From the NCBI RefSeq assembly GCF_048593235.1, contig NC_133621.1:219873238-219937237 (forward strand): a stretch of 64,000 nt of DNA, given 5' to 3'. How positions within the stretch are numbered: the stretch's first letter is position 1; the number at the start of each line of letters is the position of its first letter. The stretch is from Sminthopsis crassicaudata. Lineage: Eukaryota. Under the pieces are notes generated by a model. The model was not told the origin of the DNA. It made no database searches and worked only from the letters and a program-made list of their open reading frames with translations. Below, one piece after another: positions 1 to 64,000 of this stretch. Position numbers and translations under genes: made by a program.

Positions 1-958
1 TTCCCTGTGTGGCCCCTGGGGTTCTGGATCTCTCTTCCCCACCTGAGTCTAAGAACCCTGGGAATCCAAAGTCTCCCTGATGGGTTCAGTATTTCTGTCA
101 TTATGTCCCTTGCAGTCCGATTCAGGAGATTGCTCTGATTGAATCTAAGGTCCTTCAGATCTCAGCCACAATATGCCATACTTCTGATTCCAAGAGAGCT
201 GCCATTGCTATTGGAACTAGAAGGGGATCCTTGGCTTTGTGACCTCCTCTATAGAATGTGCTTGAATGGTGATAGAAATGTGTGGAGCTGTTAATGTTTC
301 TACAGCTGTTATCATTTCTCTGTCTGTTTTGGGAAGTCTAGGTGCTCCCACTAATCTTTCTTTACTTTTGCCTCTTTATGAATTTGACAGAGGCAGTAGA
401 AAGAGAGATTGGGGATTCAACTATCACATAGTAAGTGATGATAGGCAATTTCTTGGCTAAAAAAAAAAATCAATGAATAATATTTTTAAGTGACTATGAT
501 GTGCGAGGCATTGTGTTAAATGCTTTGTACAAATAGAGGCAAGAAACAGTTCTATTCTCAAGGAGCTTACAGTCTAATAAGGGAGACAACATGTAAACAA
601 ATAAACAAAGCAAGCAATATAGAGGATAAATAGAAAGGAATCAACAAGATGAAAGCACTGGAATTAAGATGGGTTGAGGAAGGTTTCCTGTAGAGGGTAG
701 AATTTTAGTTGGATCAGAGCAGGTTAAGAAGAGTATTCAGGGCTTGGGGGACAGCCAGAGAGAATTCTGGGAAAAACAACAACTTCCTAGCTTTGTCTTT
801 CTATGGATAGATGTCATCCCAACATCTGGTTCATACTTCAGGTATTTTTCTGCTTTCCACAAGGGCATAAAAGAGGAAAAAAATACCCATAACAAGAAAA
901 AAGAAACTTTTTTTTTTCTTCAATATCTGAGGCACAGTATTTGAGAGTTTTTGGAGTT

Positions 959-1095
959 AGGGGTAGCTAGATGGCGTAGTGGATCGATTCAGGAGGACCC
1001 GAGTTCAAATCTAATCTCAGACACTTAACACTTCCCAGCTGTGTGACCCTGGGGAAGTCACTTAACCCCAGCCTCAGGGAAAAAAAAAAAAAAAA
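959..1095 (+). mobile_element. WSINE1-like tRNA-derived CORE SINE with poly(A) tail
   Basis: Head GGGTAGCTAGATGGCGTAGTGG, B-box GAGTTCAAATC, core AGCTGTGTGACCCTGGG.AAGTCACTTAAC and an A-tail. 13-bp TSD AGTTTTTGGAGTT at 946-958 and 1096-1108. Confidence 0.85.
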
Positions 1096-1144
1096 AGTTT
1101 TTGGAGTTGAATTGAATTGATTAGCACCACTTTTCAGTAGATTA

Positions 1145-1758
1145 GTACCCAATTGAAATTAGTACTTCATTGAAAAGTGAGAGGGAAGGAGTAAGCTAAG
1201 GGGAAAGGAATACAGAAATTGTGAGAAAAGGGGGTAAAATAGGAAGAGGAACTTTAAGGTGGGGGAGGGATCCTAAAAAGGGAGGGCTGTGAAAAGCAAG
1301 TGGTGCTCACAAGTTTAATACTGGGTAGGGGGGTAAGAGGGAAGGAAAGGAGAAAAGCATAAGCAGGGGTTAACAGGATGGCAAACAATATAGAATTAGT
1401 CATTCTAACCATAAATGTGAATGGGGTAAACTCCCTCATAAAGAGGAAGCAGTTAGCAGACTGGATTAAAAGCCAGAATCCTACTATATGTTGTTTATAG
1501 GAAACACACCTGAAATAGGGTGATACATTCAAAATAAAAGTAAAAGGGTGGAGCAGAATCTACTATGCTTCAGGTGAAGCCAAAACAAAAATTGATCTAA
1601 TTAAAAGAGATAAGGAAAGACATTATATCCTGCTAAAGGGTAGCATAGATAATGAAGCAGTATCAATATTAAACATATATGCACCAAGTGGTGCAGCATC
1701 TAAATTCTTAAAAGAGAAATTAAGAGAGCTGCAAAAAGAAATAGCAAAACTATAATAT
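1145..1758 (+). mobile_element. L1 internal fragment (inter-ORF spacer plus start of ORF2 endonuclease)
   Basis: Near-collinear with the reverse complement of ~34400-34990 of the full-length L1 in this window (ATGGCAAACAATATAGAATTAGTC..., ICCL.ETHLK). It has a small internal deletion near 1545. Confidence 0.85.
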
Positions 1759-4260
1759 TGGTGGTTGGGAAAATCCTCTGTGTCAGGGTGGTAATATGAT
1801 GGACTGAGGAGAGGTCTCAATTACTCCCTCTTTCTGGCCCCCATTCTTGTATAGGTGAGGGCTATTCTTTCCCAGTTCTTCCTTTTTTTGTCTCCTACTT
1901 GAAACACACTTAGTAATTCAATGGCAAATGATCTTTTCTTAGAGAAACTAGTTTATTTTAAACACAAAAAGCAAACCGTAAAGAAAGAACTCTTTAAAAA
2001 AAAAATTCAACACATTTTATTAATTCTAAAATAAAAACAAATATAAATCCACATTTCACATTTCTTTTCTTGGTATTCCAATAAAACATAGGTTTAAATT
2101 GCTTAAATGTTTCCAACTTTCTCATATATTAATAGTGTTACTCAGTTACTTAGAGTAGCAATATATTAGCATAAAAAGGATTTATTATCTCTATTCCTCC
2201 TTTTAAATTGGTCTTTGCTAAAGATTGTAACTTTTTTAGATGGTCATTCTTGCTATCATCCACTGTGCTGATCAATCCCATATGTATTACATAGTATTTA
2301 ATAGTGACATGCTATCTCAGTTGACAATCTCCATTTCAGTCATCACATATTTCTTTGATTTTTTTTTCTTTCTCCTTCCATTTTCTTTTTCTTCTTTTGT
2401 TCTATATGAACCTGAAGAAAATGTCCTCATATGGGATTTATTTTAGCAATGAGTTATTCCTTCTGATTAAGATTTCAGATTTTCCATTTTAATTATGCTT
2501 TTTTTTTTTATATCTGGCAAATGTTTCAAGGTCTTTGTCAAAGTTTTAACACTGTTGAAAGGTAACCTTAGAAATAGCTAAGGTTACTTTGAACTACATC
2601 TCTTTGTCAGTTGATAGAATGAGACAACAGTGCAGTGAAATGCATTCTGATATTCAGGGTGAATGAGACGGGCTGCTTATGCTCTTCCTTGTCTTTATCC
2701 TTGTTCTCATCTTCCTCCTTCACTTCCTCCTTCTTCTTTTTCTGCTCCCCTTTTTGCTCCATGGTAGCAGAGACAACTGCATATTCCTAAAAAGAACGTT
2801 TAAGAGACAAAGACAGGAAACCCTGTTTCTTCAAGAGAGAAAAGAATTATCAGATCTGTCCTTAGCATCAGGAACGATTTTTCGACTCTACATTTTTTTC
2901 TGTGTTTCCTGCATTGTAGAATTAGGATTATTATCTTTGTCTTAGTATCTTAGCTTTTTACTTCCTTGACAATTTGCTGGCAGTGGTGGTGGCTGTAGCT
3001 GGCACCTGCTGTGGCAGGAAGGTCCCAGCACTACTGCTGCTGGAGGTATCCTCTCTTCCCTCTTGTCCTGAATTCTGTTCCTTTTACTCTCAGGTAGCCA
3101 GTGAGTCAGCTTATGGTGGAATGGTGGCTATGATCATCTTCAGGTTCCCAGCACAGCTGTTAAGCTGTTATACCATCTGTCTGCCAGGCCCATTGCCAGC
3201 TTGTCCTGCACGAAATTAAAAAATACTCAGTTTACATTCTTAAGGGTAATGTGGGGTTGGGGCTAGATAAGAAGGCTTGCTTATCAATCAAATTCTGGCT
3301 CTTTGGTCTGTGTGAGTGTTAACTACTTAAAGGCTGACGGGAGGAAAACTAGGTAATATCCATCTTGAACAGAGGGTATACATCTTCAGAATCCATGTCT
3401 CTTTAGCATCCTGTAAGAGTATCTACCTAAGACTCACTGGATAAGATTTGAGTGTGTTATTTGCCTCTTTCTGGACCTCTCTGGACGTCTGTTTCTCTCC
3501 AGACTTGACACATTCCCTCCATCCCCTAATCCTTTTGGTGAAGTTGGGTTGACAGAGATGAGACTGAGTTATCTCTTGACAGAGCTCTATACCTGCATTG
3601 TAGGGAGTCCCCATGGGATATAGTAAACCAGGGAACCACATGAGAATGACTGCTAGCAGCAATTGACTCTAACAGGGGCTCTGAGAGGGACACCCATAGG
3701 GATTATATCTGAAGCTTAAAGTTTCCCCCATTATTTCTCTTTTTCTTGTGCCTCACTCTGTCTATCTCAGTGTTCCTCTGGTTCTTCTTCTTTTTTTTTT
3801 TTTTTAAACTCTCCCCTTGCTTCTCTTTCTCTTTTTATCTTTCTCTTCTCCTCTTTCCACTTTCTCTCCCCTCTTTTCTTCTCTCTTTCCCCCTCTTCTC
3901 ATAATATTTCTCTATGTCTGTCTGTATCTGTTCCCATTTTTAGTTTAATGCTGAAAGACTGAGGTTCCCCCCCTCCTAGAATCCAGGGTTTTATGAGGTG
4001 GAAGGGACTCACATTGATATTATATACAGCTAGATCCCATTTTACTTTTGATAAGTCAAAAAAATCATTTATGTTATAGTTTTCTTAGAAAGGACATTCT
4101 AATATTATACTGCTTATTCATCACTATCTCCACACTTGGGATGTTCTTGTCTTCTCTAATCTGGATCTCTCTTGCTGCAGCAGTTTATCTACTTCTTTCT
4201 CTTCTTTGGGATTATTAACAATTTTCCTTTGGTTCTGTACCCAGATGCAGATTTAAAAAC

Positions 4261-5190
4261 ATGGATGATGATAATGGGACAGCAGTGACTGAGTTCATTT
4301 TGTTGGGATTCTCAGATTTGGGGGTTTACCAGAGCACTCTCTTTTTGGGAGTGCTCTTTGTCTACTTGGTCACCTTGTTGGGTAACTCCTTGATCATCAC
4401 CCTTACCCTGTTGGACCCAGTCCTGAACACTCCCATGTACTTTTTCCTTCGACATCTCTCTCTGATAGAGATTCTCTACACTATGACTATTGTACCCAGG
4501 ATGCTGACTGATCTGCTTTTCTCCCATCCTGCCATCTCTCCTGCCAGCTGCTTCACCCAAATGTATTTCTTTGCCCTCTTTGGCATTGCTGAATGCTGTG
4601 TGCTCACTGCCATGGCCTATGACCGTTATGCTGCCATTTGTCAGCCCCTGCACTATGCCATGCTGATGAACCGGCAGGCATGTGTGGGTATGGTGGGTGC
4701 TTCTTATCTAATGGGCATCACTACAAGCACTACCCACTCCATATTCATCTTTACCTTGCCCTTCCATGGCACCAACATTGTTCACCACTTCCTATGTGAC
4801 GTTTTGCCTGTTTTGAGACTGGCAAGTGGAGACACATTCTGGGGTGAGGTTGGGAATCTTGTTGTCACCCTGCTCTTTATCATTACTCCCTTTGCACTGA
4901 TTTTGTTTTCCTATGTTCGCATCCTCATTACCATCCTTGGGGTTGCCTCTGCTCAGGGACGGCAAAAAGTCTTCTCTACTTGCTCTTCCCACCTATTGGT
5001 GGTCACACTTTTCTTTGGGACTGCAATTCTAACCTACATGAAACCTGGAACCAATGAAACTGGGGACACAGATCAAGTTCTTTCCCTTTTTTACACAGTT
5101 GTAACTCCCATGCTCAACCCTTTTATCTATACTCTGAGGAACAAGGAGGTGATGGGAGCCCTGAGGCGTAAATTAACAAAACACCTTTGA
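4261..5190 (+). CDS. Olfactory receptor, family 10 (OR10P-like), intact, 309 aa
   Basis: Single-exon ORF with OR motifs GN (TM1), LNTPMYFFL, MAYDRYAAICQPLHY, KVFSTCSSHL and [12 protein letters not shown]. Features such as HFLCDVLPVLRLAS and D.VLSLFYTV.TP recall OR10P1. A polypyrimidine tract with AG acceptor lies at ~4222-4250. Confidence 0.95.
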   Translation: MDDDNGTAVTEFILLGFSDLGVYQSTLFLGVLFVYLVTLLGNSLIITLTLLDPVLNTPMYFFLRHLSLIEILYTMTIVPRMLTDLLFSHPAISPASCFTQMYFFALFGIAECCVLTAMAYDRYAAICQPLHYAMLMNRQACVGMVGASYLMGITTSTTHSIFIFTLPFHGTNIVHHFLCDVLPVLRLASGDTFWGEVGNLVVTLLFIITPFALILFSYVRILITILGVASAQGRQKVFSTCSSHLLVVTLFFGTAILTYMKPGTNETGDTDQVLSLFYTVVTPMLNPFIYTLRNKEVMGALRRKLTKHL

Positions 5191-7682
5191 AGTCTTTGCC
5201 TGGTCCAGATTTTTGGTGAGTTGGGAGTTGTTCCCTGATTTTTATTTTCTTTTACTTTTATATTTTTCAACTATCAAACATTTGTTCTTCCACCCCCTTG
5301 CCTTGCACTAAGGAAAAAAGAAAAGCAAAATCTTTGCTATAATACATACAATACATAAAAAAAATACTCCTTTATCAATTTTGCCCAGAAATGTCTCTTC
5401 TGCATATTTAATGTTCTTCCCTATTATGATCTGATCTTTGTCAAAGGCGGAAACCCCTAGACCTTTTGATCAGCAGGGGGATTCCTAGAGATTTTTAATT
5501 AAGATGCCCTTGGTCTTTTAGAAGGGAATCCTATCTTTTCTGAAGGTCCCAGTAATTGAATGTATTTTTCATCTGAGATCCTGACCTGGTACCTGTTTTC
5601 AGGTTTGTGCGTCAAGTGGAGGCTGGATGAGCACATTTGGAGGGATGTTCAGATATGGATTAGGAAATTAATGTTTGAAGGAAATAAATACTGGGAAATC
5701 TCCAAGTATAAAGTAGTTGGGGTGGAGGAGGCTGTGAACTGGACCTCCTTAAGTTTACTTTTAACATTGAGATTTTATATTATTTGGAGGTTTATTATAT
5801 CTATTATGTTAATAATATTAGTATGTGCTGAGTCTAATATTGCAGTCTGATAGTGATTCACATGGATTAAGGGACATAGATGTGAATGATTTAGTGTGAT
5901 TATGATATACCAGCTTTATACCTCAGGATTTGGGACCCCTTCCTGCACTAGAATCTTGAAGTGCACTCTTCCCCTTCCTTGGTAGTAAGCCATTCCACTG
6001 GCTATGTTCAGTACCAGTAACTACTTTAGTGATAAGAACTATCAGAGAATAAATCTATAAAAGTTTGAAGTTACCAAGGGTAAGGAGTATTCAGATCAGT
6101 TTAACAAGTATTATGTGCTTACTCTGCAAAGTTACACACGTGACATTTTACAAGACACAAATGTAACAGGTCCTCCTTTAAGGAACTTAGATTTTACTGG
6201 AGGAATGATCTAAATTAGATGTCTAGTTTAGATCACACTTCCCTATAGCTGCTTCTGTCTCCAGCATTTGTTCACCTCCTATCCCCATCTTAGGCTAAGT
6301 TTTTCCTGAGATCCTTTTAGAATCATTAACTCCACCAGGTTCTGAGTCCTACTCTTGAGCTTGAATGGATGTACAGCCTGTTTTTAGATCCCTTGTTTCT
6401 GGAATCAGCAGATCAAATGACACCTCAAAGCAAGGGCAACAGTAATGCACTAAGAAAGCAATGAAAATTAAAATGACTTGAGAACAGCCCTGAAAATGAA
6501 GAATAGTTTCAGAAGGGGTATGAGACAGTAAGAGATACAAATGTAGAAGCTTAATGGCACACAAAAATTTCTGGATTATACAGGAGATGATGAGATTAAA
6601 GCTATCAAAGGACAAGTAACTACTCTCTATATGTGTAAGAGAAAAAAAGATGGAGAAAAGGTAAAGATCAGGGTCATAGAGGAGACAATGAAATGGGAAG
6701 CCAATTATATTTGAGGGGTATAAACATGTATATTGAAGTCTCCCTAAAGGGGCTGCTAGGTGGCACAATAGTCCAGCAGTCTGGAGGATTTGATTTCAAA
6801 CTGTGGATTCAAACAGTTACTAGCTATATGACCCTGAGCAAGTCACTTAACTCCAATTTTTCCAAAAAGAAAAGACATCTGTGAGCCTGACAAATAATCT
6901 GAAGGGTCAGTAAATCACCACCAGAATCTCTATAGGACGGTATATTTAGATAGGGCAAAGTGAGTTAGATATAGAGATTAGGTCAGATCTGCTGATTCTA
7001 GAACCCTGCTACAAATTTGGGATAAAACTCTGGGCCAGGAATCAGCAAGATCTGAATTCAGATGTGATCTCAGATACTTATTAGCTGAATGATTCAGATC
7101 AAATCACTTTACCAGTCTCAAGCTCCTATGTGTAAGGATTATATTAGCACCTACCTCAGGGTTATTGTGAGATAATAATTATTATATCCTGGCTGGATCC
7201 CATGGCTGCCTAGTAATCTTTACTCTTCCCTGATTGATTGGTGCACTTTTTATTTTAAGCCTTTTCTTATTTCTTCAAGTCATTGATATTATCCTACCCT
7301 TTTCTTCTAAGCAGATTTTGTTTCATATTCTACCAATAAAAGACAATTTTTGTGATCTCCCTTTCATTTCTAATCCTACATCTCAAGTACCCTTAACATT
7401 TCATTCTTTCTTGCAATCTCAGGGACAAAGCTAATTACTGATCACATCCCCTGCAAACTCGCATGGAAGCTTGCATTTTTAAATTATACTATCTTTCTAA
7501 TCTCCAATTTCTTTTTATCCAGTTTACTTCCTTGATACATGCAAAAATGCTTACAAACTCCTTTAAAAAACAAAACAACTTATTGTGGCATTAAAAAAAC
7601 AAACTACTATACTACAAGTTTTCTGCTTTTGATAAATTCCTTAGGGGGGGGAAAAACCCGTCTTTATTTTCTCACAACCTCA

Positions 7683-7711
7683 TTTTTTTTTTAAAGAAAC
7701 AAACTTTTATT
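7683..7711 (-). promoter_or_regulatory. Poly(A) signal plus A10 tract (putative retroposition poly(A) remnant or 3' end of the C9orf78 copy)
   Basis: Minus-strand AATAAA (7711-7706) is followed 13 nt later by A10 (7692-7683), about 110 nt past the stop. A second AATAAA lies at ~7668-7663. Confidence 0.55.
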
Positions 7712-7822
7712 TCTCTGATTTTTTACATTGCAATTTGTGTTTGACAAAAAAATAAAATCTCTGCAAAAACAAAAGAACCCCCAAACTCCAAAACAAAACC
7801 CTCTCCACTTTCCAGCTTGATA

Positions 7823-8689
7823 TCAATAGCGTCTGTTCATTTTCTTAAACTTCTCATAATGATAATCATCAGTTGCTTTTTCGTTGGGGGGGCGCTTGCG
7901 ATTCGGAGGCGACCTCTCGGCTTCCGGCTTCTCGGTATCTCCCACCCGGAGGGGTCGAGTTTTCGGCTCTTCCTTGTGCCTCCGGACTGGGGCGTGGAGC
8001 TCTTCATGATAAAAGCGGTTGTGCTGCACGTAGTTCACAGCCATGTTCGTGGGAACAAAAGAGGTTTCGCTGTCTTTCTTTTTGTTCCGCTGCTCGGCCA
8101 GCAGCCGGGCTTTGGCATCCTCGGTCGAAATGATATTTTTTATTTTTGCCTCAATGCCTAAATCCACTTCGGGGATGCCGCTCAGCATTTGGTTGGACAG
8201 CATCTCCTCCGTTTTCTTGGCGGACGAGACCCGGATGCTCTCGGGGAGCTCGTAGAGACAGTCTTCGGCATTCTTCAGCTTTACTTTCTGCTCCTCGTTT
8301 TCCACGATCCCTTTCCTCTTCTTGAGTTCCGTCTCTATGTACTTCATCATGTCGGCGTCCTCATCCCTCCGGTTGGTTTCGGCCGAAAATGATGTTCCTA
8401 AGTTGAGATCCTCCTCTTCGCTGATTCTGTCCTTGTTTCTTTCCTTAAGTTTCTTCATGTCCACCATTCCACCGGTCTTCACCTGAAAGGGATCGTCCAC
8501 CAGGGCCGTCTCTTCCTGCACTTTCTCCCCAACCAGGAGGGCTACTGCACTCACCCCGTTAGGTCGCCTCCTCAAGCTCTGAACTTCTTTGGTTTCCTCC
8601 AGTTTCAGCCGGACCTCCTCGCTGTCCTGCTCGTCCGACTCCGACTCCGAGTCGGCGCGGCGCCTGCGGAAGGTCTTACCTGCCCGCAT
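7823..8689 (-). CDS. C9orf78: C9orf78 homolog (splicing factor C9orf78 / Tls1 homolog), intact intronless retrocopy, 288 aa
   Basis: The translation matches vertebrate C9orf78 end to end as recalled (EEVRLKLEET.EVQ.LR.RPNGVSAVALLVGEKVQEE, GTSFSAETNRRDEDADMMKYIETELKKRKG, MLSNQMLSGIPEVDLGI, TNMAVNYVQHNRFY, KATDDYHYEKFKKMNRRY*). There are no introns, stops or frameshifts, and there is an A at Kozak -3. Confidence 0.97.
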   Translation of the reverse strand: MRAGKTFRRRRADSESESDEQDSEEVRLKLEETKEVQSLRRRPNGVSAVALLVGEKVQEETALVDDPFQVKTGGMVDMKKLKERNKDRISEEEDLNLGTSFSAETNRRDEDADMMKYIETELKKRKGIVENEEQKVKLKNAEDCLYELPESIRVSSAKKTEEMLSNQMLSGIPEVDLGIEAKIKNIISTEDAKARLLAEQRNKKKDSETSFVPTNMAVNYVQHNRFYHEELHAPVRRHKEEPKTRPLRVGDTEKPEAERSPPNRKRPPNEKATDDYHYEKFKKMNRRY

Positions 8690-9040
8690 GATTCCCCGCG
8701 CTCGGGATTCCCTCAGGGGCCGCAGCAGGGAAGCCTCTCACCCTCTCCGACCAGGGCACTAGGTCCTAGGTCCTAACAGGGGCTGGTGACTAGTTCCGGC
8801 GCAGGCGAGTGAGGTCAGAGGGCGCGCAGCGGCCCGTCCTGGGGGTGGGCTCTCGTGGGGGGTGCGCTCCCTCCAGCCCCTCCCGCCGCCCCCACTGACT
8901 GGGAAAGGCGGTGAGAGGGTGGGGGGCAGGGAGGAGTCCTCCCGCACGGCCTCCCGGAAGCTCCGCCCATAGCCCGTCTAGGTGAATGTGGTTGGGCAAC
9001 TTCGGCTCCGGGGCCGAATAGGGAAGCGCCTGTCCTTTAC
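8690..9040 (-). promoter_or_regulatory. CpG-island promoter of the C9orf78 retrogene (island extends ~7830-9600)
   Basis: GC- and CpG-rich and TATA-less. Contains ETS-like TTCCGG (~8794) and CCGGAAG (~8955), NRF1-like GCGCAGGCG (~8799) and GC-boxes CCGCCC (~8886, ~8964). Confidence 0.75.
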
Positions 9041-9075
9041 TTTCCAAACTTTTAATGTTGATTGTTTGTCCTCTG

Positions 9076-9333
9076 GTTGTTTGTCCGTTCTGGAAGAGGA
9101 CCATGACATCAGGGAGGGGATGCCATGACATGCAAGTGAATTGGATTTCATTAAGGAAGGCTGTGCAGGTCACCTCCCCTCCAGAGCCCTCTGGGTCCAG
9201 TGGCCAGATATAGATCAAGCGACTGGAGATGGGCTTAATGAAACGGGAGACCTTCGTCTCTTTAAGCTAAGGTCTTCAACAGGTCTCCCTTTGGCAGAGG
9301 CCGCCCCATTCAGTGGTTAAGGCTGGGTAGCAA
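9076..9333 (-). mobile_element. Marsupial RTE-dependent SINE (WALLSI/RTESINE/MAR class)
   Basis: Recognisable consensus GTTGTTTGTCC..GAAGAGGACCATGACATCAGGGAG..GCCATGACATGCAAGTGAATTGGATTT..CCCATTCAGTG.TTAAGGCT. Strand inferred from the (AAC) tail. Confidence 0.7.
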
Positions 9334-10604
9334 TCTGGGCAAAGAAGCTCCTCTTTCACCTAGTCTCCTCCCCTCCGCAACCTACATAAATACATCTCGG
9401 AAGGGAAGACCTGCGGGGTTTCCGGCCAAAGCCGAAAAGACCGCTATTTACCTTCAAACTGAAACTGCTTTCTCCAAGGCTACCAAGTGTGGATCGCTGA
9501 GCCCAAATCTTAGTGTTCTCTCTGCAGCTCTGGATACAGCAGACTACGACTCCTGCGCGTTCTCCTTGAGAATAGATGACTCCTGGACGTTTCTTCGACC
9601 TAGAAAGTTGGTTCTCTTCCAGAAAGAGGGACAAACTTAGAAAATTGCTGCTTCTTAGTCTTTTTGTTGTATCCTCATTCATATCTCTGTCCTATGAATG
9701 GATATACCTCCAGCATCTGACCCAGGGATTCTTTCTCTCTCTCTTTTTTTTAAGGCAATTGCGATTAAATGATTTGCCCAGAATCACACTGTCCCAGGTC
9801 TTCTTTCTTTTTTCTAAACTCTTTTTTTTTTTTGGGGGGGGGGTGATCTCATAACTCCTAAGAGATTAAGGATCATTTCTAGTCAGACGATTCTCTCTCC
9901 TGCTACTGGAGACTTGCATTTGAATGCCTCAGAGGCATCCCATAGTCAATAATTCCAAAACAGAATTCACTTTTCTATTCTTATAAGCCAATTTTTCTTC
10001 TATTTTTGTTGAGGATTCCTTTATCTTTCTATGTTTGAAACCTCTGAGTCATCCTTAGCCCTTTTCTCCTTGTGACTCATATCAATCAATCACCTAGGCT
10101 TGTTGAATCTGTCTCTAAGATAGTATCCGTGCCTATCTCTTTCTTGATCATTACTCTAGTTCAGACTTCACCTTTTTTGGTGGGCTATTGCAATGCTTAT
10201 CTAATCAGTAACAATAATAACATAATTATTTAACTAGATTCCTTGTTTTTAGCCTCTCTCCTCATGAATCTGTTTGCACACCACTGCTAAGTTAAAATCT
10301 CTGAAATACAAGTTTTTTTTAATTCTATTTTGGTGGGTAATCAGAGTTAAGTTAAGGGCAATGTCTGAGACATAATTTGAACTCAGATCCTCTTGACTCC
10401 AGGCCTAGTGTTCTAGCCATTACACCATCTAGCTGTCTTGAGACACAGTTTTGAGCATGTCACTCCTCTGTTTAAAAACTTTTAGTGGCTCCCTGTTATT
10501 TCTGGGATAAAAAACTCATGTGTTTGGTATTTAAAGCCTTTGACAATATGGCTCCAGCCTATTTTTCTAGACTGAATACACATTGCTCCCTATCATGAAC
10601 TCTT

Positions 10605-10769
10605 TTTTTTTTTTTTTTTTAATTTAAATTTTTGCTGAGACAATTGGCATTAAGTGACTTGCCCAGGGTCACACAGCTAGGAAGTGTTAAATGTCTGAGA
10701 CCAGATTTGAACTGAGGTCCTCCTGACTTCAAGGCTGGTGCTCTATCCACAGGGCCACTTAGCTGCCCC
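10605..10769 (-). mobile_element. WSINE1-like SINE, full length
   Basis: Reverse-complement SINE head and core with a T-run. TSD TATCATGAACTCTT at 10591-10604 and 10770-10783. Confidence 0.9.
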
Positions 10770-11926
10770 TATCATGAACTCTTATGTTCTAGTCAAACTG
10801 GAGTTATGAGTATCTAGCCAAATATGAGAGTAAAGCCTTTACTTGTTACTTTTTTACAGGCTATTTTCTTCATCTGGAGTATATTCTTTCTTCAATTCTG
10901 TCTCATACAATCCTTAGCTCTCTATGACTTGACTGTAATGATATCCTAAGTGAAACCTTTCCCAGATTCTGCCACCCCAATCCTGTCCCCTTGCAATTAC
11001 TTTCTATATATATTGTATTTCCTTAACTGGATACATACTGTTTTACCTGGGAAAGGTAAGATCCTTAAGTTCGAGACTGTTTCTTTTTTGTTTTTATATC
11101 TATAATTCTTAACACAGTTGCTGCTACAGAGCAGTACTAAATAAACTTATCTTGATGCTTGACTTGGGATGACTTTGATTTGCAACCCAGAGTGTACCAA
11201 ACACAACTCTGTCTCTTCTAGTAGAGTCAGGTCTGCTTGATGGTGACTTGAAACATATAATTCCAGTTGTTAGCATATGTGTACAGTCATTAATCCCAGA
11301 GTCAGAGAAGGTAACCAGATGACCAGAGTACTATTGCCCACATATGCAGGCACTTTTGTCATTCTGTTCAGGTCAAGGAAATATATTATGTGATGTTAAC
11401 AATTATTTGACTGGAGAAAGGTCATGAGCATCTATGATTTGCTAGGTACATGCTTACCAAATATTGTCTGGAGGAATGCTGAATTGTAAATAGTTCTTAA
11501 GGCTCAGAAAGGAGGTCATGTGGAAGACAAGACTTCTTTGTCATTTCCTTCTGCTTTGGATTGAATACTATGGATATAGCAGGAAGAATGATACTAAAAG
11601 CAGTGAAGAACTTTATGATAAAAAGGCTAATTCCCTTCACAAGCAAAATGCATTTCAGCTTTCCAGACTTATTACTTTTTTCACTTTTTATTCTCACTAT
11701 TTTTTATTAAAATTGATTGTTCCCCACAAATGTCATTCCATGTCTCATCTCTGACTTTGCTCAGGGTGTATTCTATACTGGAATGCACTTTGTCCTCATA
11801 TCCATCTCTTAGAATTCTTAGCTTCCTTCAAAACTCAGTTTAATCTCCTACAGCATCCCTTTCCTGATCTTCCCAACTGCTAGTACATTTTCCCTGCCCC
11901 ATCAACTCATTTTTGTGCAGGTTGAT

Positions 11927-12075
11927 TGGTTGTTGTCTTTTGTTCTTGAAGAGGATTGAAATGTCATTTGTATTTTGGAGTCAAGGTTCTGTGTTTCCAA
12001 CTGTGACTGATCAGACTAATAATATGAGTGTGAAAGTTACCCAGGATGGGCACAAATTGTACATAAGAACATTGA
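11927..12075 (-). mobile_element. RTE-derived SINE fragment
   Basis: GTTGTTGTC.TTGTTCTTGAAGAGGA..GGAGTCAAGG..CTGTGACTGATCAGAC resembles the 3' end of marsupial RTESINE/WALLSI. Confidence 0.5.
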
Positions 12076-12599
12076 AAGTAGAGTTTCTGCTACAGTTTCT
12101 AACATGTAGTAAGTATGTAATAATTGCTTGCTGTTCCAGGTGAGATGGTCTCATAAACAGTGCAGAGGACCTTCCACCTTTATTTCAGCAATGATTTATT
12201 TAACAAGAGCACCAGATCAAGCAACACCTCTCAAATCCAAAGTGATCCTTCAGGAAGCTAATTCATCCAATTCAGACAGAAACAAAAAGATGGCCAAAGG
12301 CTAAGAGCCCTGGAAGAGGAAACCGTCCAAAATTTCTCCTCTCAGGGAAGTCCCAAAAGCTTCCTGACTGGAAAAACTCCAGCAACAGTGAACAGTAGTA
12401 TGACCAGAATTGTTCCCAGAGGGTACAGAAGAAACAGGATCCTGATCTCAGAAGCTTCAGAGGGAAGAGAAGACTATCCATTGTCTTGATTAGGGACCAC
12501 CACACACAAAACTCTGACCTCATAGTAAAAAAAAATTTTTTTAATGGTCTTAAGAAAAAAAGGAAGAAAAGGGGAACTATATTAAGGAAAAACTGAGAA

Positions 12600-13097
12600 A
12601 GGGGACGGACTATCTTGCATAGTCAGTGAATGTGGGATGAAGGGTATATAAATGTAGGGGAAGGGATGATTCAGTGTGATATGAATCTCACTTTCATCTG
12701 AGCTGAACAAAATGGTTTAACACAGTTTCACATACATAGTCACATAGATTTTTGGTGCACAAATATATTAACCCTCAACAGGAAAATAGGGATAATAAGG
12801 AAGGAGGATAGTTTAGAGGTAGGATAGGGATGGTATACAGAAAACAAATTCTAGGGTGGCTATGATGGATCATGAATGGGAGATTAAGAGGAAAAATAAT
12901 AAGAACTTGAGATGGAAACTAGTAAGGAGAAAAGAAGAGGAACAGTGGGGCAAAGAGATCACTTCTGTTATAGTTCACTAAATGTTAAACCAACTTTTTT
13001 TTACCATCACCTTTGTAAAGAGAAGGTAGGGAGCAAAGAAAGGGAAAAAAAGAAAGGTCAGGATGGAGGGAAATACACCATTGATAGTTACAACCAC
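12600..13097 (+). mobile_element. Old L1 (inter-ORF/ORF2 start), host of the ERV; continues at 16497-16630
   Basis: Joining the flanks across the ERV gives ATGGAGGGAAATACACC...ACAACCAC|AAATAAGAATGGGGG..CACCCATCAAATG..TACAAGAAACA, a degenerate L1 ORF2 N-terminus. Confidence 0.55.
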
Positions 13098-13472
13098 TGC
13101 TGAATTATGGGACCATGCTGAGAGGGAGTACTGAGACCACCTAGATCTTTGATGCACAATAAGTTTTCTGCCATGTTGCAGAAAAACCATTGTTAAGCAA
13201 GGAGCATTGATTTGTGATCGTAAGCCGAGTGAGCTGCTGAATTGCTAAATTGTCTCTTCCCATTAGTGATACCATGCACATGCAATGCCCATGAGCTGCT
13301 TCTCTGGATGGTGATTGGGCCAATCAAGCTTGCAAAATTGTATATCAATAAGGCTGTACGGCATAATAAACTGGAACTCTGTTCATCCCCTATGAGTCTC
13401 CCCCCCCATTCATCTTGCCTCTGAGATCAAAGGGCTCATATTATTGAGCTCTTAAAAGATGGCCGTAGCAAC
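13098..13472 (+). repeat. 5' LTR of the ERV
   Basis: Aligns with 16037-16496 and contains AATAAA at ~13365. It is followed by TGGCTCCTGAA, 9/11 identical to the tRNA-Lys3 PBS TGGCGCCCGAA. Confidence 0.88.
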
Positions 13473-13489
13473 TGGCTCCTGAAATATTT

Positions 13490-14330
13490 GAAGGGAATAA
13501 AATAGTAGATGGTCTGCTTACATGAGGTATTCTCCTTTGCCCTCTAGAACAACCTCACGTATATTTGCATCTGTCCTCCAGATCTCTTCAGAGATTGTAT
13601 GGGGTGTCCTGACAAGAAGCTACAAGCATAGTAAAAAGATGTATAGCTTGTGTACCATATTCTCAAAGACTTGTAGAGTTGGGGACTAACTCCAGAGGTG
13701 ACAGGCCAAATGATATATGGCAAATGAATGTTACACATATGGGAAAAAACATGCATTCATGATACATTGACACTGATTCAGGTTTTGTATCTGCATCTTC
13801 TCAATGAGGGAAAACCGCTTCACATGTAATAAATCATCTATTCCACTGTTTTGTCTCTATGGGTATCCCACATATCATTAAGATTGATAATGGACCCTCA
13901 TCTACTTTAAAAATATTAAAATAATTCTTACAGGAATTCTCCATACATCATATTTTTGGGATTCCTTACAATCCTACAGGACAGGCCATTGTAGACAGGA
14001 CTAATCAGACCCTCAAGAGATAGGATTACTAAGAAAAATATAGATAATAATAAGTATATAATATATATGATATAAGTATAAAAATATTACTTAAACATTT
14101 GATTCAAATGATTTAAATCAAGCTATGAAATACTCTCTGGTGAAAATAGACAGAGAATCACTTAAAGATGACACCCATCTTCATTAAGAAAGCCCCCTAA
14201 GAACGAAACCATAGTAATGAAAAAGGTCCTGAAGGAGGGACTTTATAAGGTTCTAATGTGGTGGCCAGGATATGCTTGTATCTCCACAGGAGAAAACCTT
14301 CAGCAGACACCTCAAAGTTGTCCATAGAAC
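13490..14330 (+). pseudogene. Decayed retroviral RNaseH end plus integrase
   Basis: Piecewise translation gives [60 protein letters not shown] and WWPGYACISTGE (betaretroviral IN). Multiple stops and frameshifts. Confidence 0.85.
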
Positions 14331-16010
14331 TGAAGAGGAACAAAGGAAGAAGAGGCAACCGTCCAAAAGGAGGATATGTGCCTCCAATTCCACTAGTAAT
14401 ATGTTTTCTATATATATGGGTTTGTGTTACATACAATCAGGAATGGCAACAGAGACCAAAAGGTGGGCTATCATGATGAACCCACCATGGCCTAGTATTG
14501 TCTCATGAGGGGAATGCATACCAGATGCAGTGCTAACAGGAAATGCATCCCGACTAATCAGGGATGAATTTCACTTTGAGAAATGCAATGGAACTATGGC
14601 AAAAGTAAAGTACAACTTTGCTGGACTTGCTAATAGGTTTCCTTTGTGCTGGTCTTGAAGAAATAGTACCTATTATGTACAAGTGAAGAACATGACTTTA
14701 GAAAGGACAGCTTCGGGTATGGGGCGTCATGTGACACATATACTGGGCATGCAGGGGATGCCCTCTCATAGAGACACCCTCATCCATGTGGAAGGGTTGC
14801 AGTGGTGTGTCTACATAAAGGGGTCATCAGGCTGGCCCCTCATATCTGTGTGCCGTGCCCATATTCGTACTTGTTATACACTTGCAAACTGGACATTACA
14901 ATTGAGGCCTGAGGCCAAAAAGATGACAGTCTTCCAGTACCTGTTTGGGTACCTTACAATAACAATGCCTTTAAAGGTTTATGGAAAGCACAAGCCTCCA
15001 TGGGACACATTCTGGTCACTCAAGAATTGGGCCGGGTTTGGCACATGGAAAAACACCTTGGGCCCTGGTTCTTGGACAAATGGCCTGAGAATTGGATACC
15101 AGTTCTATACTAAAGCCTGTCTGGGAGGGAAATATGCATTTATGTGGGAAGACTCTGTAACTGTTACCAAAGAAACATTAGATTTTTACAATGTTACTTG
15201 TTGGAATTGAACAGTTAGTGATTGCTTAGATACTGAAACTGAAAATCAGACTGTATTTGTGATCACTAGAGCTCATGTATCAATGCTTCCTATCAAAAGT
15301 GAGAAATAGTATAGTACTAGGACTGATCATATGCTCAATACCATCATAGAAAAGAAGGAAACAAATCTTAGTCCCATTAGAAAAAAAGAGATGTATCAGC
15401 TGTGTCATATTAGATATCACTATGTAGGTTTCACTTATAGTTTCATCAGTCTTTCTAATGTACAAAACAGCACAGTACAAGCTAGATATATAGAGGAACT
15501 AGCCAGGAATGTCTCAGTGGGTTTTGCCCGACAAGCTAAGATAGATGAACAATTGTATCCGATGATAAAAGAGAAGTATCATTGGAAATAGGAGCAGAAC
15601 TGGAGTTATTGAAACTCCAGGCTCTATTACAAAGTGATTACAGATATACAAAGGTTGGGTAACTCCTTTTCTATATAATCATACAGGTCAAGATTATGTT
15701 TGGGGCAGTATCAAGAGTCATTTGAATGGTTTATTTCTCAATAATACAATTGAAGATGACAGAAAGTCTATATAAATTAGCATCTGACATAGAGAAAGTT
15801 TCTCATGAAGATTTGAATCCAGATAAAACTGCTGAAAAAATCATACATTGGTTTGATAATACTTCTTCATGGTGGTTAAAATTAGAGTAATGGATTGTCC
15901 TGTATGTTGTTATGTTGTTACTGCTTTGTTGTTGTCCTGTAATAGTAGGATGTTTTTATAGATCTTTCTCCACTATCCTTTCAGAGGTTGCAGCTCAAGA
16001 AAGGGCCTTT
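14330..16010 (+). pseudogene. Decayed betaretroviral-type env (SU plus TM)
   Basis: TM-like pieces SLSNVQNSTVQARYIEELARNVSVGFARQAKIDEQL, ELELLKLQALLQ.DY and W.SIKSHL, then a hydrophobic anchor before the PPT. Broken into several short ORFs (e.g. 14683-15210, 15331-15591). Confidence 0.75.
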
Positions 16011-16036
16011 TAATCTAAAAAATAAAAAGGGGGAAT

Positions 16037-16496
16037 TGCTGAATTATGGGACCCTGACAAAAGGGAGTATTGAAGCCACCTTTGATGCACACTATATTTT
16101 CTGCCACGTTGCAGAAACCATGGTGCAGAAACTCCCTTGTTAAGCCAGGAGTATTGATTTGGGATCGTAAGCCGAGAGTCACAACTAGTGGCTCCGTGAA
16201 CAGGAATACCTGAACGGGGCCTCTAACCCTTGAGGGAGCTGCTGAATTGCTGGATTGACTCTCCTCCCATTGGTAAATAGCATGCATACACAATGCCCAC
16301 AAGCTTCTCTGAATGGTGATTGGGAATTTTCTACTGTTCATGTGCTGATCACGCCTGCAAAAATGTATCTCAACATGGCTGTATGGCATAATAAACTGGA
16401 ACTCTTTTCACACCCTATGAGTCTCCCACTTCTTTCTTCTTGCCTCTGAGATAAAGGAGCTCATATGCCATGACCTCTTAAAAGACGGCTGCAACA
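16037..16496 (+). repeat. 3' LTR of the ERV
   Basis: TG...CA termini, directly after the PPT AAAAAAATAAAAAGGGGGAA and followed by the TSD. Confidence 0.9.
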
Positions 16497-16647
16497 AACC
16501 ACAAATAAGAATGGGGGTGATATCACCCATCAAATGAAAGAAGGTAATAGTATAATTTAGGAAGCAGAGCCCAATAAGTTATTTACAAGAAACATAGCCT
16601 CACACAGAATTGTACTAAGGGGACTGGGTTAAATTTTAATTATATTA

Positions 16648-17140
16648 TGAATATTATGGAATATTATTGTTTTGTAAGAAATGACCAGCAGGATAAATAC
16701 AGAAAGGTTTGGAGAACTTACATGAACTGATGCTAAGTGAAATGAGCAGAACCAGAAGTTCATTGTACACCTCAACAATAATACTATATGAGGATCAGTT
16801 CTAATGGACATGGCTATCTTCAACAACGAGAGGATCCAGATCAGTTCCAATTGATCAGTAATAAACAGAATCAGCTACACCCAGCAAAAGAACACTGGGA
16901 AATGAGTGTGGATCACAACATAGCATTTACACTCTTTCTGTTATTGTTTGCTTGAATTTTTGTTTTTCTTCCCAGGTTATATCCCAATATACTTTTTAAT
17001 ATATTTGACATGTATGGGACTATCTGTCATCTAGGGGAGGGAGTGGAGAGGAGGGGAAAAGTTGGAACAGAAGTTTTTGCAAGTGTTATTGTTGAAAAAT
17101 TACCCATGTTTTGTCAGTAAAAAGCTATAATAAAAAATAA
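16648..17140 (+). mobile_element. 5'-truncated L1 (ORF2 C-terminus plus 3' UTR)
   Basis: AATATTATGGAATATTATTG..AGAAATGACCAGCAGG..CTGATGCTAAGTGAAATGAGCAGAACCAG, homologous to the 3' end of the full-length L1, ending in an A-rich tail. Confidence 0.85.
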
Positions 17141-17364
17141 ACTGATCGTGCTTAGAAAAAATTTTAATTATACTTCAGTTGAATTTAATCTAATTTAATT
17201 TTTTCAAGTGAATTTTTAAAAAAGCAAGGATAACAATTATAACTTTAGAGAAAACAACCATATAAATGTACAGGATTAAAACAGATAAACAGGGAAACTT
17301 CATTCTTTTTCAATTCACCATGAATAACAAATCAATATCAATATTTAATATATGAAGGGATACC

Positions 17365-17715
17365 TAAAGATAGCTGGGTGATGGCTCTGGATATAATGTT
17401 GGTCCTGGAATCAGGAAAACCAGAGTTAAAATCTGGCCTTAGATACCTTAGATACCTTAGATTATGATTGGGACAGTATCAAGAGGCATTTGAAGGATTT
17501 ATTTCTCGATAACACAATTGAAGATGACATAGAAAGTGTATATAAATTAGCTAAGTGACCATGGCTAAATTTCTTAATCTCTGTTTGGCTCCATTTCCTC
17601 TGTTTTAAAATAGGAATAACAATATCATCTACTTTCCAGGTTTGTTGTGAGAGTCAAATGAAATAATATTTGTCAAGTGCTTAGCACAGTGCCTGATTAA
17701 TAATTAGTACTTAAT
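17365..17715 (+). mobile_element. MIR/Ther-type CORE SINE interrupted by a 93-bp retroviral env fragment (17459-17551)
   Basis: SINE head (GGAATCAGGAAAACCAGAGTTAAAATC), core resuming at CTAAGTGACC and a MIR-like tail (AAGTGCTTAGCACAGTGCCTG..AATAAATGC). The insert aligns with env at 15691-15781. Confidence 0.8.
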
Positions 17716-17959
17716 AAATGCTTATTTCCTTCTTTAATATCTAATTGCACTGAATGGTATAGCTTTTGAATATTTCCAGGAGGATAGGTTATATATATAT
17801 ATATCACTAGGAGATTTAGTGGATGATATTGGAGGTGGAGTCAGGAAGACCTGTGTTTAAATCCAACTTTAGGCATTTATTTGCTGTGTGATCAGGCTAG
17901 GCACTTAATCTCTGTCTGTCTTAATTTCCTTATTTAAAAAAATAGGAATAACAAAAGTA

Positions 17960-18287
17960 CAGCCATACCTCAGAGATATTTGAGTTTAGTTCTAGGCCAC
18001 CATAATACAAGAAATATAGTGATAAAATGAATCACATGAAAATTTTCCAGTGCTTATATTATACTATACTGTATTCTATTAAGTGTGTAATAGTCCAAAC
18101 AAACTCCATATATGCCTTAATTTAAAAAATTCTTATTACTAAAAATGCTAATTTTTATCTGACCCTTCAGTAAATTGTAATATTTTTGCTGGTAGATGTC
18201 TTGTTTCCATGTTGATACTGATTGATTAGCCTGGTGGTTGTTGAATGTTGGGTGGTTGTGGAAATTTCTCAAAATAAGACAACAATG
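17960..18287 (+). mobile_element. Tigger1-like (TcMar) DNA transposon terminal fragment
   Basis: TA followed by CAGCCATACCTCAGAGATATT..GTTCTAGGCCACC, and ..GGTGGTTGTGGAAATTTCTCAAAATAAGACAACAATG; matches my recollection of the Tigger1 terminus. Confidence 0.75.
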
Positions 18288-18325
18288 TGTGTGACCCTGA
18301 ACAAGTCACTTAACCCCAATTGTCT

Positions 18326-18495
18326 TAGCAACTCTAGCCTACATGAAACCTGAAACCAGTGATACTGAGGATACAGATCTAGTTTTCTCCCTTTTCTACA
18401 CAGTTGTAATTCCCATTCTCAAACCTTTTATCTATGCCCTGAGGAACAAGGAGGTGATGGGAGCCCTGAGGTGTAAATTAACAAAACACCTTTGA
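18326..18495 (+). pseudogene. 3' remnant (end of TM6 to stop) of an OR10P-like duplicate
   Basis: Aligns with 5023-5190 (TACATGAAACCTG..GAGGAACAAGGAGGTGATGGGAGCCCTGAGG.GTAAATTAACAAAACACCTTTGA). The upstream ~760 nt of CDS is missing and replaced by SINE/Tigger fragments. Confidence 0.9.
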
Positions 18496-19385
18496 AGTCC
18501 TTGACTGGTCCAGATTTGCTTGGCTACCTTTTTGGTGAGTTTAGAGATCTTACTGATCTTTTATATTTTTTAAGTTAAATTTTATACTTTTAAACTATCA
18601 AACATTTTTATTTGTTTTTCTATTCCCTGCCCTCATGGAAAAATAAAAAAAAAAACTTTGTTACAAATATATAAATTAAAGAAAACAGATTCTTATATTG
18701 ACTTTGTCTAAAATGTGTGGCTCACTCTTTCTTTTTAGTGTTCTTTACTTAGGATCATGACCTGATCTTTGTAAAAGGAAGAAGGACTTATACAATCTGG
18801 ATATCTAAATCTTTTGCATAGTGTGGTAATTCCTGGAAGATGATGATTGAAATGGGCCTCATCTTTCAGAATGATATCTTTCCTATTTTGAAAGTCCCAG
18901 AAATCTCTGTCAATTTTCATCTGAGATCTTGATCTGGTAGCTGTTTTCAGGTTGTGCTTCAATTGGAGGCTAGATGACCACTAATGATGTTCAGATATGG
19001 TTAGACTACATGGACTAGGAAGCCATTATCTGAAGGACATAAATATGTATGTTGAAATTTCCAAGTATAAGGGCTGTGGTTGGGCTGGAGGAGGCTGACC
19101 TCCTAAGATTACTTTTAACATTGAGATTTTGTGACATTATTTGGGGATGTTGAATGTATAACTGTATTCTGAGCTTAGTGCTGTAGTTTGAGAGGGATTT
19201 GCATGGACTAAGGGACATAGACATGAACAGTTTAGTGTGATTATGATATCCCAGCTTTAACAGACTTCAGGATTTGGGACCCCTTTCTGTATAAGAGCCT
19301 TGCAATGGAGACTTTCCCTTCCTCTGTAGTAAGACATTCTATTGGCTATGCTCAGTAGCAGTAGCTACTTTAGTGGTGAGAATAA
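18326..19385 (+). repeat. Old duplication of 5023-~6040 (OR10P 3' end plus downstream flank)
   Basis: Collinear blocks, e.g. TTTTCATCTGAGATC.TGA.CTGGTA.CTGTTTTCAGGTT (5565 vs 18915), TTACTTTTAACATTGAGATTTT and TCAGGATTTGGGACCCCTT. Confidence 0.85.
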
Positions 19386-20768
19386 GTTCTATACAGGAGC
19401 AGCCTTGAACAGGGTTTGATAATCCCTCACACCAAAGGTGCTAATATTCCTAGAATACCACCAACATCTTTCTGGCTTCTCCATTAATTAGGCACAGAAG
19501 AACCTTGGACCATGTGGGACCTTCCAATTCTCTCAAACCCCTTATTTATTTTTTCAATACTTGATTGACAAGCTACTCTAGGACCTTTGGCACCTACTTT
19601 TTTTCTCTTGGCAATAGCAAAATAGTCCTTAGATTCTTTATATAAGAAAGATCCCTATTGAATGCATCATATTTATAAAAGAAAGAGTCTGCAATGCATT
19701 AAATGAAAAGATTTTTTTTTCCAACTATGTATATAGTCTTCCTTGTCCTTCTTTTCCTAGATAATTATCCAGTTCCTTCCTAGAAAGCTTATGGATGAGG
19801 GTATATTCAGATTAATTTAGATTTTGTTTTAATCCTCTGGAAAATGTTTTCTAAACAAAAATTTTAAAGAACTAATGGCACTTTTTATTCAAATCCTCAA
19901 AAAAAAAAAGAAAAGAAAAATCTCTTAATTTTTCTGGGACTTGGTTCTCTATTTTGCAAAATCATGATATTGGGCATCACATGTTAGTTTCAATTTATAT
20001 TTCTAGTCTCATCCTATGTTATTTCTCTTCCATCATTCTTTGCTTCTATGAAGTTCCTCACAAATAACACTCTTTTGTCTGTGTGTCTTTGTACTGGCTG
20101 TCCCCTGAAAAGTTTCACTTTTGTCTCCAGTCTTTGAACCCCAGCTTCCTTCAAAGCTCTGTTCCAGCACTATCATTGCAAGGATTTTCTTGATCTGCTT
20201 CCCTCTCCATACCAGTTCTAGTCTTATAATCTTGAACACACACAGACACAGATACAGCCATACAATACATATACATACTGTGTCCCCTGCTAGAATATAA
20301 GCTTCTTGAGAGCAGGAACTATTTAATTTTTATCTTTGTAATCCCATTGACTAGCACAGTGCTTGGTACATAGTAGGTGCCTATTACATGTGTAATGGTA
20401 GATGATTTCCATGCTTTCTTCTGTATCCAAGTTATCTTTAGGTTAGTTGGGGAAGCTGGGGACATATATTAACTTTTCCATATTCCTTACTCTGGTTGTG
20501 TTCTAGGAAATAGGAAGAGCATCTTTTTGGGATAATCAGTTAAGAGAGGTATTTCTTTCACAGACTTTCACACCAGGGTATTTTTCTTGTGGATTAAAGA
20601 TAACCCACACTTTACAGGTTCAGAGAAGAGGGATCATCTGTGGCTTGAGGTTGAGACCCTGCTTCTTGGGCCCAGGTGCTGTGGATTTATTCTGAGGAGA
20701 CAACTCCACTCTGTTCTTGGCAACATTCATAGCCCCAAAGTAGAGAAAGCTTCTTCTTTTTCTCCTTC

Positions 20769-21707
20769 TTACCTGTTTTGGAGTTGCATAAACTTCTTAA
20801 TCAAGTCTTTCACCACCTGCTTGACTTGCTGATTCCTGAGGGTGTAGATGAAGGGATTCATGAGGGGAGCAATGATTGTGTTGATCAGTGAAACTCCCTT
20901 GTTGAGATCAACCCCTTTGCCTGGAGAAGGTTTTACATACATGAAAAAACAGCTGCCATAGCACATGGAGACAACAATAGCATGAGAGGAGCAGGTGGAG
21001 AAAGCTTTTCTCCTCTCTTGGGATGATGGGATTTTAATGATTGTCCGGATGATCTGGACATAAGACAGAGTGATCAACATCAAGGTGCTGAGGAGGGCTA
21101 CCAAGGCCAAAGTGAAGTCTACCATCTCCAGGACCTTTGGCCCAGTGCAAACCACTTCCATCAGAGGAGTGTAGTCACAGAAGAAGTGATTGATGTGAGA
21201 GTCACAGAAGGGGAGCTGGCTCGTCAGGACCAGAGGGACAATGATAACAGAAAAGCCAGCTAACCAACAGGTAAGGATGATCTGTGTGCAGATTTTGCTG
21301 CTCATGAGGTTTGGGTAGTGAAGGGGCTTGCAGATGGCAACATAGCGGTCATATGACATGGCAGTGAGGAGGAAGAATTCAGTGGCTCCCAGAAAAATAT
21401 GGAAGAAGTCTTGGGCAATACAGCCAGCAAAGCTAATAGTCTTGGTCCCTGTGGCGATATTGACCAACATTTTGGGGACGATGACTGTTTGGAACCAGAT
21501 CTCTAAACAGGACAAGTTCCGGAGGAAGAAATACATTGGAGTCTGTAGGCGGGTGTCCAATAGTGTCAGAGTGATAATGGTCAAGTTGCCAGAAATTGTT
21601 ATCAAGTAGGCTAGCAGCAGGAGCAGGAAAACTACCATCTGCAGGTCCTCAGTATCTGTTAATCCTTGGAGGATGAACTCAGTTATTTTAGTTTCATTGC
21701 CCATCAT
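20769..21707 (-). CDS. Olfactory receptor, family 6 (divergent OR6C-related, possibly OR6U-like), intact, 312 aa
   Basis: Motifs [41 protein letters not shown] and [15 protein letters not shown]; single exon. Confidence 0.95.
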
Positions 21708-22854
21708 TGGCTTTGGTCATTTTCCTGTCATGTACAAATGTGGGGTAAATGAGACAGGTCAGAAATCTCCTCACTTCCCAGAAATACTTATTTATTTGGA
21801 CTATTAACACCAAGACCTGAAAAAACCAAAAAAACCAAAGCTTTATTTAACACAAGTAAAAGAAATTTCAACATTAACATTCCTCTTTGATTTCTCTGTG
21901 TAAATTCTGCAGTATGGAAAATACGGTTCTCCTTTCCACATCCCATTTTTCCCATGATGATTCTGATATATTGCAGGTTGGCATAAGAAATTAAATGGGA
22001 ATTAAAAAAAATTTTTTGCAAAGCCAGAAGATGACAGAAAAAGCTTAGAAACTCAGAAATGCATAAAATACACATTTAGCATTGCATAATATCAACATAT
22101 TTTATCTTTTAAAATTCATTATCTACCATAATAATTATGATTTCTCTGAAATGAAGGAAGGCCCAAACACTTGACACAGATTTTCCAGATGGGAAGGCAC
22201 TACATCCCTAACTTTCATGATATAGAAGTGATAACTGTATGTAAACAAAGAAATTGTGTCTTGCCCAAATTTACATAAATGGAAGTAACAGTAAAAATTC
22301 ATTTAAGAGGAAAGGGAATATACATTTGTTAAGTGTTAATTATGTTCTTGCCACTGTGTTAAGTGCTGCACAACTATTTCATTTGATTTTTATAATATCC
22401 CTAGAAGTGATGTGATTATCCCTACTTTACAGTTGAAGAAACAAGCAGAAACAGAGGGTTAAATGACTTACCCAGGATCACATAGCTAATGACTGAAACC
22501 GGATTTATCTAAGGTTTTCTGGATTCTAGTCTCAGGATCTAGTTTACTTTAAGTAATTTCTATTCTCTTGTTTGCTTTTTAGAGTTATGTCTAGAGTTTC
22601 TAAGCCTCTTGACTGTGTTGATTTATTGGGTCCTGATGATAGGTGAGTAATATCTCATATTTTAATAACATTTTAAGACCTTTTGTAATAGAAGGACCAG
22701 TATTTAAGATTTTTCTGAAGGATCAAATTATATCAATTGATGCAGTGCGTTTTTTTTTAATCCACAAGATAGAAAACAGAAAATAGAAATAGAATGAACA
22801 TTTTATATATCAAAGTCTCTTCTTGTTCTTCTTCTTGTTCTTCTTCTTGTTCTA

Positions 22855-23542
22855 NNNNNNNNNNNNNNNNNNNNNNNNNNNNNNNNNNNNNNNNNNNNNN
22901 NNNNNNNNNNNNNNNNNNNNNNNNNNNNNNNNNNNNNNNNNNNNNNNNNNNNNNNNNNNNNNNNNNNNNNNNNNNNNNNNNNNNNNNNNNNNNNNNNNNN
23001 NNNNNNNNNNNNNNNNNNNNNNNNNNNNNNNNNNNNNNNNNNNNNNNNNNNNNNNNNNNNNNNNNNNNNNNNNNNNNNNNNNNNNNNNNNNNNNNNNNNN
23101 NNNNNNNNNNNNNNNNNNNNNNNNNNNNNNNNNNNNNNNNNNNNNNNNNNNNNNNNNNNNNNNNNNNNNNNNNNNNNNNNNNNNNNNNNNNNNNNNNNNN
23201 NNNNNNNNNNNNNNNNNNNNNNNNNNNNNNNNNNNNNNNNNNNNNNNNNNNNNNNNNNNNNNNNNNNNNNNNNNNNNNNNNNNNNNNNNNNNNNNNNNNN
23301 NNNNNNNNNNNNNNNNNNNNNNNNNNNNNNNNNNNNNNNNNNNNNNNNNNNNNNNNNNNNNNNNNNNNNNNNNNNNNNNNNNNNNNNNNNNNNNNNNNNN
23401 NNNNNNNNNNNNNNNNNNNNNNNNNNNNNNNNNNNNNNNNNNNNNNNNNNNNNNNNNNNNNNNNNNNNNNNNNNNNNNNNNNNNNNNNNNNNNNNNNNNN
23501 NNNNNNNNNNNNNNNNNNNNNNNNNNNNNNNNNNNNNNNNNN
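22855..23542. other. Assembly gap (688 N)
   Basis: N run, preceded by a (TCTTCTTCTTGT)n simple repeat. Confidence 1.
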
Positions 23543-24409
23543 AGTAGTTTATCCGGAGTCACATAGGTAGTAAATATTAAGTGTCTGAGGCCAGATTTGA
23601 ATTCAGGTCCTCCTGACTTCAGGTCCAGCATTCTATTCACCATGCCATCTAGCTGTCTAGTAATCTTGTTCAATAGATTCATTTGCTTAGAACATCTAAG
23701 TGACTGGCCCAGAGTCACATGAACAAATAAGTGGCTGAAGTTGCACTTGAACTAGTCCAGTTCTTGTCTCATTTTATTAGTTTTCTGTGAATAATTTTCA
23801 TTCCTGTGAATACAGGAAAGATCCTAATTTACAATAATGAAAATTATTCCTCTCTCCACCATAGAAATTCAACTAATGACAGTTAGAAATTTAATCCAGA
23901 TCTTCCTAGTGGCAAGTTCACTACCTGATCTACCATATCATCTTGACTTTCTTTTACTTTAAATTGTATACCTGACAGCCTCATATCACATTTTTGGGGT
24001 TTTTGGTGTTTTAAAGGAATGTTTCTCACAACCATATGAAATGCATTACTTTTTGTTTCTTAGGAAAGTATGGTGAGTTATCAAGGGTAGCACAACCAAT
24101 AAAAGATTTTTTTGTTGTTGTTGTTGAGCCAAGTGAGGTTAAGTGACTTGCCTAGAGTCATATAGCTAGTAAAGTGTCTGTGGTTGAATTTGAGCTCAGG
24201 TTTTCTTGATTCTACAGGTGGTGCTTTGGCCTACTGTGACATCTACTTGTCCCTAGAACTTCAATTTAATTTAAATTTAAATGCAATCTCTCAAATCCAA
24301 GTCCATCATTTTTCCCTTCTATAGCTCTCTTTATCTATTTCTTTATTTAGAGTCATCACAATTCAACTACAAAAATGATCTTTCTGCATAGCCACAAAAA
24401 ATAACAATG

Positions 24410-25960
24410 AAATTTATATGAAAAAAAAAATGCAAAGGAAGAATATCTAGTAGCACCAGATTTCAGACTATACCATAAAATAGTAATCATTCAAATGATT
24501 TGTTAGTGGTTAAAAAAGAGAGGTTGATTAGTGGAACATATTAGCACTTGGTATAAAGAAACAAATCATTGCTTTAGCCTGATGTTTGATAAAAACCAAA
24601 GACCCCATTTACTGGGGTAAGAACTTAGTACTTGACAAAAACTTCTGAGAAAATTGGAAAGCTATCTGGGAGAAATTAGGTATAGACCAACATCTCACTG
24701 CATGCCAAGAAAAGCTCTAAATGGAAATTAGAAATAATGAAATCTTATGCGAATTAGAAGAGCAAAGAAAAAGTACTTTTAAAATTTATGGATGGGGAAG
24801 ACTTCAGAATTAAAGAAGGGATGGACAGTTTTGATTATATGAAATTTAAAAAGTTTTACAAAAAGAGCCCCAGTATAATTAAAATTAGAAGTAAAATGTA
24901 TAACAAGAAACAGTTCTATGTGGCAAGTTTTACTCAAAAAGGCCTTATATGCAAGGTGTATAAGGAGCTGATTCTAATTCATAAGAACAACAAAAACTCT
25001 CCAGTTGATAAATAGTCAAAGAATATAAGAAGGCAGTTTTCAAAGGAAAATATGTAGGCTATCAGCAAAGATGAAAACTTGTTCCAAAAAGCTACTACTT
25101 AGAGAAGTGTAAATTAAAGTAACTCCAAAGTTCTCCTCACATTCATCATTTCGGTAAAAAAATGACAAAAAAGAAAAGGACAATTTTTGGCAGGAGATGC
25201 AAAAAAAAAAAAAAAAAAAAAAGTCTCATTAATCCATTCTTAGAGACTTTTGAATTGAATTATTTGAAATTTTGAATTAACCATTATGGAAAGGTATTTG
25301 GAACTAGGTCCCAAAAGTAAACAAAACAAAACAAAATCTTTTGATCCAGTTGTACCATTATTAGGCTCATAACCCAAAAAGATCAAGGAAAGAGAAAAAA
25401 AGATCAACATGTACAAAATTATTTTTATATGGTGTCAGAGAACTGGAAACCAAGGGAGTATTCATTTATTAGGAAGAAAATAAGCAAATTATGGTATATG
25501 AACAGAGTGAAATGTTATTATGTGTAAGAAATGATGAATAGATGATGAAACTATTAAATGGTTTCAGAGAAGACTGACCTGTGGGAACTAATAACAAATG
25601 AAATGAGCAGACAAAAAATTATACAATACTAACAATATAAAGAACATCTTTAAAAGATGTGAGAACTCTTATCAATGCAATGATAAACCACAATTCCAGA
25701 AGACTGATGATAAAGCATGTTACCCACCTTCTGATAGAGAAATGATAAATTCAGCAGATAGAATAAGACATACATTTTTGGATCCAATGTAGGAATTTGC
25801 TTTGTTTGACTATCCACATTTGTTCCAAAGGGTTTTTTTTTTTTTTTTTTCTCCAATGAGAGTAGGGTGGGTGGTAAGACAATGGAAGATAAGGATAAGA
25901 AAGAAATAAGAGAAAGAAAAGAAAGAAAAGTGTCATTGACATATTCTTTTAAAAATGCAG
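24410..25960 (+). mobile_element. Old degraded L1 (ORF2 3' half plus 3' UTR)
   Basis: Landmarks TAGTAGCACCAGATTTCAGACTATACC, TTTGATAAAAACCAAAGACC, CCAGTTGATAAATAGTCAAAGAATAT and TTTGATCCAG, in L1 order. Confidence 0.7.
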
Positions 25961-26784
25961 ATGAGAAGACAGAAAGCAAAAAAGAAACACAGACAAGAAA
26001 CAGACAAAGTAGAACTTTGAAAGTGACAGGTTAATTCATACTTAACAAGAAAAGCGAACTATATCTAATAGAGACACAGTTTCATGTCCAATATATTCTT
26101 TTCCTTTCCTGCCATACATTGCCATGTACATGCAAGTGCACATTTTATTTGTTTTTTAGGTCAGAATAAAAACAATAATAAGAAAAGGAAACCCATTTTT
26201 CTTTTCCTCTCCAATAAAGTTTGGAAAGGATCTTCATTATTGCCCTGGTATCTGGAAGCAAGAGATTCTCCCGGCTTTACCTGGAGCTCTGAAAAGCAAT
26301 GTCCTGATGAATGAGACATCAGAGACTTTTCTTAAGGACAATGGAGCGATTGCTCAAGGTCCATGGGACACCTGGATTGAGATTTGTAACTGGAGGCTGG
26401 GAGAGAGAAACTGAGGCCTCAATATAAACTCTTACCATTCAATAATTGAATATCTTAATGGGTCTTATATAAAGAATGATGATATAAAATAGCATTGAAT
26501 AACTGAGGTGTATTTCAGATGAGAACATGCCATTAATATTTTGTAGATCCTGCCTTAATTACCTCAAAGTTCATCTTTTCCTCTAATCTTTGCACTAAAA
26601 AGAATCACAATGCAGTTCATCATTTGGGGAGAAGAAATATGGTTACATACTCTGAAGCAATGTTCTTATGTTGATGAAACTTGAAAGACTGAGTTGGCAC
26701 TTCTGGCCTTGAAGCTTTTTAACAATGATTTTATCTCTTCTGTTCTTTATAGATTATGGGTGAGATTGGTAGGGAATGGGAGGG

Positions 26785-26860
26785 GAATCAATTGGGGAAT
26801 ATGCAAATAGTTCCCCAGGGGACCAATTTTCAGAATTCACTAATTAATGTTGTGTAAACA
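26785..26860. promoter_or_regulatory. Candidate OR promoter/enhancer motif cluster (octamer, EBF/O-E, homeodomain)
   Basis: ATGCAAAT (~26802), TTCCCCAGGGGA (26811-26822) and CTAATTAATG (~26840) lie within ~50 bp of apparently non-repetitive DNA, 5 kb upstream of the OR at 21707. Confidence 0.4.
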
Positions 26861-27676
26861 GCTTAAGTAAAATCTCAGAGTAGGAATAGTCTTCAAGGAA
26901 TTAGAGGAAGGAAGTTGGGACTATTGGGAAGCAAATATTTCCCAAATAATTTGTTACTGAGTGAATTTTTGTGAAACTGTGAGTTTTTTAAATAGTATTT
27001 TATTCTTTCCCCCAATTACATGTAAAGACAATTTTTAGTCTTCATTTTTTACAAGTTTTTGAATTCCAATTTTTTCTTTCTCCTTTCCTCCCCTTCCAAA
27101 AATGGTAGGCAATTTAATATAGATTATACATGTCTTTATTATGTAAAACATATTTCCATTTCACAGTTGTGAAACAGGAAACAAATCAATAGGAAAAGAT
27201 TCAAAAACAGTAAAGTAAATAAAAATGTTTCATTAGTTTTTTTTTTTTTTTTAAATCTGGATGTAGCTAGCCTTTTTCTTTATGAGTACTTTGTACTTGT
27301 AAAGGATTATTATTTTGCTGAGAACTTAGTCATTCATAGTTTTCATCAATCAATGTTTCTGATACTGTGTATAAAGTTTTCCTGGTTCTTCTCATTTATC
27401 TTTATGTAAGTTTGTACAAATCTTTTTAGAACCTGTGAGTTTTTATCAGACTTATGTGAGGAAAATTTCTTTTACTAAGAGGTAGTATTTTAGTTTTGTC
27501 ACAAATGTGTTCAGTTATTCTACATATATATGTAGAATAAGGGGAACATTAGACAGAGAATTTGAATGATAGCTTGAAAATTGGGCTTAAAACAATAAAT
27601 GGATGACTTTCAAAATGGATGATCGGGTGTTGTTCAATAAAAATAATTTTCAGTGATGAAGACAGAACTGGCCCTA

Positions 27677-28190
27677 TGTTAGGATTCTTACGAGGTACTA
27701 AGTCACTGAAATTGACAGAGACAATAATTATCTAATTTAGCATGGTTCAGTATGATTGATCTGATCCTACAAGGAGATGTTATGGGCCAGAACTTGAAAC
27801 AAGGTGTTAGTCCACACCTTTAAAGGAGTTCATGCCTTTAAAGGAGTTCACACTTTTAGAGAGCATATATAAAGAGGAGATTCACAAGTTGAGGAGATTT
27901 ATAAGTCGAAGAGATTCACAAGTTGGGCAGAAATATAAGCAAGAAGCTCTCAGGGCCAGGCACACAAGCCCACAGAAACCCACAAGCCCACTCTTTGGGA
28001 GGAGGTGTCAAGATTCATTCCAACTTCCCCCTTTGTGCTGGCTGTAGATTTGGATGGAGCTTTTGGAACCAAGGAGAGAGACAGTACTCTATTAAAGCTA
28101 ACCGGGGCCCCAGGAAAAGATTCAAGACTTTGAAGGAGAAAATAAAGGATTTGGACTTCAACTCTTGGCTGCATTTGGGATTATTGAGCA
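27677..28190 (+). mobile_element. LTR (3'-truncated), same family as those at 39899, 40568 and 56494
   Basis: TGTTAGGATTC start, CCCACAAGCCCACTCT, GGCCCCAGGAAAAGATTCAAGACTTTGAAGG and AATAAAGGATTTGGACTT are shared with the other copies. Confidence 0.8.
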
Positions 28191-29149
28191 CATCTGTGCC
28201 CTCTCCTCTTCCATTCATAATGCTTTTTTCTTCTTTCCTACCTCACCTTTCACTAGCTTTTTACACACTCAGAATAATAGAGAACTTGACTGGGCATCTC
28301 ATCCAATTCATGAATTCTGTCCATAGCATTCCTGGCATTTGATCATTTAATCTCTTCTTAAATATTCTCTCTGGGAGGCAGCGTGGCATAGTGGATAGAG
28401 ATCTGTCCTCAAAGCCAGGTTCAAAGACTTGAGTTCAATTTCTCTTTATGCTCCTCCATATTGGCTATGAGAGTCTCAGTAAATAATTTAACCTCTCAAT
28501 ATTCTAGGCATCTTTCTATGACCATAAGTTACTTCAAAGAAGGGGTTTGAGAATAGTTCTGCTGCCATAAAAGGATAAAACTCAGGTGGAGTATGATACT
28601 CCTGGAATCTTGCCTCTTGATCATGCCTTTCTCTCTTGAAATTTTTAATCTTATACTCAGCTACCTATTTTGTCCCAACCCTTTGTATTTTGGTACTATG
28701 AAAAGACCTAGGTCTATTATTCATTCAATCATTTATTTATTCATTCATTCATTTATTTAGCTGGCTTTAAACCTGATCTAGGTTAGTCTTCTTATTTCCT
28801 AGGAGTATTAGGGATCCAAACACACCTACAATCAACCACAATCAGTTTTCTTAGTGCTGGGACATTATTCCAGAACATTTTCCAGTTTCCTATACAAATG
28901 TTTGTTGCTCAGGAACTCACTATTTCAGACATATTTGTGCAGTTGTTCAGAATTTGACATCATCATAATTCATGCAACTACATTAAAATTGAGATTATTC
29001 TGAGGGTATTGGTTCCAAGACCTCTGCCAAGAAACTATACCCTCAAAATCCTAGCACAGAAATGAATCTCAGAATATAAACAAAGACCATTTTTAACTAT
29101 GCTAAGACCTGGAAGTATTTCTGGGAGTCCATACTTAAAGATTCTTTCT

Positions 29150-29850
29150 TTTCTTTTCTTTTTTTTCCCTCAACAGTATTTTATTTTTCCAATAACAAGA
29201 AGATAGTTTCCAATATTAATTTTAAAAGATTTTGTGTTTCAAATAGGTAAAACATATACAATCCTTTAAAAAATATTTCTATATTTATCATGATGTACAA
29301 GAAAAATCAGACCAAAAGCAGGGGAGGGGGGAGAACATGAGAAAGAAAAAGCAAACAAATAAACAAAAAAAAATAGTGAAAATTCTATGCTTTGATCCAT
29401 ATTCAGTCTCCATAGTTCTCTCTCTGGATGTGGATGGCATTTTCCATGCCATCCTGAATTGTCTTGAATCACCACATTTCTGAGAACAGCCAAGTCTATT
29501 GGAATTGATCGTTGCATCATCTTGCTGTTACTGTATACAATGTTCTCTTGGTTCTGCTCATTTCACTCAGCATCAGTTCATATAAGTCTTTCCAGGCTTT
29601 TCTGAAATCAGTTTGGTCATCATTTCTTATAGAACAATAATATTACATTACATTGATATACCATAATATTCAGTCATTCCCCAACTGATAGATATCCACT
29701 CAATTTTCAGTTTTTGACACCATAAAAAGAACTACTGCAAACATTTTTGCACATGTGGGTTCTTCCCCTCTTTTACAGTCTCTTTGGAATATAACAGTTT
29801 TATAGCCCTTTGGGCATAGTTCCAAACTGCTCTGGAGATTCTTTCTTGCC
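29150..29850 (-). mobile_element. Old L1 3' end
   Basis: Reverse-complement L1 3' motifs (GTTCTGCTCATTTCACTCAGCATCAGTTCAT, CATTCCCCAACTGATAG) with a T-rich tail on the left. Confidence 0.75.
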
Positions 29851-30942
29851 ATATACACTATAGCTCTAAACCAATGATCTTCTGTGGGGGTAATTATTAA
29901 TGGGGACCAGCTACTATCACCTCAAATGCAGATTTAAAATTTTTTCTCTAGATTTGTAGCCTAAATATGAAGTTATTATGCCCATATCTAGCTTTAGTGA
30001 TTGCCCTAACCAGTCACCATAAGACATAAGATAATATTGTCCAAATTCATAACAGACTGCCTGTGGTGTAAATGATGCAGCCATTGTTTGTACTCCAAGC
30101 ACCCTGGCAGGGTATAGCAACAGTATAGTTTATTTGTCTCTAAGAGGACAGCTTTTAATTCTATTAAAGTTACAGAACAAGTGAAGCTCAGAGAGATGCA
30201 GAATTCTTGGTTCTGTAAGAAGGCAGATGATGAAATTGGTTATATGTTGATCGTAACAAACTAAAGCACTTATGATGCCCTGATGACTATTTCTGGGCCA
30301 ATTCCTCTGGTGCATCCCAACTATTCAGTGTTGATTAGTGAAAAGGACATAATCCTGGTTCGATGGGTGGAATACTTCCCTGGTGTTCTCAACAGACTAT
30401 CATCAATCAGTGCTGAAGTGATTGTCAGTATAGGCCAGGTTCAATTCAATCCTGCTTCAGCCTAATTTCCAACAGAAGAAGAGGTTTTTGAATGCCACTG
30501 AGCTCGTCTCTTTTTTTTTTTTTATTTTTTTTTTTTTATTTTTTTTTTTCTTCTCTTTTTTTTTTTTTTTTTTTTTAATTTTAAATTTTTTTATTTTATT
30601 TTATAATTATAACATTTTTGACAGTACATATGCATGGGTAATTTTTTTTACAACATTATCCCTTGCACTTACTTCTATTCAGATTTTTTCCCTTCCTCCC
30701 CCAACCCCCTCCCCCAGATGGCAAGCAGTCTTATATATGTTAAATATATTACAGTATAATTTAGATACAATATATGTGTGTAGAAACGAATTTTTTGTTG
30801 CACAGGAAGAATTGGATTCAGAAGGTAAAAATAACAGTTTACATTCATTTCCCAGTCCTTTTCTGGATGTAGCTGGTTCTGTCCATCATTAATCAATTGG
30901 AATTGGATTAGCTCTTCTCTATGTTGAAGAAATCCACTTCCA

Positions 30943-33900
30943 TCAGCATACATCCTCGTACAGTATCATTGTTGAAGTGTATAATGATCTTCTGGTTCTG
31001 CTCGTTTCACTCAGCATCAGTTGATGTAAGTCTCTCCAAGCCTCTCTGTATTTCTCCTGTTGGTCATTTCTTATAGAACAGTAATATTCCATAACATTCA
31101 TATACCATAGTTTACCCAACCATTCTCCAATTGATGGACATCCATTCATCTTCCAGCTTCTAGCCACTATGAAAAGGGCTGCCACAAACATTTTGGCACA
31201 TACAGGACCCTTTCCCTTCTCTAGTAGTTCCTTGGGGTATAAGCCCAGTAGTAGTATGGCTGGGTCAAAGGGTATGCACATTTTGATAACTTTTTGGGCA
31301 TAATTCCAGATTGCTCTCCAGAATGGTTGGATTCTTTCACAACTCCACCAACAATGCATCAGTGTCCCAGTTTTCCCACAACCCCTCCAACATTCATCGT
31401 TATTTGTTCCTGTCATTTTAGCCAATCTGACAGGTGTGTAATGATACCTCAGAGTTGTCTTAATTTGCATTTCTCTGATCAATAGTGATTTGGAACACTC
31501 TTTCATATGAGTGGAAATAGTTTTAATTTCATCATCTGAAAATTGTCTGTTCATATCCTTTGACCATTTATCAATTGGAGAATGGCTTGATTTCTTATAA
31601 ATTAAAGTCAATTCTCTGTATATTTTGGAGATGAGGCCTTTATCAGAACCTTTAACTGTAAAAATTTTTTCCCAATTTGTTACTTCCCTTCTAATCTTGT
31701 TTGCATTAGTTTTGTTTGTGCAGAAACTTTTTAATTTGGTGTAATCAAAATGTTCTATTTTGTGATCAATAATGGTCTCTAGTTCTCCCTTGGACACAAA
31801 CTCCTTCCTCCTCCACAAGTCTGAGAGGTAAACCATCCCATGTTCCTCCAATTTATTTATGATTTCGTTCTTTATGCCTAAATCTTGGACCCATTTTGAT
31901 CTAATCTTAGTATGTGGTGTTAAATGTGGGTCCATGCCTAGTTTCTGCCATACTAATTTCCAGTTTTCCCAGCATTTTTTGTCAAATAATGAATTCTTAT
32001 CCCAAAATTTGGGATCTTTGGGTTTGTCAAAGATTAGATTGCTATTTTTATTCACTATCTTGTCCTGTGAACCTAACCTATGCCACTGATCAACTAGTCT
32101 ATTTCTTAGCCAATACCAAATGGTTTTGGTGACTGTTGCTTTATAATATAGCTTTAAATCAGGTACACTTAGACCACCTTCCTCTGACTTTTTTTTCATT
32201 AGTTCCTTTGCAATTCTCGACGTTTTATTCTTCCATATGAATTTTGTTGTTATTTTTTCTAGGTCATTAAAATAGTTTCTTGGGAGTCTGATTGGTATAG
32301 CACTAAATAAATAGATTAGTTTGGGGAGTATTGTCATCTTTATTATATTCGCTCGGCCTATCCAAGAACATTGAATGTCTTTCCAATTATTTAAATCTGA
32401 CTTTATTTTTGTGGCAAGTGTTTTGTAATTTTGCTCATATAATTCCTGACTCTCCTTTGGTAGATATATTCCCAAATATTTGATACTATCGACTGTTATT
32501 TTGAATGGAATTTCTCTTTGTATCTCTTGCTGCTGGATTGTGTTGGTAATGTATAAAAATCCTGAGGATTTATGTGGATTTATTTTGTATCCTGCGACTT
32601 TGCTAAAATTCTGAATTATTTCTAATAGCTTTTTAGCAGAGTCTTTGGGGTTCTCTAAGTATACCATCATGTCATCTGCGAAAAGTGACAATTTGATTTC
32701 TTCATTTCCTACTCTAATTCCTTGGATCTCTTTCTCGGCTCTTATTGCCAAGGCTAGAGTTTCTAGTACTATATTGAATAGTAATGGTGATAGTGGGCAA
32801 CCTTGTTTCACTCCTGATCTTACAGGGAAAGGTTCTAGTTTATCACCATTACATATGATGTTTACTGAAGGTTTTAAATATATGCTCCTTATTATTTTAA
32901 GGAATAGTCCATTTATTCCTATACTCTCAAGCGTTTTTAGTAGGAATGGATGTTGGATTTTATCAAATGCCTTTTCTGCATCTATTGAGATGATCATATG
33001 GTTTTTATTAATTTGATTATTAATATGGTCAATTATACTAATAGTTTTCCTAATATTAAACCAGCCCTGCATTCCTGGTATAAATCCCACTTGGTCATAG
33101 TGTATTATCCTGGGGATGATTTTCTGAAGTCTATTTGCTAATATCTTATTTAAGATTTTAGCATCAATATTCATTAAGGAAATTGGTCTATAGTTTTCTT
33201 TCTCTGTTTTCGATCTACCTGGTTTAGGTATCAGTACCATGTCTGTGTCATAGAAGGAATTTGGTAGGACTCCTTCAATCCCTATTTTTTCAAATAGTTT
33301 ACATAGCATTGGAGTTAGTTGTTCTTTAAATGTTTGGTAGAATTCACCTGTAAATCCATCTGGTCCTGGGGACTTTTTCTTAGGAAGTTGGTTAATAGCT
33401 TGGTCTATTTCTTTTTCTGAGATGGGACTATTTAGACTACTTACTTCTTCCTCTGTTAATCTGGGCAAGCTATATTTTTGAAGGTATTCTTCCATTTCAT
33501 TTAAGTTATCGAATTTATCGGCATAAAGTTGAGCAAAGTAGCTCCTAACTATTGTTCTAATTTCCTCTTCATTAGTGGTGAGTTCACCCTTTTCATTTTC
33601 AAGACTATCAATTTGCTTTTTCTCTTTCCTTTTTTTAATCAGGTTTACTAAGGGTTTGTCTATTTTGTTGGTTTTTTCATAAAACCAACTCTTAGTTTTA
33701 TTAATTAATTCAATAGTTTTTTTACTTTCAATTTTATTAATCTCACCTTTTATTTTTTGAATTTCAAGTTTTGTGTTTATCTGGGGGTTTTTAATTTGTT
33801 CCTTTTCTAGCAATTTTAGTTGTAAACCCAATTCGTTGGCCCTCTCTTTCTCTATTTTATGCAGGTAGGCCTGTAGAGATATAAAACTTCCCCTAATTAC

Positions 33901-34778
33901 TGCTTTGGCTGTATCCCACACGATTTTGGTATGATGTCTCATTATTGTCATTTTCTTGGGTGAAGTTATTAATTATGTCTATGATTTGCTGTTTTACCCA
34001 ATCATTCTTTAGTATAAGATTATTTAGTTTCCAATTATTTTTTGGTCTATTTTCCCCTGGCTTTTTATTAAATGTTATTTTGATTGCATTATGGTCTGAA
34101 AAGGATGCATTTACTATTTCTGCCTTACTGCATTTGATTTTGAGGTTTTTATGCCCTAGTATATGATCAATTTTTGTATAGGTTCCATGAACTGCTGAGA
34201 AGAAAGTATATTCCTTTCTGTCTCCATTTAGCTTTCGCCAAAGATCTATCATATCAAACTTTTCTAGTATTCTATTTACCTCTTTGACTTCTTTCTTATT
34301 TATTTTGTGGTTTGATTTATCTAATTCTGAGAGTGCAAGGTTGAGATCTCCCGCTATTATAGTTTTGCTATCTATTTCCTCTTGCAGCTCTCTTAATTTC
34401 TCTTTTAAGAATTTAGATGCTGCACCACTTGGTGCATACATGTTTAATATTGATACTGCTTCACTATTGATGCTTCCCTTTAGCAGGATATAATGCCCTT
34501 CCTTATCTCTTTTAATTAGATCAATTTTTGTTTTTGCTTGATCTGAGATGAGGATGGCTACTCCTGCTTTTTTGGTTTTACCTGAAGCATAATAGATTCT
34601 GCTCCACCCTTTTACTTTTAGTTTGAATGTCTCATCCTGTTTCAGGTGTGTTTCCTGTAAACAACATATAGTAGGATTCTGACTTTTAATCCAGTCTGCT
34701 AACTGCTTCCTCTTTATGAGGCAGTTTTGCCCCATTCACATTTATGGTTAGAAGGACTAATTCTATATTACTTGCCAT
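30943..34778 (-). pseudogene. L1 ORF2 (endonuclease, RT, C-terminal cysteine-rich domain) with two +1 frameshifts (~34725 and ~33921)
   Basis: ATG at 34778 (MASNIELVLLTINVNG). The EN segment 33893-34735 and the RT segment 30943-33951 ([26 protein letters not shown]) are otherwise free of stops. Confidence 0.92.
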
Positions 34779-35231
34779 CCTATTAACCCCCTGCTTATGC
34801 TTTTCCCCTTTCCTTCCCTTTTACCCTCCTATCCAGTATTCAACTGGTAAACACCACTTGCTTTTCACAGCCCTCCCTTTTTAGGATCCCTCCCCCACCT
34901 TAAAGATCCTCCCCTTATTTTATCCCTTTTCCTCGAAATTACTGTATTCCCTTCCCCTTAGCTTACTCCTTCCCTTTCACTTTTCAATGAAATGGAAGAA
35001 GTTTCACCATAAATCGAATATGTCTATTGATACACGCTATGTTCATCTCCCTCCTTTCTTTCTCTCAGATATAATAGGTTACCTTTGCCTCTTCATGAGA
35101 TGTAGTACCACCACTTTATACTTTATGATATAATCTCCTTTCCATCTCTAGTTTCTAAGACAAATTGTACATATGTTCTTTACATATTTTTTTGACAGAA
35201 GTATAGTTCTCAAGATTTCTTTTTACTTTTT

Positions 35232-36408
35232 TTAGAAGTCTCTTGAGTTCTGTATTTGAAGATCAAACCTTTTATGTAGGTCTGGTTTTTTCATCAAAAA
35301 TAGATGGAATTCATTTATTTCGTTAAATGTCCATCTTCTTCCCTGGAAAACGATGCTCATTCTTGCTGGGTAAGTTATTCTTGGCTGCATACCAAGTTCC
35401 TTAGCCTTTCGGAATATCATGTTCCAGGCCCTGCGTTCTTTTAATGTGGACGCTGCTAGATCCTGTGTTATCCTTATTGTGGATCCTCCATATCTGAATT
35501 GTTTTTTTCTAGCAGCTTCCAATATCTTTTCCTTTGTCTGATGGTTCTTGAACTTGGCCACTATATTTCTTGGCGTTTTGATTTTAGGGTCCCTTTCAGT
35601 AGGTGATCGATGAATTTTCTCAATGTCTATTTTACCCTCTGTTTCCAGAATGTCTGGGCAGTTCTCTTTGATAATTTCCTCGAAAATGGTGTCCAAGCTC
35701 TTTTTTTCCTCCCATTTTTCAGGGAGTCCGATTATTCTCAAATTGTCTCTCCTGGATCTGTTTTCCAGGTCTGTTGTCTTTCTGGGTAAGGTACTTGACA
35801 GTCTTTTCAATTGTTTCATTTCTCTGGTTTTGCTTGACTCCCTCTTGGTTTCTCCTTGAGTCATTCATTTCTACTTGTTCCAGTCTAATTTTCAATGATG
35901 TATTTTCTTCACTCACTTTTTTTATATCTCTTTGTAATTGTCCAATTGAGTTTTTATCTTCTATGGAATTTTTTTCCATTTTATCCATTTTATTTTTTAG
36001 AGAGCTGATTTCTTTTTCCAGCTCTCTAATCCTGTTTTCCTTGGAGTTGTTTACCTTTTCCAGCTCACTAATCCTGTTTTCCTTGGAGTTGTTTACCTTT
36101 TCCAGCTCACTAATCTTGTTTCTCAATGATTTGATTTCTTTATCCATTCTGTCTTTGAATGCATGGGATGACCTCTCCAGGCTCTCTTGCCAAGCCTCCC
36201 TTTCCTTTTCCCATTTCTCTTCCAGCTCTCTTGTGAGAGCCTTTTTGATTTCCTCTATGAGGTTCTTTTGTATTGAGGAGCAGCTTATATCCCTCCCAGG
36301 GGATACATCTGGGGACATTCTGTTCCTAGTCTCTTCAGCATTTGAAGTTTGCTCCCTCTCCACACAGAAGCTGTCAATGGTTAGAGCCCTTTTGAATTTT
36401 TTGTTCAT
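35232..36408 (-). pseudogene. L1 ORF1 with a single +1 frameshift (~35785)
   Basis: The coiled-coil half (35719-36408) joins the RRM/CTD half (TTDLENRSRRDNLRIIGLPE, PRNIVAKF, ITQDLAASTL) if one C of CTTACCCAGA is removed. Confidence 0.92.
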
Positions 36409-37249
36409 TTTGTCAGAGCAGGAATCAAAGAAAACAAACTGACAAGAGAAACAATTGGTCTGTTTTGGGGGGGATGGGGCTGGATGGTGTTAATGGGCTT
36501 CCTCTACAGACTGGGGGTAGGGCAGCAGAGAGCCACTAACAGAACAGCAATGACTGTACTGAGTCTGCGCTCTGAGGCTCTGAGAACGCACCGAGTCAGT
36601 CCAGGTGGGGGTTGGGGTTGGCCGGGTTCTGAGAGATGCTGGCTTTCTGGGGTTTTAATCTTCACCTCGGTGTTTACACCCTCTCCACCGCTCCTGGCTT
36701 GCTGCCAAGACGGAGCATCCACACTGGGGCCAAAGCCCTTTCACAGAAACGGCAGAGATCACACCCCTCCCCCTCTGGTCTGAGCTGTGTGAGCTGCCTG
36801 TCTTGCTCTGGCTGTCTGCCCTCAGTCTGCGCCCAGTCTGATTGACCCTCCCCCGAACAAACACAGACCTTTTCTGGCGACTTTCAAGGATGTCTTCTCT
36901 TGGTAATAATTTGTGGATTTCTTTCTGGGTCAAGCATTAAGTCAGAGGCTTGTCATGAAGTAAGTTCTGAGAGAAAACGAGGAGCTCAAGCAGCTGTCTG
37001 CCTCCACGCCGCCATCTTGGCCGGAAGTCCCCCGCCACTGAGCTCGTCTCAGGTGCCAAAGTGCCTGGTACTGGTTCTATTCCAGTTGGATTTATAAAGC
37101 AGGGAGTCCACTGTTCATACAAAAGCTGACTGAAATTTTCTAAAGCATATGACTAGAAGAGATTATCTTTCAGGAGTTCAAGGATGTCTTCATTATCCAT
37201 TTCTATAAAGGTAAAGGAAATATATTGTCCTGTGACAATCTCAAGGGAG

Positions 37250-37390
37250 TCTCTCTCTGTCTCTGTCTCTATCTCTGTCTCTCTCTGGTTCTCTCTGTCT
37301 CTGTCTCTCTCTGTCTACCCCTCCCCTGGCCTGTCTCTCTGTCTCTTCCATCTCCTTTATACCTATTTCTATCTTGTATGTGTCTCTGAG
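37250..37390. repeat. (CT/CTGT)n low-complexity repeat
   Basis: GTCTCTCTCTGTCTCTGTCTCT... tract. Confidence 0.7.
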
Positions 37391-38061
37391 ACAACACTTT
37401 AGGCAATTACTCTCACCTGTGCTTCATTTTATTTTCTCTCTGTCCTTTCAAGGTGGACAAGCTCCTGGTGGGTTTAATAACCTCAGTCACTGAAAGGATG
37501 AGAACAAGAAATCTTGGAGAAAAGGGCTAAGATTTGCTTTGGTATATAAACTGTAGTTAACATAATCTCCACAAGAGGGAGACATATCCTTTCCTTCCCT
37601 AAATAACACTCTGGAAATACCAGTAACATTCTATTAAAAATGGGAGATACTGAGGAATTAGCATCAAAAGCTTTTATCTTTCTACTGGCAGAAGGTAAAG
37701 ATTCATCAGTCGAATCCATAAGTCATTTGTACAATCTAGAAATCTGAAGAGTTCAATGAAATTCCAAAAAAAAAAGTGGCAGGAGGGGAGATAATCATCT
37801 TGCTTTATTATGATTAAGAAAAGCAGAATCTCTTTTCTTTCAGAATTGCAAGATGCTGAAAAAAAATTCATTAAATTCTGTTGCATCAAGTTTTATGAAT
37901 ATTTGAAGGAAAAATATTGAGAAGTCTTCTTAAAAGAGATCTTTAAAAAAAAATTGGGGACTCCATAATGGAAGATAACTTTGTCTCCAATATATTGAGA
38001 AGTCTTCTTAAAAGAGATCTTAAAAAAAAAATTGGGACTCCATAATGGAAGATAACTTTTG

Positions 38062-38238
38062 NNNNNNNNNNNNNNNNNNNNNNNNNNNNNNNNNNNNNNN
38101 NNNNNNNNNNNNNNNNNNNNNNNNNNNNNNNNNNNNNNNNNNNNNNNNNNNNNNNNNNNNNNNNNNNNNNNNNNNNNNNNNNNNNNNNNNNNNNNNNNNN
38201 NNNNNNNNNNNNNNNNNNNNNNNNNNNNNNNNNNNNNN
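38062..38238. other. Assembly gap (177 N)
   Basis: N run. Confidence 1.
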
Positions 38239-38589
38239 TTTTAAATTTTTCTTATAGAAACTCTCATGATTTAGACAGAATGTAAGCTCCCCGGAGGTAA
38301 GGATATTTGTTTCACTTTAGCTTCATGTAGTGATTAGAATGCTGGATGTGGAAACAGAAAAACCTGGGTTTGAATTGTCTCTTACTAGCTAGGCCTTAAT
38401 TTCCTTATCTGTAAAATGTGACAAAAATACCCACTTATAAATAAGGTTGCTGTAACATCAAACAAGATAATGTAGGTTATGCTCTTTATGAAACCCTAAG
38501 TTTTAGTAGCCATATTTGTCAAACTTATCACTATTACATTCCTATTCTCTTCTATAATTTTTTGTACATTGAAAGTAGTTAATAAATAT

Positions 38590-39050
38590 TAGTGGAATTA
38601 ATATTTTCTTTTTTCTAATTTCATATAAAGATAATTTTCAACATTGATTTTTAATAGGATTTTTTATTTCTAAATTTATCTCTCTCCCCTCCCCAAGACA
38701 GCAAGCAATTTGATATAATCATACATGTACATTAATGTAAAATTTATTTCCACATTAGTCTTGTGTCAATAGAAAAACAAACAGAGAACAAACAGGAAGC
38801 AAGAGGGAGAAAACTACAGAAATACACAAACCCCAAAGAGAAAATAGTGTGCTTTGATCTTCATTCAGACTCCATTAATTCTTTCTCTGGATGTGGGTGA
38901 CATTTTCTATTGTGATTCTTTTGGAATTGTCTTAGATCATTGGATCATAGCTGAGAAGAGCTAAATCTGTCACAGTTGATCATACAAGGTTGCTGTTACT
39001 GTGTAAAATGTTCTACTGGTTCTATTCACTTCATTTAGCATCATGAACTG
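38590..39050 (-). mobile_element. Old L1 3' end fragment
   Basis: CTTTGATCTTCATTCAGACTCCAT..TTCTTTCTCTGGATGTGG..ATTCACTTCATTTAGCATCA, reverse complement of an L1 3' UTR. Confidence 0.7.
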
Positions 39051-39898
39051 AATTTTAAAAAAATATGTAAGGTAGACAAATATCTCTTATCATTTGGCTC
39101 CAGAAATTGTATCAAGCAAAATTTTAAAGACATGATTTCACAAGGCAGATGTTTCTGTGATTATTTTTTAAGAAATTGATATTCAGTGACACCACTCAAT
39201 TATACTAGTATTTTGATCACTCTATAGAATCTTCAAATGCAAGAAAAATTGCATCAGTGTAATAGTTATAAGATAACTTTTGATGTACCAAAAAAGGTAC
39301 ACTACTGTATGCAGTTTTATGTAGCTAAATATACAAACATGCAAATATCACCATCTTATGCCCCATTAATGATTACTACATTTTTACTCGGTCTTTCTTA
39401 TGAACTTAATTTTTAAAGTTTTTTCATTTCTAAAACTTGAGGGTTAAACTATTCAACTTTTAAGGCCTAAAATTCAAGCAGGTGTTCTTTATCCAGATTT
39501 TAGATTGTAGAGGGGCTTGAATGGAAAAACAATTGTATCTTTATTTTCACTAATTTTTAGCTGTTTTTGTAATTTTTATGAATTTAAAACTATTAGCCTG
39601 AGAAGTAATCCATCAGATTGTCAAAGGGTCTTGGAGAAGAATAAAATGAAAAAAGGTTAAGTATTTCTGCTTTATTGGGCAGCAAGGTGGATAGAGTACC
39701 AGGCCTGGAGTCAAGAAGACTCATCTTCCTGAGTTCAAATTCGGCCTTAGATACTTAGTAGCTGTGTGATCCTGTACAAATCTCTCAACCCTCTCCCTTA
39801 TTTTCCACATCTGTAAAATGGGTTGGAGAAGAAAATGGCAAGCCACCCTAGTATTTCTGCCAAGAAAACCCCAAATGTGGTCATAAAGAGTCAGACAT

Positions 39899-41139
39899 TG
39901 TAATGTTCTTTTTCTCTAAATACCATCGTTCTTCTGGGGCAGATTTCTTGGGGAGTTTCTGCAGGCAACCTTCGTTTCAGTTCAGTATAATCACTCCAAA
40001 TGCAACCAGGAGTTAAAAGCCCAGATCCTTTATTGTGTCCTTCAAATATTGTCTCTTCCAAAATCTTATCTCCTTTAGTTGGGGCTCAGCTAGTTTTCTG
40101 GAGGTCTTCCTCTTTCCTTGGTTCCCGAGAACTCTTGCTGCTAGTTCTTTGTCCCTCCCAGCTTCAGCCTCTAGCTCCCTCTGAATCCAAAACCTCCAGC
40201 CAGCACAAAGGTCAAAAATGGAATGAATCAGATTCGGCCTCTGAGAGTGGGATTGTTTACAGTGGGCTTGTGGGAGCTCCTGGAAATCAATCCTAGTTCT
40301 GAATCTCCCAAAGTCCAAAAGCAGGTTTTTCCTTTCCTCCTTATATATCTCTGTAAAGGTGTGAAGTCTAATATGTGAACCAATAAGTGAACTCCTTTAA
40401 AGGTATGAACTAAGTACATAAGTACCTTGTAAAAATTCTAACATCTCTCCCTTTCTTTTGATTTAGAACATAGGGTGGTCATGACCTCCCTGACTTTTCA
40501 AGGAGGTGAGAACCCCCCAAAAGAAGGCTAACTGGGCCCAGGAAAAGATTCGGGACTTTAAAGGTGATGTTAGGATTCCTACAAGGTGCTAAGTCACTGG
40601 AATGAATAGAGACAATAATTATCTAATGAGCATGGTACTTAACAGTCTTCTAGTTCAGTAATATACTTACTAGAATTCCATGAGATTCACATCTTTAAGA
40701 GAGCATACTTTAAGGAGCTCCCACAAGGCCCAGGGAGTACCCACAAGCCCACTCTCTGGGGGAGGAGTCAAGATTCATTCCAACTTCCAAGTTTATGCTG
40801 GCTGGAAAGATTGGGAGGATGAGAGGCTGGAGGCTGAAGGACAAACCTTTGGATTCGGAAACATTTGGACAAGAGCTCTCGGAAGTCAAGAAGAGAAACA
40901 GGCCTCTACTAAAGCTAACTGGGCCCCAGGAAAAGATTCAGGACTTTGAAGGACACAATAAAGGATCTGGACTTTAATCCCTGACTGCATTTTGGGATTA
41001 TTGAACTGAACTGAAACTAAGACTGCCTCCAGAAGCTCCCCAAGAAACCTGCTCCAAGAGAACGATTGTAATTTAGAGAAAAAGATTACATTTTGGCGCC
41101 CCACGTTGGGTACATAAGTACCTTGTAAAAATCCTAACA
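39899..41139 (-). mobile_element. Compound ERV remnant: minus-strand provirus with a nested plus-strand LTR and PBS
   Basis: 6-bp TSD AGACAT (39893-39898 and 41140-41145). Contains a full minus LTR at 39899-40443 preceded by a PPT (40444-40459), a plus LTR at 40568-41090 with PBS at 41094-41110, and the first 30 nt of a second minus LTR at 41110-41139. Confidence 0.85.
40568..41090 (+). repeat. Complete LTR followed by a tRNA-Lys1,2-like PBS
   Basis: TGTTAGG...ATTACA, then TTT and TGGCGCCCCACGTTGGG (15/17 identical to TGGCGCCCAACGTGGGG). AATAAA at ~40957. Confidence 0.88.
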
Positions 41140-41489
41140 AGACATAACTAAAAAACAACAATAATAACAATTTCTGCTTTAGAAAATCTACTTAAAGACC
41201 ATTTTATTATTTTGAATGTCTTTTCAAGCATCTCCACTTATTTTATATTTAACCATTACTTCCAATATTTCATTTGTTTCTTGTCATATTTTGAAGGATT
41301 TTTGGTTTTCCTTGTTTGGGTACTGATTCTGGAAAATAGTAGAATGGAAAGAGCCTGGGTCTTGGGGTCAGAAGTTCTGAATATGAAATTTTTCTATGAG
41401 CTGTGTGATCATAGTTACATTATTTTTCTTTAACCTCAGTTTCTTCTTTTATAAAATGGAGATACTTTGTTAAGGGACTGGTCAATATT

Positions 41490-41975
41490 GTTCCAAGCTT
41501 CCTTTTTAGACTATGGAAGTTTCACACTGCCCTAGGGCTGGCTGGCTTCCTTCCCATGCAGAGTGAGCACGACCAAATCCCGTTTGTTATGCTGGAGTTC
41601 AAGGACTCACTATTTGCCTTCTATAATTGTGTTGGAGGTCTCACACCTAGTTTGCTTATCCACTGGCTTTTGAACCAGGACAAAATAGTCAACACTGCTG
41701 TATTTTGACTTCTAGTAGATTCCCCCAATTTGCAGAGGATTCTTTGCCCTGGGCTTCCCTGTGCTGTGCATGGGCTGGTCTGCCTCCCCTACTGCCCAAT
41801 TGAGACAGACCTTTCCTGAAGTTCTTCCAAAATATCTTTTGCTGGAAATTTGTTATAATCCAAATATTTGTGAGTTTTGATACTCTAAAATCTGTTCAGG
41901 GGCTTCATCTAGTTCTGATTCTGAGAGAAGCCAGGAAGAGCTCAAAGATCTGTCCACCCTCTACTATCTTCACTA
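41490..41975 (-). mobile_element. Old L1 5' UTR fragment (shared with ~59630-60135)
   Basis: Homologous to the paralogous segment and distantly to the young L1 5' UTR (GACCTTT..ATTTGTG..TCAGAGGCTT..GAGCTCAA). Confidence 0.65.
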
Positions 41976-42118
41976 CTGATAAGGATAACTTTGAAAAGAT
42001 TTGGAGTATAGAATTGAAAGACTTTGGGATCAAGGTTTAACATGGAATTTCAGAAAGGAGATATTAAGGTTACATACTTTATTTAGATTTTCCATCGAAG
42101 ATTAAGTCATGTCTCTCA

Positions 42119-43048
42119 TCAAATGCTCATGATTTTTCGGACCATGTCTTTGAAAGCTTGTATTACTTGCTTGTTTCTTAGAGTATAAATGAAAGGATTA
42201 AGTAAGGGGGCAACTGAGGTATTAAGTACAGCTACTCCTTTGTTGAAAGAAATACCTTCCCTTGCTGATGGTTTAACATACATGAAGATGCAACTACCAT
42301 ATGAGAGGGAGACAACGATCATGTGGGAGGAACAGGTGGAAAAGGCTTTTTTCTTTTGTTGGGCAGAGGGAAACCGAAGAATTGTCTGGATGATGTTTGT
42401 GTAGGAGAGAATCACCAGTACAAGGGTAATTGTAAGTGTTAACAGTGCTAATATAAAGTCAATTACCTCTAAGAAAGTTGTGTCTGAGCAAGAAATCTGC
42501 AGGAGAGGCCCATAGTCACAGTAATAATGGTTTAGCACATTGGATGCACAGAAATCCAGACGGCTTGTCAGGATGATAGGTGATAAAATAATTAAGAGCC
42601 CAGCCAGCCAAGAGCACAGCACAAGTTGGTTGCACACTCTAGTGTTCATGATGGTTGTGTAATGCAGAGGTTTGCAGATGGCCACATAGCGGTCATAGGA
42701 CATGGCAGCTAGAAGGTAAAACTCTGTAGCTCCCAGAAATATGGCAAAGAAGTACTGAGTGAAGCATCCCGCAAAACTGATAGTTTTGTTTCCTGTTATA
42801 AGGCTGAACAAGAGTCTGGGAGTAAAAACAGATGTGAATGAAATTTCTAAGAAGGAGAAATTTCGAAGGAAGAAATACATGGGGGTTTGAAGATGGGAGT
42901 CCAACAAGGTAAGAGTGATGATGGTCAGATTGCCAAAGATGCTGAACATATAGGTGAAAAAGAGGAAGAAGAATATTGCAACTTGGAATTCAGGGGCATC
43001 TGTCAGTCCCAGAAGGATAAACTCAGTCAGTGTGGTGAGATTTTTCAT
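42119..43048 (-). CDS. Olfactory receptor, OR6C subfamily (OR6C4/OR2AP1-like), intact, 309 aa
   Basis: Motifs [57 protein letters not shown] and [12 protein letters not shown]. Splice acceptor 17 nt before the ATG; AATAAA at 42083-42078. Confidence 0.96.
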
Positions 43049-46000
43049 TGCTGCCCTTGTTGGATCTAAGGGTGAAAAAGAAAGTAATAAGTGGAATAGA
43101 TTGGAGAGGAGGAGAAAAAGTCAGACTGGGAGAGAAAAATCAGGTGAGCTATCAGAGTCATCTCATTTGTATTTCCTCTGCCCAGTAGGCTAATAGGCAG
43201 TTCCTGGAATATTCCATTTCCCTTATGAAACATGCTTTGTACAAGACAGCTTGTCCATAAGACTTTTCCATGCTATCCCTCTCTCAGCCCCTTTTCCCAG
43301 AGTGACTACTGATTTTTTGCCTTTATTTTACATAGTTATCATTTGTTCCCTCTTTTTTTCTTTTCTTTTGGAGGCATTTGGAGTTAAGTGAATTGTCCAG
43401 GGTTGTGTAGCTAGTGTCGTGAGGTCAGATTTGAATCCAGGTTCCTCTGACTACAGGACTCTATCCACTGTACCACCTAGATATCCTGTTCTTTTCATTT
43501 TTAATCCCATCACTGCACTGTGATTCTGGGGCAGCTTGTGACATGATAGGCAGAGTTTTGGGCTTTGAGTGAGGAAGATCTTGAGTTGACTTCCTGTATT
43601 ACTATTTGATAGCTCTGGTTAGGTTACTTATATTTTTTAGTTTCAGTTTCTTCATTTGTAAAATGGGGAAAATTATAGGATCTACTTCACAGAGTAACAT
43701 CACATTGGATAATATATGTAGTGTTTCGTAAGTCTGAAAGCACTAAGCAGCTGCTACTACTTCTGTTGCTGTTGCTGCTACTAATCTGTCTTCACCAAAC
43801 TCTTACATGCCTGACAGAAAGGTTTGACTTTCTTCATACCTCCGGCTCAGAGCTTTATATCTTGTCCTGTTGAGCTTTCTCTGAACTAATTGATTGGGCA
43901 ATCATCTTGATATTGCATATCTGGGTAGGAAAAATTCATCAATTTAACATCATATGCTTCTTGATTATCATCTTCTTAAAGTTAATTTTGTTCCACTCAC
44001 TTCCATCTTCCTGGATAATTTTGCCACTTAGTTTTTGTTTTTCTTTATGCTCAGATTCCTGGAGATACCCATAATGATTATCCAAATATGCTTCCTAAAC
44101 TTCATACTTTCACATACTGAAGTCCCCTGATTTTCACCCACATATATTAACTACCTACAGTCATGGTTGTACCCTGGACTTTTTGTTATTAAATGGTTAT
44201 GTTCTCATTCCAGCATTTCAATTTAGTTGTCTATATATACAATAACAACTTTCCTACCATTTTCTCTCCTACAACCTCCAATAATTAGATTGTGCATTTC
44301 ACCTAGAATATCAATGTAGAAATAATGACATTTACATTGAGCTGAGATTTGCTTTGGTTATGGCTTCTACCCTTTACTCTTTCTTCTGCCCTCTGATATC
44401 AAACAAAACAAAGCTAATTCATTCTCTGTCACCAAACTTCAAATATATGAAGGCAACTATTATATACACATGGCTTTCTTCTTCAAGTTTAACATTTGCT
44501 ATTCTATGAAACTATTCTTTACAGAGCCTGGTCTCTAGTTCTATCTTGGTCATGCTGTGGTGTTCCAATTTACCTATGTGCTTCTTAAAAATATGGTGAC
44601 AAGTATTGAATGCAAACCTCCAGATGTGGTATGACCATAGCAAACTTTTTTTCAAGTCAGAATAATATGAGTTCAGCTCCTGCTTCTATAACAAAGTGGT
44701 TGCCTGACTCTAGTTAAGTTATCTAATTTCTCAGTGTTCCAGACAACTCTTTAATGTCACATATTTTAGATAAACTATTAATCTTAATGGGAGTAGGGAT
44801 TTCCTTACCAGGGAGTTCCCTACATGATAAGTTACAGATTTGGACTAAAAGAATATTTGTTTTTTATTTCACACTCACTATGATTGTTGAAAACCATTCT
44901 CTCTTCTCCCCAATTCCACTCTGAATCTGTTTTCAGCAGATGATTTTATTTCATATTTTAGTGAGGGTATAAAAGGCCAATATCATGAGTTTCCTCACCT
45001 GTTTTTCACTTCATTATACATCTTTTTATATAACAATTCTTTAAGCCTTTTCTTCAGTCTCAGAGGAACTATTCCTTTCTAATTCTTGGGAGTTTTCACA
45101 TCCTTAGGGATTTCATATAACTTCCTTCTGTCCAGCTGATTCCTTTCGTTTTGCTTTCAAATATTCGTGATCAAAAGAATCTCGGATTTGGAAAGAACTT
45201 CAGAAGTCATCTATCCCAGACTCTATCTGATCAGGAATGCTCTTGTCTATATCTCTGACAATGTATTCCAATCTTTACACAAATCTTGAGTATAATGAGA
45301 AAAAACAATCTATTATCTATCTTTGCTTCACCCTATAGCACATTTATTTATCTTTTTTCTTTTACTGCCATATACCTCACACTGAAGAGGCTTCCATTCC
45401 CTATGAGTCAATAAAAAACTCCATCCTTCAAGTTCTTCAATAACATCTTAATGGACAAATCCAATGGCTTTAAAAAGTCCCTTAGATGCATAAGCTTCAT
45501 TTGGTCATAGATCTAAAGCTGGAAAGGACCTCAGAGATAGTCTAATTCAGTCCTTCATTTTACATGTAGTCTAGACCCAGGTAGTGGCTTTACTTAAAAC
45601 TATTTCTTCCCTTGGCTTCTAAGACAGTTCCTGAGCTTTAGTTCTTCATTACATTGTATCACTTTAAACTCAATTTATACAGTACCAAATATCCTTTGAG
45701 ATGAAAATATTTAAGATATGCTTAAAAGTCTTGTTAGATTTTTCATTTAAAAGTCATAACATTTGTCTAGAACTATAAGCAATCCTCATTAAACATGTTT
45801 TAAATATAATATTTTGGTAATTTCAATTCCTCTATAAAATGCTCTATTATAAATATTTTTGGTCCTGAACAAAACCATTTAGTAAATTGTGCACACAAGA
45901 CTAAACTAAGAACTTAAAAAGGTTAGATACTAATGCTTTACATACCTTTTCAAATAGAAAAAGGCAGTGGGATTTTAAAAAAAGTTCAAGAAACACAATT

Positions 46001-46907
46001 TCTGGGTAATTAGTCATTTTATTAATAATGCTAACATTTTAATAAAAGAGGTCAGTGGCACTTTTAAATGTCAAAGATCCTTATGGCTTCAGACTCAAGG
46101 TTTATTAGCTTTGGTAAATTGAGCATTTTAGAGGGTGGCAATCAACTCTGGTTAATAAGTAATGAGAGAAAATTAATATTATAAAGAAGAGCTAGACCTA
46201 TTCTAATGAACTTTGATGATGTCATTTACTTGTAAATTTCCCAGCCTTGAGCAATCTAATTAAAGAATTTATCCCTACCCAAACCTGTGTAGAACACAAT
46301 GGGATTAAATTCCTGGTAAATTGAATGGGATTTGATCAATATTGAGGAATGTTAATTCAATCTCATTATCAGTAATTTTTTTCTAGGTACTGAATTTTGA
46401 AATGAGGGCTATGAAAAAGGGGGAACTCTGGATCTTCCCAAGTAATTGGTTATTAATAATCATTTCTCTTAGATGTGAATCTATTGGATTGAAAAAAAGA
46501 CCACAGGTTGCAGGAAATTCTAATTTCTCTTTTTCCTGATATGGAAATGGAAAAATTAGGATTGCCTTGGAGATAGGGGTATTAGAGAAGAGATCTCACA
46601 TTTTTCTTCCATCCATGTAAGTCTCTCTTTTCTAATGAAGAGAGGGAGAAACTAACTGGCAAGAAAAGGAAATAGTATTTGCTAACAAGGAAAGTCAGCC
46701 AGAGAACCTTTGCTAAGGAATTTATAACAAGCAACTAGAAGATTTTTGATAAAGTATACCTTAAATCAGCTTAAATTTCTGGAACGTTGTGGAGAAGTGT
46801 TATCCAAAACAAGGAATCCAGGGTGAGTTAGAAAGAAGACTTTTGCTCAAGTTCTGTGAAAGAAAATCAAGATTAGATAAAGAATAATATTTATTCAACA
46901 CTCATCT

Positions 46908-47461
46908 TGATGCAAATTATGTCCCCCTTAACTTTTGGAGGGAAGCAATGGGTGTGAACTCTCCTCTGACAGAGACCCACCCTTCAGGGCAGTTAAGTGG
47001 GCTCATACAGTTGGAGATCTGGACCTGATATTCCAATTGAGTGGTTTGAAACTCTAAGATAGGCATTCTCTTTTCAACCTGAAATCTAGGCCTGGGGGCA
47101 TTGACACCATAGAGAGATTTTCATTCAATTTTGAATAGGAGCCCTAGCCTCAGACTGCCCAATAAAAGACAATTCTGAACTCCAAATCTCTGCAGAAGTC
47201 GGAAGCAGGATTATGCCTTGCCAAGGAACCTCTCTTCTTGGCACTGCTGCCTTCTGTTAAAATATTCTTTTCTCAGTGTTAACCTTTGTTATTTCTCTGA
47301 CAGGACCTTGCCACTGAGGAGTCTGTCTTCCAAGCAAAGCTGGTTTCTCAGTGATAATAGTCTTTTGCCTGAGACTTTTGGGTTTGCAAATTCTTTTGCA
47401 TCGGATCTGCCTCCACCAGAGGGAATTCCCCACCCCTCTCAATTCTCACACCACTGCATCA
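46908..47461 (+). mobile_element. Solo LTR (ERV1-like), present only in duplicate copy 1
   Basis: Absent at the paralogous site (~63187). Termini TGATGCA...TGCATCA form a 7-bp inverted repeat. 4-bp TSD ATCT/GTCT; AATAAA at 47161. Confidence 0.8.
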
Positions 47462-50400
47462 GTCTTTACAGTAAATGATCATCTGTTCTTAGGGTAGTGA
47501 TGACATTTAAGAATTTTTTTTTTTTAATCAGTTTTTTGAATTGTACAGTGCATGACTACTAAACAAATAACTACTAAACAAAGACATAAATGAATAAAGG
47601 AATGACTTTTTCTCATCTCTCTCCTCTTTTATTTCCTTAATTCCTTAATAGGATATTAGGACTTGGCCAATTCCTTTATTTTACAGATGAAGAAACTGAG
47701 GCACAGTGAGATAAAGTAATTTGCCTCAAATCATATAAATAGCAAGTAACAAAACTGTTTCTTCTCTTCAGAAGCAAATGGAAACTTCTCAAAAACAAGT
47801 TCTGAGGAATACTTTTAAGGTAATTGATAACTGTTCTCTGTAATCTTTTCATCTTTTTCAGTGGATAAATTTCCAGTGAGCTTTGAATGTTACTTTTCCT
47901 ATTGCGGGGATATTATAAGACTCATATTCAGGTTAGGAATTAGGCTTTCTATATCAATGAGTGGGGCTTAAATCACCATCCAATAATCCAATAATGTGTA
48001 GCTGAGTATATGTTTGCTAATTGCATTCAAAATCTCTGTAGCTATTTATAAGACTCAGTTACTGATTAGGAAAAGATTTAATTCCCTAAGAAATGCTAAA
48101 GGGGCGACTAGCGTGGTTTTCATTCATGGTGTCTTTATTTTTTCATTTTTTTTTCTTCTCCCTGTCCCTTAACTAAAAAAAAAAAAATTATCTTTTTTAC
48201 ATTATATTCATTTTTGTTTATATCCCTCTCTCTCTTCTTTTAACCAGTGAGCCATCATTTCTACTAAGGTTCAACGAAAGAGAAATAAGCATTTCAGAAA
48301 AACTATCCAACACATTGACTGAGTTTGCCAGGTATTGGCAAATATGTGCAATATTCCACAGTCAAAGTCTGCCACCTTTGCAGTGAAAAAAGGAAGACAT
48401 ATTTTATCAATGTTTTCTTGGGGTCAAGCCTGGCTAATATAATTACAAGTGCTCAGTTTCATTTTTTTTTATTATATCACGTTTTCCCGATTCTCTTATG
48501 TCACTATGGATTAATTCATATAAATCTTACCATTTTTTATGGGGAAGCAAGAATTCATTTCATTGGTATGTTTCCAATTTTATTATATATAATTTTCTTT
48601 CCTCTGTTTTATGTTCAACCCAAGCACTCCTGCTGCTCTACCTGCCATCTCTGTGAGTGTGGACTGATTGACTGTTTTCCCCCTCCTTGGCTCCCTGCCC
48701 CATGCCTAGAATGTATTTCTATCTTACTGCTATCTCTTACAATCCCGTCAGATGTTCACAGGATCACAGATCTTGATATTTAAGACTTCAAAGTCTGTCT
48801 TCATCCATTCTTTTTTATTTTTCAGATGAGGAAATTGAAGTCCAGGACAGTTAAATGTTTTACTTAAGTATATATAGGTAGTAAGCAGTGAGGAAGGATT
48901 TGAATCCTCTGATAGCAATGTTCTTTCTTCTACACTAGACTGCTTTACCCTTTGTTTTCTTCAAAATTCTGCTCAAATTGCATCTTCTATAGGAAGCCTT
49001 TGCTAATCCTCTAGGATACTCAGTGCCTTCACCATTCTGTTTTAGCTGCATTCATTTTGTGAAATACATATCATCTCCTTTGATAACATGTAAGTTCCCT
49101 TAGCACAGGGACAATTTCTTTTTTCTTTTTGTATCTTTTTTACTTAGCATAATGCCTGGCACACTGTAGGTACTTAATAAATGCCTGTGAATTGGTTGGT
49201 TCCATGTTTATTTTCAGTCACTTTGTAACTGAGAGACATCCACTTTGTTTCTTCCCCCCCCCCCTTTTTTTTTCTGTCACAAGAAATTCTGCTGTAATAT
49301 TTTGGTTTAATATGGGATCTTTCTGTCTTTGATTTCTTTGGATTCCCCAACCTTTCTCAATAGTTACTGTGGAGGCAGGACAATCAGAATTTGGGCTCTT
49401 GTACCTGTGGAGATACCCTGACAATAAGAGAGAATGAGCTTTCATAAAACAGAGATGTACTCTTATGAGAGGTGTTTTAGGACCCAGAATTCCTTTAGTA
49501 GCTCCATTTTATCTTGATCTTGTAAAATCTGTAATCCTGCTTGCATTCAGTGCACATATCTAACTAGAAGGGAATCTCTGTGGTATGGTTGTTTTATTAA
49601 TTTCTCTTCTATAACAGTGACAATCCTTAGTCTGACACATACAAGCTGTAACGGAACAGTGAGCAATACTTACTTATTTGGATATTGCAGTATTTTTTAA
49701 TCCTTTTGCCATAAATCTTGTATCTTTGGCTGTCAGCAGAGTACTTCCTTTTAGAAATCCACATGGATCTTTGTTTCCACAATTCTGAAAGAATAACATT
49801 AGGGTGGAAGTGAGGCAAGGCTATAAACTGGGGACATAGTCATATTTCTCATAGTATAGATACATTCAGTGAGAGCATTAATCCTATTTGTTTTGAGTAG
49901 TAAATCAAATCTGAGTGATTATGCACTGATGACAAAATGGTATCAAATGCACCATATTTTTCTTTATTTCCTCTGAACCATATGAAATTTCAGAGGTCTA
50001 GTAAGAAAAGAATAGTCAATTGAATTCAATAACTTTTTGAAATTAAAATGACTGGGACTCCATGGACATGTATTAGAACTGTGTTTCCCATCATTAATCT
50101 GACATCTAACTGACTCAGAGTAAGAGAGCCAAGTCTATTTAAGTGAATAAATAGATATTGTTAGAAAGAGAGAAAGGAGATTTTTGAAGGAGAGGCTATT
50201 TTTGGACTCTGTTTTGGGAGAATTGATGCTCATTGTCCTTTACAGGCAGCCTCTAGGCTCCCTGACAGGTCCTATGCTAACAAAAATGGCTCATATTTTT
50301 ATCTATTTCCAGAATAAGCACTAGGGGATCAATTGAACAAAAGTGAAAGTGCCCTGGGGAGGTGTATTTCAAAGATATTAATGAGCCTCTTTGTTTGGCA

Positions 50401-50762
50401 ACTTTAGGGAAAAAACTTTAAACAGGTTTCTGACATAAGTGATCCAGAGAGACTGGTGAGGAAGATGCCAGGAAATTATTCATTGGAGTAGTGCTTGATA
50501 AGAGGAAAGAACTCTTTTTCCACTGCCTTTGGTCACTCTTAGCATTTAAAATTTTTTTTAGAAACTTTTTTTCCCAAAGATTCTTTTCCTTCCTCCTTTC
50601 TTCTCTACTAGTTCCTCTCCTCTCACTATGAAGATAGGAAAAGAAAAACAAGACCCTGTAACTAATAATGGAAAATGAGAAAAACAAATTCTTACATTGT
50701 TCATATATATGAATATATATCTCATTCTACATGTAGAGTTCGTCACCTCTCTTTTAGGAATA

Positions 50763-51200
50763 TGTGGAATGGATGCTAGATCCCCTTTCCCAAATTAACA
50801 TATCAGACATATCTTCAGGTGCAAAGAGAAAGTATTTATTTAGTCCCTGAAGGGAAAGGTCTAGACACACACCTGAGAGCCATTCCAACTCCCACCATGG
50901 GCTTCTGGAACCTGACCAGCTTCAGGCTTGTTCAAGATTTAAAAAGTAAAAGACTTGAGCCTTTTCATTGGATAGACTAAAAGGACATAACCATCCTTGA
51001 CCAATTGTCTGCTTCTTTTGGGTCATGTTACTTCCTGTGGGTCACATCAATTCCTCTGGGTCATAGCACTTCCTGTCTTTTTAACCTTTAGAGAGCACGT
51101 GATTCCCTGCAATCCAGAGTTCAAGATTTGGGAATAGGGATCAAGGTCTGTGAATAGGGATTTAAGGGATTATGTGATGGTAGTCGCAATCTGAGAAAAC
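50763..51200 (-). mobile_element. Possible LTR remnant
   Basis: TG start, reverse-complement AATAAA (~50836), a TATA-like run, CCAAT and two ACTTCCTG motifs in LTR-like order. No convincing TSD. Confidence 0.35.
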
Positions 51201-51724
51201 TGTATCCAATAGTCCCATTCATTACTCTGGAAGAAGGTGGTTAGAGAAGTAAATTCACCAAAAGAGTAACAGCTTAAGGAAATGGCAGAAAATAGAAAAA
51301 AATCAGAAAATAATAGTTTTAAGATAAAAGGGAGTTCGTTAATTATGGGTCAGGTATTATATATGGAAGAGGCAGGCCAATTTGGAGCAGAACATTGTGA
51401 ATGTAGAATGGAGATAGCTAAGGGTAAAGGAGTAGAAAAAGGAAAGTTTGGAGATAGGCTTGTACAGTGGCAACTGGGTCTTCAGAATCACTGGAAGTGG
51501 GAGGGTATTAAGGGTTGAGAGTATGCCAACCATTGGGGAACCAGTTCAGTCAGAATACCAGGGGTTGAAGAAAGTTCTATTGAAGGAGACAGTTATTTAT
51601 ACTGTTCAAGATCTTTCTTAGAGTTTGAATTTTATATTAGTTGGTGATGTTATATTTTGTGCAGCCCAAAGAGCCAAGACATGGAGAGTCTAGAAGTCTG
51701 CTTATACCAGCAGTGTTGATTCAC

Positions 51725-52420
51725 CAGTGTTACTACTGGGCTTATATCCCAAAGAGATATTAAAGAAGGGAAAAGGACCTGTATATGCCAAAATGTTTGT
51801 GGCACCCTTTTTGTAGTGGCTAAAAACTGGAAATTGAATGGATGCCCATCAATTGGAGAATGGCTGGGTAAATTGTGGTATATGAATATTATGGAATATT
51901 ATTATTCTGTAAGAAATGACCAGCAGGGGTTGGAAAGACTTACATGAATTGATGCTAAATGAAATGAGTAGAACCAGGCGATCATTATACACTTCATCAA
52001 CAATACTATATGAGGATCAATTATGAAGGAAATGAAACCTTTGGCAATGAGAGGATCCAATTCAATTCCAATTGATCAGTGATGAACAGAACCAGCTACA
52101 TCCAGAGAAAGAACACAAAGAACACAGGGAAATGAATGTGGACTATTTGCATTTTTTTTTCTTTTTCTTTTTTTTTTCTTTATCTTTTTAAATCTGATTT
52201 TTCTTGTGTAACAAGAGAACTCTTTAAATATGTACACATATATTGTATTTAAGATATACTTTAACATGTTTAACATGTATGAGACTGCTTGTCATCTAGG
52301 GGAGGGAGTGGAGGGAAAGAAGGGAAAAATTGGAACAGAAGTGATTGCAAGGGACAATGTTGAAAAATTACCCATGCATATGTTCTGTCAATAAAAAGCT
52401 ATAATAAAACTAAAAAAAAA
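51725..52420 (+). mobile_element. 5'-truncated L1 3' end
   Basis: CTACTGGGCTTATATCCCAAAGAG...AAAAAGCTATAATAAAAC-An, homologous to the young L1 3' end. Confidence 0.88.
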
Positions 52421-53449
52421 AAGAAAAGAAAGATGGATTAGAGAGAATGAGGTATTTGAAAGTAGAGAGACCAGTTAAGAGGCTAACATAAACTAATTTG
52501 AGTAAGGACTGCTTGAATGAAGTTGGAAGATTAGGAAAAATTGTACAAGATATCTTTTGGATAAAATTGACAGTACTTGATAGCTAGTTTGTTGTGGGGA
52601 CAGAGAAGAGGGGAAAATCTGATGTGTCAAGACCTAATGACAGGGAAAATGGTTGTACTATTGATAGACATAGGGAAGTTATAAGAAGGGATAATTTTTG
52701 TTAGGAAGGTGATGAGTTCTCTTTGAATATGTTTAATTAGGGAGCTGTTGGCTTCTTCAATTTCATTATCTAGAAGGCAACGATGAATTTTTGGAAGAGA
52801 GTTAAGACTGTTATCTAATTTGATTTTAATCAGCAAAAATGTATTAGTTTTTATTATATTATAGGTCTTATGCTAAGTATCAGGGATAAAGAGATGAAAT
52901 GGTAGCACCTAATTCCTGCTTTTGTGGAACTTATACTCTCTTAGAGGAAATACCACATATATAGGAACAAATATAATACCTCAAAAGGGCTATGGTTTTA
53001 TTGGTGCATATAATACCCTTGCTGATGCATATCAAGATCTTTCACAATGTTGAAAAAATTCTTCATGAATTGCTGTATCCCACCCCCATCATTACTTATT
53101 GGCTAACTTTGGGAATCATTTTCTCTGAAGCTATGATAATTTTATGATGACAGAAGCAGAATTTTTTTTTTGGGGGGGCTGTCACTGAAGAATTTCTAGG
53201 TAGAAACACAGAGCAGAACTTGTTTTCACTTAAAGCTAAATCCACAAGAAGATGATTGATAAGTAGATTTGAGAGTTATTTTCAGAGAGGCAATAATTGA
53301 GCTGTCAGATGTGATGAAATTTCTGAGAAAAAAAGAAAGAAGTAAAAGAGAAAGATGAGGGAAGAAAAAGAGATAAAGGAATGAGAAGGTTAATGGCAGA
53401 TCCTTTGGGAAATTTAGGCTGAAGAAATGAGATTAAGGAGACAAAGTTG

Positions 53450-55174
53450 GATCTAGAAAAAATAACAATAAAATTAATCTGGAAGAACAAAAGCTCAAGA
53501 ATTTCAAAGGAACTAATGAAAAAAAAAAGGTGAAGGTGGCCTAGTTGTACCAGATTTAAAACTATATTATAAAGTAGCAGTCATCAAAACCATTTGGTAA
53601 AGGCTGAGAAATAAATTAGTTGATCAGTGGAATATGTTAAGTTCACAGGAAAAAATAGTCAATAACTATAGTAATCTAGTGTATGACAAACCCAAAGACC
53701 ACAGCTTTTTGGATAAGAATTTACTATTTGACAAAAACTGCTGGGAAAATTGGAAACTAATATGGCAGAAACTAGGCCTTGACCCACACTTAACACTGTA
53801 TATCAAGATAAGGTCAAAATGAATTCATGATTTAGACATAAAGAATGAGATTATAAATCAATTGGAAGACCATAGGATAGTTTACCTCTCAGACCTGTGG
53901 AAGAGGAAGGAATTTGTGACCAAAGAAGAACTAGAGATCATTATTGATCACAAAATAGAAAATCTTGATTATATTAAATTAAAAAGGTTTTGTACAAACA
54001 AAACTAATGCAGACAAGATTAGAAGGGAAGCAATAAATTGGGAAAACCTTTTTACAGTTAAAGGTTCTGATAAAGGCCTCATTTCCAAAATATATAGAGA
54101 ATTTACTCAAGTTTATAAGAAATCAAGCCATTCTCCAATTGATAAATGGTCAAAGGATATGAACAATTTTCAAATGAAATGAAACTATTTCTAGTCATAT
54201 GAAAAGGTGCTCCAAATCATTATCGATCAGAGGAATGAAAATTAAGACAACTCTGAGATACCACTACACACATGTCAGATTGGCTAAGATGACAGGGAAA
54301 GATAATGACAACTGTTGGAGGGGATGTGGGAAAACTGGGACATTGATACATTGTTGGTGGAATTGTGAATGAATCCAACCATTTGGGAGAGCAATTTCGG
54401 AACTATGCTTAAAAAAGTTATCAAACTGTACATACCCTTTGATCCAGCAGTGCTACTACTGGGCTTGTATCCCAAAGAGATCTTAAAAAAGGAAAGGGAC
54501 CCACATGTGCAAAAATGTTTGTGGTAGCCCTTTTTGTAGTGGCTAGAAACTGGAAATTGAGTGGATGCCCATCAGTTGGAGAATAGCTGAATAAATTGTG
54601 GTATATGAATGTTATGGAATATTATTGTTCAGTAAGAAGTGATCAGCAGGATGATTTCAGAGAGGGTTGGAGAGACTTACATGAATTGATGCTAAGTGAA
54701 ATGAACAGAACCAGGAAATCCTTACACAGCAACAACAAGATTATACAATGATCAACTCTGATGGATGTGGCTTTCTTCAACAATGAGACGATTCAAACTA
54801 ATTCCAATTGTTCAGTGATGAAGAGAGTCATATACACCCAAAGAGAGGACTGTGGGAACTGAGTGTGGACCACAACATAGCATTTTCATTCTTTCCTTTG
54901 ATATTTACTTATATTTTGTTTTCCTTCTCAGGTTTTTTTCTTTCTTTCTAGATTCGATTTTTCTTGTGCAGCAAGATAACTGTATAAATATGTATACATA
55001 TGTTAGATTTAACATATATTTTAATATATTTAACATGTATTGGACTACCTGCCATCTAGGGGAGGGGGTAGGGGAGAAGAGGGGAAAAGTTGGAACAGAA
55101 GATTTGCAAGGGTCATTGTTAAAAAATTACTCATGCATATGTTTTGGAAATAAAAAAACTATAATAATAAAAAA
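53450..55174 (+). mobile_element. 5'-truncated L1 (~1.7 kb)
   Basis: ORF2 3' third (broken ORFs at 53634 and 53862), 3' UTR and A-tail. 15-bp TSD AAGGAGACAAA(G/A)TTG at 53435-53449 and 55175-55189. Confidence 0.92.
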
Positions 55175-56127
55175 AAGGAGACAAAATTGTAGCTAGGAAG
55201 GAGAATGAAAATAGAATAGAATCAGAGAAACTAAGAAGAAAGGACTTTAAAAAAGAGAGGATGATACATTGCCAAATGATACATAAAATTCAAGGAAGAA
55301 GGTGAGGAGTGGAAAATAATGCCAATGGATCTGGAATTCAAAAGGATATTAACTATCTTTGAGAGAGAGCAAGCAGGTGTATTAGAGAGACATATGGAAT
55401 AATATTAAGCAATGAGTAAGAATTTTGAAAATGGAAGAAAATACTGTTAACTATTTTTTCCCTATAAATTTAGCAATGAAGTACTTGGAGAGGTTTGAAG
55501 GAATTAGGGAAGATTTTTTTTTTTTTTTTTTTTTTTGAGAATAAGAGATATTTGAACATATTTAGAAGAAGAAAAGGAACAAGTTGAACAGTACTATCAT
55601 TGAATCAAGAAGATAATAAAAATAAGAAATAATGGAATAATAGATTTTCAGAATTGGAAACGTAGTCAAAGGTCATCTAATCAAACTTCTACTTGAAGCA
55701 TGAACTATTTCCACAAAATCTCTAGATAGTGAGCAAATGATCCTGCATGAGGCAGTCCATTCCAGTTCTAGAAAGCCCTAATAGCTAGAAAGTTTTTCCT
55801 TATTGAACTAAAATCTGCTGAAGTCTGCTTATATGGAGGTACAAGTGTTATTGTCTGGGACCAAGCAGAGTAAGACTAAACCTTCTTTCACATGTTAATC
55901 CTTCACAAATTCCAGTGTCTTCTTTTTTATAGATTAAACATCTTCAATCTTTTTAAAATCTCCTCAGATGATAGGTTCATATTCCCTTCTCTATCCTGGT
56001 TACCCTATCTGAACATAGTCTATTTTGTCCATCAATATCCCTCCAGTTAGTCTTAAGCTTTCTGACACTTCAATTACTTTCATGCATTATCTCCGAGGCT
56101 TTTCCATGTAGTCATTAATTTTGTATC

Positions 56128-57466
56128 TCACCAGAAACTCTTAATCTTTTGAACCAGATCCTTGGAGGCTGGCATAATTTGCTTGTTTCTTAAGGCATGA
56201 ATGATGGGATTCAGCAGAGGGATTATTGAAGGTTACATCATTCTTAGCTGAAGGCTTGATATACATGAAGATGCAGCTTCCAAAGGACAGAAAGATGACA
56301 ATAATGTAGGAAGAACAGGTGGAAAAGGCTTTTTTCCTTTGCTGGGCAGAAGGAATCCTGAGATTAGTCCAGAAGATGTTTGTGTAAGTGAGCAACATAT
56401 AGAGTTATTATAAGTGTCAGAGTAGCAAAGAGAGAATTAACCAGTTTTATGAGGCTAGTTTCTGAGCAGGAGAGCTTTAGAAGGAGAGTTGTATGTTATG
56501 GGCCAGAACTTGAAACAAAGTGCTAAGTCATTGGAATTGATAGAGACAGTGCTTATGTACTTAGTACTTATTAGAGTTCACACCTTTAAGAGACCATATA
56601 TAAAGAGGAGCTCCCACAAGCCCACAGAGACCCATAAGCCCACTCTCTTGGAGGCAGAGTCAGATTCATCCCATTTTCCACCTTTGTGCTGGTTGGAGGC
56701 TGAAGGACAAACCTTTGGATTCGAAGACATTCAGAGGGAGTTCTTGGAACCAAGGAGAGAGATAGGCCTCTATTAAAGCTAACTAGGCCCCAGGAAAAGA
56801 TTCAAGACTTTGAAGGAGCAAATAAAGGATTTGGACTTTAACTCCTGGCTGCATTTGGGATTATTGAACTGAACTGAAACTAAAGCTGCTCCAGAAGCTC
56901 CCCAAGAAATCTGCTCTCAGAGAACATTATACTTTAAAGAAGAACATTACAGTTGCATCACAATAATAATGATTTATAACATTGGATGAGCAGAAGTTCA
57001 GGCTCTTTGTCAATAGAACTGCTATAGCAACAATGAGGAACCCAGACAGCCAAGAAAAGAGGATAAGCAGGATGCAGGCCTTATCGTTCATGATGATTGT
57101 GTTATGCAAGGGCTTGCAGATGACAACATAGTGATCTTAGGATATGGCCCTAGAAATATTCCAAAAAAAATATTGAATGAAACAGAGATGAAAATCAATT
57201 GCTTTTCTTCCTGTTGATATACTGTACAACTGTTTAGGAGTAAAAGCTGATGTGAAAAAATTTTCTAAGATGAAAAAATTCCAGAGAAAGAAATACGTGG
57301 AAGTTTGGAGATGAAAATTCAGTAGAATGAGGGTGATGATGGTCAAGTTTCCAAAAACAATGAATGTATATATGAAAGAGAGAACTAGGAAAAGTACAAC
57401 CTGGAACTCAGGAGCATCTGTCAGACCCAATAGAATGAAGTCAGTCAATGTAGTAAGATTTTTCAT
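56128..57466 (-). pseudogene. OR6C-subfamily pseudogene interrupted by a solo LTR
   Basis: Starts [23 protein letters not shown]. There is a deletion in TM3 before the MAYDRY-equivalent. NHYYCDAT|LLLKLSCSETS is split by the LTR. It retains [10 protein letters not shown], has a deletion in TM7, and ends at TGA 56130-56128. Confidence 0.92.
56494..56951 (+). mobile_element. Solo LTR (Lys-PBS ERV family) inserted antisense in the OR pseudogene
   Basis: TGTTATG...ATTACA with a 6-bp TSD GTTGTA/GTTGCA (56488-56493 and 56952-56957). Same family as 40568-41090. Confidence 0.9.
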
Positions 57467-59149
57467 TGTGACTTGGGCTATATCTGAAAGTGAAAATGTC
57501 AAACAGAGTAAGAGAGAAAGGGGGTCATGCTAAGACAGTCAATGGAATTAGTTACTTCAATCTATTATATTGTAGTTAGTTCTTTGCAAGCTTCATTTTC
57601 CTCAGGTTCTGTATAGGACAACTTAATCTTGAAGGTCCTAGTAAAGCTGCCATATTTTCTATCTCTTTTCATAAGTGTCGTTGTCCCATTTTTCCCCTCA
57701 AAGGATTTGCCATTTTCTGGTTATCTGTTTCATATTTTTATTGATTTGTCTTGACTCCATGCTTAACTCACCAATATTACTTTGGCTTCTTGGCAGCCAT
57801 ATCTCAGTATATCATTTCACCTGTTTCTCCTTTTCCTCCTCTTCCTTCTCTGAGTTTTATAATGCATTCCCATACAATACTTGTCATTCCTTATCAGCCT
57901 AGCTCTTTGGCTCCCTCCCTCCAGGAACTAAAGGCAAGAGCTTCTCCAAAGTAGCTTGTGAGGAGGATTGAAGGCCACACAATTATCTCCTCTGTTTCTT
58001 GCAGAAAGAATTCATGGGGAATTATCTTTTTGTCAAAGGATTTCAGCACTTAACCATCTTTAATGAATGTCAACTTTGGGATTCTATTCTTTGGGACATT
58101 TCTTTTGGGGATTAATCGCCACTTCTCATTACCTCCCATTTACACTGAATATGCTTTTTGCATCCATAAATTTTTGCTTGTTTATCTTCCCCATTAAAAT
58201 GTTAGCTTCCTGAAGACAGAAATTGTATTTTTGCCTTTCTTTGAATCCTAGGAGTATACCTAGCACAGTAGGCATTTAATAAGTGCTTGTTGATATACTC
58301 ACCATATATTACAATTTCTTCCTTTCTCTGTTGCATTCAATTTCCAGAGAATTTCATAGTTGAAAGGGGTGTCAGGAGCTATGCAATAAATGGCCAATTC
58401 TTGTTTTAGATCATGTTTTCTGCCTTGCATTTTTTATCCCAGGTTTGCTGCATAACTTATCTGTATTTATAGATTTGGGTCAAACCTTCTGCTTTTGTCC
58501 TTTGCTTTTATTGCATCAATTTTATTTTATTAATAATTGATCCCCTTTTCTCAAATGACCATTCACATTTTTCAGGCCTCTTTCCCTATGGATTGTCCCA
58601 TTTAAGCTAGAGTGCCTGTGAGCATCACAGTTCATGCCACAGAGAACTAAGCCCCTCCACAGCTTCATCCTTGGCCTTTTCTTCATAAGAGGAAAAATAC
58701 AATTAAAGGAGTGTTTTGGAGAGTGTTTTTCTTTTCAATGGTCATACTTGGAAAGGTGAAAAGTATTTGTGCTTGTTGAGAACTTGGACTATACTCATTA
58801 TTAGAAACTATTTCCTGGAGAAGATAGGCTTAGAATGAGGGAGTGAGTCATTAAATGAATTAATATACGAATAAAAAAAAAATTTATTAAGTGTTTACTG
58901 TATGCCAAGTACTGTGTTAATAATGAGAATAGAACTACAAAGACAATGCTAGTCCCTGTCCTCAAGAAGATTACATTCCAATAGGAGGAAGTAAAACATA
59001 TATGGAAGTGAGGCCAAGGATTGATACTTTGGAAATCAAGCTGATACATTATTTCCAAGAGTAATGCATTAACATTCTCATAGTTAGTATTGTAAAATGC
59101 AATAAGGATAATTTTGCATTTAGCTAATTGAACTTTTAAATTAAAGTTG

Positions 59150-60135
59150 TTTTGTTCATTGGATTCTTCCCCCCCTCCCCATTTCACCAATTCTATTTTT
59201 TTAGGCAGTTGTTTTCAGTTTCTATTTCATCGAATCTGTTTTTCAAGGAGTTGTTTTATTTTTCCATTTTGTCAAATCTATTTTTGAGGAGCTGTTTTCT
59301 TTTTCCATTTTGCCTAATCTATTTTAAAAGAGTGATTTTCTTCAGACAATTTCTACAATTTCTGTGTTTCTTTTTCCAAAGCTCTCAATTTCTTTCCCCA
59401 TTTTTCTTTTAACTATTTTTAAAGATTCTTTTTAAATTCTTTCAAGAGAGCCTTTCGAAATGGAGAGCAACTCATATCACCCTTTGAAGCTTCATCTGAA
59501 TATGTTTTGCTTTTAGTGTCCTTAGGATTTGAGGTTTGTTCTTCCTTGTTTCTATAATAATTATCTATGGTCAGAGCTCTTTTTGCCTTCTTGCTTATTT
59601 TTAAAGGTTGAGATCTACTCTTAGGGCAAAGGAGTCCAAGCTTCCTCTATAGGTTATAGTGGCTAAACATTTCCCTGGGTTTGGTGCTGCCAACTTCCTT
59701 CTTGTGTTTGGTGGGCATGGCTAAATCCCACTTCTTATGCTGGGGTTCAGGAGCTCACTGTTTGGTTTCTATAGTTGTGTTGGAGGTCTCACAGCTAGTT
59801 TGCTGATCCACTGGCATTTGAATCAGGACAGAGTAGCCAACACTGCTATATTTTGGCTAAGAGTTTCTCAATAGATTCCCCTGATTTTTGGAGGACTCTC
59901 TGCCTTGGGCTTCCCTGTACTTTGCCTATGCTGGGCTACCTTCCCCTACTGCCCAATTGAGACAGCTCTTTCCTGAAGTTCTCCCAAAATATCTTTTGCC
60001 GGAAATTTGTTATATTTCAAATATTTGTGGGTTTTGTCACTTCAAAACCTGTTCAGAGGCTTGATCTGGTGTTGATTCTGAGGAAAGCCAAGAAGAGCTC
60101 AAAGACCTGTCTACTTTCTATCATTTTGGTTCCTG
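59150..60135 (-). mobile_element. Old L1 5' UTR plus start of ORF1 (degraded)
   Basis: Coiled-coil-like repeats (GGAGTTGTTTT..TTTTCCATTTTG) at 59200-59340 and ORF1-start similarity (CTATCTATGGTCAGAGCTCTTTTT) to the young L1. Confidence 0.7.
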
Positions 60136-60275
60136 ATGAGGGTAAACTTTGAAAGATTTGGATTATAGAATTGAAAGACTTGGGGCTCAAGGTTTTAACA
60201 TGGAATGTTAAAAGGGAGAGATATTAACCTTACATACTTTATTTAGATTTTCCATCTAGGATTAAACTATGTTTC

Positions 60276-61208
60276 TCATCCAATGTTCATGATTTTTCTG
60301 ACCCTATCTTTGAATGCTTGTATTACTTGCTTGTTTCTTAGGGTATAAATGAAAGGATTAAGTAAGGGGGCAATTGAAGTATTAAGTACAGCTACTCCTT
60401 TGTTGAAAGAAATACCTTCCCTTGCTGATGGTTTAACATACATGAAGATGCAACTACCATATGAGAGGGAGACAACAATCATGTGGGAGGAACAGGTGGA
60501 AAAGGCTTTTTTCTTTTGTTGGGCAGAGGGAAACTGAAGAATTGTCTGGATGATATTTGTGTAGGAGAGAATCACCAGTACAAGGGTGATTGTAAGTGTT
60601 ATCAGTGCTAATATAAAGTCAATCATCTCTAAAAGGGTTGTGTCTGAGCAAGAAATCTGCAGGAGAGGCCCATAGTCACAGAAATAATGATTTAGCACAT
60701 TGGATGCACAGAAATCCAGACGGCTTGTCAGGATGATAGGTGATAAAATAATTAAGAGCCCAGCCAGCCAAGAGCACAGCACAAGTTGGTTGCATACTCT
60801 AGTGTTCATGATGGTTGTGTAATGCAGAGGTTTGCAGATGGCCACATAGCGGTCATAGGACATGGCAGCCAGAAGGTAAAACTCTGTTGCTCCCAGAAAT
60901 ATGGCAAAGAAGTACTGAGTGAAGCATCCAGCAAAACTAATGGTTTTGTTTCCTGTTGTAAGGCTGAACAAGAGTCTGGGAGTAAAAACAGATGTGAATG
61001 AAATTTCTAAGAAGGAGAAATTTCGAAGGAAAAAATACATGGGAGTTTGAAGATGGGAGTCCAGCAAGGTAAGGGTGATAATGGTCAGATTGCCAAAGAT
61101 GCTGAACATATAGGTGAAAAAAAGGAAGAAGAATATTGCAACTTGGAATTCAGGGGCATCTGTCAGTCCCAGAAGGATGAACTCAGTCAGTGTGGTGAGA
61201 TTTTTCAT
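60276..61208 (-). CDS. Olfactory receptor, OR6C subfamily (OR6C4/OR2AP1-like), intact, 310 aa; paralog of 42119-43048
   Basis: Full OR motif set. My hand count gives 35 nt differences in 930 and 9 aa substitutions relative to the first copy. A TGA-to-GGA change adds one Gly. Confidence 0.96.
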
Positions 61209-63530
61209 TGCTTCCCTTGCTGGATCTAAGGGTGAAAAAGAAACAAATAAGTGGAATAGATTGGAGAGGAGGAGAAAAAGTCAGACTGGGAGAGAAAAAT
61301 CAGGTGAGCTATCAGAGTCATCTCATTTGTATTTCCTCTGCCCAGTAGGCTAATGGGCAGCTCCTGGAATACTCTATTTCACTTATGAAGTATCCCTTGT
61401 ACAAGACTTTTCCATGTTATATTCTTCCCATACATCTCTCAGCCCTTATTTCCAGAGTGATGATTGATTTTTTGCCTTTATTTTACATATTCATAATTTG
61501 ATCTCCCTTTTCCCTTTTCTTTTGGAGGCATTTGAAGTTAAATGAATTGTCCAGGGTCACACAGCTAGTGTCTGAGGTCAGATTTGAATCCAGGTACTTC
61601 TGACTGCATGACTCATGCTCTACTCACTGTGCCATCTAGATACAGGTTCTTTTCATTTTTAACGCCACCACTGCACTGTAATTCTGGGGCAGCTTGTGCC
61701 ATGATAGACAGAGCTTTGGATAGACAGAGTCAGATCTTGAGTTCAATTCCTGTGTTACTATTTGAAAACTCTGGTTAGGTTACTTAAATATCTTTTTTCC
61801 GTTTCAGTTTCTTCATCTGTAAAACGGGGAAAATAAGAGGATCTACCTCATAGAGTATTACATATGCAAAATATTTTGTAAACTTTAAAGCTCTAAGCAG
61901 CAGCTGCCACTTCTACTACTATTATTGTTGCTGTTGCTGCTACTAATCTGTCTTCATACTTGCCTGTCAAAAATGTTTGACTTTCTTCACTCCTCTGGCT
62001 CAGAGCTTATATTTTACCCTTTGAGCCTTCTCTGAACCAAATGATTGGAAAATAATCTTGATATTACATATCTGGGAGGGAAAAATTCATGACCTTAACA
62101 TCATATACTTCCTAACTATCATCTTCTTAAAGTCAATTTTGTTCTACTCACTTCCATCTTCCTGGATAATTTTGCCACTTTTTTTTTTTTTTTTTTTTTA
62201 ATGCTCAAATTCTTGGAGATATCTTTTCTAGCTTCCAGGTCAAATGACTAATTTATATTGTGTTAGCAGTCTAGCCCCTTACCCCCTTTAGTATTTCTCA
62301 AAGGAATTTTATCTAAGTGTGTCTTTCTATCTCATATTTGTATAGATCATTCTTTTGAACCCAAATGCAAGGCTTTTAATTCACTCTTGTTTAATTATAA
62401 CTTATTAAATATGGATGATAGTTTTGATACCAGGCAAATGATAATAAAAAGGAGCTAGACATATTGTAATGAATTTTGATTATGTTATTACTTCTAAATT
62501 TCCCAGCCTTGACCAATCTCATCAAAGAATTTATCCCCAGCCAAACCTGAGTAGACCACAATGGGATTAAATTCCTGGTAAATTGGGTGGGATTTAATCA
62601 AGAATGAGGAATGTTAATTCAATCTCATTATCAGTAATGTCTTTCCAGGTATTGAATTTTGAAATGAGGGCTATGGAAAAAGGGGGAACTCTGGATCTTC
62701 CCAAATCATTGGTTATTAATAAACATTTTTCTTAGTGGGGAATTTACTGGATTGAAAAAAAGACTATAAGTTGCAGGTAATTCTAGTTTGTCTTTCTGGT
62801 GATATGGAGTTGAGAAAATTAGGAATGTCTTGAAGAGCGGGGTATTAGAGCAGAGATCTCACATTTTTCCCATCCATGTAGATCTTTCTTTTCTAATGAA
62901 GAGAAAGAGAAACTGGATGGCAAAAAATTGGAATACTATTTGTTAAAAAGGAAAGCCAGGTAGAGAACCTTTGCTAAAGAACTCATAACAAGCAACTGGG
63001 AAGAAGCTACAAGGTTTTTGATAAAGCATACCTTAAACCAACTTGAATTTCTGGAGACTAGGAATAAATCTTGGGAGTAGTGTTATCCAAAGCAAGGAAT
63101 CTAGGGTGAATTAAAAAGACTTTTGCTCAAATTCCATGAGAGAAAATCAAGATTAGATAAAGAATAATATTTAATTAATACCCATCTCTACAATAAATGA
63201 TCATCTGTTTCTTAAGATAGTGATGATATTCAATAAAATAAAAAAAAAATCTCGCTTCTTTGAATAACAAGATACTAAACATGCCTGCTAAATGAAGACA
63301 TAAATGAATAAAGGAATGACTTTTTTCTCATCTCTCTCTTTTATTTCCTTGGTTCCTTTTTTAGGATATTAGGATTTGGCCAATCCCTTTATTTTACAGA
63401 TAAAGAAACTGAGGCACAGTGAGATGAAGTAACTTGCCTAAAGTCATATAAATAGCAAGTAACAGAACTGTTTCTTCCCTTCTGAAACAAGTGGAAACTT
63501 CTCAAAGACAGGCTATGAGGAATACTTAGT

Positions 63531-63892
63531 AAAAAATTTTATTAAAGCATTTTATTTACAAAACATATGCATGGATAATTTTTCAACACTGACCCATGAA
63601 AAACTTTGTGTTCCAAAATTTTCGTTTCTTCCCCTCAGTCCCTCCCCTAAATGGCAAGTAGTCCAATACATGTTAAATATGTTAAGATATATGTTAAGTC
63701 CAATATATGTATACATATTTATACAGTTATCTTGCTGAACAAGAAAAGTTGGATCAAGAGGAAAAAAAAATTGAGAAATAAAACAAAATGTGAGCAAATA
63801 TCAAAGGAAAGAGTGAAAATGCTATGCTGTGGTCCACACTCAGTTCCCATAGTCCTTTCTCTGGGTGTATATGAATCTCTTCATCACTGAAC
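63531..63892 (-). mobile_element. Short L1 3' end insertion specific to duplicate copy 2
   Basis: Reverse-complement L1 3' UTR flanked by AATACTTAGT (63521-63530) and AATACTCAGT (63893-63902), a probable 10-bp TSD. Confidence 0.75.
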
Positions 63893-64000
63893 AATACTCA
63901 GTGCCCTCACCACTCTGTTTTATCTTTCATTCATTTTGTGAAATACATATCATCTCCTCTGATAACATATAAGTTCCCTTAGACAGTGTCTTTTTTCTTA

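Follow-up and report, generated by a model that had tools for sequence, protein, structure and literature searches.

The 64,000-nt stretch of Sminthopsis crassicaudata DNA analysed here (the window) carries an intact, intronless copy of C9orf78. This copy arose by retroposition, has an orthologue in Sarcophilus and is under strong constraint, and its parent gene has been retained. We consider it to be a functional LINE-mediated C9orf78 retrogene, old and constrained, with its parent kept alongside it, and we give this explanation as a whole, including its predicted BRR2 binding, putative promoter and presumed expression, a probability of roughly 0.87. To our knowledge, the vertebrates studied have a single copy of C9orf78, which regulates BRR2 and the choice of alternative 3' splice sites. 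Near-absolute constraint on the protein for tens of millions of years means that dasyurids run two versions of C9orf78, and the dasyurid pair offers a natural system for learning what use is made of a second copy of a spliceosome regulator. Extreme constraint, conversion into a CpG island and an accelerated parent make this retrogene notable.

We propose the following history. A fully spliced parental C9orf78 mRNA, polyadenylated at the proximal site, would have been reverse-transcribed into an olfactory receptor (OR) cluster in a LINE-mediated event, well before S. crassicaudata and Sarcophilus diverged. About nine amino-acid changes would have accumulated at first, before very strong purifying selection took hold of the copy. 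Its full-length product would engage the BRR2 helicase at its C-terminal cassette and modulate alternative 3' splice-site choice, acting alongside the retained nine-exon parent and not as its replacement. Transcription would start from a CpG-island promoter composed of the inherited 5'UTR and non-parental GC-rich upstream DNA. The retrogene and its surroundings are laid out as follows (window coordinates):

4261-5190 (+): nearest OR gene, 309 aa, with a 7tm_4 match; the same neighbour lies beside the Sarcophilus retrogene
7683-7692 (-): poly(A) tail remnant (A10) at the 3' end of the retrocopy, where homology to the parental 3'UTR ends and the parents continue with unrelated sequence
7693-7822 (-): 3'UTR, stemming from the proximal portion of its parental counterpart and 84-86% identical to it, with homology reaching only +107
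7706-7711 (-): AATAAA polyadenylation signal, with the A tract starting 13 nt later, from the sequence and an alignment of retrocopies
7823-8689 (-): intronless C9orf78 CDS, 288 codons plus stop, identified by its ORF, Hep_59 match, protein identity and dN/dS
8690-8820 (-): parent-derived 5'UTR, ~131 nt, aligning to the Sarcophilus parent 5' region and to a didelphid mRNA
8793-8820 (-): block of 28 nt containing an ETS-like CCGGAA core; it forms the 5' boundary of the retrocopy and matches the Sarcophilus parent at 27/28 positions
8821-9086 (-): non-parental GC-rich upstream region (GC 65%, CpG o/e 0.64), the upstream half of the CpG island
9087-9340 (no strand): high-copy SINE-like interspersed repeat bounding the unique upstream region, with contig depth in the thousands

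The ORF at 7823-8689 (-) encodes 288 aa, begins with ATG and has no internal stops. Residues 100-196 of the product match the Pfam family Hep_59 (PF07052) over profile positions 1-103 of 103 (E 7.9e-29; 100.8 bits, where the profile cut-off is 22.7 bits). The protein is 96% identical to those of the opossum and tammar parents and 91-92% identical to placental and turtle proteins. Its exact sequence was found once in GCA_048593235.1, as a single-exon gene on CM109185.1 at ~219.87 Mb. The initial annotation had described a complete intronless 288-aa C9orf78 ORF followed by AATAAA and an A10 tract. The ORF scan and the Hep_59 match agree with the former, and the signal and tract lie at 7711-7706 and 7692-7683 on the gene strand. 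Of the span it had given, 7683-8760, the 3' side is correct and the 5' edge is too short, as parent-derived sequence extends to ~8820, some 60 nt farther. The S. crassicaudata and Sarcophilus copies have a 28-nt insertion in the 3'UTR in common. At the other end, many loose contig ends fall at 9087-9217 in all four runs, at the repeat that occupies 9087-9340.

Two smaller observations concern the 3' end. The A/T tract at 7683-7692 has three extra bases in run X1 and is therefore polymorphic in length; the Sarcophilus tract is A8. The proximal poly(A) site reads AATAAA in four of four retrocopies, including an independent copy in Dromiciops, versus AAGAAA in the Sarcophilus and didelphid parents. 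This contrast could mean that the signal grew stronger in the copies in parallel, or that it was the parents that changed.

Sarcophilus carries two C9orf78 genes, one multi-exon and one intronless, which are unlinked (retrogene on CM109178.1, parent on CM109175.1). We reconstructed the Sarcophilus parent as nine coding exons of 77, 60, 52, 71, 78, 198, 137, 99 and 92 nt, and the same nine-exon structure with equal exon lengths is found in the turtle and rhino parents. All eight parental introns are missing from the S. crassicaudata copy, which is colinear with the spliced CDS. Homology between the retrocopy and the parental mRNA begins at ~-131 of the 5'UTR and stops at +107 of the 3'UTR, ending with the AATAAA and the A10 tract. 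Upstream of -131, the similarity between retrocopy and parent does not rise above shuffle level, though two parents align strongly with each other there. This lack of homology rules out an inherited parental promoter beyond -131. Judged from its structure, the S. crassicaudata copy is a processed retrocopy of C9orf78, as had been claimed from the window: the parent has nine exons and the copy none of its introns. A direct-repeat search across the retrocopy boundaries found no credible target-site duplication. The initial annotation had likewise recognized none, and this absence is expected given the age of the insertion.

In human C9ORF78, residues 5-58 bind the BRR2 C-terminal cassette, with key contacts at F8, R9, R41, R43 and N45, and the R41A mutation abolishes binding (PMC8894380). 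The human protein is also a competitor of FBP21 and influences alternative splicing (PMC8894380). In the alignment, the five contacts correspond to F7, R8, R40, R42 and N44 of the window protein, and all five are kept. As a full-length protein with the BRR2-contact residues, the retrogene product most likely does what C9orf78 does, and we infer that it is a C9orf78 paralogue in function, able to bind BRR2. Like vertebrate C9orf78 (Tls1/HCA59), it has the same length, the Hep_59 core, the BRR2-contact residues and the C-terminus. Unlike the parent, the retrogene is intronless, lies on another chromosome in an OR cluster, has a short 3'UTR, is enriched in GC3 and CpG, and carries nine fixed replacements (K9R, T62A, K69Q, I70V, N90S, D180E, Q201R, N232H and P257A).

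The nine-exon parent has been kept in Sarcophilus, where two assemblies show an intact 4.6-kb gene adjoining TOR1A. In opossum, Gracilinanus and tammar, the parent spans 6-7 kb and adjoins a Torsin gene, and it is intact in opossum and tammar. Compared to the inferred ancestral marsupial protein, the Sarcophilus parent has changed at 13 residues, the opossum parent at two and the tammar parent at one, and a relative-rate test on the parents gave 12 versus 1 (P=0.003). Seven of the 13 replacements lie in the BRR2-binding N-terminus, including N45K (human numbering). The retrogene has 9-10 changes, only 1-2 of them in the BRR2-binding region. Along their lineages, nonsynonymous and synonymous changes (N/S) number 12/38 in the Sarcophilus parent and 10/44 in the retrogene. 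The acceleration of the Sarcophilus parent, seen in one parent sequence, may stem from relaxed constraint or from a functional split between the two copies once the gene was duplicated. We also observed a one-codon deletion among the N-terminal changes of this parent (L003/L004:10001-14583).

The same replacement counts and their distribution would fit a different account, in which roles have been divided or exchanged in dasyurids, with the retrogene carrying the canonical BRR2-binding C9orf78 function and the parent diverging. We regard this as unlikely. The parent is not only intact but constrained, with an omega of 0.045 between the Sarcophilus and didelphid parents, its acceleration comes from a single dasyurid, and evolution may be generally faster on the dasyurid lineage. 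Somewhat more doubtful still is the specific form of this account, in which the ancestral BRR2-binding function would by now rest mainly with the retrogene in dasyurids, and the parent, released from constraint, would be diverging in its BRR2-binding N-terminus. If true, this hand-over would be the transfer of a core spliceosome regulator from parent to retrogene, caught midway. Our preferred reading remains that of a functional retrogene acting alongside its parent.

The parent also appears to be kept in S. crassicaudata, where it is known from parent-type 5' sequence only. One contig of run X1, from the window species, equals the window up to 8820 and then matches the upstream sequence of the Sarcophilus parent at 26 of 30 positions, while this contig end matches the retrogene upstream region at chance level only. 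These results bear on the suggestion in the initial annotation that the copy is an orphan retrogene, which replaced a lost or dead parent. The parent of S. crassicaudata being known from 5' sequence only speaks for such a replacement. However, Sarcophilus has both the retrogene and the intact parent beside TOR1A, the persisting intron-containing gene about which that annotation had asked, and the X1 contig runs from the shared 5'UTR block into parent-type sequence. The orphan suggestion is therefore rejected for Sarcophilus and unlikely in S. crassicaudata, and we consider it very improbable overall.

The intronless Sarcophilus copy (locus L002) is colinear with the window over 20 kb, is 85-90% identical to it and has the same OR neighbour. 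The S. crassicaudata and Sarcophilus retrogenes differ at 38 sites, which are distributed over codon positions 1, 2 and 3 as 2, 0 and 36. Of these differences, 37 are synonymous and one is nonsynonymous (E20D), giving a dN of 0.0015, a dS of 0.234 and a dN/dS of 0.006; under neutrality, one replacement or fewer has P=4e-24. The CDS pair has no indels, while the flanks are gappy with many. Over the whole lineage, the retrogene has accumulated 10 nonsynonymous and 44 synonymous changes, and most of the nine fixed replacements are therefore older than the split between S. crassicaudata and Sarcophilus. These counts indicate an early looser phase, followed by very tight constraint. The initial annotation had asked whether an orthologous intronless copy exists at this OR locus and had claimed purifying selection; the Sarcophilus copy answers the first point, and the dN/dS between orthologues upholds the second.

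A neutral processed pseudogene with a chance-open ORF, or non-coding conservation of, for example, a regulatory CpG island serving the OR cluster, is so improbable as to be dismissed: although intact yet weakly constrained C9orf78 retrocopies do exist (two in echidna, dN/dS ~0.6), here 36 of 38 differences fall at third positions with a single replacement (P=4e-24), the frame is unbroken at a dS to the parent of at least 0.67, and the three-base periodicity means that non-coding constraint does not account for the conservation. Recent gene conversion between the Sarcophilus and S. crassicaudata copies is disfavoured by their flanks, which are only 85-90% identical. We thus return to a constrained, protein-coding retrogene.

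The dS between the retrogene and the parents is 0.67-0.89, compared to 0.58 between the Sarcophilus and didelphid parents, although a GC shift on the retrogene lineage inflates dating based on dS. The retrogene is therefore not a recent near-identical copy. Together with the Sarcophilus orthologue, this distance agrees with the old insertion that the initial annotation had claimed. A tree placing the retrogene as sister to the Sarcophilus parent was 7.8 lnL worse (p-AU 0.09), so that the phylogeny speaks against a recent dasyurid origin without rejecting it. Branching within marsupials in the C9orf78 tree had supports of 34-56%, and AU tests were not decisive.

A further sequence, L007, is a 1049-nt Logan contig (SRR17300728) whose encoded protein is 88% identical to the S. 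crassicaudata retrogene product. It has five derived retrogene residues (R9, Q69, E180, H232 and A257), and its sequence past the A tract matches the dasyurid flank. Tree support for its placement was weak, at 56/74 overall and 82/88 with codon positions 1 and 2. L007 probably represents the orthologous retrogene of a marsupial that is more distantly related. A less likely possibility is that the retrogene arose before the marsupial crown radiation, as suggested by the ancestral R9 and A12 that it keeps: position 9 is K in three of three sampled marsupial parents, and A12 is replaced by V, D or G.

The whole retrogene has become a CpG island. Its CDS contains 58 CpGs, with a CpG o/e of 0.95 and a GC3 of 0.69, whereas the parents have 26-28 CpGs and a GC3 of 0.50. 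The upstream part at 8690-9086 has a GC content of 65% and a CpG o/e of 0.62, against an o/e of 0.1-0.2 in the flanks. On the retrogene lineage, 33 changes are AT-to-GC versus 12 GC-to-AT, a ratio that is reversed in the parents. The CpG richness and the AT-to-GC excess fit long-term germline hypomethylation. The retrogene is thus a clear case of an entire retrogene becoming a CpG island, with a promoter that is perhaps partly inherited. The 28-nt block at 8793-8820 is also conserved in the didelphid mRNA and the Sarcophilus retrogene and is a candidate inherited core-promoter element. The region at 8821-9086 is the probable promoter, covered by the deepest contig of run X1. The upstream region is 84-87% conserved relative to Sarcophilus, no better than neutral flanks.

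Public sequencing runs suggest that the retrogene is transcribed but do not prove it. Retrogene and parent are about 86% identical, so that reads of one are easily told from those of the other. Run X5 covers the CDS at ~46x, continues at 6-10x over the 800 nt that follow the poly(A) site, and gives no coverage upstream of 8790. The 28-nt block lies immediately upstream of the points where contigs of X5 (8790) and X18 (8780) stop. The asymmetry of the X5 coverage looks RNA-like, with library types being guesses and no run being recorded as RNA. In run X1, the deepest contig lies over 8578-9116 and coverage spreads both ways, a pattern that looks like a chromatin assay, again with a guessed library type. 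More than 12 small public runs (40-100 million letters; several studies, at least two species labels) cover only 7847-8780, at a depth of 27-50. We set aside such small runs (X6, X18) as expression evidence, as the 3'UTR is absent from them; exon capture therefore fits better than RNA, and an exon-capture set designed for marsupials may include the retrogene among its targets.

Mammalian species carry 88-280 selectively preserved retrocopies each, and 52 intact families are marsupial-specific (Carelli et al. 2016, PMC4772013). Both inherited and non-parental promoter routes have been described for retrocopies (PMC4772013), and the inherited route was assigned to ~3% of the expressed ones (Carelli et al. 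2016, PMC4772013). Like the preserved retrogenes of Carelli et al. (PMC4772013), the C9orf78 retrogene is monoexonic and intact, evolves at a low dN/dS, has a CpG island that no other gene shares, and coexists with its parent. Unlike them, it is under unusually tight constraint, its island covers the whole gene, and its putative promoter is partly inherited 5'UTR. It also resembles orphan retrogenes such as RNF113 (PMC4772013), being old, broadly constrained, derived from a housekeeping factor and equipped with a CpG-island promoter (putative here), and differs from them in that the C9orf78 parent was not lost.

Intact C9orf78 retrocopies recur across lineages. The Dromiciops gliroides copy (P0009; L006:10001-10849, CM033370.1) is intact, intronless and NCBI-annotated and encodes 282 aa. 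It used a distal poly(A) site, with a 3'UTR reaching ~+270 and ending in A9. Beyond the retrocopy and interspersed repeats, its locus has no homology to the S. crassicaudata locus, and no OR-sized ORF was found within 10 kb of it. The Dromiciops copy shares none of the dasyurid replacements, and its lineage N/S of 16/26 shows that it is less constrained than the dasyurid retrogene. A common origin of the Dromiciops and dasyurid copies is ruled out by the distal poly(A) site, the unshared flanks and the derived residues. Echidna (Tachyglossus) has two intact, intronless and NCBI-annotated copies on two chromosomes (P0016 and P0017; L011:3001-3864 and L012:3001-3861). They share their downstream flank, and their dN of 0.041 and dS of 0.069 (ratio ~0.6) mean that they are young and weakly constrained. 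One of the echidna copies lies within a Paralemmin-family gene, on the opposite strand.

NCBI annotation of the S. crassicaudata retrogene exists, and the Sarcophilus copy is labelled as a C9orf78 homologue. The S. crassicaudata gene is best labelled as a retrogene paralogue, and orthology pipelines should keep it apart from its parent. In the searchable literature, we found no paper linking C9orf78 with a retrogene, a retrocopy or marsupials.

The location in an OR cluster, which the initial annotation had also reported, holds: four intact OR-like ORFs lie around the retrogene in the window, at 4261-5190 (+), 20769-21707 (-), 42119-43048 (-) and 60276-61208 (-). The last two OR genes encode 309 and 310 aa, and their CDSs are 96% identical while their flanks are ~88% identical over 2.5 kb. 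By this pattern, they are a tandem duplication in which the CDS is better conserved than the flanks. The window also contains two assembly gaps (N) at 22855-23542 and 38062-38238, and a near-full-length L1 at 30943-36408 (-). This L1 has a 1002-aa ORF that is the reverse-transcriptase part, judged by eye from motifs, and two overlapping ORF1-like ORFs upstream. A 280-aa ORF resembling the endonuclease part overlaps the 1002-aa ORF in another frame, and ORF2 therefore appears to be split by a frameshift.
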